Shown: positions 1-64,000 of the stretch, one piece after another | Layout of the letters: each line of letters begins with the position of its first letter | Numbering within the stretch: the first letter of the stretch is position 1 | Assembly (NCBI GenBank): GCA_964035545.1 | Contig: OZ037766.1 | Location: 22,370,767 to 22,434,766, forward strand | Direction: 5' to 3' | From: Bugula neritina | Taxonomy: Eukaryota > Animalia > Bryozoa | DNA: 64,000 nt | Notes under the pieces: model-generated | What the model saw: the letters and a program-made list of their open reading frames with translations, nothing else | Told to the model about the DNA's origin: nothing | The model's database searches: none | Program-made: the position numbers and the translations under genes

Positions 1-216
1 TCAAATAGAAGTCATACCATAGATAGAGTCACTTTTACATATTTGTAGACTATTAAATGCATCTACAGGTTTTTTTAAGCACTTTAAGCCATCTGAAGAG
101 ACTATCTGCAACAATCTGCCATATGTTATCAATATTAAATAGAACTTTAATAACAATTCATAAGCTTTTTTGTATTATAATCGGGTCAAATAGACTTATT
201 AACTTTGAGTTTTTAC

Positions 217-896
217 CTCATCAACTCCACATGCCTCACAGCTAACTGCATCCCCACCAAAGTAGGAGAGTGTTTTGAAATTAGTCTGGCATATACAGTT
301 GTATCCTGGATAAAATATAAACAATAGAAACAATTACTAATATATTATATACAATACTGGCAATTATAATCATGATGATCATGATGCATGATTACCAGTA
401 CCCAACATGAAAATACTGGTACTCAGTCTCAAATATACACCATAGCTGCGATAGCATGGCTATAAACATTAGCATAAATTAAAATAATAATAATAATAAT
501 ATTAATATCAACTTTATTTCATCTACTTTTGGACAGATTTTAGTTAAAGTATCATTATTACTATTATTGTATTACATTTATTATTATAATAAGTACTATT
601 TGTTTCTTTCAGTTTTAAATGTTTTACTTTAAAGTTTAGCCCTTTGAGCTTTGAGTTTGGCTTTTAGTTTGACTTTGAGTTTTAAGTTTGACTTTTAGAT
701 TTTTACCTGACTCATCCGATCTTGTATTAGGTTGCGAGCATGGTTTACAACGCATTTGCAAAATATCAAAATATTGCTCTCTGTTTGTGCCGGCTTGAAG
801 AGGACAAGGTATGGTTGGTTTTGGAACTTCTTGACTATAAGCAAATGCCATAAAAAGAAGGTAGAAAATAAAAAGCGTAGCGCGAACGTCCGCCAT
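217..896 (-). CDS. TMEM67: Meckelin (transmembrane protein 67), 5' part; exons 896-707 and 305-217; gene continues off the left edge
   Basis: Signal peptide, then EQYFDILQMRCKPC, spliced in phase 1 to GYNCICQTNFKTLSYFGGDAVSCEAC. This matches the Cys-rich N-terminus of meckelin (QYFDISALSCVPC...GTSCVC...GG...CKKC). GT-AG junctions are canonical. Confidence 0.85.
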
Positions 897-2348
897 GTTG
901 ATTATTACTCTCTAAACTTCGCGACGTAAATACTGTATGCAGATAAATAGTATGTGAGCTGAGATAACCAAACTAAAGTATTGCATTATAACTTGAATTA
1001 TTAAATTATATTACATACCTTTATAACAAAAATTAAATTTGAAAAATAATTATACGCAGTATGCAAGTTCTTTGTCTGTAAAATTGATTATAAATTTATT
1101 CAAGACTACATATTCTCAATGTGGCTTTGTTACAAGCGCCAATACGTTTATTTAATTCAATTGATGAAATTGTCACACTTTTACCTGCTGAAAAGTAACT
1201 ACACTAAGCACCATAACCCACTTTTCAAGCTAGCAAGATTGTAACTTATAATAATACTCATACTCATAGCCATACTCGTACTGTAAAATAACTATTAATA
1301 TTATGGTATGTTGAAGTTGGCCTGTTCTAATTTATACCATCAATACTTACACTTACAGTTTAAGTTATGCTATTATATTAAATACTAATAATATTACTGT
1401 AATAATGATCATTAACCGTTTAACGTGGACGATCACTGTTAGTGTTACATTATCTGTACAGTTTCACTATGACTCTAAGTCTATTATGAGTATGACCATC
1501 ATTATGATTATGACTATCAATGTGATTTTAGTTGTTATCTCTTTCAGTTTCACTCAGATTTTAATCAAATTTTGCGTAACGGACTAGCCCCAGCCCCAGG
1601 TTAGACTTGGAGTGGTAATTTTATTCTAATTCTCTGAATTGTTTAAAATCAATAATAATAAATTTATAATAATTGTACATTTAAAACCTCTTCATCTTGT
1701 AAAAGAAGAACTGGGTGGTACAGCCATACTCATTGGTCAATAGTCACACAGGTAGTACTATTTGTGCTGTATTCACTGAACAGGAACTTTATCCTAATGT
1801 CTAATAGTAATACTAATAGTAATAGTAATAGATTATTATTTAAGATACAGTTATATTAATATTCATATTGTTATTCAAATTGCATGATTTTCAATTTGAC
1901 CCTTGGGATTGGCATCTCTTTCAATTTCACTTTGACTTTGAATACCTAATCCTAACACTAACAGTAAAACTTAAATTAAGTATAACTTTATAAGATTTTA
2001 AGCTTAAGTTTAACACTAACATCATGTCCTTAAGTTAAACATTGAGTTTCACAATATTTATTAATATTAGTATTACTTTCTATATTCATGTCATGAAGTT
2101 GAACAAACTAAAAGTATTAAAATAAAAGTGTATTACAGAAATAAATTATAGGAATATAAATTAATATAATATTGATTAAATTTGTTATGTTCAAAGCTTA
2201 ATAGTTTTAATTTTGAATTTCAACTTTTGAATATTTTTATCATTTTTATTTTAGCCTGTGATTCCATTTTGGTGTGTTATTTTATAGAATAACTTCAGAG
2301 TTGTGAGATAAAAAAAGACAAGAGAAACAGTTGTTTTCTGGAAGTAAA

Positions 2349-5300
2349 ATGCAGAATTACTGGATCCTTTGCAAGATTGTTCTCACAGTGACTATCCTAA
2401 ATTTAGTAGCATGCGGTGAGTAAATAATAAAGAAGCAAAACAAATTTCAAAATATTCGCAGAGTGGTATGTTTTAGCTCTATTGGTTGTTTTAAGTTTTA
2501 AAGTACTATTTATATATTTGATGCTGCTGTTTTTTTTCTAGCTTTCTATCATTATGTTTAGTAAATATATTACAGAGTTGAGTTGAGTTCTAGCAAATCA
2601 AATATGGTTCAAACAGAACAATTAAAACTAATCATGGTCAGTCATTGACTTTCGAGTCAATTTGAAAATAATCCTGACATACTCAAGGTTTATTTAAAAG
2701 AATGGTGTGTAGTCCATGGTAATATACCAGCTTAATATTAAAGAATTAATTTGGATCTTGATATTTTGAAGGTAGTACATCTTAAATAAAGCAATAAACA
2801 ATGACCAAATTAAAAATAGTAATAGTTGAAAACAAATTAGGGAAATTTTAGTTAGTTTTCATACAAAAAAAAATTAAGAGAAAAATGTTGTCTCATAAAA
2901 TTATAACCTTTACTTTGACTTATACTGAAGAAATTTCATTTATTAGGTTATTTGTTACCATGATTGGGAATTTAATGAAGCTGTGTACATTTATATTATT
3001 TTGTCATGGCTATGCCCAATTTCAAGTAATGTTACCTAATCAATACTTTGCAGTATTGGAGTTTTTCTGATTTGTTTTGTAGCTGTAAATCTTGAATTTA
3101 TCAATTTCAGATATATCAAAAAGGCTTCGAAACTATGAGCTATTGCAACACACAGACATTGTCAGTGAATCAGATGGTAGAGCGAGGAGGAGCTTGCCAC
3201 CCCATCTTGCTGATAAACCTGAGGCTATAAAACAGTTAACTATTAAAACTCCAAGCAAAACATTTGACTTGTATCTCACAGAAAACAAAGAACTGTTTGG
3301 TGAAGGTTTTTCTGTCAAGCTAATTAGCAAAGATGGGCAAGAAGAGTCACTGCCCTTTAATACCCACAATTTTCTCTATGGGATTGTTTTAGGTACTAGT
3401 AGTTATTTTTGTTACCCAATCAGTACAATAGGTTCAAGCTTGCTTGAATAAAATTTAGCTGTTCAGAAGCGACACACAACCTCATCACTTTTGATAAAAA
3501 AACTCATGTATGTGCGCTTTTAGTATTTTTGAGTTTGACCTGTGATTTTTTATAATAGCAAGTAGGATAAGCTATTAGTTTAAATATTTCAGTAATCGTC
3601 TGCTCTTGCAAGGGTCATTTAAACTGTTCTTTCAACTGCTCAAGCTCCACTTTTTTTTATAAAGGCTGCTATTGTTACGCCATAACTGCTTCTCATTTTG
3701 TATTATATTATCTCACATTGTTTCATGTGATATTGCACGAAGTGGAATTATTCATGTATCATATTGTGTTGTAATATATAAGGTGAGGCTAACACAGAAG
3801 TCTTCCTCCACTGGGATACAGACAATGCTCTCAACGCTAAGATTGTAACTCGAGAGGATACCTACTATATTGAAGTATGTAGGCAATGGCTTACCAATTC
3901 TGAAGTTGATTGAAGTTCCTTAATTGTTATTGTTGTTGTTTTTATATTTTTTATGTTATTTGTATATTTTTCATACAACACATTCATAATTGATTTATTA
4001 TAATTTTCACATCAGTGTGTAGATCACTGTTTTTTTCTAATAAGCTGAACATAGTACCCCTGAAAAAAATGTGTGTATCTACATAAGCATACAGGGTATG
4101 TTCTGTCTGGTCATGACTCCAAACACCAAAATTATTTGTATTCGGCGATGGTTAGAAACACCTTTGACTGCTATTTTGTTTTAGGTTTTGTCTGCTGTTT
4201 CTAGAAAATATATTGTATTTTGTTTTAGCCTTCCTACAGGCTTGTATCAAAGGCTATATCTGACAACTATTCAATGATTGCGTATAAAGCCTCAGATCTT
4301 ATTATGGATCCTAAAGAACATAGGTGAGTATGGGAGGGTCTCTTAAAATTGGCACTACCAATGTATTTACTGTTACTATCTGAGCCAAGTATGGCATTTG
4401 GTAAAGGTTACCTTTTTTATGGTGACTTTTTCCTTTTTTATGATTTATATTCAATATACATATTCAATACTCGTAAACTGTGATAGCGTTCTTTCTAAAC
4501 TAACTTATACCTGTCTTGTAGAGAAATGTTTGGTGGAGTGAAACCCAAGCCCCGTACCCCTCATCAGCAGATAAACTACTCACATGCTATACCCCCAGAT
4601 AATCCATTTAATGTCTATCTAACAGAAAAAGAGAAAGGTGACTATGCTTGTTAGATCGCTTTCCATGTTTGCTCTGCAAGTTTGTTCTTTTTACTTTTTG
4701 ACTCAATGCAATTAGAATGACTGAAAAGCATGACTCACCAGTTTTGATTAGGTCATACATATTTACGGTAATCTGAATGGAGAAAAACTGTTGTGATCAT
4801 GCATAGTGCACCATGCATCATGCATGTGATCATAGCTATTGCCATTAGCTGCTGTCTGTTAAGCTAGTTATCGGTTCTTGTTTGTTACAGGGAGAAAGAG
4901 AAGACAAGCTGTTGAGACAACAAAAAACACCTGTGGACTGCTAGTTGTTATAGACTACAGGTTCCTTCACATGATTATGGACGATGATGCCGCTAGGGCT
5001 TCAAATTATGTGGTCAGTACAGTTTATGGTGCTCAAACTTTGTACTAAGAATTATATGTGTTGAACTCATAAAATGTGTTATGTTGAACAGTAAACCTAT
5101 AAGTTGTCGTTTGTACTGTAGAAGTTGGTTTTTTACATTATAGGTTGACCTGATAGGACGTGTGAATAAAATTTATAGAGGAACTACTTTTGGGACATAT
5201 TCTGGTTTTGGGTTTCAAATTGAGCAGGTATGAATAACTGTTGGTTACCCTTTGGTGTTAACCCAAAGTTCAATAAAGATATGTACCTTGTATCTGATGT

Positions 5301-8300
5301 TTTTGTGCTGTTATTAAATGTTGTCAAGACAGAATACAACCAGGCCACCAAGGTATGAATTCAGACATATTTGCAGTTTGCTTCACGTCCATGAGAATGA
5401 TGGTGATGCAAATTACTATTCCTATTACTTTGTATATTGTTAGATTTAGAAATTTATTTTATAAAACCGGTATTATTAATTTTTTTAAATGCTAGAAGAA
5501 TACTTGTAGGTTTTGTAGCTGTGATGATAAATTCTATATATACATTGATGAGACATATAATACATATATGTGTGTACACAGAGGTATTAGGTCTACAGAG
5601 ATTTCTCTTGCTTAGTCATGCTATCGAATATCACTAATACACTAACCTTGTTCTTAGAACGGTATTTTGTCAAGCACATTCATAACAACACATGATGTTT
5701 TTTTCTCACAGTGGGCATACTTATCTCTATATATGTGTTAGATGCCAGTGTTTTCATTTGGTGGCCAATGACGATTCATTTCCAGAAATGGGCACCATTA
5801 TTTGCAGATAAAAATTCACTCTCAGGGTGATTCTGACCCAGATCACTACAACTACGGAGGGAGAAGCACTGCACAAGTCTCTGATTCCGAACCAAATCCT
5901 GTTAATATCCTTCTAGATGTAAGATGTGCTTGTTACTTCATGGGGAGATAATCGCCTTATTACATGTCTTGAACACAAGTTATTCTGAAACCGTCGACTC
6001 GATACTTGTGTTTTGGGTATTTGTAATTTGGTAATTGTCTCCTTTTCGTGGGGCTTCCCACTACCCCATGTAATTTTACTAGCTTGTGGTTCTCTGTAAT
6101 ATTTTAGATTCTTATAGACACTGACATGTCTTCTTGTAAGAGTGGTTGCTCTCAGGCTATCTCTAGTAACTGCTTGGCCAGTAACTGCACCGAGAAGCAT
6201 ATGTTAAGTGTAAGATATGCATGTGGTAGCAGCCTGCCTTCCCCTTAATATGCTGCATGGTGTTGTAACTCTGTCCAGTTATATTACAAGCTTTTTTCTT
6301 TTTTTTTCTTCTGGGTGAGAGTTGCCAAAAGTTATAAATATATACATTTAAATTCAAATTTTTAAAGCAATAGGCAGTTTGTTACTTAAAAATAATTGTT
6401 TTACGTAAGATATTGTCATTCATTTTAAAGAAAAAGCGATGTACTCTACTTGAATATTTCAGTGCTGTGCTATTGGTGTAATTTAGCATTCTATGTGGTT
6501 GCTGGGGTTTAATTCAAATGAAATTACATGCTTTATTCAACAAATAATTTCTTTCACTTAATTGGTTAAGCTACTAAACTAACAACCCTTTTGATTTGGC
6601 TAACTCTAAAATTCAATTAAACTGAAAATATATTTATACTAGGCATAGCCTGTTCTCCAGTCTGTCAACTGGATGTTAGAGAGCTTTTTAGTCTGCCCCA
6701 TACCTTTGTTGTGAATATTTTTAGTTTGTAATGTCTCTTTAGAGCTGTAGAATGCTATTGGCTATACATGTGTAATTAAGATGTATGCATCAATGTTTTC
6801 TTCCATTTTAAATTACTTCGAATTAAATACTGCTAACTAGAAAAGATAACTACGTTTCAATATAGGGTCTTTGTTACTATAAAAAGTTCTAAAATAATAT
6901 TCTTTAGGCATGTGAACTAATTATACACTCAAAAGAGCACTGATAAGGATATCTAATGTCACTAAACAAAATTTATATGTAATTTCATGTTTGCACTTTT
7001 GAAGAGGTCATAGTGTCTAAAGACCATTAGCTTACTCAACTTTGTGTGCAGTCTATTCATCCCATGCAGATTGCTTGTGTTGGTAACTTGATTCACCCTG
7101 CGTATAATTTACCCTGTTTTTAAACTCATATACAGAAATCGCAGGTTGTGTTGAAAGCATTTCTATAAACCCATTTTTCTCTGGTTTGCAGTCATTTGGT
7201 CGAGTGGATAAGACAGGAAACACAGACTATAAGAAGTTCTGTTTGGCTCATCTATTCACAGCGTATGCCTTTGATAACGGAGTGTTAGGTCTGGCCTACA
7301 TCGCGTCCCCTTCCACTCGAACATTTGGTGGTATCTGCTCTGGATGTAAGTTGAAGTTTGGTTGGGAATCGGCCATCGTGCGAGTTTGATTTTGTTTGCA
7401 GTATTATTCCTATGATTATCTTGAATTTAGGAATGTAAAAAGTCTAAAATTCATTTAACAGAAATTAAAACTAATTTAAATTCCTTAACGCTCTATCTAC
7501 CCACTAACAAGCTCCATTTGCAATTTTCGTACAAATACTTTTCAATATTTCTAATTTTATATAATATGCTATTTGCTATTAGCTATTTATTGATTACTGA
7601 CAACTTTCTGTGCTATTTTTTTATGTAAGTATTTGTGCATTAAGCGTGTGTTTTATCTGGGCGATATGCTGTATTGTAATCAATTTTCTCTATATTGCTT
7701 TTGGAATATTTTAGCTTTTTACGACAGCTCAATATCCGCTCAAGTGTATCTCAACACCGGTTGGAGTTCGGCTTTCAATAAACGCTCAGAGAAAATACTC
7801 ACACAAGAAGCCGAGATTGTGTTGGCTCACGAACTGGGTAATGTGACCGTACTTGTTTATGACTGTAGATAAGTCTAGAGTATTGAACTTGATATGCAGA
7901 GATTCAATAACTATTAGGATTGAGTTTTGAGTCGGGTGATTACTTGAATGTACAATAAATGAGACTGGAATCTGAAGAATTAAAGGCTAAGACTGGTGAC
8001 TAGTGAATAAAACCGACTAATTCAATAAATGAGTTGAAAGTTGATATATTTAGTGTCATTAGGCATTACTTTGCTGATTCTTGGTCAATTGATAAAATGA
8101 ATACTGTGAAAGTGTAAAATTAAATATCAATAATAAATAAGAATGTGCGTGTAGGAGTGTGCTTGTTTGAAGATTCAGCTTTATTTAGTCTCATTAAATG
8201 TAAACCATATTCAAACAATAATAATCTTCCTAATTTCATTATGTTTTCTGAAATGTGTTGATACAGGACACAACTGGGGCAGTGAACACGACCCGGAATC

Positions 8301-11300
8301 TAAGGATTGTTCTCCAGCAGACATCTCTGGTGGCAAGTACATTATGTACACATTTTCCGTGAATGGAGAACATTCAAATAACAAGAAGTTCTCTGCCTGC
8401 AGCAAAGCATCTATTGGACAGGTGCTGACCAACAAGGCAGATATCTGCTTCAAAGGTGTTTATCTTGTATTTATATGTTTACAAGTCTAATGGCATATAT
8501 AATATGAGTAAATTGAGTGGTGTTTATCAGAAACTTCAATGTATGGCTAGGAATGGAAAAGGTTGCATTCTACATAGTGTGAAGGTGTTTTTATACCTTT
8601 TTTCAAATATTGTGTGCCAATTAATTCAATTTGACATAGTTTCCCTGGAGTTATTGAAATCATATTAACGCAAAATAACTCTTTTTAATATAGATAAAAA
8701 ACTTAAATAAAATAGTTCTTTAAAGCTTTTATTTGAATCATTTAATGTCAAATGAGCTAGTCATTTAACGTGAAAAGCAATTGCTAAATTTTTGCAAATC
8801 TGAAAGGACAAATTATTGTGATAATAGTTTCGACAAGTTCCTTTCAAATGCAATAGAGTTATCTCCTCTAACAAATTTTCTTTTAAATAAAATTGTGAAT
8901 GTATAAACTCACTTTCATCTAAAATTCTATGATAGAAATGTCAAGCCCTACCAGAGGGAACTTCAAGCAAGATGCAGACGAGGAATGTGACGCTGGACTG
9001 CAAGGGGATGCCTGCTGTACAAATGATCAAAAACTCAAACCTGGTGCTGACTGTAGGTGAGGAGAGTAGATGTTGTAAATTTGTTATATTCTCTTCTTGC
9101 ATTAGTAGGCTCTTAGTTATATTTGCTGCTGTTGAGGTTGATAAAACCAAAACATTGCAGCTACAGTGCTCCCTCCTTAAATTCAGCCATTTTGTTCCTA
9201 TGTACACATGAGCCACAAAACGAGGCCCAAGTCCTTCTTGTAACCTATGGAATTTTGTGAGAAAGGGATCTGAGAGATATGGAGGGAGCACTGTATTGTT
9301 CAAACTGTGATTACCCGTGGAAACAGTAAAGCTAACTTTGATTGTTTGAATTGTTAACCGGAAATGTTGACTAGTTGTCTTGTGTCACAGTATTACGAAT
9401 CACGTCTGCTGCAAGAACTGCCGTGTGGCTGACTCCCAGGGTCAGCTGTGCTCTTCTGCGTCTGAACTCTCTTGTGTCGCCAACAGCGTCTGCACTGGCA
9501 CAGAGAGAGCCTGTCACATAAAGTTCAAGGACGTTGGAGATTATTGTCAGAATGAGCAGTAAGTTATTTCCCGTGTTGTAGGTAGCAGGGTTGGGGTAAT
9601 TGTAATTTGTAATTGTAATTGGCTGTAATTAATTACATTTTTTCAAGTAATTGAATGTAATTTGTAATTGAGGTTTAAAAATGTAATTGTAATTGTAATT
9701 AATTACATATCTAATGTAATTGATTTTTACAATTACTTTGTAATTACATGTCAATTACTTCAAACTTTTAAATTTTAAAAATCTCCTTTTTCTACAATGC
9801 CTACTGTTAATTAACAAGTTCAGATAGTTAGGTCAATATAGTAGGGTCATTCCATGCCAGCTCACCAAATGGCTCGCGTCTATAATTTGCGTCTCAGATT
9901 TTGTTCATGTTTACACCAAAGAAACCTACACATGCCTCAAGTACTCTTTTTCAGTATTTCTGACCTGACACAATTTTTTTTTGAGAACTGGCTACTTTTG
10001 TGGACAAAGGTTGAGAAACAATTTGAGGAAAATTTGTGATTTCTACTTTAGACTAATCTATAAACGTCTATATCGCAATCATTTTTCTAGACTGAGCCTT
10101 AAAATTTGCTGTGTGATTTGATGATACCTATCAATTTGCACTAGTAACAACACATACTGCAGAATACTTTGTGTGCATATATGCAAAGTCTTTGAATATG
10201 AACAAATCTTTGTAAATTTTGAAAAATTTCAAATATTCGCCTAATCAAATTTTAAATTACTTCTAAATTGGTCTAAAAGTATAAATCACAAATTTTCCTC
10301 AAAATATTTTCTAACCTTTGTTCACCAAAGTAGTAATTTCTCAAAATGTTTGTGTGTCAGGCCAGAAATATTCACGAATGGTAATCTGAACATGTGTAGG
10401 TCCATTTAGTGTAAATATGAGCAAAATCTGAGACATAAAGACGTGGGACCCCTTGAAAGTTGGTTGATTTGGTATGGAATGACCCTATAGTATCACTGTA
10501 GAAAACAAAAGAGGTTCACCACTGTCAACATTGCCCTGGTAGTTGGACCTTAGAAGTGTCATTGTATAACTTCTAGTTATTTATCTCTTGTGAGAACAAA
10601 AGTAATTGTAATTGTAATTAATTACATTGCCATGTAATTGTAATTGTAATTAATTACATTCATTTTTAACTGTAATTATAATTGTAATTGTAATTGACAA
10701 ATCTTCATGTAATTGTAATTGTAATTAATTACATTTACATGTAATTGACCCCAACCCTGGTAGGTAGTATTCTAAACTTGACCTTATACTGACCTTGTGT
10801 TGTGCTTGTTTGTCAATTACTTCTACACATCAATGAATGTTCCAATTGGTATTAATACTTATTTTTGTAGAGGTCGATGTGTCTCTGAAAAGAATGAAAC
10901 AGTTTGCAGATCTTTTGCTCGAGCTCTAGGATTGAACAAGTGCACCTGCCCTAATAGTTAGTGTATTATACACATATTTATATATGTATATATAGTATGT
11001 CTTTATGACATATTCCTCATATGTTTATTAACTTTGACTGAGCAGTATTGTAGTCATGACTTAGGGACTTTCTGACTTGTATAACTACCAGGTCACATGA
11101 CTGAGTATGTTGCTTGTTACTTGTAGAGGATGACGTATGCAAACTGTGTCATGACCCTGGTACTGGGTGTCGCTTGTTTAAAGCTGCTGAATGGATAGAG
11201 CACGTCGAACAATGCCCAGATGGAACAAACGTGAATGTTAAAGTTTGCTCTAAAAGTAAAGGCAACCCTTTAAAGCCATATGATGTTGATAAACTTGAAA

Positions 11301-13629
11301 CTGATGCAAGCGGCTATGTCATACTCAAAGACTCCATCTGTGCAGGAGGTTACTGCGATTCACAGGTATATTACAGTATCAGCAGGTGCTCTAGAGCACT
11401 ATGTGACAGATGCCAGTGTGTTGACACACTATTATTATGTTTATATTATTATTACAGGGTATCTGCCAAAAGCAATCGACTGATATTGTTGCGAGGATTT
11501 GGGAATTCTTTGAAGATTTAACTTTTAATAGTGTTGGTAAGTTAACTGCTGACAGCTGTATACATGTTGTGTAGAATAGAACTCTATGGCGCTGTAAAAT
11601 AGAATCCATCATTTTCACTTTACCTAAGTTATGTATATTTTATGAGCATTTATGAATGTTACATAATATTGAGTTTGCAGGTAGTTTTTTTGCACATGAC
11701 TATTATTAATTCTTAAATCTTGTATTGGCAGTTGGGTGTTCAACAGTCTTGAGCTTGTTCATGTATTGCCTTGTTTATTTGACAGTGGCTTTCATGAAGT
11801 CAAACATAGCTGGGACTGTTGCAGTCTTTTCATTCATACTCTGGCTGCCTTGTGTTATTGCCGTGTATTGTTACGTAAGTTCTTTTTGCTTTCATACTAT
11901 ATACCATATTTATTAACACTACACGTGTATACTGCACACTGCAATGTAAGCTTTATATTGCATTATGCTATACATTTTATATCCTGTACATTGCTATACT
12001 ATATATCTTACATTGCTATACTATATAGTGTATATACTATACCATATACTACACATTGCTATACCATTCACCATACTTTGCTATACTGTGTACTGTGCTA
12101 TATACTACACATTGCTATACCATTCACCATACTTTGCTATACTATAATTTATGTTATATACTTGTCGTCAATACAGGATAAGAAACAAGAGAAAACTGCA
12201 AAACTAGAAGAAGATGCCTTCCGTTCCATAGTAAGTCCTGTTGCTTTCATGTGCCGTTCAGCCAGACGTTCCTCTTCTATGGAACACCACATAACCTACA
12301 TTCTATTATCAGCTATTGTCTTTTTGTTGGCTAATTTTCAAACCTCTGTAGGATTCCAACCACCACTTTCTCTGCACAAAGTCATTGTATTCCATCGTCC
12401 AGCAAAATTATTGGATATTTTATGTTTGTGTGGTCAGTGCATTGCATGCATAATTCTTGTAGTCTGTTAGAGAGTCTAAATCTAAGTCGCACAGAACTGC
12501 GGGTAAGATGCATATGTTTGCAACCCGTCCCTCTCTCCTCTCCTAATTATCCTGAAATATATAATGTGTGTTAGTTTAATTGTAATGCATCATATATCTA
12601 CATTCAATAGTTTTAAGCTGAACTTGGCCTGCCAGGCACTGCATGGTTTTTTATACTCAAATAATGAAGTATGCAGTTTTTGCCCTTTTTATTACAATAA
12701 TTATATGGTTTGAAAATTAGACTTAGTTCCATTTGATGCTCCGCTTGGCTTAATAAACCAGCAGGCTAGAACTGAATGCATTGTGTGATATATTAAAGGC
12801 TGTTTTCCAATCGATGCACTTGATAAATAAGTTAAATTCAACTTTTACAGATACAATTACTCAATTTTTCTACTCAGGCCAAAGTTTTTTTAAATCACAG
12901 TAATAATAAATTGTTTTAGAACGTTTCTACTTGCCATCTTGATCACTCAAAAATACTGAATACTTATTAGTTTTCTATACAATGGCACCTTTACAATCAA
13001 TCCCCATCAAAGAAAGCAAAACCCTGTTCGTCCATTCCTACCATAATGTCCATGCTTTGCAACTCGCTGCATGTTATTATTCTATTAGGCCAGTGAATGT
13101 ATAATACTGTGAGCTTGTAGGATGATCTAATACCCTGTCTTGTAACTTATGTCTATTAGTACATGTCTAATATGTAAATAGATGATTTACTGTTATGATA
13201 GTAATTGTTGATGGTACATCTTCGGCTTTGAGCTAAATTAATTTAATAGTTTGAGCTAAATTAATTTAATAGTTTGAGCTAAATTAATTCAATAGTTTGA
13301 GCTATCAATTGTCCAAAAGGTGCTGGCAGTGGGGTTTGAACCTTAACCCCCTACTTAGTAAATAATGTGGAAGGAATCCTCTACCACTGTGCTACCAGAC
13401 CAAACCTAAAGAGACAAATTTAATGTGCTTACCAAAGCTCTTTTGGTAGTGCTGTAAATAAGGTCTTTTCCGCACCAGTACGTGAATAGATGCTGTTCAA
13501 AGCCCATTATCACTGTGTTTTTATCTTGAAGTTAGTGCCAATATATTTCAATTGTCATTTTTTTATTTTAATTATTTTGTTGTTTATATTGGCTTTTGTC
13601 TAATTGCAGCGAAGGTTTCCAGTAGATAG
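2349..13629 (+). CDS. ADAM17: ADAM17/TACE-like disintegrin and metalloproteinase, about 776 aa, 20 coding exons (last two tentative)
   Basis: Exons 2349-2415, 3111-3392, 3783-3874, 4229-4323, 4522-4637, 4891-5012, 5144-5227, 5808-5918, 7192-7345, 7715-7837, 8267-8455, 8936-9056, 9391-9558, 10871-10956, 11127-11365, 11458-11536, 11786-11874, 12177-12230, 12463-12502, 13610-13629, all in phase. Motifs: signal peptide, furin sites RARR and [36 protein letters not shown], zinc motif [12 protein letters not shown] (split by an intron), Met-turn YIMY, disintegrin EECD..CC, CKLC, CANDIS-like [13 protein letters not shown] and TM segment [16 protein letters not shown]. Confidence 0.93.
9586..10759. 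mobile_element. Non-autonomous hAT-like DNA transposon (MITE) in an ADAM17 intron
   Basis: 12-bp perfect TIR CAGGGTTGGGGT...ACCCCAACCCTG. Exact 8-bp TSD GTAGGTAG at 9578-9585 and 10760-10767. Subterminal arrays of GTAATT at both ends. No transposase ORF. Confidence 0.9.
9842..10487. mobile_element. Second TIR element nested inside the hAT MITE
   Basis: TIR TAGGGTCATTCCATGCCA (9842) and TGGTATGGAATGACCCTA (ends 10487), one mismatch in 18. The flanks are duplicated: a 3-bp TSD TAG with these ends, or a 7-bp TSD TATAGTA if the element is 9844-10485. Superfamily not assigned. Confidence 0.8.
11960..12145. repeat. Degenerate minisatellite (about 56-bp duplication, CATTGCTATAC sub-units) in an ADAM17 intron
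   Basis: ATATACTACACATTGCTATACCATTCACCATACTTTGCTATACT occurs at 12044 and 12100. It accounts for the spurious Tyr/Ile-rich ORFs in this region. Confidence 0.8.
13227..13396 (-). mobile_element. Decayed tRNA-derived SINE-like element with a 23-bp tandem tail
   Basis: The minus strand reads GGTAGCACAGTGGTAGA (A-box-like)...GGTTCAAACCCC (B-box-like), followed 3' by about 3.4 copies of TTTGAGCTAAATTAATTTAATAG (13227-13304). No intact cloverleaf. Confidence 0.5.
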
Positions 13630-15283
13630 AAGAGTTGTAAGCCGTCCACAGTTTCACTGATTGATTAGAATGTAGACAGATCACAGATAAGTTGATCTTA
13701 GTAGAAATCTCTTATATAGATGCGGACAGAGTCAATCCTGATTATAATATAGAGTTTTATGACCCCAGTGACAGATGAATACAGTCAGGCTGTAGAGTAG
13801 AGTAGCTAGTAGTGTAGAGTATATAATGAGACTCAGGGTCTCAGACACTGTGTACTTACCAAATGTGTGGCCCTTTCAGTGATGCTGAAATATAAGTGCT
13901 TTTAATAGATTTACAATATTTCTATATTTTACTGATACTTCATAGTTATAGTTTACGAATTCTTGTATATAGAATTATTTTATGGAGTACTGAAGTCATG
14001 GTAGTAAATATACACATAAAACATTTTCTATTTCTGTTACCTTTTGTATATATTACGTTATAATGTTTATTCTATAAATTGGCGTGTCAAGGTAACTTCC
14101 AAACTTGAATGTTTTTGCTCATGAGTATTGTATTTGCGTTGTTAGCATGTAAAGGCTTAGCGTACAACTTACTAGATTCCCATGACTCACTCCAACTGAG
14201 AAAACTGTGTCAATACAATATCTGCTGCATCATTTTATAGAAAATAGGTTTGAAGTTAGTGAATGGCAAAATATAATTTTGGCGATGACTAAAGTGCCTA
14301 ATTGTGATGAGATTTTACCCTTTGATATTATTGGTTCATTTACTTATAATCCTGGTTGTTAACCACTTATGCTGCTGTTCATCTTTCATATTTGCAATGA
14401 ACCTTATGGCCATTTTAATAAGGTTCAATATAGTTTGGCAAAAACCTTTTTTGCAAGCTAATCTTTGTTTTAATTGGCGTTTTTTGCTTATGTTTGTATC
14501 TAGAGATTTTAAAATATTGTTTTAAAATCAATTTCTTATGGATAATATTTTCTTTTAATATATTGTTTGTTTCTAAACTTGAGCACCTCTTATCACATCA
14601 TTCTATTTCTTCTATTTTCTTATGCCATTTAATTCAATAAATAGAGAAACTATTTATAAGTAGTACTTTATTGATTATTTTATACATTTTAATTGCCATC
14701 AATGGCTAAAAAAATAAACACATTATTTTAACAACAGTAAATATGCATAGCATTCAACATTGATAAAATGAATTTTGGATCAACATGATCAAAATTAGTT
14801 AACTGTTGGATTAGTTACACTTTGTCACCTACCCATCTAGACACATATCAGAACTTGTAACAACATTTAGTTCTCAAGTCGAACTAAAATCAACCAAAAA
14901 GATAGATTTTATGATCATAAAACATAGACTTCTCAATAGTATATAAACACTATTTAACTAAGAGATTGTTTGGTGTTATGCAGTCAACAGTAACTTGCAC
15001 TGATGCCATAAAAACTGACGCATGGGACAGATTATACTAACTGCACATTCTGACAGTTATGAATCAGCTAATATCCAAAAATGTAACACAATAGTGTACC
15101 TATGATAAAATTACCTAGTTTCAAAACATTAAAGCTATATACCCAATAGTCAACAAATAGTTGAGTTTAAAATTGACAGTGATTGACCTGAAAATTGACA
15201 TAAAAGAAGTGGAATGGTTGCGTAGCAAAATGCTAGTTAACTTTACGAATGGTTGGCACGGTTTAGAGCTTAGGCAGATGGGG

Positions 15284-18200
15284 CTAATTATTGTGTCCCG
15301 ATTGCTCAATGGTAGTTTTTCGGGACCGAAGATTGTGTTTGTTGCGTGAGGTGGTAGAATCCCCATGATTGTCAGGACTGCTATTGGCTTTATTGTGAAC
15401 TGCCAAGTTATTGGCCGTAAGAACTGAATGACTGCTTGCTGTTTTTCCATTGGCTGCTGATAATTCTTTCTTCCCAAGTCGAGATTTCAGGAGTTTGGCA
15501 AAGATGTAGACGGCTGCAAGTGAGCTGAGGGCCTGCAAGAAGAGTTGGTAAAAACTTATGGGATGAGTAATGTCTCGGTATGATTCATCAATACTTAGTT
15601 ATTATTTCCTTTTTCATAAGTTGAAACAAAAAGAATTTCAAAGAAAGAAAAATCTGGTACATGTTGGTATTGTTCACAAAAAATATAAATTGTGTTCAGT
15701 CATTACACAGATATAAAATGACCATTAAGAAAAATATTAGAGTCTTTATTAATCTACAGAGTCAAATATTTCGGTTAAAAAAACTAAGCCTTACTTTAAA
15801 ATCAGTTATATTAATTATACGTGAAAGTAGTGAACTGCAGATTACATACCAGAGCTATAAACCAGTAGACTAGAAGTGAGGTCTGAGTCTGAACAATGAG
15901 GGTGTAACCAAACTTCATACAGACAATCAGTTCGCACATATTGATAGCCCTATAAATAATGTACCAGCAATATTACCTTCAGAACAAGAAGAGCACATGT
16001 CATATATACAGGTATAAGAAATAAAAGAGAGAGATGATTATTTCTTATAAGAAAATAGTGCTCAGCATTGTTAATATAAATTAACCTAATATAGGATTTC
16101 CTAAAACATGTCACCTGTGAGACGGAAGACAGCTTTCGCTGAAGATGTGACAATGGTCATGAAAGAGCTTCAAGTTAAATTATTCACACTACAAGTCAAA
16201 ATATTTGCTGAGCATCTAAAAGAGTTGACAGTTGACTGACGATTGTCTGTTGGAACAGCTAGTCTGCCATTTACCAATCTGGAAACTTATTAAAACAAAC
16301 CTACACTGGTTAGTCAACACAATTGCGAAGAGGTGATAGACTGCATAATGAACTTACATGTAGACCCATGCTTGGGTTCCTAACCTAGTGCACCGGGTGT
16401 CCGTAATATAGCTGTAATACTGTTTAATGGCGGGTGCCGAGATCATTCCAATGAACACAATGCGTCCAAATGTCAGCCTGTGATTGGTCGGAACATGGAA
16501 GATATGTTTGAGAAAGAAAGTATTGAGCTCTGTTACCTGCAATATATAAATGAATAAATGTTGCTAGAGAAGTGAAAGTAGTAAGTCACGCCCACTACTC
16601 TCAAGTGAGGGTCAAGAGGTTACCTGGAAGAGTATAACTAGTATAGTCACGCCCACTACTCTCAAGTGAAGGTCAAAAGGCTACCTGGAAGAGTATAACT
16701 AGTATAGTCACGCCCACTACTCTCATGAAGCTGGAGTTAGGGTCCAGCCATTTGTTTGCTGTCCACGTCTCAGGTGTCAGCTGCAGAACAGCACGACGGA
16801 TCTTTCCTGTTGTTGACTGAATGTCTCTGTGAAACGTAATTAAGGATATTAGAATATAATTAATGCTGTAATATGCTGCAGCAAAAACATTACATACTTC
16901 AAAAATTGCAATAATAAATAGCCACACTGGTTGAAATGAACCCGTCACCAAACAACTTAAAAAAGCTACCTTGTAGAGTCTATAATTCAAGTTAATATTT
17001 TAGGCCTCTATATTGCACGTGCTAGCAACACTATATGAGATACATGCCACATAACACACACACACACATGCATGTGCGCACACACAAGGTATATCCCAAC
17101 ATTAGAACATACTTTACACTTTCCCAATGATACGTTCTCAGCTCCATCTTCTTACAGATCCACATACCAATATGGATGCCCAGCCCATTGCATAAAATAA
17201 CATCAAACATTATGCTATCCCACCAACACTCGGCAAAGTTAGGGAGGAGATGAAGGAATGCCAACTAAACAGATATATAAGAAGGCAAAATTAAAATGTT
17301 TAGATATTAACATCTCAACAATTCACATGCATGCAACATACTATGTTATAAGAGCGAGTATTCAACACTGTGTTTAAAAATCATGAAGAAAACCAGTTAT
17401 CCAATGATATAAAACAAAACATAAAAAAACTGTTCTAGGTGTTGACTTTAAAAATATTCTGTTAGAAGTAACAGATAAATTAGCTTCAATACCAACTATG
17501 GTGATATTTTAGAGGACAACTCCAATATAAAACGATTTGACACACCTCAGTAAACTCCCAACCTAGACTGATGACCCAGCACAGTCCATAGTGACGGATA
17601 AGGAGGGCTTTCATAATCCACCCAACTATGTGTGCAAACACATATACATCAACATGCCCTATCATTCTCTCCAATGTTATATTGTCACAGTTCTGAGCAT
17701 AGAGCTACAATTTAATACACACATAATTATAGTGCATAATATATCAACACCTCTAGTGTTGTAGATCCTATAGTTCAAAGCAGTATTAAACATGTAATTT
17801 AAACAAATTAAACTTTACCCATGAAATTGCACTTCTTATATTTATCAATGTAGTAATTCGTGGAATTATATGGGCTAAAAATTTAAGCTAAAACTAATTC
17901 CAGCCGAATTAAAATATCTTTTTAATAACATTTTCGTTTGACAACAAATTTCGAAATCAAAGTGATACTGGATTAATAAAAAAAAATGTGTAGAATATAA
18001 ATTAACTCAACTCTACAAGGTCACAACTGCATTTCATATAACACTAATAAACACACTCCCAAATCTTATGACCTTGTGTTGTGTAATTAATCTTGAGAAC
18101 TCAAGCTTTGATTTCTTGTTATTTTCATCAAATGTTTTTGCAACATTTTGAAACTTTTAATTTTTTAATTATTGACCCAACTTTGTTAACAATAACTAGT

Positions 18201-21200
18201 GCTTCTTTAACATTCAAGTTATATTCCCATGCTAACACTATTCGTGTTTCATTCAATAAAATCATATCTAGCACCTTCAACAAGATTGCCAACTTACTAC
18301 AGATATTTCTTGACACACACTTATAAGTGTAACACATGACCTTCAACTTATACATATAACACATGACCTTCAACTTATACATATAACACATGACCTTCAA
18401 CTTATACATACAACACATGACCTTCAACTTATACATATAACACATGACCTTCAACTTATACATACAACACATGACCTTCAACTTATACATATAACACATG
18501 ACCTTCAACTTACAGGTAGAACTAAGGTAAAGTTCTTCAACTCTGGACACGCCCATCCAATTATATAGCGTACAGTATTGTAGTTCTGGAAGATGACAAA
18601 TACTAGACTGAGGAAGTACAGAACACTCAGGCCTACAGAATACAAAGTTAACAACAAAACACATCAAAATAATACGCAAAACAGCATAAACAAAATTTTC
18701 TCTATACATTGTTTCATTTATACAAGCAATTACTTCATACTTCAAAACTGACTAATTCAGTACTTGCACATTGAGTACACATACAGGTGCAAAACTATCA
18801 TTATTTGTTATTTTGGAGAAAAAACTAACTTGGTACAATTTATGCACATGTATACATGATTATAAAAGGAATATTAATTTTTTTCACTAAATATAAAGTT
18901 TTACAGAAAATTAGATTTTAAATGATAGCTTCAAGTATTTCACAGAGAACTTCAAATTGTTGCGCAGACAATATTTCGTGAGTGGCCAACAGAAACCCCG
19001 AGAGCACAACTTCTGTGCACACGAAAATATTTGTTAATCACTTTTTAGTAAACTTGATACACAAACCTACTTTAAGCAATACCGCAGCGGAACAATAAAT
19101 ATGTATACCACAAGTAAGCCATTAGTGAACATCTGCTTATAATATAGGAATAAAACGTAGTATACAAAGTTTATATATTCACCAAATATACTTCTCCATA
19201 TTAGAGGGTGAGGGCGAGTGAATGGACCTGAAAATAAAACGTACTATAATAAAATATACAACAAGCATACAATGCAATCTACTGTATATCACAGAATTTG
19301 TTGAACAAACTTCTAAGAGTTATCTTCTCTATACTTATTATACATGATGGAGTATTTAGTACTCCAATAGTTGCAGTGATTTGAAAAAGTCACTGACCAA
19401 TTACAAAACTAATACAAATTAATCACAACTATTTTCTTACAATTTACTAAAACTACACAAAACTACACACATTTTTATTGATATACTTCTCACTATTAAA
19501 TTACACAAATATATTTACACTAACTACTTAAGCCAACATATTTACACTATGTACTTATACTAACACATTTACACTCATTAACATACACTAACATATTTAC
19601 ACTAACATACTTACACTACATACTTACATCAACACCGTGTACTTACACTAATTTACTTCCACCAACACATTTACACTACATACTTACACTAACCTATTTA
19701 CACTAATGTACTTCTACTAACACACTCACACTACATACCTACACTACGTACTTACACTAACACATTTACACTACACACTTAAACTGACCAAGTGACACGA
19801 CTCACCATTAGGAAATGCCAGACTGCTGATTATCAAAAAGAAAAGTATTATGCAGAGACCGCCCTTCCATAGGTTACTCTCGATACTGGAATCATCTCTG
19901 TAACATATTCAGCACACTTTATAAAACAAGTAGTATTACAAACTTACAGCAAAAACCATTTCTAGCACAGGCAACCAGTGAGTAAAGAAATGGAGAGAGA
20001 AATTAGATAATGAGGTAGAAACTTTACCAGATATTGTAACTTCAGATTAATAACAATAACCACACCACCGATACCAAAGATAAATATGTGTATACAAACT
20101 TTGAATACATCCAAATACATCAACCTGACTTTCCAAATAGGTAGAACTGAGTACAACCGACTGGCTACTACTACAAGGTGAAGGTAAGAGTTGAATGCTG
20201 ACAACTACAGATGATGCGGCAGCATGAAAACTTGCAGAGTTCAACAATCTGCTGCTAGTATACAACTGTGGTGTGTTGAATGCTACGAGACCTTTACTTT
20301 ATGCAGTAAAGTTGACCAATAAGAACAGGGTAACACAGCAAGTGTAACAAACACTAAAAGGATTCGGGCGTAATCAATAACTACAATATATTTACGCAAT
20401 GGGGATGATGGAGACATCTAAGCTTTAAAATAAGACAACTCTAACTGTTTCAAATAAAATCAGAATGCTATCAGCTCCCTGTTACACTCTGTTTATGTTT
20501 TGAAATGTTGCTTATGATAGGTTTTTGTAAAAAATATTTTAAAATTATTGTATTGCACAAACAGATAATTCAGCAGGAAATTTAGACAAATCTCAAATAA
20601 AAAGATTCTGCATATAGAAGATAAAAATTACTCTCAAGTGTTTGTTTCCTAACATCTGTGCAACAGTGACAACATTACCAAAGGAAGTCAATTTAAAAGC
20701 ATGACTAATGAGAGAAAATCTGTAAATATTTATTTCCATAGAGCAGACCTCTTGTTGGGCAGCAGGAAAACACGGGTGTTCAGTGAATGTGGACTATTAA
20801 AACAAATGGGAAATAAGCTTAATGCACCTTTATTCAAAGTGAGTCCCTTTGGCTAGACTCTAAACTGGTCTAAACCAAATATTTTAGTTAGATAGTAAAC
20901 TGACAGAAAACAAATAGTATGGTGAGTGACACAGTAAGCTCATAATGTTCAATTTGGGTAGAATATCCAATAGATTATACAACCACGTACAATCTAAGTA
21001 ACTGAAAATTATTTAACTCCAAAACTCTTGTAGAAATACAAGCACAAGATTTGTCAGTTTTATTACAAAAAAGCTACAAATATGATCAAACAAGCTACCT
21101 GTTTCAATAAACAGAAAATATATTTTGCACTATGCACATAAATCTACATTGAAAAAGCATATACAAATTCAGATTTGTGTTCAGATATATGTTCATGCAT

Positions 21201-24200
21201 ATTACTTTTCCAAACACTTCAAGGCTATACACAACAAATAAAACGTGTTTCTCTGTACTGCCATTGATTTGCTGAGTATTTACAAGGAATTCTTTAAGCA
21301 AAGAAGAGTTAGATGTCCCAACAGATAAGACCTTAGCAAACATAGCCTTAGGGTGCTGGGTATTTGCGTGATAGTTCAGCATGTGTCTATTCACACACCG
21401 AGCCTCTGGGTTCACAGTACAAAGTTTCCACATGCATGTGGTGAATGGGAAAATTTACTGTGCATGCGGGCAATCCACCGCCACTTATCTTTTGGGTATA
21501 CCGCTGTTTAGCAAAATATTCCACCAATACTACAGCACATGATAGAGGTGTGCATTTTGGAGCTGATACTGGTGTTTACATATTACTTCGTATGTATTTG
21601 ACATATAGAAGTGACGTAAATTATAGTAATTCTTAAATAAATGCCACTCAATAGGTGCCCATAGCTGATCAAATGAATATGCATTCACTTATGTTTTTGA
21701 TTCATTGGTTTTGGATATGTTTATAATAGTACAATATCAATTACTGCAAACACAAAGCATTTAGTATAAGTACTTGAAAACCAATGCATGCTGAGTAGAT
21801 GACTGCGGCTTCAAATGAAATACCAAAACTGTTTCAAACAGAGGCCTCTGGCTATCAACGATGCCTCGTAATTAGTGTATTCATAAAATCAATAGAGATC
21901 AACTATTTCACTATAGTGTAGCATACTCATGCTCTTTGAATAAATAACATCTATTGTGTAATTTATGTATTCACAGCTAGGGTTTATTACTATGATTAAG
22001 CTCCTTGCAAGGTAAAAAATCCAACATGTTATAAGAAATTTGATCTAAAAATGTGTTAAGGGAGAGATAAATTTTGAGATTTGGTATTCAATGTGAAAGT
22101 AACACTGAGATACAGAACTTAGCAATTCAAAAGAATTTTATTTGTAAGTGATAAAAAAAATCTGATGTTTTAATTGATAAAGAATTTTGAAATATAAATG
22201 TCAACTTATTATTAAAAAAACAACATCTGTTTGCCATTTTTCAACTTATTGAGTTTGACAGAGGAAACTGAGAACAGCTGCATTGTTCTTACAAACTGCA
22301 CCCAACATTTGCCAAAGATGTTTTATTTTATTCAGGGCCATATGCTATATTAACTTTATGTTTTAGTAAAATCTATCTGTGAAAAACTTATTTTCCTTAC
22401 TACTTTGATAGTCATCTGCATATTGCAGCAGCCACCATTTCACTGCAGGGAGCAACAATTCACATGTGCAAATCAGATGGAATACCCCAACCATAACTTG
22501 TATCACTGCAATTAGAAATGACTGTCTAAGTAACTGCATCTATTACAAAAAGGCTATATTGGGAAACATGAATACATTTTTAATGAGTGTATTGTAGGTT
22601 AGATTATAAACCGAAAAGCAGAAACTGCAATGCTTCTGGTTCCACATATAAATACAACTAACTGGATACAGTGTCCTAATAAAAAGTTTACTTCCTGTGA
22701 ACAGAAAAAGTAGTTTTGAATAAAAGCTAAAGTTGGCTAGTTCTCATTTTTGTGAAGCCTTTTAATCCCAAATCTGAAATTATCTGTGTAAAATCTCAGT
22801 AACGCTTGACTATTACTATTAGCTAAGGTAGAGGTATAACCTCCTTTGAGTAACCTGTTACCCAGTGTAAAACTGCAGTCAAACAAGTTGCCAGTACTAC
22901 TATTCGACGACACATGTTTTACAACTAATAGTATAAGCTATGATAGCTCCGTTTGCTTTGACTCAAGAATTTAAGAATAAAGCTACAGGTCAACTGTCTA
23001 AATTAAAGTTTCATCAAAATACAAATAGCTAATAACCATAAAGGCTATATTATACCAATTTTAAATTTTTTGTTAATTAATATTATCACTATTATTAAGC
23101 ATATTCATACTATTAAATTATATTATTAGCATTTATTGTGAATTTAATTTTGATTTCCCTTTTACAAATTATTTAATAAAAATTAAGCTTATAATATTAT
23201 GTAGTACTAGACTACTAGTTGGTACTTGAACTTGTAGGGTATTGCTGTTTTTATTTAGTATACTCTAAAGTAAATCCAATACAGCTACACTAGCACACAA
23301 TACCTATATTGACAATGATACTAGTTTAATTTTATAGTGACCCTGATAGTTATACAAATAGTCATTATGATAGTATTAATATTATCATTATAATTATCAT
23401 TGCTAACTTATTTTTTCAAAAATTCAGTAATTCAAATTGCAACACTTAAAAATGCAAGTAGTCACTATGATACTAATAGTAATACTAATAGTGATATTGA
23501 TAGTGATAGTCATACTCATACTGAGCAATACTCATACTGATAGTGTTACTCATACTCAGTCATAGTGACTAGTGAGTATCGTAAATCATAAAGATAAAAT
23601 AATCATAGTCACCCAGTCTTACTCTTACTGAGTAATTAGTCTTAGCTCTAGAATTGAAAATACTGAGTGTTTATGGTTAGTACCTAAAAGTAAAGTTAGT
23701 ACTAATAGTTTAATAAGTCTAATTAATTACTATTACTAGTTACACTTAGAGCTAGTGACTTTAAATTATTGTTACTAGTAGTAGAAGATGTAGTAGTTAC
23801 TGTTACAGTTAAACTTGACTCTTGAGTGTAACTGTTTCTCCTAAAGCCCAACCTAAGAATAAGAGTAAGACTAGGACTGGAGTAAGAGTGACTGTGAGGG
23901 TCAAGAGTTAAGACGCTAAAACTAACACTAAACATTTACACTAACAGCAACCTTAACAGTAACACTAACTGTAAGTGTAACGGGCAAGGGCTAAGAGTAA
24001 CTGCAGGGGCAACCGCTAAGAGCTAACTGCTAAGGCCTAAGACTAAGAGTAACTGTAAGCGTAAGTTTAACAATAAGTATAACATTAACTTTAACTTCAA
24101 GTTTAAGCTTACCTTGTAAAAGCCAAATACACAAGCCCAACAAGAGATATTGACAATACAGTGATTGTATGAGGTTTGTAAAAATAATCTAAAGTAATAT

Positions 24201-24282
24201 CTTCGACTGCTCGTTCATTTATGTCATAAAAGTGATCACTAACGTCAGAAAAGGTACTATAAGTCCTTCTTCTTTGGCCCAT
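15284..24282 (-). CDS. PTDSS1: Phosphatidylserine synthase 1, about 468 aa, 10 exons
   Basis: Exons 24282-24113, 19897-19806, 19227-19183, 18632-18514, 17704-17546, 17264-17113, 16826-16685, 16536-16358, 15949-15850, 15532-15284, all in phase. Motifs [53 protein letters not shown] and RLGTQAW are diagnostic of base-exchange PS synthase. The N-terminus is PSS1-type. Confidence 0.95.
16584..16725. repeat. 61-bp tandem duplication (about 2.3 copies) spanning the PTDSS1 exon 7 donor
   Basis: AGTCACGCCCACTACTCTCA at 16584, 16645 and 16706. TACCTGGAAGAGTATAACTAGTAT at 16621 and 16682. Confidence 0.92.
18320..18513. repeat. 27-bp minisatellite (about 7 copies) abutting the PTDSS1 exon 4 donor
   Basis: Unit ACACATGACCTTCAACTTATACATA(T/C)A. 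It produces the KLKVMCYMY repeat in the spurious ORF 18128-18745. Confidence 0.95.
19440..19790. repeat. Degenerate AC-rich minisatellite (TACTTACACTAACACATT-like) in PTDSS1 intron 2
   Basis: Recurrent TTACACTA and TACTTACA units. Confidence 0.75.
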
Positions 24283-24599
24283 GCTGGAAGAATAAAACAC
24301 ACTGCAAGAAAATCTGTTGACGTTCGCTACAATAGATGAAAATAATGATGGATAGTGTCTATGTCTAGAAGAGATCATGCATAGGTCTTGCGTCTGAGAG
24401 GTAGAATCTGTAATAAAGTTGAGCGCGCTGCTAGGTGACCACAAAATGGTGGCGGTTCCTCTCTGAAGGGCCTCAATCCACATTTATCACTCTATATTTT
24501 ATTGTTGCTAGTTTTTATGAAAAAGAAGTTTCAACGAGTTTCTAGGGTAAAAATAAATTTAGCTAAGCTTTAAAATTGTATTTGTTTTTACAATCTAAA
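24283..24599. promoter_or_regulatory. Compact bidirectional promoter, PTDSS1 / HEATR4-like
   Basis: The start codons diverge with 317 bp between them. Locally GC- and CpG-richer core (GAGCGCGCTG, CAAAATGGTGGCGG, YY1-like). RFX X-box-like GTTTCTAGGGTAAA at 24538-24551 and half-site GTTGCTAG at 24504. Confidence 0.7.
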
Positions 24600-27500
24600 A
24601 TGAATTATAGTCCAAGTCGACCATCTTTATTTCCTTGTGCTACACAAGTATCACTCATACAAGTTGGTGCTGATGATGGGCATGGTGACTTGAAGGCCCA
24701 GGGTCAAGATCACTTTCAGTATCTTAAGCACGTCGGGAAAAATTTATTGAATAAAACTAAAGAAGAACAAGATAAAGTTACAAGACCTGTAATCCAAAGT
24801 GTCAGCGCTGGTCTATCGTTCACAGAAGAAGTATGTGTCATGTTAAAATAATTGCTAATTGCTAAAAGTTTAATATTAATGATAATCGTTATTATAATTA
24901 TGCATCTCGTTATTAAATTTTAATTATTTTTATCCTAAATAAGTTTTGACTTTATTTTAAAAATCGGAGATTTTTAGATCTGATTTTGGTGTTGTTTCCT
25001 TACATTTATATAAACCACTAATTTTATTTTATAATTTAAAATTTTCCTTTAGCTTTCAAAAGATTGTAAATGTAGGAGTTTTCATTTAATAACCCACTTT
25101 CTTTCAGTCACTAAGTACAACTGGTAACCTCAGTGACCACAATTGCTTTTATCAATCTTAAACTTATAAATCATTCAACATATTGCTAGGTAAGCTCATA
25201 GATCGTAGCTCAATAATGAAACTTACTGCTTGTAAATATAATTTTATAAGGTACTGCTTATTGTGCATATTTCTTTTAGAAATATTTATTTCTGGTTTCG
25301 AATTGTAGGTGATCAAGGAATTAGCGCCTTTTGCTATACCTTATAATGAAAAATCGATATATGCTGCTTATGATACATCAGAGTTTCTTTCACAGACTGA
25401 AAAAAAGTTGGCTGTACCACCTGGAAGGTAAATTATCAAAAAAAATTTTTTATCAAAACGAAGTACACTAAATAATTATTGCTTCCTAAATTCAATATTT
25501 CAAACTGGAAATTTGATCAGATTTTTTTACTACTTTCATACTAGATACATGTTGCAGTATTATTTTTTAAATCTTGAATACAGCATGCTTGTAAATAAAA
25601 CACTTTAGTTTTCTCAAAATATTGTTTTAAACATTGAATAATTGCTGCTGTAAATTGATTTGCATATAATCCAAATATGATGTATCAATATAAAGGGTTG
25701 CTACTTTTATTAATACCTCAACCGTTCAATTTTTATTTTATTAAATATATGATATTTAAAACTGTGAAATTATTAAATAAAATTATAACTAATAAAATTT
25801 TTTCAGGTTTAACAACTATGGGCCTGATCGTAGGCACATGTCATGCCATTTTAAGAAAACTACTCCCTACAAACTAAAACCCATCAAAAGAGAGATTATG
25901 AGAAAAGCCTTAGAAATGCACAAACAAGCTGTAAAGAAAGAAGAGAAAAAAGTGGCGGATGCATCTAAACCAGGTACTGTGCTTAACATTATGTGGACAC
26001 ATGTTGTTATACTGTCTGTATTAGCTTTTAATCAAATTAAAGTTTATTTTTGAGTTTGCAACATGAATAGACATTTAAATTTATTTTGAAACATCTGTTT
26101 TTGCAGAAAACGGTTTTTTCATCTACCTTAGTACTATTTGATAAAGAGAGTCTTATTAAAAATAAAGTATCAGAAAATAGACTTTAATGTGCATTTTAGT
26201 GGATGCCTATGGGTTTTAAATTTTTCTACTTGTTCCCATAAAAGTTTATGCATTTGGAAATTAACAACTAGATATATGAATCTTGAAATACTTTACAACG
26301 TAATATTTTATTACTTTTTGCGTAAAAAGAATTGTTTGGTTTTGTAAACTGTACACTACTATTAATCTGTTAAACTCCATACTTCTAGCTCACACATCTA
26401 CCGACAAATGATACACGAATAACACTAAGTTAAGTTCATTTAATTAGGCCCTATAAATTTATTCTGGTCTATATATGTTGCAGATCCAGCTGCGCAGTTT
26501 TTTCTAACTGAAACAGCGCCCTCTAGTGGTGATGACAATGGAAAAAGCATGGATGATGGGAGTACAGACAAATCTCTAGAGAAAAGGGAAGAGGAAAAGC
26601 ACGAGTGGGATGAGTATTTGCTGAGTATACTGAGTCGGCCAACTGCTCAGTGGATAGTCACTCAGAAAACAGATCCAGCTGATCAAAGATATAAAGTAAG
26701 TCATAGCGGCTCCTTTAAAAGTATGAAGTTTAAATTAAACTGTGTGTTATTTGAATAGTTTTCCTACTGAATAGTTTAGTGACAATTGACAAAGTCAGGT
26801 AGAAAACTTAGTCATGTGAAGTAAATCTATACACAGCATTGAGCTCAGTTCTAATTAAAGTGGTGGATTGAGTTGGGTTTTTTGTGGTTTTCATTTGATC
26901 ATAATATTAAGCAATTGTCTAGGAACTTTTTATTTACCTATGTAATTGACTAAACAAAGTCTAGTAACTTCATTTTTCAGTTTTTATATTTGCATTTATA
27001 TTCAGGATGAATTGCAGAAATTCAACATGGTGAAAAATTGATTTAAAGCAATTAATAAAACAATAATTGACCAATGAACACTTTTTAAACAATTGTTCTG
27101 CATTATGGATCCAATTATATTTTTTCTTAGAGCAATTTTTTAAATTTTGCATTTCGTACGTCTTTGCTTATCTCCACTCTGTCCTGTTTGGGTAGTGGGA
27201 TTTATTACATGTCGATGCTTTTGAATAAGAGTGATTATTCAGTATTATCCACTCACTAGATATGGTTTCCTTATTGTAGCCACTTTACGATTACATGATC
27301 ACCAAGCATGGTGTGCCTTCTAGCACCGAGTTAGTTAGAGACAATATGGCCGATTATGAAGAGGAAGTGTCTTTAAAGCCACAAGTTGAAGAGCCAGATA
27401 GAAGACCAAATACCCAAAGTGCAAAGTACTGCCATAGTTATATAACATTATTTTGTAGCTATTGTGTGCTTATTACTCTGCAGCCTGCCCCCCCCCCTCT

Positions 27501-30500
27501 CTCTCTCTTTCCAAACAGTGCATTTTTGCTGTGTATTATTCAATATAATGTAATTACAAAGAACTTTTAATTTTTTTTCTGTTTTCCCATTTTCCAATAT
27601 TATGGTATCATATAAAAACCTAATGTACTTTTTAGACTGTTGAGGAGAGTCCACGAGATGGAAGAGAGGGAAGAGTTAGATACCGTCCCGTATGCAGATA
27701 AAACTAATGCCTCGTTCTATCGCCTTCCTGGCGGAATAAAGAAACGCATAAAAATACAAGAGAAAGAGATGGGTAAGTTTTAAATGTTTTTAATTGATCA
27801 TTCATATGCATTTAATCTACAATATTTAACTATAATATGACTGATGCAGCTGGACAAACTGGCTAAATGTAAATGTCACATTGAAAAATACACAGTTTTT
27901 ATACTTATATATCTCTAAATTTAACTTAAAGAATTTCTGGCTCATTACATCTATACGTTGTGAAATTATTCACAAATTTTCTCTTGACTAACGGCTAATT
28001 ACAATGTTAGGGTAGTATGGGAAATTGAATTTATAGTGAATTGTGTGCATACATGTTTTGAAATAATCCAGGATGATGGCCTTCCTGCCGATGACGTATT
28101 GGTTTGGCTTAGTGTTCTCGGCTCTATAGGAATAATACTGAAGTATTTTCTCTAGATAAATATATTTTTTGTCGAGTACAGTCTTCTTTTAGGTCGTATC
28201 GATGGGTTTTTATGAATAATAATTTAAAGTTGATAATAATAACCAATGAAATCAACAACCATGGAATAGGCAACGACAATTTCCAACAAAAACCTATTAT
28301 TTTTAACCTCTATTAAAACCTATAGTTGTCTTTCTACCGTTTTCTCACTATAGTATGGTTTAATAATACATCAATAATTCCATGCTGTTCCCAATTGGAC
28401 TCAAAGAGATAAATGTAATAAGTTTTCTTTAGAAGTGACTGTTTATCAAATTTATGCAAACTATTTAAAGTAAAGTATGGATTTTAAACCTGTGATCAAT
28501 ACACAAGCCATTCACCTGTTTTATCATTAATAGATTCAACAATAGCTTGATACATAGCAGCTGAAATTATCTTAAAAATTGTAACAATGTCCTTTATAAT
28601 TCATGTGTGCAACGAAATAACGTTATGTACATCTACAGTGAATGACCTATGTATTTTATTATAAATATATGGGTCTAATCTATAAAATGCATGTCAACTT
28701 AGTAGGAGAGGCAACTCCAAATAAAGATCATGGTGAGGAGTTGTCCCAACCCACAGTTTAGCACTTCAGACCCTTTTGTTTGCTTCTTTTATTTCTAAAT
28801 ATATTTTATGTTACAATGATTATATTGCTCCTTTTAGTTGCTCTGTTGCTTTAGTCAGTAGTGAATCCTGTAAATAATTGTTATTGTTTTATTTACTTGT
28901 TCTAGTGACGTGCTATAATTTTGTATACAGAAGTTTAATTTGTCAGTTCAACTTTTATCCATGTTATTCCAATGTTGGCATAGGATTTTTTCCATTAGTG
29001 CATCAATTGCAGGTAGCACTTTAATGTTAAGTCCTGCTCATATAATAATATATTTAAAGCTTAGCATTTCATACCCTCAACCTATTACCCCTGAACTTTC
29101 ATTTTTTATAATCGATTGAGATAAAGTCAAATAAGCTGAGGTCAACATGTGACATATAAAAATGGTGTTATTCAATTTGATGCATTGACTATATTACAAA
29201 TTTTACTTTTTAAATTAAAAGAGAGAGCAGTTACATTTGGATCAACTCACGCTTTAGATTTTATTAGCTAGTCCTGTAATATATATGGTATAGCATATAT
29301 ATTATTATAATACAGCAGATCTGATTACACATTTGTACCTATTATACTCTATTTAGGGGCACTTAATACTACTGCCACTGGCATTATTGTCAAAAAACAA
29401 GAGTTGCCCCCACCACCAAAACTAAGAGACTTTGTTGATTCAAGAATTACAGAAAACACAGTCTATGAAACTGACAACAATTTTCAGCGGGATTGGCTGA
29501 CTGGTGAGTGTTCTGCAGCATGATTAGCTAATTGGTGAGTGTGCTGCAATGTGATTGGCTGACTGGTGAGTGTTCTGCAATGTGGTTGGCTGATTGGTGA
29601 GTGTGCTGCAATGTGATTGGCTGAATGTGCTGCGGAGTTGTTGAGCAGATTTACGTTTTAATGCCACATATGATCGAAATGACCATGCAATAATACATTC
29701 TGTGATATATTTCAAGAAAGGTAAAAAATATTATGCACGATTAGTCAAATTAAAGTTTGTTAATTTTCCGGATATTTCTCTTATTATATATATCCATAGT
29801 TGTGGATTAAATTCCTTTTTTCACCCTTATAAAAAGAACAACACATCATTATTTAGCTTAAGTGCATTTAACAGGAAATAAGCAAGTGTACCAGGCTTTT
29901 GGTAACGAAGCAGAGATAGTAATGGAGAATCACAACAAATACTGTAAAGTTCAACAAGTGTTATACCCAAGAGAGGGTGAGGAGTGGTATCCCGATAACA
30001 CAACACATGACCAGAAGGATGTCAGGTCTCCCAATCTTGTACGCAAAGTGAACAAGGGTCAGAAGAGATGGACTGGATTACCTAAACCAGTCGAGGTAAT
30101 CGATAAGTGAAGTCGTAATAATAACCTGCTAAAATTATTTGTGTAATAGAAAATGTATTGCATGCGATGTTTAAAAAAGTAGCAGTACCTTTGTTTTGAA
30201 TTGTTTATGCTATTGATGTGTGTTATGCTTTACTAGCCTACAATGAAGATTCAAGGCAGTATTACTGACAGTTTAAACTCTAGTACTGACAGTGAGTTAT
30301 GTACTGGTGTTACTGACCACTGTAAAACTAATACACACACTCAAGTGAAAGCTAAAGTTGTAAGTTAGGAGGTACTTTAGTTAGCTACCTTGGTTTCATA
30401 TCTCTATTAGTTATGCTGCTACAAGTTGCAATATACTGCTAGTTTTACTGCTAATAGCAGTACTGTTGGTGATACCTCTCACACTGATACTACTGCTAAT

Positions 30501-33500
30501 CATACAGATAGTACGACTACTAGTTATACCAATACGAATAATGCTACTGCTAGTCATACTGCTACAATTTGTATTGCTGGTCTTACCTAATATTACTCTG
30601 CTGCTATTGCTACTGTGCTAGTTTTTAATTGCTAGTCATAATATATGACTAGTACTTGCTAGTCATAATAATATATGACTAATAGTTGCTAGTCAAATGA
30701 AGTGAGAGTTTTAGTCTTGAGGCTGCTAGCCAAGTAAGTTATATGTAGCTGATTATAAAATTGTTGCGTCATAAATTGTTGTTATTAACAGGTTTGCACA
30801 AATAAATGTTTATTTCTCTCCTCATCTGGGCATAGAATACATCAGCACAGAACACAAGTAATAAGTGAAAAACAGATGGTTAAAATATAAAATTTGCTAA
30901 TTAGCTGTTTTATGTAGCGCCTTAGTATATAAACAAATTGATATACTATTAGTATTCAGTATAAATATGTTTATAGGAATCCGAGACTATGGTGATTGGA
31001 GCCATTGATGACATTGAGCAGTCAGTAAATCCTTCAGTTGAAAAGTTTCAGCCGTCAGAAGCTCTGTCCAAGATTGGTTAGTAAATCTCAAAGTGTCTTT
31101 CTAAGTATACGATTGAACATAATTATCATACTGACGCTTTGTAACTGTGCTTTAAGTTGATGAGTGGAGGTCGAAATGGCATTTGAACATGAGGTTTGAC
31201 GACGCCACTCCAGATGATCTCATCAAGGATATGGAGGACATACATCCGCATGTTAGAATTAAGGCTATCTCTACTTGTGCTCGGGCTTCTAACTATAAGC
31301 CCCCGCCTCTTGAAGGTAAGAGTATGAACTTTTGGTTGCTCAACCAATTTAGTTTTAAAATCTAATTCTTGTAACAGATATGCAGAAAGGATCTTAACTA
31401 ATGATTGCAGTTTACGTCAATTTTATAAAATGTGAAATGTTTTTTTATTGGTGCCTGTCTTACAATAATTTTGCTGCATAGCTTTAGATTTGAAATCACA
31501 ATATTAAAGACTTGGTTCTAAACAAACAGAAACAAGATGTCATTTTTACTGTGCTTCGTGTTTCATTTTTTAACTATTTGTTGTTAAGGAATTCAGCTGT
31601 TCTCGGTGCAGCAGGCACAAAAAAGCAATCTGCCAGAAAAGATATTTGTAGCTCTAAACTGTCTACTTGATGACGAACATCCTAAAGTCAGACTTGCAGC
31701 TGCCATTTCACTGCACGTGTTACACCGGCCATGTAAAAAGGCGGAGAAGATTCTCAGATTTAATCTGCAGCCTGACCAGGTTTGATCTTAATGAGCTGTA
31801 GCTGTGTGATGTTATGTTTACTATATATTATAGTATTGCATCTAAACATGGAGGTGTTGCTGAAATCATTATGCTATTCAACATATTATTATAATATATT
31901 GAGATTTCAACAAATTGCTAATGATTAACAGTAAAAAGTTGTAGAGAACTTTTTTACAACACATTCTACATTTCAGAAAAGCTGTCATACCATACACCAA
32001 CTCTTTGACAGCTGCCCACTCTGAATTATATTTACTTTTGTTGCTGTAGAACAAAGCTGACAGGTGGGCAGCCGTCCAGTGTCTGGGTTTTTATGGAGTC
32101 ACTGATAGTGATGTCATAGGGGAGTGTGTTGAGCAGATGATGAATAATGAAGATATGATACAATATGAGAAATCTTGCTCTCTGCTCTCTCATATCAGTA
32201 ATAATACAGTATGTACACATAATAATATATTTCATGTATAATTTACACTTACAATGTATACATTCCAATTTAGTAATAATACAGTATGTATATGATATTA
32301 TATTATATTTATAACATACACTTACAATGTGTGCCCTCCCTTTCGTATTAGTAATTGTGTGATGTGCTTAGTATATATAGTCTCATTTGTAATTTGCAAT
32401 CTTGTTTTTATTGCATATTGTCAATACACTACCATGTTTTTTGAAAAGTTTTGATTTTTTGTTTTACAATTTTGCAAACGAATTACAAAATGTTAATTGT
32501 TGATAAAGTGGCTCCTGCACAGTGAATATATAAAGCTGTAGGAGTTTGTTAATAATATGGTGCAGATTGTTCACGCTTGGTTGATTTTAAAAAATACAAC
32601 TGTTTTTGATTGGTACTGTTCCAGCCAGCCTGTCACATTTGTAAAAGCATTACATTTTGCACATTCTGCAACGTCCACCTATCATTGACATTTTTCTAAA
32701 TTGTCGTACTTCAATAGGCTGGTCAGTTCAATAACTATACACTTGTGTTGGTGTGTAAAAGCAAGTCAACACTTACTTCACAACAGCTTTTTTCTATTGA
32801 ATACGAAAATATTGTTACAACAAAAGCATTGCATTGAAAAGCACCACGGTCTTAATATGACAAAACAGTTCCAGTTTTAGTAGATGATTTCAAAATAAAA
32901 AAAATTGTTTTTGTTGCTGAATTGCTTAAGCTTGTAATTAGGAATTTCTAATAAATTTTTTTCTTAAATACATATAAAAATAATTCAGGTTAACTAAGTT
33001 TACGGCCTTTGAGATAACTGATATTCCTCCATATGGTATATTGAATTTTAGGATGAACGAGGGCAGGTAACTCTTGCATTTTTTTTATTTAAGCCATTCT
33101 TTTCAGTTTTCAGGTTTTGCTTTTCACACTATTTTTTTCTGTCCATTGCCTCAACTTCTTTCTTTAAGAACCCATACTATTCTTTAACCATAAAGCTATA
33201 TAAACCATAGCCTTTAGATATTTACTCTGTTACACCTACAGATCTCATTCCAATCACTATGTTGCACAAATTCTGTCCAGGTGACTATCTTTACTATATG
33301 TTTTATCTATAGCCTGTGCTTTTTCTCTCTCGACCCTCTTTTACTATTTAATATAAAATGCATAATAGCCTGCATTAAGTGCTTTCGTTCCATATAAAAT
33401 GGCCTATAGTAAAGTTTGAGCCCTGTCATCTGCCAGTGTGGAACACATACTAACTTCACCACTAAACCAACCTTATGAGAAAAGGCTAAGTAAGATTGGT

Positions 33501-36500
33501 TGGGTGGGGCAGTAGACAGTACTGGGTCTTCTGATGTCTTAAAAATTCAGTTCTCACTTTAAGCCAATACGTTTAGCATGTCATAACATTTTATTATACT
33601 TACAAATTGTATTTAGAGAATCACTTAAAGTTTACAAATACACAACTAAAACACAAGACTCTATGCTAATTACTATTCAGAATTAAAATACTTTTAAAAA
33701 CAGATTCAGACACAGTTAAAGTGTTCTTGAGTTGTTAATATTCATATGCCTTAATTATTCTATAGTACTAGTTTCAAGTTACTGCTTTATGTTGGGCAGG
33801 TTTTATCTTTTTTTACAAATTATTCTTTTTAGTTGCTTGTTTTTTAAATAAGATATATATTTTATTGCTTATGATACTCTTTTTTAGATTTTTCTCTGAT
33901 GTTTATATGGCATAGTCAGCATTTACTAGTAATTGGTCTACGTGAATGCGAACTGTCATACTTTTTGTTCAAAAAGCATACTGATATTTGATTGTTTGTT
34001 TTTGTTTAACAAGTTTACTCTGAGTTTTTGTTATATAAATTATTATATAAATACTATAATTATTGTTTATTGCTTATTTATCTTCTTGTTATACGTTTAA
34101 TAAATTAAAAATTCATTGTTTGATGGTGATTTTGAATCTACCTAGGGAAAGTTTAATCTCTCACTTTAATTAACGACTGCTGCCTTACCTAATAATATGT
34201 TGAGCCAAAAGGTTTTTCAATCATATAAAAATCTCTTTGAATTCCCATTAGTTTTTTATTGATTATTGATCTATTAAATAACTCAATATGTTGTTAAAGT
34301 CATCTGTTAATCTTTCCATACAGAGTTTAGTTCACTCCATGCTGGCTGAACACTTAAATGACTGTAGCTGGAGACATCGTGTAATGGCTTTGAAATGCCT
34401 GCCTAAACTGCATGGAGACATCAATGTTGATATCCAAAACAAAGTGGTAAGTCTTCATTACTGTTAGCCAGGGTCAAAAATGTATAAAGCCATTGGATTC
34501 AACTAATGTTCCTCAGCAATAACGGGAGGCCAACTAGTGTAGTGATGTAATGGTACTTGTAATGACCTAAGGTTAGCTGCCACAGTGACCTGAAGTCGGC
34601 TGAGTAGTGACCTGAGGTCAGCTAATTATTAACTAGCTGGAGATTAGCTGCAGTGGTAACCTGGGATGACCTGATCGCTTCACTATGTATGATACTAAAT
34701 ATAATTTAATTTAAGATACAATGGTAAAGATGCTTTATGCTTTATAATTTAGACTGCTTGAGCTGCCTGCTAGTTGATTAGTTAATCTGTATTTTTTTTA
34801 GATGTTGCATGTGACTGTAGTGTTGTTGCAGATGTGTGTGACTGTTTACAATGTTGCTACGAATGGGTGTGACTGTTTATAGTGTTGTTGCAGATATATG
34901 TAACTGTTTATAGTGTTGTTTCAGATGATTAGACTTTGTATAGGGTTGTTGCAGATGCGTGTGACTGTTTATAGTGTTGTTGCAGATGCATATCATGTGG
35001 AATGATGCTCACTCAGACGTTAGAAAAGCTGCTGCACAGTCACTCGGTAAATGTGGTTACGGTAGACTGGTTCATGACAAGATGAGGGAGATTCTCATCG
35101 AAGGAACTCAAAATGAAAGAGCTGAAACTCTTTCTAAAATTGGCTTCTTGGGTTTGTTGAATGAGTTATAATGTTTTTAAATTATGAAACACCAAAATTG
35201 TGTTATATATAACTAATTATTTAACCGAGTTTATATGTTAGTGCATTGTGGAAATTTGCTATATTTTCACATGCATCTTCGTGAAAGATATGCTATGCTG
35301 TGCTTAGATAATTTGTACTATGGTTTTTATGTACTTTGCTCAGGTATCATGACAGCAAAGCTAATGCTGCCGTTCATGAGAGCTTTCCGAGATGAGTATG
35401 TTGCGGTGAGGAAGGAGGCGTGTATAGCTGCCGGCAATCTCCGTATTCAAGATGATGACTTAATCTCAGAATTACTCCGCCTAGCTAACAGAGATCCAAT
35501 ATGGAGAATTAAAGCGTTGGCTATTCAAGGTAGGGTAGCAAGAACACTGCATGTTTGTTTGTTTGTTTGTTTTTATTTTGTCATAGTAGGGAAAATATTA
35601 ATTGAGAAAAAAATAAACAAAATGACAGGGCCTATGGCGCAATAGCACTGTAGCTAGTCGAGGCACCGAGCCATGAATGGTTGACAGTTATATAAGATTT
35701 TTGTTTAGGTTTTTGGAAGTTTTAGCAACTTAAAAAATTATTTTTTTATCTGGAAACTTGCCATTAGATGGTCTCTCAGGGCAAGTTTGAAACCAGCCTC
35801 CCTCCCCACAGCACGAATAGAACTAGGCAATTTATTCCATAGCGTCGAACATTGGAATTCCACTCTTCGTTGACCTGCAGCAGTTGATGTCTTTTTATTA
35901 TTTTGATGTTGATCAGTTCAACTTATTTGTATTTTAAATAAATAAGTCTTGTTAAATAATATATATTTGTTATTATCATTGTTATTTGATATGCTAATAA
36001 TAATTAAACGTATTGACTTAGATTAATACCCTCATAACAAAAAACAGGGCAACTATTGAAAATACTCATAGCTAGCAGTAGCACACATTTACATGTAGAG
36101 TGTAGACCATTCTGGCAGTGCCATAGCTGTAGTTTTATAGAACTAAATGTAATTACAGTTAATAAAAAATAGGCAAACTAATATTGGTGACATCTGCATA
36201 AAAAGATGTATTTGTGAAATTTCTTGTATCACCAAAAGAAATTTATTTGCCTTTTAGCACTAGGGAAGATAGGAGTTGTTATTCCTAAAGTACGAGAAGC
36301 CTTGCTTTGGGCCCTCAGATTTGAAGAAGAAGAGGGAATTAGAGCTGAGGCTTGTCACTCTATTATTGAACTGCAGTTGAAAGATAAGGAAGTGCTGGAT
36401 ATTCTACAAAACAGGATGCTCGTTGAGGAAAGCCCAGTGGTGCAAGAGTAAGTCTGAGTTATAATTTAATCTTACATGGCTGTAAAAACCTCTAATTTTT

Positions 36501-39500
36501 TAAACTGGGCTAAGGATTTGTTTTCTATTGTGGCAAAGAAGCAATTATGACTAGATGTCTTTCCTAACATCACTAATATCTTTTACTTGGGATTTGAACC
36601 ACTGACCCTGTGTTTACTACGCCAGTGCTCTAACCCTTATATCACAGCTGCCCCCCCCCCCTCCCCTGTGTTACTGTTGAAACATTAAAGCAAATTTAGT
36701 CAGATTACTTTGTAAAAATGAATCTATATTAAAATCAGAATAGTGTGAAAACATGAGTTTATGCCAAGGAAGGAACATTTAAGTCATGCTCAGAGTACTG
36801 TAGTATAATTCCAAGTCAATTTGTTAACTGATAAGCCAATGCTTCATTTGAATTGCTACCATCATTTCATATTTCAGAGAGTTGACTGTAGCCCTGGAAC
36901 TCAATGGAGTGAGTGCCACTGAAGACATGGCTATGGTTGCCCAGATAAAAGCTGAGGTGCGGAAACTGTCTAATCGTAATGATATCTACAATAGCATATG
37001 TGTGTTGGAGAGCGATGAACAGTTAGAGGAAAACACAAAGAGAATGATCTACTTGCCTCCTACACCAAAAACTCCCCAACAAATTGCAGACAATGTTGCA
37101 GTGAGTCTTACCTTTTACTACTGAGAAACTGTTGGTGTATTTTCCATATAGCTTGCAAGGTACTAACTGTAATTGTTAATCTATGTATGACGTTCACTAA
37201 TTATTCTAGTATCAATTAACGGCCATGTTACGTTTTGGTAGCAAAACCATGTTTTAAGTTGTATACTAACTATTTAACTATATATAAAACATCATATTTT
37301 ATGTCAACAGAAATACTCATTTCCAAAATTGGTCATTGTACTAAAAGTTTGAATTTATAAAATATTTCACTTAAACTAGTGATATTTGTCATAGTTTGAG
37401 TGAAGTATTTTATAAATTCAAATATTTAGCACACCAGCCATTTTTGAAAGTAACTAATTTTGTTGACTTCAAATATAATGTTTTAAAATAATAACATAAA
37501 AATTTTCTGTAATTATTATACATTTTAAAACATGATGTATATTTCTGCTATTACCTGAACTTGTAGCAAAAATCATTCTCTTCCTTTCAATGTATCATTG
37601 TAGGAGGATGAGGGGTCTTTGAGTGGAGAGCTGGTGATAGATAAGACAGATGGTCTGATTCACCTGCCACACCCTGCACCGTCTGTTAAAACTTATACCA
37701 CAACTGTTACAGGTGGGAATAACTCCATAGCATATTGTTCGTGCCTCATCGTGTCACACAGTAATATCATAGCTGTGACCTTGTTAGCAACTCAAAGGGA
37801 AGCTGCACTGAAATATAGTTAATAGTATGATGCACTGAGCAGCAACTGTAGTTGCATAATAAAATGGCGGAAAGCTAACATATAAAACTTGCAAGAATTA
37901 TTATATGCCAGGCTACTATAATTATAACAGTAATTGTAAGTTATATTTTAGTTATTATATTTTCTAGTGAAATACTATGCAGTAGAGTTACTAATTTTTA
38001 CCATTTTAACTTGCTATTTTCTCTACTTGTTAAGTCATAGTGTGAAATGACAAATAATCATCATCAAAATTTGATTTGAAAGACTGGGGTACTCAAATAT
38101 ATCTGTCCATATACACTCAACATTAGGTTCTAAGTCTACATCTAAGGTGCTAATTGTTATATTCTAGTGTGAATGATATAACAGTATGTAGAGGGAAGGT
38201 TACTGATTTACTGTGAATTGCAACATCCTACAGCTGTTAATAACACCTCAGATAGTAATTCACTGTGAAATCTAAATATAAACTGCTTAGCAAGATCTGT
38301 ACAAATATTGTATATAGGTGATGATTTTAACAGTTATAAGCCAAAACACTGCATCTACTAATTATAGCTACTATAAGTATAGTAAGATATGAACCCTGGT
38401 TTATATTATAACTCTAATATGTTACACATAACACATAGTCACATACAATGTTTTATTGTAGTTCTATGCATTATAGTTAAGTTTGAAATAATGTGCATGC
38501 TGTAATTAGTGATAGAAATTGTATTTGTACCATTATTTTCCATTCTATATTTTAAGTTGAGCTACTAAGTAGTTTTTTATTTTTTTTCACTTTCTTTAGC
38601 AAGTTAATTTCATTAAATGTCCATTTAAATTTTGTTTTTTTTTTGTTTTTTCAAAAGTATCTTATTTGTATGCAAATGTACAAGAAATATGCTTTGGGAT
38701 ATCAAATTAAACAGATAAGTTGGAATAGAATCCCTTGTTCTCGGATTCTATAAGCTATGTTAGGTCTTTAGTGTAAAAGTTAAACATGCAATGCTGTAGA
38801 GCCGATCCTGGAAATAGACGAGGAAGCAATTGCTGATGGGGAAGGTGAAGGAGATAATGTTACGGCGTCAATGTCGGCATCACGGCAGCAATCAGCAAGA
38901 GTCAAATCAGGTCAGCCGTCTGTTAAATCCCGCCCTGTGAGTCAAGGCAGCTCCTTGAACACTGAAGTAATAGAAAAGGAACTTGAGGTTTTGAGTGCTA
39001 AACAGACACAGAATATGGAGACTACCACTGAAGAACCCGAACATAGGTATAAGTTTTAGAAGCTATATTTGTATACAAGTACATGTGCACCACATGTATA
39101 TTGAGCTCTACAAAGTTCTGTATAGAATTATAATACAGGTATATAATTATATAATTGGATGGGGAGGGGAAGATAATAATTAATCAATTACCATTAATTG
39201 TAAGATCTAAGTTATGTCATTTTTGATTATTGATTATTGATTATGCTAAAACTCAGGTGCGTTGGCTCATATTTACTTGTGTTCCACAGCAAACATTGGT
39301 GTATCTTTGTAGCCTGAGTCCACACTCAGCTAAAGACAACAGGAGTTCAAGGCCTTCTACTGGTGAGCCATTATTTTGTTTAAAACACCAGTCTATATAT
39401 ATATGTAGTCTTAGTTGGGGGTTGGATTTAATCTTGAACCATATACATTGCAAAGCATTCATATGATAAATTCCAGTGAGTAGCTTAATACTGAGAGTTG

Positions 39501-40401
39501 AAAAATATTAAAAATTTCTAACAAGTATGTTGATGTTTGATGCAAATCAGCTTACACGCAATGCAGTTAGTAAAAACTTATTTGGAAAATATTGTGGCAC
39601 ACGAGTACATTATCTGTTGGAAGATGTTTATGTTAATATTATTATCAAATCTCAAGAGGATTAGGCTCGTGACATAGAACATGTTAGAATTGTAGCTTTC
39701 TCTCCACTATCTATTGCATAATTCTAGAGAAGCTTTGTTGCACAGGCTATTCTAAAAAGAAGATAAGTGAGCTGAGGGGCGTCAGTATAACCCCCACAAT
39801 ATTGTCAGTCAGTCTTGATCAGACTCAAGCTCTGCACACTGAAGAGCCTTCTGAACTTGCTCAACTAAAAGTAATGTCTATTGGGGATGACAAAGGTTCA
39901 ACATCCTCTTTAGTAGAGCATGTAAGTTTGAATAGAGCATCAGCATTTTCTTATGCATTTGTATGCTTAAACTAACTTATTGCATTAATATTTCAAAGAT
40001 GTTAGATTACAGAAGCCACAATATTTTTGTACATAAAATGTAGAGGTCAAAACTCACATGTCAACAAAATATTGATTCGAATGAGTTGTACAGGATGTAT
40101 AGTTTTGTAAGAAAAACTAGTTTTACTATTTGACTTTTCATTAGTCATTACATGTTATATTCTATAATCATAGGAGAAAGATGAGTCTCAAAGACATGAT
40201 GGTGAAAGTTTGCCTGGGAATAATGATAAAAGCTATACAATACAAACATTACAACCTGAGGACCATTCTGTCAAAAGTGATGCAATCGATCCTGTAGATG
40301 CTACGAGGATGCAAAGCACAAATTTCCTGTTTGACAGATATTCACACATTGATATTAAATCTCCTGATGTGCTAACATATTCACCCGAGGCATCATCTTA
40401 G
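24600..40401 (+). CDS. HEATR4: HEAT repeat-containing protein 4-like, about 1228 aa, 22 exons (low-complexity C-terminal exons less certain)
   Basis: Exons 24600-24830, 25309-25427, 25807-25973, 26484-26695, 27280-27425, 27636-27772, 29357-29503, 29875-30095, 30977-31076, 31157-31315, 31589-31779, 32050-32208, 34324-34446, 34986-35151, 35344-35529, 36258-36447, 36878-37100, 37604-37712, 38800-39046, 39313-39362, 39746-39921, 40174-40401, all in phase. HEAT motifs HPHVRIKAISTCA, SMLAEHLNDCSWRHRV, MWNDAHSDVRKAAAQSLG, GIMTAKLM, DPIWRIKALAIQALG and LLWALRFEEEEGIRAEAC match HEATR4. Confidence 0.85.
29491..29633. repeat. 31-bp tandem repeat (about 4.5 copies) spanning the HEATR4 exon 7 donor
   Basis: Unit GATTGGCTGACTG|GTGAGTGTTCTGCAATGT starts at 29491, 29522, 29553, 29584 and 29615. 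Confidence 0.92.
32197..32332. repeat. About 75-bp degenerate duplication spanning the HEATR4 exon 12 donor
   Basis: AGTAATAATACA|GTATGTA at 32197 and 32272. TACACTTACAATGT recurs in both copies. Confidence 0.75.
33090..33500 (-). mobile_element. Possible decayed RTE-type LINE 3' fragment
   Basis: Frameshifted minus-strand peptide fragments KLYYRP/AILYGTKAL and GVTE...KKEVEAM resemble the C-terminus of RTE ORF2 (RPALLYGTECW...GVTD...RRVEAM). Heavily degenerate. Confidence 0.35.
34810..34990. repeat. About 31-bp tandem repeat (about 6 copies) spanning the HEATR4 exon 14 acceptor
   Basis: Unit GTGTGACTGTTTATAGTGTTGTTGCAG|ATG. CAG copies end at 34831, 34893, 34924, 34954 and 34985. Confidence 0.88.
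36585..36650 (-). mobile_element. tRNA-like SINE head remnant
   Basis: The minus strand contains GGTTAGAGCACTGG...GGTTCAAATCCCA (B-box-like). Incomplete. Confidence 0.35.
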
Positions 40402-41704
40402 GGTGCAAATACACTGTAAACTACAAGAATGTTCTTGCAGTTGTTTTACATTTTCTAATAGTGGAAGTTGCCCTACCAATTCTGTTTATTGAGCTGTTTC
40501 ATTGTTATATTGATAAACTACTTAACTTCTCCATTTCTGCATTAACAACATAATGTTATAAATTATATGTATTTCTCTATTATTTTAAGTTACATTAGCA
40601 TTTGATAACATTTTTTCTTTTTGAATCATATTAATTTTTGCATGGTGAAAATGTAGAGAAAATGTATATTGCAGGTTTATATAGAAATATCAAAAAACAA
40701 ATTCTTTTTGCTCTGATAATTGAGTTTAAACAAACCTAAAAGTTTCACAATAAAATTTACTACAAAAATTATAATGTGCTAAAATACCAACAATTCGTCA
40801 TGATATGAAATGGCTATCATTAGAGCAAAATCTGATAAATGTGCAGTTTGCTCATCTATCACAGATGTTGTTATGTTTCTGCAGTAAACCTTAAACTTAT
40901 ACTAACTGACCATCATTTACAGGTTATATCTTTATAATGATTAAATTCATCACTATTAGCTATTATATAGGTTTGTAAAAGCATAGTTTTGATTGGCTGT
41001 TTGGTTTCAAGTTTTATTATACTTTAAAGAGGCTTCCACTTTACAAGGTTTAAGTACTTACATTGAAAGGCATTTTAATTTTCTATATTTTAAATGAATT
41101 TAAAATATTGCAGTTGCTGATTAGGCCTACATTTGAATTTCTGTACAGTTTTACTTAGTGATGTGAAATGAAAAATTCCTTAATGAGTTAACAAAGCATT
41201 ATTATGCTATATTTTAGGTCTTGTAACTTATTTAGATTATTATAAAATCTTTATCTAATAATATTCTAACAACCCTCAAGAATGGAATACTTCAATTATA
41301 TGTTTAGTTGTCAAGCTCAAGCAACCCCTATAATAATTAACTTAGTCTTATTATGGCTGAAGAACTATAGCTTTGAAGCTTTTGTAGGTTAAAATTTTGA
41401 GTTTATAGCTGTGATGGGAATGTTTTCAATAAACTTTATTATGCCGTTATAGTTATTATAGTCATTTAGTAGTGTGGACAGTTGTAAGCTTCAATACATT
41501 TATATATATATCATTTTATATTCTGCCATGACTATGATGCAAAGTTGTAACTAAATGGTAACTTTGGGTTTAGCCTGAGAACAATAATAAAGTAAACAGT
41601 AGGAACAATTAAATAATAATTATAATGGTTATTTAGGACTGGACCAAATGGAGTTATATACAAGAGTTAATTATTCTGTCTCATCAAGTTAACCCACCTA
41701 ATAA

Positions 41705-41737
41705 GCCACGCCCCATCACGAGCCAATAGCGCGCCAA
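41705..41737 (+). promoter_or_regulatory. TIKI proximal promoter: Sp/KLF box, CCAAT box and E2F-like site
   Basis: GCCACGCCCC (41705), AGCCAATAG (41721) and GCGCGCCAA (41729) are clustered in otherwise AT-rich DNA about 170 bp upstream of the ATG at 41898. Confidence 0.6.
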
Positions 41738-41897
41738 CTATAGTGTTTGTTATTATAATCTAAGGAAGTACGGTTCATTCACATCCAGTGTGTGTAACTA
41801 ATTTGTTAGGCTGTGGACTATGACCTGCTCTAAGGTGTTAGCAGTTTAGACTTGAGAAAGCTCGTTGCAGCATATCTAAAGTCAGCTGCTGCAAGAC

Positions 41898-44800
41898 ATG
41901 AATTATCTACATACTTTACAATGGAGGCCGTTATATTACTTGATTATACTAGTATTAGCTATTCATGGATCTAAGGAATTGAATTCAACTACTCTTCAAT
42001 GTCCGGAAAACTCCTCTGTTAGTATTATTATATTATTTTGTAGTTGTTTTATTGACAAAACAGCAATAATGTAATTATTATAGACAATGTGATATTATAG
42101 TTTAAATATAGGATTGTTAATTTACTTGTGCTAAAAAGTTACATCCACATAATATTGGCATTATTGTGCTGCAAACTATAATAATAGTATATTCCACATT
42201 TTATTCTTACAGCAATATAAAGAAATACAGTCAGTTAATTTAATGGTAAAGTTTTAAATAGTTAATATTATATATTAAAGTTTTTACTAACATTCGAGAC
42301 TAAAAGTAATGATAAGTCTATAGAGCTGAATGACTGTTGGTAAAGATCATAGGTAGCACAATCTCTTTAATAGTTTAAATCTACTTTATTCAAAAATATG
42401 ATTTAAGTAAAACTATTTTACTAAGAAGCAAAGAACTAGTTTGTTTGAACTTGCATGTATTCGTATTGAACGTAGTTTTAACCAAATACCATGAAGTAGA
42501 GTTGAACAACACCTTGTTGATATTATAAAAAAAGGTAGAGCTGGTGCATTTAATATAAATATATAGTAAAATATATAATCTAGCTATTACAGTTAGGTAT
42601 AATTAGCATACTTACATACACCTGAATTCATTTATTGTCAATTATCTTCCTAATACTTTACATAAAGTACTTTGCTCTTATACTCCGAGAGGTATACTGA
42701 AAAAAACCCTTTAGAGTTTAGTTCATCAATAACTGAAACTGTAAATACTTAATTCCACATAACACTATAATTTTTAGTTATATTTCTTTATTTTATATTT
42801 TGCATTTTAACTATGCAGGTAAGCTTTATATTTTCCAGCTCTGCATAAACAAAGAAATTAACTAAATGTTGAGTTACAAAGTACAACTACTGAATCAAGT
42901 CACACTTATTGTAATTGTTTAATTTAAATACAAACCAGCATTGAAGTTTTTCCTCTAAGGAAAACTTGAACAAAATAAAGCTGAGATGCTGTCAATCTCA
43001 TCATTTCTTTTAGCTTCGTTAGCAGTTCACCCTATGTTTGATTATAAAGCCATAATAATATTGATAGACTAAAGAAAATAGCCACAAGACATATGCTCCT
43101 AAACCCAATTATTGCAGCTCAACAAGTTTTTCATATATGAACCTGATGATTTAGTGCAAGTAGAATTGTTTGCATCAAATTTACCAAGACATTGAACGGT
43201 ACACCAATTGTCAGGAATCAACAACTTTTTAACTGACTTTTGTTTTTTATCACACTTTCATTCATTTGGATAACAACAGAGTAACAAAGCCTAGCAAGGC
43301 TGTGCAAACTGTTGTAATTATGTCTCAAGACATCCCATACATATACAACCATATATCTCGACATTCTATTATACTCAGTTATAGATAATATTGTGCTAGT
43401 CAAATGACTTACAGCACTTGGAGCTGGGTATAATAAAGCAATAGAATTGCAGCTATACATGCCCATACATTAACTTGATACGAAGTGGATTTAATTCTTC
43501 TCAAAATGTAGCCATCATTTTGTGTAAGAATTCAAACATCCTACAGTATCTAGTGTATAGTTTCTATTGAACATCATAATAATACATTTACTCTAGTATT
43601 AACTTCTTCTCACCTTTCTCCGCCATTTCTTGATCGATTTGATGAAGATCCTTGTTTATTATTTGAACTGGCATCAATATACTTTTCAATGGAATAGAAT
43701 TTTAAAAATTTAGTAAATCTTAGTAATAACAATTTGATGAAAGCTATGTGCTCTGTATGGTAGAAATGATTAGATTCTGTTGGACTCTGCAACATTTCCT
43801 TCCTTTCTCTGCCATTTCCTGATTGATGACGATGGGACTCTGCAACTGTTGTTTAATTTATTCTAAATCTGTATTTAATATTATTCTCCTACTGTAACCC
43901 TGTAGCACATGGCTACATCAACTTTAATTTAAAATTAGAGCTGAAGTAGGAGCTGTATAATATAAACAATCAATAGAAGACCATTCTTTGGGCAACTCAT
44001 TAGCTAAAACAACTTAATTAAGAAAGTCAAACATGCAATGCAAGAAAGTAATTGATTTCTAGGATTTTATTAGCATAATTAATGTGTATTAACAGCTGTG
44101 TCTTGTCACTATATTATATCTTACATGCTTCAATAAGATGCATTTTTAATTATTAACTGTTAAACACATCAAAAGTTTTAGGTTTTCATATCATAGTTTA
44201 ATATCCAAACTTTCAAAACTTGAAACTTGAGGCATTGTGGTTGAAAAATATGACAATTTTTCACTGCAGCTGAGCAAATTTTTCTACTTGTATTGTTCCA
44301 GCAGTCAGAACTAAACTCCTTTCTGTGGACGTTGGAGAGAGATCCACCCTCCTATTTCTTTGGTACAATACACGTGCCTTACACCAGAGTCTGGGACTAC
44401 ATACCTCTGAGTGCAAAGAATGCATTCCGAAATGCTGAAAACGTGTATTTTGAGCTTGATTTGACTGATGGCAAAACGGCGGCAGCTCTCACCAACTGCA
44501 AGATGCTGTCGGATGGAGTAACCTTGAGTGATATTCTCTCTAAAAGACTCTACCGAAGGCTGACTCGTTACATGGATTACGTCAAGAAGCAGATTGCTGA
44601 CTGGACGAGCAAGGAGCAGAGGGGTCGGGGCATCAAGACTGACTATTACTCAGACTATCAGTACAGGTTAGATCTCAGACTATACTGTGTTGGTGTAAAC
44701 CGGCAGTAAAGATATTACATTCTTTCTTTACTGAATGTAGCAGTTTGCACCAGAAAGGGCAGAAGTTCTATAAACTCGTGTGAAATACGAAGTAATTCTA

Positions 44801-47800
44801 TGTTTTGAATATAATTTGTTTACGATTACTATATATAATGATATTCATGGTAAGTGAGTAACTACACATACACTGATCAGTTTATATGGAATTATTCTCA
44901 AATTTCTTAACAACAAAAGAACTTCAGTAAAAAAACCTTAGCAACAGTATAATACTGAGTAGTAGGAGTTATGAAATTACACAGTCTTTTCTCATTTGCT
45001 CATATCCTGAGTAGTGTTTAGCTAAAATAGTCTTTAGTTTAAATTCCTTTTGCTAAATGCTGTAATATTTTTGCCTTAAAACCCAAATAGTTCTTGAACA
45101 GATTATACAGTGCAATCTGCCACACAACAGTGTTGTTTAGTTGAAGTATAAACAATCATAGGTGGTTGTTAACACTTGACCTGCATGCCCACTCTGACAC
45201 GAGTCTGTTTCCACTTCACTATCTTACTGTATATAAAGTTAGCTAAAGTCAAAAGCCTGCTAATTATCACTTCACTTTTACAGGCCAGTTTATTTACAAC
45301 TTAATTGTTTGTATACATGCATGTAATAGTTTATTATGGTACGGGCCTCATGTTTCTACCTGACATATAGCACTTAAATCTATATGCTCCAACTTAGCTG
45401 CATCTGCCATCTAGTTTATAAAAAATTTACGATGTTTTTAGCTAAAGCTCTCAACAACAACAATGGATGAAGCTACACACACGCACACGCACACACATGC
45501 ACACACATGTACACACATGTACACACATACACACACGCACACGCACACGCACACGCACACGCACACACATGCACACACATGTACACACATGTACACACAT
45601 GTACACACATGTACACACATGTACACACATGGACGTTTATTTTGTAGAGCAATTGTTGGATCGTGGCAAAGAATGAAGCCAGTATGGCTGATGTTGTTAC
45701 TAAACTCCCTCACCAAGAGCGATGTAAGGCTGTTTGGGGTGCCGGTGTTAGATCTCTACCTGTCCCGCCAAGCCTCCCAATGGAACAAGAGAATTGGAGC
45801 TATAGAAAATGTAGCTGACCAGTGTGAACCCTTGAACCAGCTTAACCAGACCCAGGTAACCTCTCAGTAGCAGGGTATGTCTTACAGGTACATGGCTAGC
45901 ATCAGACTATGTCAAATTGATAAACCACCAATTTAGCTTCTCTTGAATGTTTAAAACTTCAGAAATTTTCTTGTTGGCGGTGGCTGCGTTTATGCAGGTA
46001 AAAGTTGCATAAACTTCAAAAGAGAATATTTGTACTAAAAGAATAAAATTCCAAATCATTGCAGCTCTTTGTATTATGTGGTAATTTTTAGCAACTTGAT
46101 TATTATATCAGTGATTACAATAACTTGCTTTTTAAATTCAAAAATAAGTTGAGTTCAAGTTAGTTTTATTTCTGACTGAAGTGCAACTGTCAAGATACAA
46201 GAAGTTTACAATCTTTCATTTGATAATATGTAATAAATTAACCAGGCATATTGCAGTTTAAATCAATAATTGATAGCTAAAAAACTGTTAAAAGTTTACT
46301 GGAAAACCAAAATTTTTTTCATAGCACTGATATCAGAATGAACTTTTTTTAAAAGATCTTTATTGGTATGAACTTTTAATTTAGTAAACTATTTATTATG
46401 CCCAAATAAATGGCTTTAGATTGGTTAGTGCAAAAAGTATGAGAATGTTTAGCTTTAGGATAATGATTTTAAAAATTTGCCTGATGAGTTACTCATACTT
46501 TTTTTTGCTATTATGTATACGCAGCAATTAGAAATATTTTTATTAAAATTTTGGTATCCTAGTATTAGTATTGAAAATATTTTGAGAAAATGTTTTCTGT
46601 GATGCTTGCTGGCTAGCTTGACATTGCAGTTGAATACAAATAATTTAACCATTAAATTTAGTACAAAATACAAGTACTTGTATATATAACCATTGTTTTT
46701 AAAATTTAAGTACCATATAAAATGCAAACTATATAGTACTGTTTAGCTTACAGGTCTTACCAAAGGAAATTATATGAACTTTTGCTATCAAATTTTCAAA
46801 ATGCCAAAATTATATTTTACTATAATTATGCATCTCAAATATACAACACAAAAGATGAGAAAAGTTATTTAATGGTTGGTGTTTTAGTTTTACAATTATT
46901 TGCATGCTAAGGAATTGACCTAGTTCTACCTTTCTGATAGATGTAACATGCATGTGAACAAGCTGTATCTCTGCCAGTTTTATCTGTCAACAATAGTTGT
47001 TTAGTAAAACCACAACAAGTTGTTGTACATCATATGTCACACAGTTAGATGCAACTCAGCTTTACTTTTTACAAAACAGATAAGATAAAATATCAATTGG
47101 TTTGGGGGGTCAACTGCCAGCAGTCCATCACCACCACTCTAAGTGTGACTGCAGAAGTGATATTTTTAGTTAGGTCTGCCAGACCAATATTTAACTGTTA
47201 TAAAAAAAGTTTGTAAGCTTAAGCTACGCTGTATTATAGATGAGAAATCTCTTTGTAGTAAAGTTTTAGTAATTAATAATTAGTCCAAGAACGTATTGAA
47301 AATAAAATTATTCTAATAATGTGCCTCATGAAAGTTTGCATTGTACTTATTCTTTCTGCTTAAACTTAACCAAAAACTTAAAATTTGTTACAGCTTAAAT
47401 TCTTCTTGAAGAATTCGTAGGTTTTAGTCTATGGTAAAATATTCTCGATAACTAAATTCGTGACTTTTTAATATTTTCAAAATCAACTTTTTTATTGTTG
47501 TCTTAAATGCTGCAAGGTTCTACAAAGTTTTCATATTAGTGACTCCTTTCTCCAGATATCTGCTTCAAATTCAAACTAAAATATAGACTATAAATTATCA
47601 TAATGAGATGCATTGTACACAAGTCTGTCTCCATTATAATGTCTATCTCATGTTTTCACAAGAAACATTTTCCTATCACACATAATACAAACATTAGAAT
47701 TGTTCCGAACACAAAGGAACCTTACTCTTGTCACCTCCACCTACTCCAGTTACTGTCATCAAGTAATTATCATCACAAAAGGAGTATTAGAACACTCATC

Positions 47801-50800
47801 ATTATCTCAATCACCAATTTGTGCTCTCTGACTCAGAAAACCAATTATGCAATTAACTGTACCTTCAGGTTTGTGCATACACGTGCAGGTTTGTAAATAT
47901 TGATTCAACTTCACTATTCTCATGTTCATCATACTCAACAAGTATTTGATGAATGTTTTCACAAGGGATTATGGTAGTTTATATATCAAATAATTAGATA
48001 GTTATTGCATGAACTTTTTCAACAAGCAACTAGTAAAATGTTGCTAATAAATGGTCATAAATACATGATTCATCAGACAAACTCTGTCATAGTTGCCACC
48101 ACATGCACTCTAATATTAGTTATAAATAGCAGCTATAAATAGTAACTATGAAAATGTTGACAAATAACTATAAGAAATTTGAATTTGAATCACTTTGTGG
48201 CAGTAACTAGATACATTTTAGTATAATAATGTGCTAATTAAACTGTCTTGCTTTGTCCTCAAATACTCTCAACACAATGCAGTGCCTGTATCCAACCTTA
48301 GTCACATTCCTACTCCCAGTTGCACTCATTATAATCCTGGTGGTGGACAAGACCGCAGCTAATTTATTTCATTATCTCACCTCTGGCTAGGCTCATTCCC
48401 AGTGTTGACTTAATTAGTTTCTCACAAGAGCTTATTTTCATAATGAAAGGCAAACTTGACAAAGTTATAATTTATAGTCAATAGTGAAAATAATCTAGTC
48501 GATAGTTGAGAGGGAAATTTTACCAAAAAGGTAGAGAGATTTTTTCTACTTAGCTAAATTTTCTAGCCTAGAATGACATTACTTCCTTTTACAAAAATTG
48601 CCGTAAATCTCAGCGTCATGCTCTAGCACAGGGCTGTCTAACAGGTGGCCCCAGGGCCGGATGTGGCCTCTGGCATACATTTATGTGGCCCCTAAAGGCA
48701 TAGAGCTAAAACTAGTTTTTACAATATACATGAATTAAAGTGAAAAACCAACTATTAAATGTCTTATTTATACACATGCCACAAAACATGCAGCCTGCAT
48801 TAACTATTGGGACTTTATTGTGTAATGATTCATAAAAGTATGAAATAAAATAATTTGAAAAATACTGACGTTGTGGCCTCCATCACAAGCTAGAATTTAC
48901 AATGTGGCCCTCGCCATAAAATGTTTCCTTTCAGTGGCCCTCGATCTAAAAAGGCTGGACACCACTGCCCTATAAACATGTCTCCATCAATGCACTTTGA
49001 ATTTCCTGAAACAAGAACATATAACCTGTTAAAGTTTATTCAATGTTTATTACTTTTCAATCAAGGAATTTACTGCATTCATATTTTATGTACAAAGAAA
49101 ACTATATTCTGAAATTGTTAGAGGAAAACAAATTGGTTTTTTATGTATAAGTGAATCCTTTTATTTGCATAAATCCCAGGGCTAGCTGAAAGCAGTTATA
49201 TCTATATGTACTTGATTACTTTATGGTTAATATATTAATTCTGTCTTGTATTTCAACAAATTCAATTATATTTTCTCCAAGACAACAATGCTGTACTGTA
49301 AAAATAATTAAATTACGGAAAGTGATAGGTGCTTTTATAAAATAGAATATCCTAACTCTTTGATATTTATAATAATCTTTAGGTGTTTGATTGAAGTTTC
49401 AAAGCTGAAGTTATAGTTGGCAAAAGTCACAGTTTCTCGGATGAGTTTGACTTTGTTTCAAACAAGATAATATTGAATTGGTTTTTCTCTAAAATGAATT
49501 ATTACATAATTAAGCAGTCGTAACATGGATTGCAATGTACAGTGAAATAAAATGCGCTGTTTAAAGTATATGATGTACCAACATGTTCATCTGTACTCTT
49601 GCTGCCTTAAGTACAGAGCAAAGTGTTATTATTACTAAATTCATGTCTAATTTCTAAGCATAAGCATATACTTTAGTATGGTATCCGGTAAAAATGGCAC
49701 AAATGGCAAAGTAGGTAAAAACGTCACATTTTCAACATTAGGGTTTGGGGCGTGGTGGTTGGGGGTTCGGAATGAGGATTTAGGTTTGGGGATGGAGGTT
49801 AAAGTCCGGGGTTGGGGTTTAAGGGTTGGGGGTTTGGAAAAATTTAACACTTTTGTGCCATTTTTACCTACTTTTACATTTGTGTTATTATTACCTGTGC
49901 CATTTTTACCGTGCCATTTTTACCTGTGCCAATTTTACTGGTGCCATTTTTACCTAAAATCACTTTAGTATAGCAATATTGATCTATATTTATTATTTTC
50001 AAAGCCCTAATTTGTTTATATAATGTGTATTAAAAAGATATAACCATGGTTACAAAATAAAGTTTGTGAAAACTCCACTGGCTATTAATAGGAATTATGT
50101 GATTTAATGTAATTTTAATTCAAAAGTACGAACTTAATTAATATACCAAAGTAGGTAGTAAAATCAAATAGCTTTATGATGAATTGCTAACAATAGGTTC
50201 AGCATAAACTTGATACCTAATTATTGAGATGCTAATGCAGGTAGTTTACCTGTCATGTGACCTGATGCTATATAACGCATTGATTTTTTCACGTAGCATC
50301 TAAAATAGTCTAACTGGGATTTATTATAACAAAATGTATGCGTATATTAACTAGGTAATATTTGCACTAGACGAAACTCTAAGACAACATGAGCAGCAGA
50401 GGAAGAAATCTCAGGCTATGCCAGAGAATGAAGAACTCATTTCCCACTACAACTGTGGAGATCTACCATCAATTTTATTGAGGAAATCCACTATAAGGGT
50501 GAGTGGTATGCTCTTACTGCTTTCACATGTGCTAAAATATCTAGAAAAGCTTGGATTAAAAGCAATTAAAAATATATCAACTTGAATAGTTTGTTCACCA
50601 AGTTCTTTACTAGCAGCTAAAATGTGCATCGCCTGCCAAATTTTATTTTAGCAGCTAGTGAAACTTATTTTTAATTTCAACATTTCATTTCGAAATAGCA
50701 TTTTTAGTACTTATTTTCTGTTTTCAGTGAATTTGCTTATAACATTTAAAAGGCTATTTTAATAAATACACTTTTTTACTTACAATAACTTTATATATTT

Positions 50801-53800
50801 GATGAGTTGAGCACTTCTAAGACATTTGCTCACTCAAAAGTTTTGTATTTAACATATACATGTGCAGTTGTCTAGCATTTGTGTGTGATGCTCATAAACA
50901 TTTAGTTGTAGAAAATAAAACAATGCATTAACCATACCTATTCTATTATATGCGTTTTCTTTGCTTAGGGAATCGCATTCATGAAAAGATAAACATTAAT
51001 TCTTTACGTAAAAACCTATATATTTAAAGAAAAAAGCTTGAAACTTAAAATACCAGTTCAATTCCAGCACTCCATGTTAGTACTATTTATAAACTTAAGC
51101 AAATACTTTTAAAATAATGCTAATTTCTAATCAGAAGCTGAAAAATGACAAAATGTTAGTTGTATAACTAATAGTTTTATGGTTTGCCAAAGCAAAAACC
51201 CCAGATTTTTTAGCCACAGACGTTTACAGATCTCATTGATTGCTCATTTATAGCAAAAGTACAAAAAACATGCAAAAAGATTGATTGCTTTAATTTTTTT
51301 TTAGAAACCAGGTAACTGAGCTAAAAATAACTCACCCTAATCTATTCACAGGTTGACCTAGACTCAGTAGAAGATGGAGGTCAGTTGGAAATGGCTCATC
51401 AAGTTGATGACTACTTTCGACAGAAGTTACTTTATAACAGAAACCAGATCATGGCTGAAAAAATAGAACAACTCCTGAATAACAATCCTAGTCAGAGTTT
51501 CTTTTTCGCTGTCGGTGCAGGTAACTTGCCAACCCTTACGTATTCTTTTCCTCGGGGTTCTCCACTATTGTCAAAATTTTCTTGTAATTAAATGGGAGTT
51601 TTTATATCTAAAAAAAATTACAACTTAAATTTTCATAAATTATTTTTTCAATTGCTTTATTTGATTTCTGTACAAAAGTTTAGCAGTCATTTAATTATTT
51701 GTTTACAATTTAGAGGGCCTGGTGTTGACCCCCAAACCAAATTACTTTTTTGTTGGATGTTTCTACCAAGTTGGTCGTTATAGTTGAGTGCTTTAAAGTC
51801 GAGGAAAAGTTGTTCAAATACCTCAAAAAGCCCCTTCAAAAATAATTTCAAAGAAAATCTACTTTCAAAATGTTTCAGACTGCTTTAGATACATAACTTA
51901 AATGTTATGCTCATTTGGAACTAGCCATACCTTATTTTGTCAGTTTATTCTTTTATAAAGTATGGCAATTTCTATTAGACACATCAGAAAACAAATTACA
52001 TTAAACTATTTTTAACTATATCAAGTGAACATACAAACAAAACTTTGCAGCCACCATTATATTGCATAGCATGGCTGTAATTAAACAGGTGTAGAGTTGT
52101 CTTTCTTCAACTAACTTGATTGCACCGGCAAAGGCAATTATAATTTTCTTAAGCAGAGTCTTGCATTATTTCATTGGGTGTGCTTGAATATACAGGTGGG
52201 GACGAAATTTGATTGTGTTCAGTTCCTTAATACTGTTTCAAGGTTCTGCTTAATTTATCAACTTGACAAATACTATTCTTCCTTTTTTATTTCTGAATCA
52301 TATGAGGGCATCACCCTTTACATTACTGTGAAACTGTTTTTAGGCCACTTTCTTGGAAACAATTCTGTGATTGACAAACTTATATTAAAGGACTTCCCTA
52401 TTAAACATACGAGACCTGAATCAATTATCCCAAGCCAGTAAGTGCAGTACACACACTTCATATAGCATATATACTATTCACAATGCCACATGTTGCGAGC
52501 TTGATACTTAAGTATTAATTCATAGCATGCCTGTCACAAGGACAAATAGTTAATAGCCAACTACAATAGCCTTCCATTTTACTTTACTTTTTTGTCCTTC
52601 ACCATGCACTGCATTTTAACAAAGCACCAGGTCATAGTTTTTCAACAGCTATGCAACATGTTGAACGTTTTTACATTCAGCAAAGATCTGATGACAAATC
52701 TACATTTTAGTACAACTAGTAACTGGCATACTTCCTTTTTCAAAATCATAGCTATGCCTCTCGCCAAAACTGTAGGTGTATTTTTATAGTGTCACTTTTT
52801 TGTGGTCATTAAAACAAAATTAATGAGTGTAATAATTATGTAATCACTTAGAGCTGGATTTAATGGTTATGGGGCATGCCAATGAAATAGTTTTTCTACA
52901 TGCCTTCTAACAGCTGTAATGTTTAGCCCAATATAATATACTGTGTTTAGCCTCTGATGTAGAAAACAGAATATTATATGCCTCAACATAGTTTGTCAAC
53001 AATATCTTACATTGAAGTATAAATAATATAACTCTCTTCTCAGTCTCCTAAAAGAGACAGTTTTATCAGATTAATATCAGCTTACGGCAAGCCATCAAGT
53101 TGACCTACTAACTGCATAGAGATTATTACTACTTCAGTTTTCTACTACTGCATTTACCTGAAATACCATATAATATGTTGAAGCTTACTTGCTTGCAAAA
53201 AAGTTATAACGGATATTTAAAAGAAGGTATTTGGTGTTGAAGTTGAAATTCAACTTTTTTGCATCTGAATTTTCTTTATGTTTGAATACTATACCATTAT
53301 CCAGATAAAATGCTTCTCACATTTTTCATACATACCAGAGAGTCATGTTTTTAAGATTCCACTATTTCACTTTTGAATTATTTGCGACTTGTCAGACAAA
53401 CAATATCGTTAATCAAGGTCATATCTAATAACATTATTCAACTTTTCAGAAATATAATACGCTTCAAAAAGTTATTTACTTTAAAGATTTCACTCTATAT
53501 GTGAATGGCATTTTTTAAATTGCGGTCTTCAGCATCTTAAATTTATCGGACAGCTGTCTAAGAAGTAATGCTTCAGGTGTTCTAGCTGCGAGAATGTTAG
53601 CTTACTGTTGATCGATACATAGTTTGGTATGAACAACAAAAACTTTTTAACAGCTAAATTTTGATAATATTAAGTAGTCCTATACTTGCTTTACAAATGA
53701 TGACGTTCTGCCTTGTAGATCAAATCACGATGCCAGATATCAACCAGCAGAGTTTAGTCAGCTGGATTCTTCAGCCATTATCAATCAACAATATATACAA

Positions 53801-55732
53801 ACTATAAAAAAATTAGATCAAGCTGCTACTATAAGGTAACACAGTCTAGGATAACAATTATTGTTTGTATATTAAACTTACAACTTATTTTGATGCGAAA
53901 AATGTTGTAAAGTGGGTGTGTGAAAGCATGTTTATAATTTATATATGCTTTTCTTGCTATTCTAATTTATTTATAAAACATGCTTTTAAAGTCGTCCAAT
54001 TGTCGGATTGGAACAACAAGTTTAAGTGTCAATAAAACTTTTCATGAAGAGCAACTGCTAAACTATGGAGTTGCTTTTCGTTATAAACTTTGGTGTCATC
54101 TAAGTTTTGGAATCTATTAATTATATCAGTAGCTCTGTGATGCCTCAACGCGCACTAGCAAAGGTGTGCCAATTTGCTGTAATCTGGGTTTAATTGATGA
54201 GCATAACGAATATATATTGCTAGCTTTCTGCATTCATACTTCAAAGTTGAGGCAGAGAAGTTTGGTTAACAAGTTTAATTAAATGGGAAGCCTCCGGAAT
54301 GAAAGCACAAAATACACTTTCCTAAACCTTAAGCAATTAGTTACAATGGTTTATCATAGTTACATTATAGTTCACTAGCTTCAACATTTCCCCACATCTA
54401 ATAGAGGTGGCTTGTTCATGGAGGTAACCAAATAGGTATTGAAGTATATAATTTGTTTATTTAGAGCCACTTTGTTGATATTTTTGGTCTAACTGATTAG
54501 TAATTGTGTTTCAAGTAAACCTATTGCTGTGTATGTATAGTTTTTACACTAGCTTTATAGACTTCATAGCCTACTTTGTCTATAATATCTAGTTAAAGAA
54601 TATGGCCTATATACTTATATTTATTACCTACAAATTTTGCATTGCTCAAACAAAATTAAAATTCATACTGTATAGTGCCCAACTAAATTTTGGTCTATCA
54701 TCAAATGTTTTTATGTCAAGTTTACCTTAGCATGTTAGCCAACAAGAAGTTTCAATTTTAGTAACATATTGGTTTATAACTCTTTATACATTTAAGTAGC
54801 TACTACATGTCGGTGTTTATTATAATTCATTCGATTATGATTGCAGAACTCGGCCAATTAGACATGGCAAGAAAAAACTCAAAAGAGATAAAATTAATGC
54901 CTTAAATAAACCTAAACAAACAACTCAAAAGCAAATAGGAAACTTTTCTGAGTTGTGGATTAGAGTCGAAGAAATACGGTAAGATGATGTCCCCGATTTA
55001 CAATATGCACATACAGCTTTTTAAATTAATGATAGGTATGTGGCATGAGCTTTATATATTAGCTAAATTTTACATGGGACTAGGACATATTAGACAATTA
55101 AATAATTTAAACCCTAAAATAAACAGGACAAATGTTTTCATGCAAAAGCCTACAACAGACTAAGTCAGTTGAGTTTGGAAACTTATAGTGTGTGTGTTAT
55201 GTGTGTGTGTGTGTTTTGTGTGTGTGTATGTGTGTGTTATGTGTAGCAGGCAAGAGATGGGTTTGAATGTTCTTTGGTTGTAGGTATTGGCTTGTAGATG
55301 AGTTTAAATTCAGATTAACTGAATGTCAATAAATAGAGCCACTTGCTAACCTTGTAAAGCTTTCATTAATCAGACTTATTCTTGGCTTAAGAGAGAATTT
55401 ACATAGTAATTATTCATGTGTGACGTCAAGAATGGTTATAGGTACGCATCAATATTTCAATAAAACAAATGATCACTTATAGCCCATGGATAAATTTCAC
55501 AGTAAATTTTTTCCCAATATTTCTTGTATACTGGCTTTTTTGTACGTTGTACTGAGAAATTTTGTTTTATAGGCAAGTCACAGATAATACTAAAAGTTTT
55601 ATACAAGGCTACAAAGAGGGACAACCAGCTCCCACCCTTAGTTGCAGCACTTCACTTAGTAGGTCCTCAGCTATTACAATGTTGACTAGCTTATTATTAA
55701 CTTCTATCCATTTATTAGCCTTTACACTATAG
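41898..55732 (+). CDS. TRABD2: Metalloprotease TIKI (TraB domain-containing protein 2; Wnt-inactivating protease family), about 502 aa, 9 exons
   Basis: Exons 41898-42017, 44302-44666, 45648-45855, 50355-50498, 51352-51520, 52344-52437, 53719-53835, 54847-54978, 55573-55732, all in phase. Signal peptide; [27 protein letters not shown]; YFELDL; KPVW; VLDLYL; QCEPLN; HYNCGDL; RNQIM; FFAVGAGHFLG; FSELWIR; hydrophobic C-terminal tail. Confidence 0.95.
45475..45630. repeat. Compound (CACACG)n / (CACACATGTA)n microsatellite just upstream of the TIKI exon 3 acceptor
   Basis: Directly visible. It explains the His/Thr- and Cys/Val-rich pseudo-ORFs. Confidence 0.95.
48629..48967. mobile_element. Old hAT-Charlie-like MITE in TIKI intron 3
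   Basis: Imperfect TIR: left CAGGGCTGTCTAAC, reverse complement of right CAGTGGTGTCCAGC. Subterminal GTGGCCC repeats at both ends. Degenerate 8-bp TSD CTCTAGCA / CCCTATAA, resembling the NTCTAGAN target. Confidence 0.7.
49680..49961. mobile_element. MITE (Mutator-like) with a G-rich core in TIKI intron 3
   Basis: Subterminal inverted motif GGTAAAAATGGCAC / GTGCCATTTTTACC, tandemly repeated on the right. Direct flanking repeat ACTTTAGTAT at 49670-49679 and 49962-49971 (8-10 bp TSD depending on the boundary). Internal GGGTTT/GGGGTT runs. Confidence 0.8.
55188..55244. repeat. Imperfect (GT)n microsatellite
   Basis: Directly visible. Confidence 0.85.
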
Positions 55733-57536
55733 TGATCTATATTACAGTAAAATATTTCATACTTTAAATCGATTTACTCAATGCAAAAACCTACAATACT
55801 TCATTTTGAAAGTTGCCCTCTCATGACAACTTTCTAGTTCAGTATAGTAATTATGGTACATTTTAGCACATTTGATTGAGATTGCTGTTTATATAGTTGG
55901 TTCTTAACAATAGGGCAACATTCTATTGTCTTACGTAATAAATATAAATTTGATGAATTGTACCAATGTTACCAATGAGATTGAAGTAAGACAATCAGAG
56001 AATTAATTATTAATCAGTGATTTTTCTACATATTACTGTATATAGTTATATAGTTGGTGTTAATTTCTTCACTTTTATATTGTAAATTAAAGTTATTTTT
56101 CAAGCAATTTCTTGAAATGAACGATCTCTTCGAGAACTGCTATTAGAGTTTTATCCGTGGATATGTTTATATTGTGCATAGTTTGTATAATAAGTATATT
56201 ATAACCACCAAACATTGTGGATATATTGCTATTGATATACTTGCAGATTATTTATAATTATTAGTCCTGTAAACAGAATTATTATTAGTTGAAACATTAT
56301 AAATCATGGTGCAATATTTTTTAAATTTTATTATGAAAAATATGTATTGTGTGTACTCTTAAATATTTTTTAAAATATATTATATTAATAATTCCTATGT
56401 TATTGACTTTTTTATATAGTTTACAGCCAACGTTGAAAACTTCAATATAATAAAGGATGCCTACCAATACGGACTATTTAATAAAATATTTTTATGAAGT
56501 GATATAATAAACTGATTACATGCTTCAATATAGTGTAAAGTAAGTGTGACACGAAATTATGCAAACTGTACAATATTTGTTGAGTTAGAGAAAACTTGTT
56601 GTGTGCTATGGTAGTATGATGATTGAACAACAATTTTGTCCTTTATCATACCCTCAATATATTAAATTTCACAAATTTAGGCTAAATGGACAAACAGAAA
56701 ATTTTACATTATCAATTTTATCAATTTTACATATGTAAGAATTTTTTCAAAATAAAGTAAAAAAGTATAAAGTTAGACAACTGACTGGGTAACGTCTGAT
56801 AAAGCAATACAGAATGAATTGGTGAGGCAATAACTCCAAATTTATTTAAATATTGTTCATATTCCACTTTTTATTTCTTGCTGTTATTAATATTTACAGT
56901 AGATACATTTGATTGAAATATAAATGCCACTAGTTATTTAAGTAAAGAATTGATCCATTTGTACTGCAATTTTACAGATCGCTAGATTAAAAAATATTTG
57001 ATTACATTTATGGTGAAGGCTAACCAGCAATTTGTTATATTATATTATATAAATAATGGCATATTATATATAAATTATATTTATTGCATGTAAAGCAAAT
57101 AATCAAGCAAGTTATTGTGATTTATAAATATCAAGGAAGCTTAAAGTTTAATTTTTCAAGTAAAAACAGTTGGTTTTGTCATATATCTGTAGCACATATT
57201 TTAGATCTTTATTCAGTAGATTTTTAACCTAGTTTTACCAATTTGCAGCATTATATCTATATCTTTTATAATTGGCAGATAATTAAAAAATGATTTATTT
57301 TTATTTAATCATCTCTTTTACATTCTAGTTATATTTATGTATAATGTATGTAAACAGTGCTGGGAAAACGAATAAAATATTTTTATATCATTTACTAAAT
57401 ATCAAGAAATATTTTCATACAGACAATGCAGTGAAAAACATGACATTTTGAATGCTGCTATAACACTTATGAATACACCCAATTCACACTATAATAATAT
57501 ATCCTACAAGTTATGAGTCATCAACACATATACTAT

Positions 57537-60097
57537 TTATTGAGAGTTATTCTCAGTGCTAGGCTGCGTTTCTCCAGTAGCCTCCATTTTGTCCGCCCAA
57601 AAATTGTCCACTTTGTTTCGAATATTCTCATTTTCTAACCGCCATTCTTTTTGCCATTGCCTGAGTTCTTGAATCTCGCTTTGTCTTCTCACTAAGAATC
57701 CTCTCCAATGAGATTGAATGACAAGGGCGGCTTCTTCATGTGTCCATATCAATGAAAGTGGTAGAGGTGGCCTTGGGCTATATGAAGTAAAATAAAATAA
57801 GCTGTCATGAGCAAAACGTAAAACTTAGAAAATTGAAGATGTATCCTTCACAAAACAACCTAATATCATAAAAATCAAACTAAATCAATATTCAAATATT
57901 TTAAATAACTTAAGCATTACATTAAAATGCTAAGACGATTGAACATAATATACAGGTTTTAGCAACAACACATTATAGAAGCAGTTCAACATCTCCATAG
58001 CCGTAAAACATTATGCTTTTTAAAATGAATGACATACTATTACTTCACACTTTATTTAAACAATAAAAAATTGACAAAATAATGTAAACAACGTTACAAC
58101 TGTGCTATACAGCACCTGTTATATTCTTTTAAGTTAATAAAATTTGAAGCAAACATATCTTTAGGTGATAGAGAAAAAATTATTTAGGAAAGCAGCCATG
58201 CAAGTGCATTTGAAAATTTTCTTTTACACAAATCACATAGTTAGCAATCAGGCAAGCATATTACAGATAGACCTGTTTACGCCTGTATAATATTTTGCTA
58301 TATAGTCTAAAGCAGCATAATCTTTGTAAATAACCTTTAGCCAAATACTACAATTTAACCATTAATATTTTTACAATTGAGCTGTTTGTTTATAGCAATC
58401 TATTTAGAGCAATTAGGAATATAAAAAACAATTGCCATTTAAACACAAGGTTTGATTTTCTTTGCAGACTATAATATGATAACGAGACAGCATAATGCAA
58501 TACTCTAGATGTAACAGCTCTGTATTTCCTAAAGTATGTTACTCACTGTTCTTTTAGGTGTTCTTTCACAAAGGGAATGTCAAACAATGTCATCTCTTTT
58601 CTCTCATCCGACTGGTGCCTCGAGTTATTTCTAAAAAAAATAATTTTAACAACTTGAAGAAAAAAAAATGCTGGAGCATGTACTAAAAGGTTCTTTTTCA
58701 AAAACATAATCACAAGTAAAATATAATAATTAACAACAATATAATTATAAGCATATGAGCTGATTGATCATTAAATCACATATCTTTTTATTCAATTTCT
58801 TGAACTTACTTGTAAAGATATTCTGTGATAAAATCTAATGCATTGAACTTAGTCCTCTTTCTCTCAAAACATTTTTCTTTTTTAGCCAAAATGAGCATTG
58901 CCTCCATTGCAGGTAGTAAGTGAGGAAAGACATAGTGTTCTAAATATACTCTTGGGGGACCTACAGATTATTAAATGTGATATAACTGGTATTATTGAAG
59001 AAAAACACATGAGACTGGCTAATGTTGGGCAAATTAAAACAGACGTTTAAGAAATTTTTTCAAATGCAATTGATTTAAATATATATATTCTTTGCTGTGT
59101 AAATAACTAACATCCTACAGCAAAAATAAATATTTTTAAAAATCAACTGTCTTGTTAGCATGCTTTTACTCAAACACACATCAATTTTATTAAAAAGAAT
59201 TGTAATAAGGTAACCGGAAAAGTTTTACGTAAAAGCCTAATTAGTGTTGTTTATTGGTTGCCTTACATTTGTCTCGGTTTGGTAGCTCCGGTTTAGTTTC
59301 TGTAGGTTGAACTTTAGTAGGTTCAACAAATGTGTGACCAACACAAGCTGGGTGTGAATGAGATGAATTGAATTCTGTATTTAAATCAACATCCACTGAG
59401 TTAATCTTTTCATGCATTTTTCCATAAAAAACCGGAGTGTGCTTGCCAGCATCATAATTTACAAATTCCACCTCTTTCTTTGTTTTGTCTTCAAAAGGTG
59501 GCCTTTTAGACTCATATTCTAACAATTACACATTAATAGCCATTGTATTACTAACTAATCGTAAAAGGAACTGCAGTATCTAACAATTTGAGCTAGATAT
59601 ATCAAAACATCCTAGTTGAAGGAGTATATCATGTCATGTAAGTAAAAAAATTAACAACTAACAAACTTAATTTATATTACTATGCAGATTTGCCAATAAC
59701 AAATGTTTATTACATTATGCTAAATTCTGCAACATATTCTAATTGCACACCACCAAATACTTTAAATTTATTCTTTTTTGCGACAACTTTGAGTTTTTAA
59801 AAAAAACATTTGTTCATTTGATGATCTTGTATCACAAAAATATTGTGCTATCACTCATAATATTAATAGTCAATAGTACAATTAATGCTCTTTTAATTTT
59901 ACCAGTTGCACATAAATATGGATAATTATATACTAATATATTATGTTTATATATTTGACAAGGGTGATGATAGCCAGATAGTAAGATTCATTTAAATCAT
60001 GGCTCTATGAATATATATAATAGCAAGTCAAAATTTCAATACCTCTGCATATCTCGTCCCATAGATTAGGTTCCGGAACTGTTGTGATTATCGACAT
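57537..60097 (-). CDS. IQCK: IQ domain-containing protein K, about 260 aa, 5 coding exons
   Basis: Exons 60097-60043, 59518-59267, 58960-58810, 58630-58547, 57777-57537, all in phase. Motifs NLWDEICREYE, PRVYLEHYVFPHLLPAM, KKEKCFERKRTKFNALDFITEYLY, DIPFV and PRPPLPLSLIWTHEEAALVIQSHWRGFLVR (IQ motif). Confidence 0.92.
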
Positions 60098-60659
60098 GCC
60101 TAGAAGTACAAAGCAATTCGAGTGATCATGCTAATATTTGAAACAATGGAATAAATAGTTAGAAATCAGAAATGTGAGACTAAAAGTTTAATACTACCAC
60201 TATGACTATTGTCTATTAGTATTACTATTCGTATCAGTATCATTAGCGGTATTACTCTTAGGTAGTTCACTAGTTGAATTTACAACAATTTTCTTTAAAA
60301 AAAGCTTGATTATATGGTAAGAATGAAAACATTTATATACCAAAAGTTATTTGCATAGTTCTAACAACTAAAGTTAATAAGTATAACTCAAGAATGTAAC
60401 AACTAGATAATAAAATATAAGCTGATAATTAAATTTAATTACTAAATGAAAAAGTAAATTAAAACTAGTTTAATTTAAATTACGATTTTTATTAGTATAA
60501 ACATAAAAGCATGGAAACAAGACCCTAGTTTTTACAAAATATATTTAAAAATATTTTTCTAAACTGTTGTTTAAATTTTCAATTTCCTCATTAATTTACG
60601 ACTATAGTATTTTAACAGGCCTCAAAATAAAATAATTTAATAGTCATAATGAAAAACTA

Positions 60660-60810
60660 AAGATAACAATGCTGGTGTGAATTTAGTTGCTAGGAGTAGG
60701 ATTACTTTATTAGCGTGTCCAATTAAAACACATGTGCGCAAAGGTCAAGGCTTATTTCAGAATTCGTATCCAGTTCGTAGCTCAAAATGATAGTTCGATA
60801 AACGTCGGTA
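60660..60810. promoter_or_regulatory. Probable bidirectional promoter core, IQCK / ANAPC13-CIR1
   Basis: CpG-containing island in AT-rich DNA between the divergent genes. RFX half-site GTTGCTAGG at 60686. Flanked by periodic A[C/G]T tracts like the other promoters. TSS not directly visible. Confidence 0.45.
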
Positions 60811-62152
60811 AACGACCATAGTCATAATGATAATGTGCTTGGAATAATTATTATCATAATGATACTTTGTTTTGTAAATGAATAGTAATGGTCATAGATT
60901 AAGATTATGAGTATCAATAGCAATATGATTATCGTAATGATGATTATAGTGATAGTCATAGTTGCGTTGTACTCTTACTGAAACCAAAGGCAAATGTCAA
61001 ACTGAGTAACTCAATCGGTCAATCACAATGTGAAACTGAAAATGAATGTGTTACCTGTTACTTGTTAGTGTTACGCGTTTGGCTTTACTTTACTTTAAGT
61101 TTTAGTTTAAGTTTAGGTTTAAAATTAGTTTAACTTTAAGTGAGTTTACACTTTACACTTACAGCTTGAGTTACAGTTTCACTTTCAGTTTGAGTTAGAG
61201 TTTCACTTACTGACTTAGTGTTAGTCATACTGATAGTCATAGTGATACTCACACCAGATAGTGAGATACTCATATTCATAATCACAGTGATAGTCATAGT
61301 CACCGTCACAGCGTTGCGCTTACACTAACACTTACTCTTAGTCTTACAGTTACTGTTAGTGTTGCACTTACTGCTACTCACTCAGCACTCTTGGACTCTG
61401 CGTCTTAAACTTATAGTAATAGTTACACTTATACAGTTATACTTATACAGTTAATGTTATACAGTTAATGTTATACTTATAGTAATGCTAAGTCTAATAC
61501 TAATACTAATGAGTAATGCAGTAATAGTAATGCTAATAGTAATAACATCATTGAAATTGACGAATTTAAATTTCACTAGTTACATTCAAAGTGAAGATGC
61601 CAGGCAAATTACTGTAAAGCTAAACGTAGCTGATGCCAGTCACAAGTCTTAGAATTAAATCTTCAACATGATTACAGAGTGACTTTAACTTAATATTTTA
61701 AATTATCACTAACATTGTCATTGTGATTGTCAGTAGTTTAAATAATAAGATATAAAACGTAGTAGTTATAGACGACTAAAGAATAAAATTTAGAGCAATG
61801 GTGAAATCAATGTAGGTTTATTATTTATAACCTATAAATATCAATGATCATTATATCTATAAGCATAATAGTGTTCATTAGATTAAATTTGTCATTGTTT
61901 TTTTTTCAGTAATGTTTATATTTTTTTCTTTTAATTTTAATATCTCTGTAATTAAAATTTACATTTATTTTAATTTTAGGTTGCTCTTAGGTTCAGACCC
62001 TACTAAATATAACAAGTAATACAGTTTTTATGTGTAAATTTATTGTCCAGGTAATTATATGTCTAAGCTAGGCTACAAAAACATTATTCACTGATTTCTT
62101 ACTTAATTATTTTACAGCAAGATTACTGAACAACCGATTAGACATTTTCACG

Positions 62153-62167
62153 ATGAGAAATGAGTGA
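62153..62167 (+). other. 4-codon upstream ORF (MRNE*) overlapping the ANAPC13 start codon out of frame
   Basis: ATG AGA AAT GAG TGA at 62153-62167. The ANAPC13 ATG is at 62160. Confidence 0.6.
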
Positions 62168-62393
62168 CAGCCAGTGCAGAAGTTTAAGACATCTAATCGA
62201 CATTGTAGATCCACGTTGGAAAAGTGAAACTTTGCCGTTTGAAGACATTGCTGTGCCCCACACTGAACTTCCTGACCCTGAGCCCGACTCAAACGGACAG
62301 CCAACCGAAACTCTTTCCGAGCAGGAAAGAAAGTGGTCAGATTTGGCTCTGCAACTACTTAATCAACACATCACATCTTCAACTTCTAATTAA
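62160..62393 (+). CDS. ANAPC13: Anaphase-promoting complex subunit 13, 77 aa, intronless ORF
   Basis: MSDSQCRSLRHLIDIVDPRWKSETLPFEDIAVPHTELPDPEPDSNGQPTETLSEQERKWSDLAL aligns end to end with APC13 (MDS...ILDLIDDAWREDKLPYEDVAIP..ELPEPEQDNG...EQEMKWTDLAL). Confidence 0.93.
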   Translation: MSDSQCRSLRHLIDIVDPRWKSETLPFEDIAVPHTELPDPEPDSNGQPTETLSEQERKWSDLALQLLNQHITSSTSN

Positions 62394-62418
62394 CTTGTGA
62401 ACTATACTTAAAGACACC

Positions 62419-63922
62419 ATGGGTAAAGGATTCCATAATTACATGTCAAAGAAGTTTTTCCATCCTGGCAGCTTCGAAAATATAAAAAAAGTATGGATGG
62501 CTCAACAAAAAGATGAACACAAGAAGCGTTCTGAAGAGGAGACTCTTGCTCAATATCAGAAGGAGCAAGAGATATATCAGGTATGAGAAAATTATATTTT
62601 TTTGCGGTTTGTGTTTTAAACTTGCTGAGCCAAGTTAATGAATGCTTAGGCTCTTTTTGGGTCGTTTGTTGATAAATGTATAAACTAGTTAGCCTCAATT
62701 TAAGATTGACGATGTATATCTTCTCGTTTCTTTAGAACAGAGCCTTGTTGGGTGATGAAAAAGCTAAGTTAGGATTAAACTTCATGTATGACCCACCGCA
62801 AGGTGTTAAGAGAGATCGTGAGAAGGAAGAGAACGAACCAGAGTACAAGTTTGAATGGCAAAGACAATATAATGCTCCGAGAGAAAACTATGCCAAAGGT
62901 AAGCAAGTATAATATACCACTAATAGTTGCTATAACCTTTATCTTTTTACTGTGAGTTGAACATGACAATGTAACGGCATACGTGCAGCACACATTGCAG
63001 ATGTTTTACACAACTACTTGAGACTTGTGCATGAGCATAGTTGTTGTGTTAATAGAAATTCACATTTCAATAGTTTCAAGCAATTGAACAAACAATTATC
63101 TTTTATGCTTGCATCATTGCTGAGCAGCTACAGTTTTTTTAATTGGACGATAGAGTTGTATTCTTTGCTGTGCTTTGAATTGAATATTTTTTACAGTTCA
63201 GCAAAAACAAGTATGCGTGACGAAGTGCATACTTTCAAGTGAATTATGTTACAGGTGATGACACTGTACGAGATCAGCCCTTTGGCATAGAAGTTAGGAA
63301 TGTGAGATGCCTAAAGTGTAGGAAATGGGGCCACATCAACACAGACAAAATCTGCCCCCTCTTTGGCAGCTCTATTACAGCTGAGCCACCACCAGCTGCT
63401 GGGAGTAACCCTGGTGAGTTGATGGAGCAGATGGCTGAGGAGGGATTAGCTTTCACTAAGAAAGTGATGAGTAGACAGAATGACCCAAGTGCTGCCAACC
63501 AGCAGCTAGTGCATGCTGAGGCTGACGCTGACGAAGAAGTAGGTCAACTTCTTGTATGAGTTTTTATTTTTCAAATTTTATTTTTGAGACAAAATATCTG
63601 TCAGGATAACATAGCTTCCATTATCTATCTTTACCACTTGTTGTCATTGTGCTGTAATTTCATGTATTTTACGAGCACAAAACCTACTAATAATGGAGGA
63701 TTGTTTTATAACAATTCTAAACTTAACAATTGCAGATTGCCTTCTTTCTCAGTCTATCAAGGAAAGAAAAAAAGAAACTGATTAAAAAATTAGAAAAGGA
63801 AAAGAAAAAAAGAAAGAAGGCTAGGAGACGAGAAAGAAAGATTAAGGGAGCAGCTTTCAGAGAAAAACAGGAAAATGAAATTGGTGGAGCTACTAAGCCC
63901 GTGGAAGAGGCTGCTGGAAAAG
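62419..63922 (+). CDS. CIR1: Corepressor interacting with RBPJ 1 (CIR1), 5' part; exons 62419-62580, 62736-62898, 63255-63538, 63736-63922; continues off the right edge
   Basis: [31 protein letters not shown] (Cir_N), [50 protein letters not shown] (zinc knuckle) and a Lys-rich tail. Phases are consistent. Confidence 0.95.
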
Positions 63923-64000
63923 GTAAATATTGTACTGTTCATTCATCATTTCAGTTCTCAGTAATGTGGTAGTTTTCTAATATTTCTTTGTATGCTTCAA

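Follow-up and report, generated by a model that had tools for sequence, protein, structure and literature searches.

A probable bicistronic ANAPC13–CIR1 mRNA in bryozoans with a micro-uORF across the first start codon

ANAPC13 and CIR1, which are separate loci in vertebrates, probably share one bicistronic mRNA in the bryozoan Bugula neritina, as judged at the level of assembled RNA contigs, with translation of both open reading frames (ORFs) predicted. Ten lineages retain the intact pair, with intercistronic spacers of 25–97 nt. On balance, we favour a mechanism in which CIR1 is reached through bypass by an overlapping micro-uORF and reinitiation, in addition to leaky scanning. To our knowledge, APC13 and CIR1 have no pathway in common, unlike MOCS2A and MOCS2B.

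The window, by which we mean the whole 64,000-nt stretch that was analysed, carries the pair close to its end (Table 1). The initial annotation had described an acceptor at 62117, a 77-codon ANAPC13 ORF, a 25-nt spacer and a CIR1 ATG at 62419, and all of these coordinates were recovered in the sequence; the ANAPC13 stop lies 187 nt from the first downstream junction. ANAPC13 was identified by the Apc13p domain (PF05839, E 6.7e-10) and by a match to ANAPC13 in the PDB (E 1.3e-18), its nearest named homologue being Bugula neritina ANAPC13 (94%). The first CIR1 segment matches Cir_N (PF10197, E 7.9e-13). The window exons of CIR1 were handled singly, and for comparisons at full length we used the CIR1 of a natural contig, L021; it matches CIR1 in the PDB with E 4e-66, against E 0.004 for CWC25. 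With Cir_N, a zinc knuckle and this closer PDB match, cistron 2 belongs to the CIR1 rather than the CWC25 family. The C-terminal RS region of CIR1 (L031, last exon, beyond the window) contains near-perfect tandem repeats of ~27–33 nt. An Rfam scan of the window gave zero matches.

Table 1. Features of the ANAPC13–CIR1 locus, in window coordinates
Feature	Position	Strand	Remarks
IQ-motif gene, first coding exon	60043–60098	−	Spliced RNA; divergent from ANAPC13–CIR1
3′ splice acceptor	62104–62117	+	TACAG at 62117, opens the shared exon; from sequence
Shared exon	62118–62580	+	Short 5′ UTR, micro-uORF, ANAPC13 ORF, spacer, CIR1 codons 1–54
Micro-uORF	62153–62167	+	4 codons (MRNE), out of frame, overlaps the ANAPC13 start; A at −3
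ANAPC13 ORF (cistron 1)	62160–62393	+	77 aa, intronless
Scanning corridor, AUG-free and unstructured, start codon to start codon	62163–62418	+	
Intercistronic spacer	62394–62418	+	25 nt; no ATG, no poly(A) hexamer
CIR1 first coding segment, Cir_N (cistron 2)	62419–62580	+	A at −3, G at +4
CIR1 intron 1	62581–62735	+	GT–AG, 155 nt, spliced in four runs
CIR1 exon 2	62736–62898	+	RNA contigs
CIR1 exon 3 (zinc knuckle)	63255–63538	+	Domain search and RNA contigs
CIR1 exon 4	63736–63922	+	RNA contigs; gene runs past the window end

A single ANAPC13 turned up when the 216-Mb genome was searched at the protein level and with Pfam; a second, expressed copy, which the initial annotation had named as a possible refutation, was thus not found. 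Comparison with the NCBI B. neritina sequence gives a dN of 0.031 and a dS of 0.147 for ANAPC13; against the other lineages, dN is 0.16–0.32 and dS is saturated. Between Bugula and the remaining lineages, silent sites are saturated and both proteins are conserved. Purifying selection on both ORFs, together with the sole ANAPC13 copy, argues indirectly that both encode functional proteins. ANAPC13 as a pseudogene was rejected, since it is the sole genomic copy found and is under purifying selection. A fusion or readthrough protein was also rejected, since the phase between the ORFs varies among lineages; in the window, a TGA at 62398 closes the CIR1 frame and thus precludes an ANAPC13–CIR1 fusion.

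Upstream, a divergent gene on the minus strand (57537–60098) carries an IQ motif further along its length, and sequence resembling its first exon also lies upstream in L017 and L008. The promoter of the pair should lie in the 2-kb region bounded by this exon. Between the divergent genes, positions 60810–61560 hold low-complexity degenerate repeats that are poorly conserved and draw unrelated contigs. A TraB-family (TIKI-like) gene on the plus strand (41898–52441) is a further upstream neighbour.

The RNA data are short-read contigs from runs X2, X7, X9 and X10, each from a different study, placed on 58600–64000 at about 4% divergence from the window. In each of the four runs, a single contig spans 62131/62139–62578 and continues through GT–AG introns to CIR1 exons 2 and 3, with exon 4 on the same contig record in two runs. 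Inside CIR1 intron 1, no run shows contig depth beyond the contribution of exon 2. Contig depth, a weak measure, is comparable between 5′ end and body in all four runs; in X10, the body contig has a depth of 178.8, and three short 5′ unitigs together reach 176.7. Among the best-supported joints listed, no contig break or junction was seen in the spacer in the four runs. Short-read assemblies lose minor isoforms and cannot display single molecules; continuous contigs, matching depths and an empty intron 1 are what would be seen if no monocistronic isoform dominates, but could also arise because assembly drops minor paths. In a metatranscriptome contig from another species (L021), which ends in a poly(A) tail, ANAPC13 is followed after a 68-nt spacer by a spliced CIR1 of 396 aa. 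The earlier proposal that one transcript contains both ORFs is thus supported by contigs from four studies and by this polyadenylated contig.

The upstream partner of the acceptor at 62117, whether a cis first exon or a leader, was searched for and not found. A 71-nt exon-like segment (61981–62051; acceptor at 61980, donor at 62052) is ~95% conserved with NCBI B. neritina and has zero RNA depth over the resolved part (61858–62038); no other cis first-exon candidate upstream of 62117 has RNA coverage. A further acceptor-like site lies near 61910. The partner could be a cis exon that is short or diverged, or a leader added by trans-splicing, and leader splicing at 62118 would still give a bicistronic mRNA. 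The three X10 unitigs begin at 62116 with four unaligned letters unlike the intron; the common start and non-genomic letters of these three allelic unitigs (62112–62117) may hint at leader trans-splicing in Bugula. 5S rRNA genes form a tandem array (unit length 789 nt) at G000:C4:11198032-11257314. In the unit examined other Rfam RNAs are absent, and no leader RNA gene was evident in the repeat by eye.

The ten lineages are Bugula (window and L004–L006), L007, L010, L017, L018, L019/20, L021, L022, L027/28 and L029. All are probably bryozoans, judging from protein identity, a common Met-Ser-Asp start and a common first CIR1 intron. The initial annotation had proposed examining relatives for conserved adjacency and ATG depletion, and both hold across the ten. 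An acceptor-like AG, read by eye, lies 2–42 nt 5′ of the ANAPC13 ATG in the nine genomic lineages. No adjacency was found in Lingula, the scorpion Centruroides or four Branchiostoma (amphioxus) assemblies, and a pan-animal arrangement was rejected on these grounds. In Branchiostoma, a same-strand gene of 919–924 aa begins ~240 nt past the ANAPC13 stop (L013 8995–11754; L016 8862–11636); it has no Pfam match.

The stretch 62163–62418 is free of ATGs in the window, as had been claimed. Dinucleotide shuffles of it contain 3.2 ATGs on average (P(0) = 0.018), and a codon-aware null for the window ANAPC13 ORF alone gives P = 0.07. Across the ten lineages, ANAPC13 contains 5 out-of-frame ATGs, where its protein sequence combined with the codon usage of CIR1 predicts 19.5; the spacers (498 nt) contain 0 versus 5.3 expected. 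The ratio of NAT to NAC codons is 4:16 before G, against 61:71 elsewhere (Fisher p = 0.03), such that NAT is avoided specifically there, and codons preceding TG have the form xxA in only 1 of 23 cases; these P values are generous because the lineages are related. Four of the five surviving out-of-frame AUGs open only 1–3 codons. Unlinked outgroup ANAPC13 ORFs with the complete CDS in view have 6–8 internal ATGs. AUG depletion ahead of ORF2, invoked in the initial annotation as the hallmark of leaky scanning, therefore persists across lineages whose silent sites are saturated. Folding of the corridor gives z values of 0.05 to +2.55 in all ten lineages, never exceeding shuffles in stability; an IRES-like structure was rejected, the corridor being unstructured throughout.

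In all ten lineages, the CIR1 start is flanked by A at −3 and G at +4, and that of ANAPC13 is followed by A at +4; the ANAPC13 start has G at −3 in nine. Of the contrast originally drawn between the two, the strong CIR1 context stood, whereas that of ANAPC13 is intermediate rather than poor because its −3 G is a purine; by a context rule not derived from bryozoans, the ORF1 start would still be the weaker. The constant +4 A of ANAPC13 follows from the bryozoan protein start, Met-Ser/Thr-Asp (Met-Ser-Asp in the window), versus Met-Asp in 79 of 85 other homologues. The replacement of Met by Arg in the EMKW motif, also offered as evidence of AUG avoidance, was dropped as weak, because just 24 of the 92 motif-bearing non-bryozoan homologues have Met there.

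The ATG at 62153, which the initial annotation listed merely as a site to check by Ribo-seq, opens a four-codon uORF across the ANAPC13 start that terminates 251 nt upstream of the CIR1 ATG. An out-of-frame uORF of 2–5 codons across this start is present in 7 of 10 lineages versus 2.2 expected, the 17-nt interval used for the count having been picked after data inspection; treated as four to five independent gains, the excess has a P of 0.05–0.16 only. The uORF ATGs lie at −7, −7, −7, −8, −5, −5 and −14 from the ANAPC13 start (four distinct values), their stops fall in the first ANAPC13 codons, and the −3 base is A for five of the seven AUGs (for one of these as inferred over a splice junction) and G for ANAPC13. 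The other three lineages lack an overlapping uORF in the visible exon; two of them have a 1–3-codon ORF at +8 or +15, and outgroup ANAPC13 likewise has ATGs at +11 to +23. A solo ANAPC13 copy of L008, which no cistron directly follows, has an overlapping uORF at −17 in weak context. Closely spaced AUGs within about 17 nt compete (PMC9743702). The leaky-scanning claim thus survives as regards AUG avoidance, but leaky scanning alone is probably incomplete, because the recurring overlapping micro-uORF points to termination–reinitiation as well. We lean slightly towards a material contribution of the uORF to CIR1 output.

We propose that one promoter gives one spliced mRNA, seen at contig level, in which ANAPC13 is the first cistron and CIR1 the second. 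Cap-dependent scanning would encounter two AUGs, 7 nt apart. Initiation at 62160 would yield APC13; initiation at 62153 would yield four codons, terminate within ANAPC13 codons 2–3 and so bypass the ANAPC13 start. Ribosomes leaving the uORF would rescan ~250 AUG-free nucleotides and reinitiate at the strong CIR1 AUG, and another share would leak past both 62153 and 62160. The Met-Ser-Asp start loses the +4 G and provides out-of-frame stops that may serve to keep the uORF tiny. The pair presumably formed through a rearrangement before the ten lineages diverged. Since outgroup and bryozoan ANAPC13 alike carry an acceptor-like AG immediately 5′ of the ATG, the likeliest course is that CIR1 was brought under the promoter of ANAPC13, rather than that ANAPC13 retroposed into CIR1.

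Duplications provide natural experiments. L008 (5001–7838) and L024, two samples of one lineage, share a recent ANAPC13 duplication: an intact solo copy lies 2.4 kb upstream, and in the 96% identical CIR1-adjacent copy the start codon is gone and two stops have arisen, such that three of the nine post-duplication changes are inactivating. The two copies may be alternative exons off one promoter. The rapid decay of a redundant cistron 1 would be expected if it is a burden on CIR1 translation. In Bugula, an inverted CIR1 paralogue on the minus strand lies ~4–5 kb beyond the window end (L003; G000:C2:22437400-22438738). Its protein is 93% identical to CIR1 in exon 3 and only 46% in exon 1; it retains the last part of the spacer, has no ANAPC13 upstream, and is represented among the RNA contigs of two runs, at a lower depth. 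Because duplicated and solo ANAPC13 copies and an ANAPC13-free CIR1 paralogue exist, the two genes are separable.

CIR1 might instead be reached by plain leaky scanning of the green-algal type (PMC11291117), the micro-uORF being incidental or dampening ANAPC13 only. All transcript and AUG-avoidance data are consistent with this, as are the unvarying +4 A and prevalent −3 G of ANAPC13 beside an always strong CIR1 start, 5′ UTRs that appear short, and a uORF that is absent in three lineages and present on a solo copy. However, the overlapping AUG at −7 persists despite saturated silent sites, and the uORF recurs at other offsets, usually in better context than ANAPC13; we consider plain leaky scanning a credible but unlikely account. 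It is more doubtful that a common pre-mRNA is processed in operon-like fashion, with a CIR1-only mRNA made through an AG in the spacer region, either by leader trans-splicing or at an alternative acceptor in cis. T-rich AGs are present in the spacers of L019, L021 and L022, and an acceptor with no cis exon found and three allelic unitigs of identical start is what trans-splicing could give. Yet the spacer contigs are unbroken in four runs, although the CIR1 paralogue path, at 8–21% depth, interrupts contigs at exon 3 in two runs. The Bugula spacer offers a lone acceptor candidate, a poor AAAG, and that of L029 contains no AG whatever, so that no conserved acceptor of the SL-operon kind lies between the cistrons. 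AUG avoidance along the entire ANAPC13 ORF would also be needless, and bryozoan spliced leaders were neither found in the literature nor evident by eye in the 5S repeat.

Slightly less probable again are two overlapping same-strand transcripts merged by assembly, with a CIR1 start site within ANAPC13 and an ANAPC13 3′ end in the first exon or intron of CIR1. A de Bruijn graph is unbranched by internal starts and poly(A) tips are pruned, and an AATAAA lies within CIR1 intron 1 of NCBI B. neritina; on the other hand, 5′-end depth approximates body depth in four runs (weak though contig depth is as a measure), intron 1 is empty, canonical hexamers are lacking from this exon and intron in the window, and the tuning of start contexts would be left unexplained. 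Reinitiation after complete ANAPC13 translation, or internal ribosome entry, seems to us very improbable. Both cistron 1 (77 codons) and the spacer are short, as such a route might favour, but there is no stop–start overlap, spacers vary from 25 to 97 nt, the corridor is unstructured, the UGGGA motif is absent by eye from the 120 nt 5′ of the CIR1 ATG, and AUG avoidance inside ANAPC13 would not be predicted.

The layout favoured here, uORF bypass with reinitiation and leaky scanning, most resembles the KSHV ORF35–ORF36 mRNA, in which uORF2 overlaps the cistron 1 start and 332 nt are rescanned to cistron 2 (PMC3561293); the HBV C0 uORF is cited in that paper as a similar case. The resemblance, by layout alone, comprises a short out-of-frame uORF across the cistron 1 start, conserved in position in seven of the ten lineages; long linear rescanning (251–342 nt in bryozoans); and retention among relatives of uORF position rather than peptide. 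Unlike the viral transcript, the mRNA here is spliced and comes from an animal cell; it combines two housekeeping genes, a single uORF of 2–5 rather than 11 codons, and non-overlapping cistrons. Green-algal bicistronic loci (median spacer 40 nt in Auxenochlorella; PMC11291117, PMC7896298), for which a leaky-scanning signature has been described (PMC11291117), likewise have a short ORF1 and spacer, a weaker ORF1 context and AUG depletion before ORF2; here, the host is an animal, an overlapping micro-uORF is added, and the mechanism is read from sequence. Drosophila has 159 annotated dicistronic pairs, including Mocs2, with small proteins over-represented and spacers of −34 to 319 nt (PMC4528330), and shares with our case an animal mRNA bearing two conserved ORFs. 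SL-resolved operons occur in chaetognaths, tunicates and nematodes (PMC12460157); they too place housekeeping genes close together on one strand, but in bryozoans the mature spliced RNA retains both ORFs and the spacer has no conserved acceptor.

The class is therefore already known, because animal dicistronic mRNAs are not rare in Drosophila and the algal leaky-scanning signature has been described. What is new is the lineage-wide joining of two core genes plus a virus-like overlapping micro-uORF; overlapping-uORF bypass has so far been demonstrated mainly in viruses. Literature searches found nothing relevant on the ANAPC13–CIR1 pair or on polycistronic or trans-spliced RNA in bryozoans. More tentatively, the herpesvirus-type micro-uORF might be a reinitiation switch that sets the APC13:CIR1 ratio, retained and re-made across bryozoans as one instance of a broader polycistronic habit of their genomes, possibly together with as yet undescribed leader trans-splicing.

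For most known animal dicistronic mRNAs, the route by which ribosomes come to translate the second ORF has yet to be settled. This locus amounts to a series of ten versions with varied uORF offsets and spacers, plus an escape by duplication and an ANAPC13-free CIR1 paralogue; uORF bypass and leaky scanning therefore become directly testable against each other in a cellular gene. Gene annotation divides such bicistronic units into two genes, and the avoidance of AUGs described here represents codon-level selection within an essential protein.
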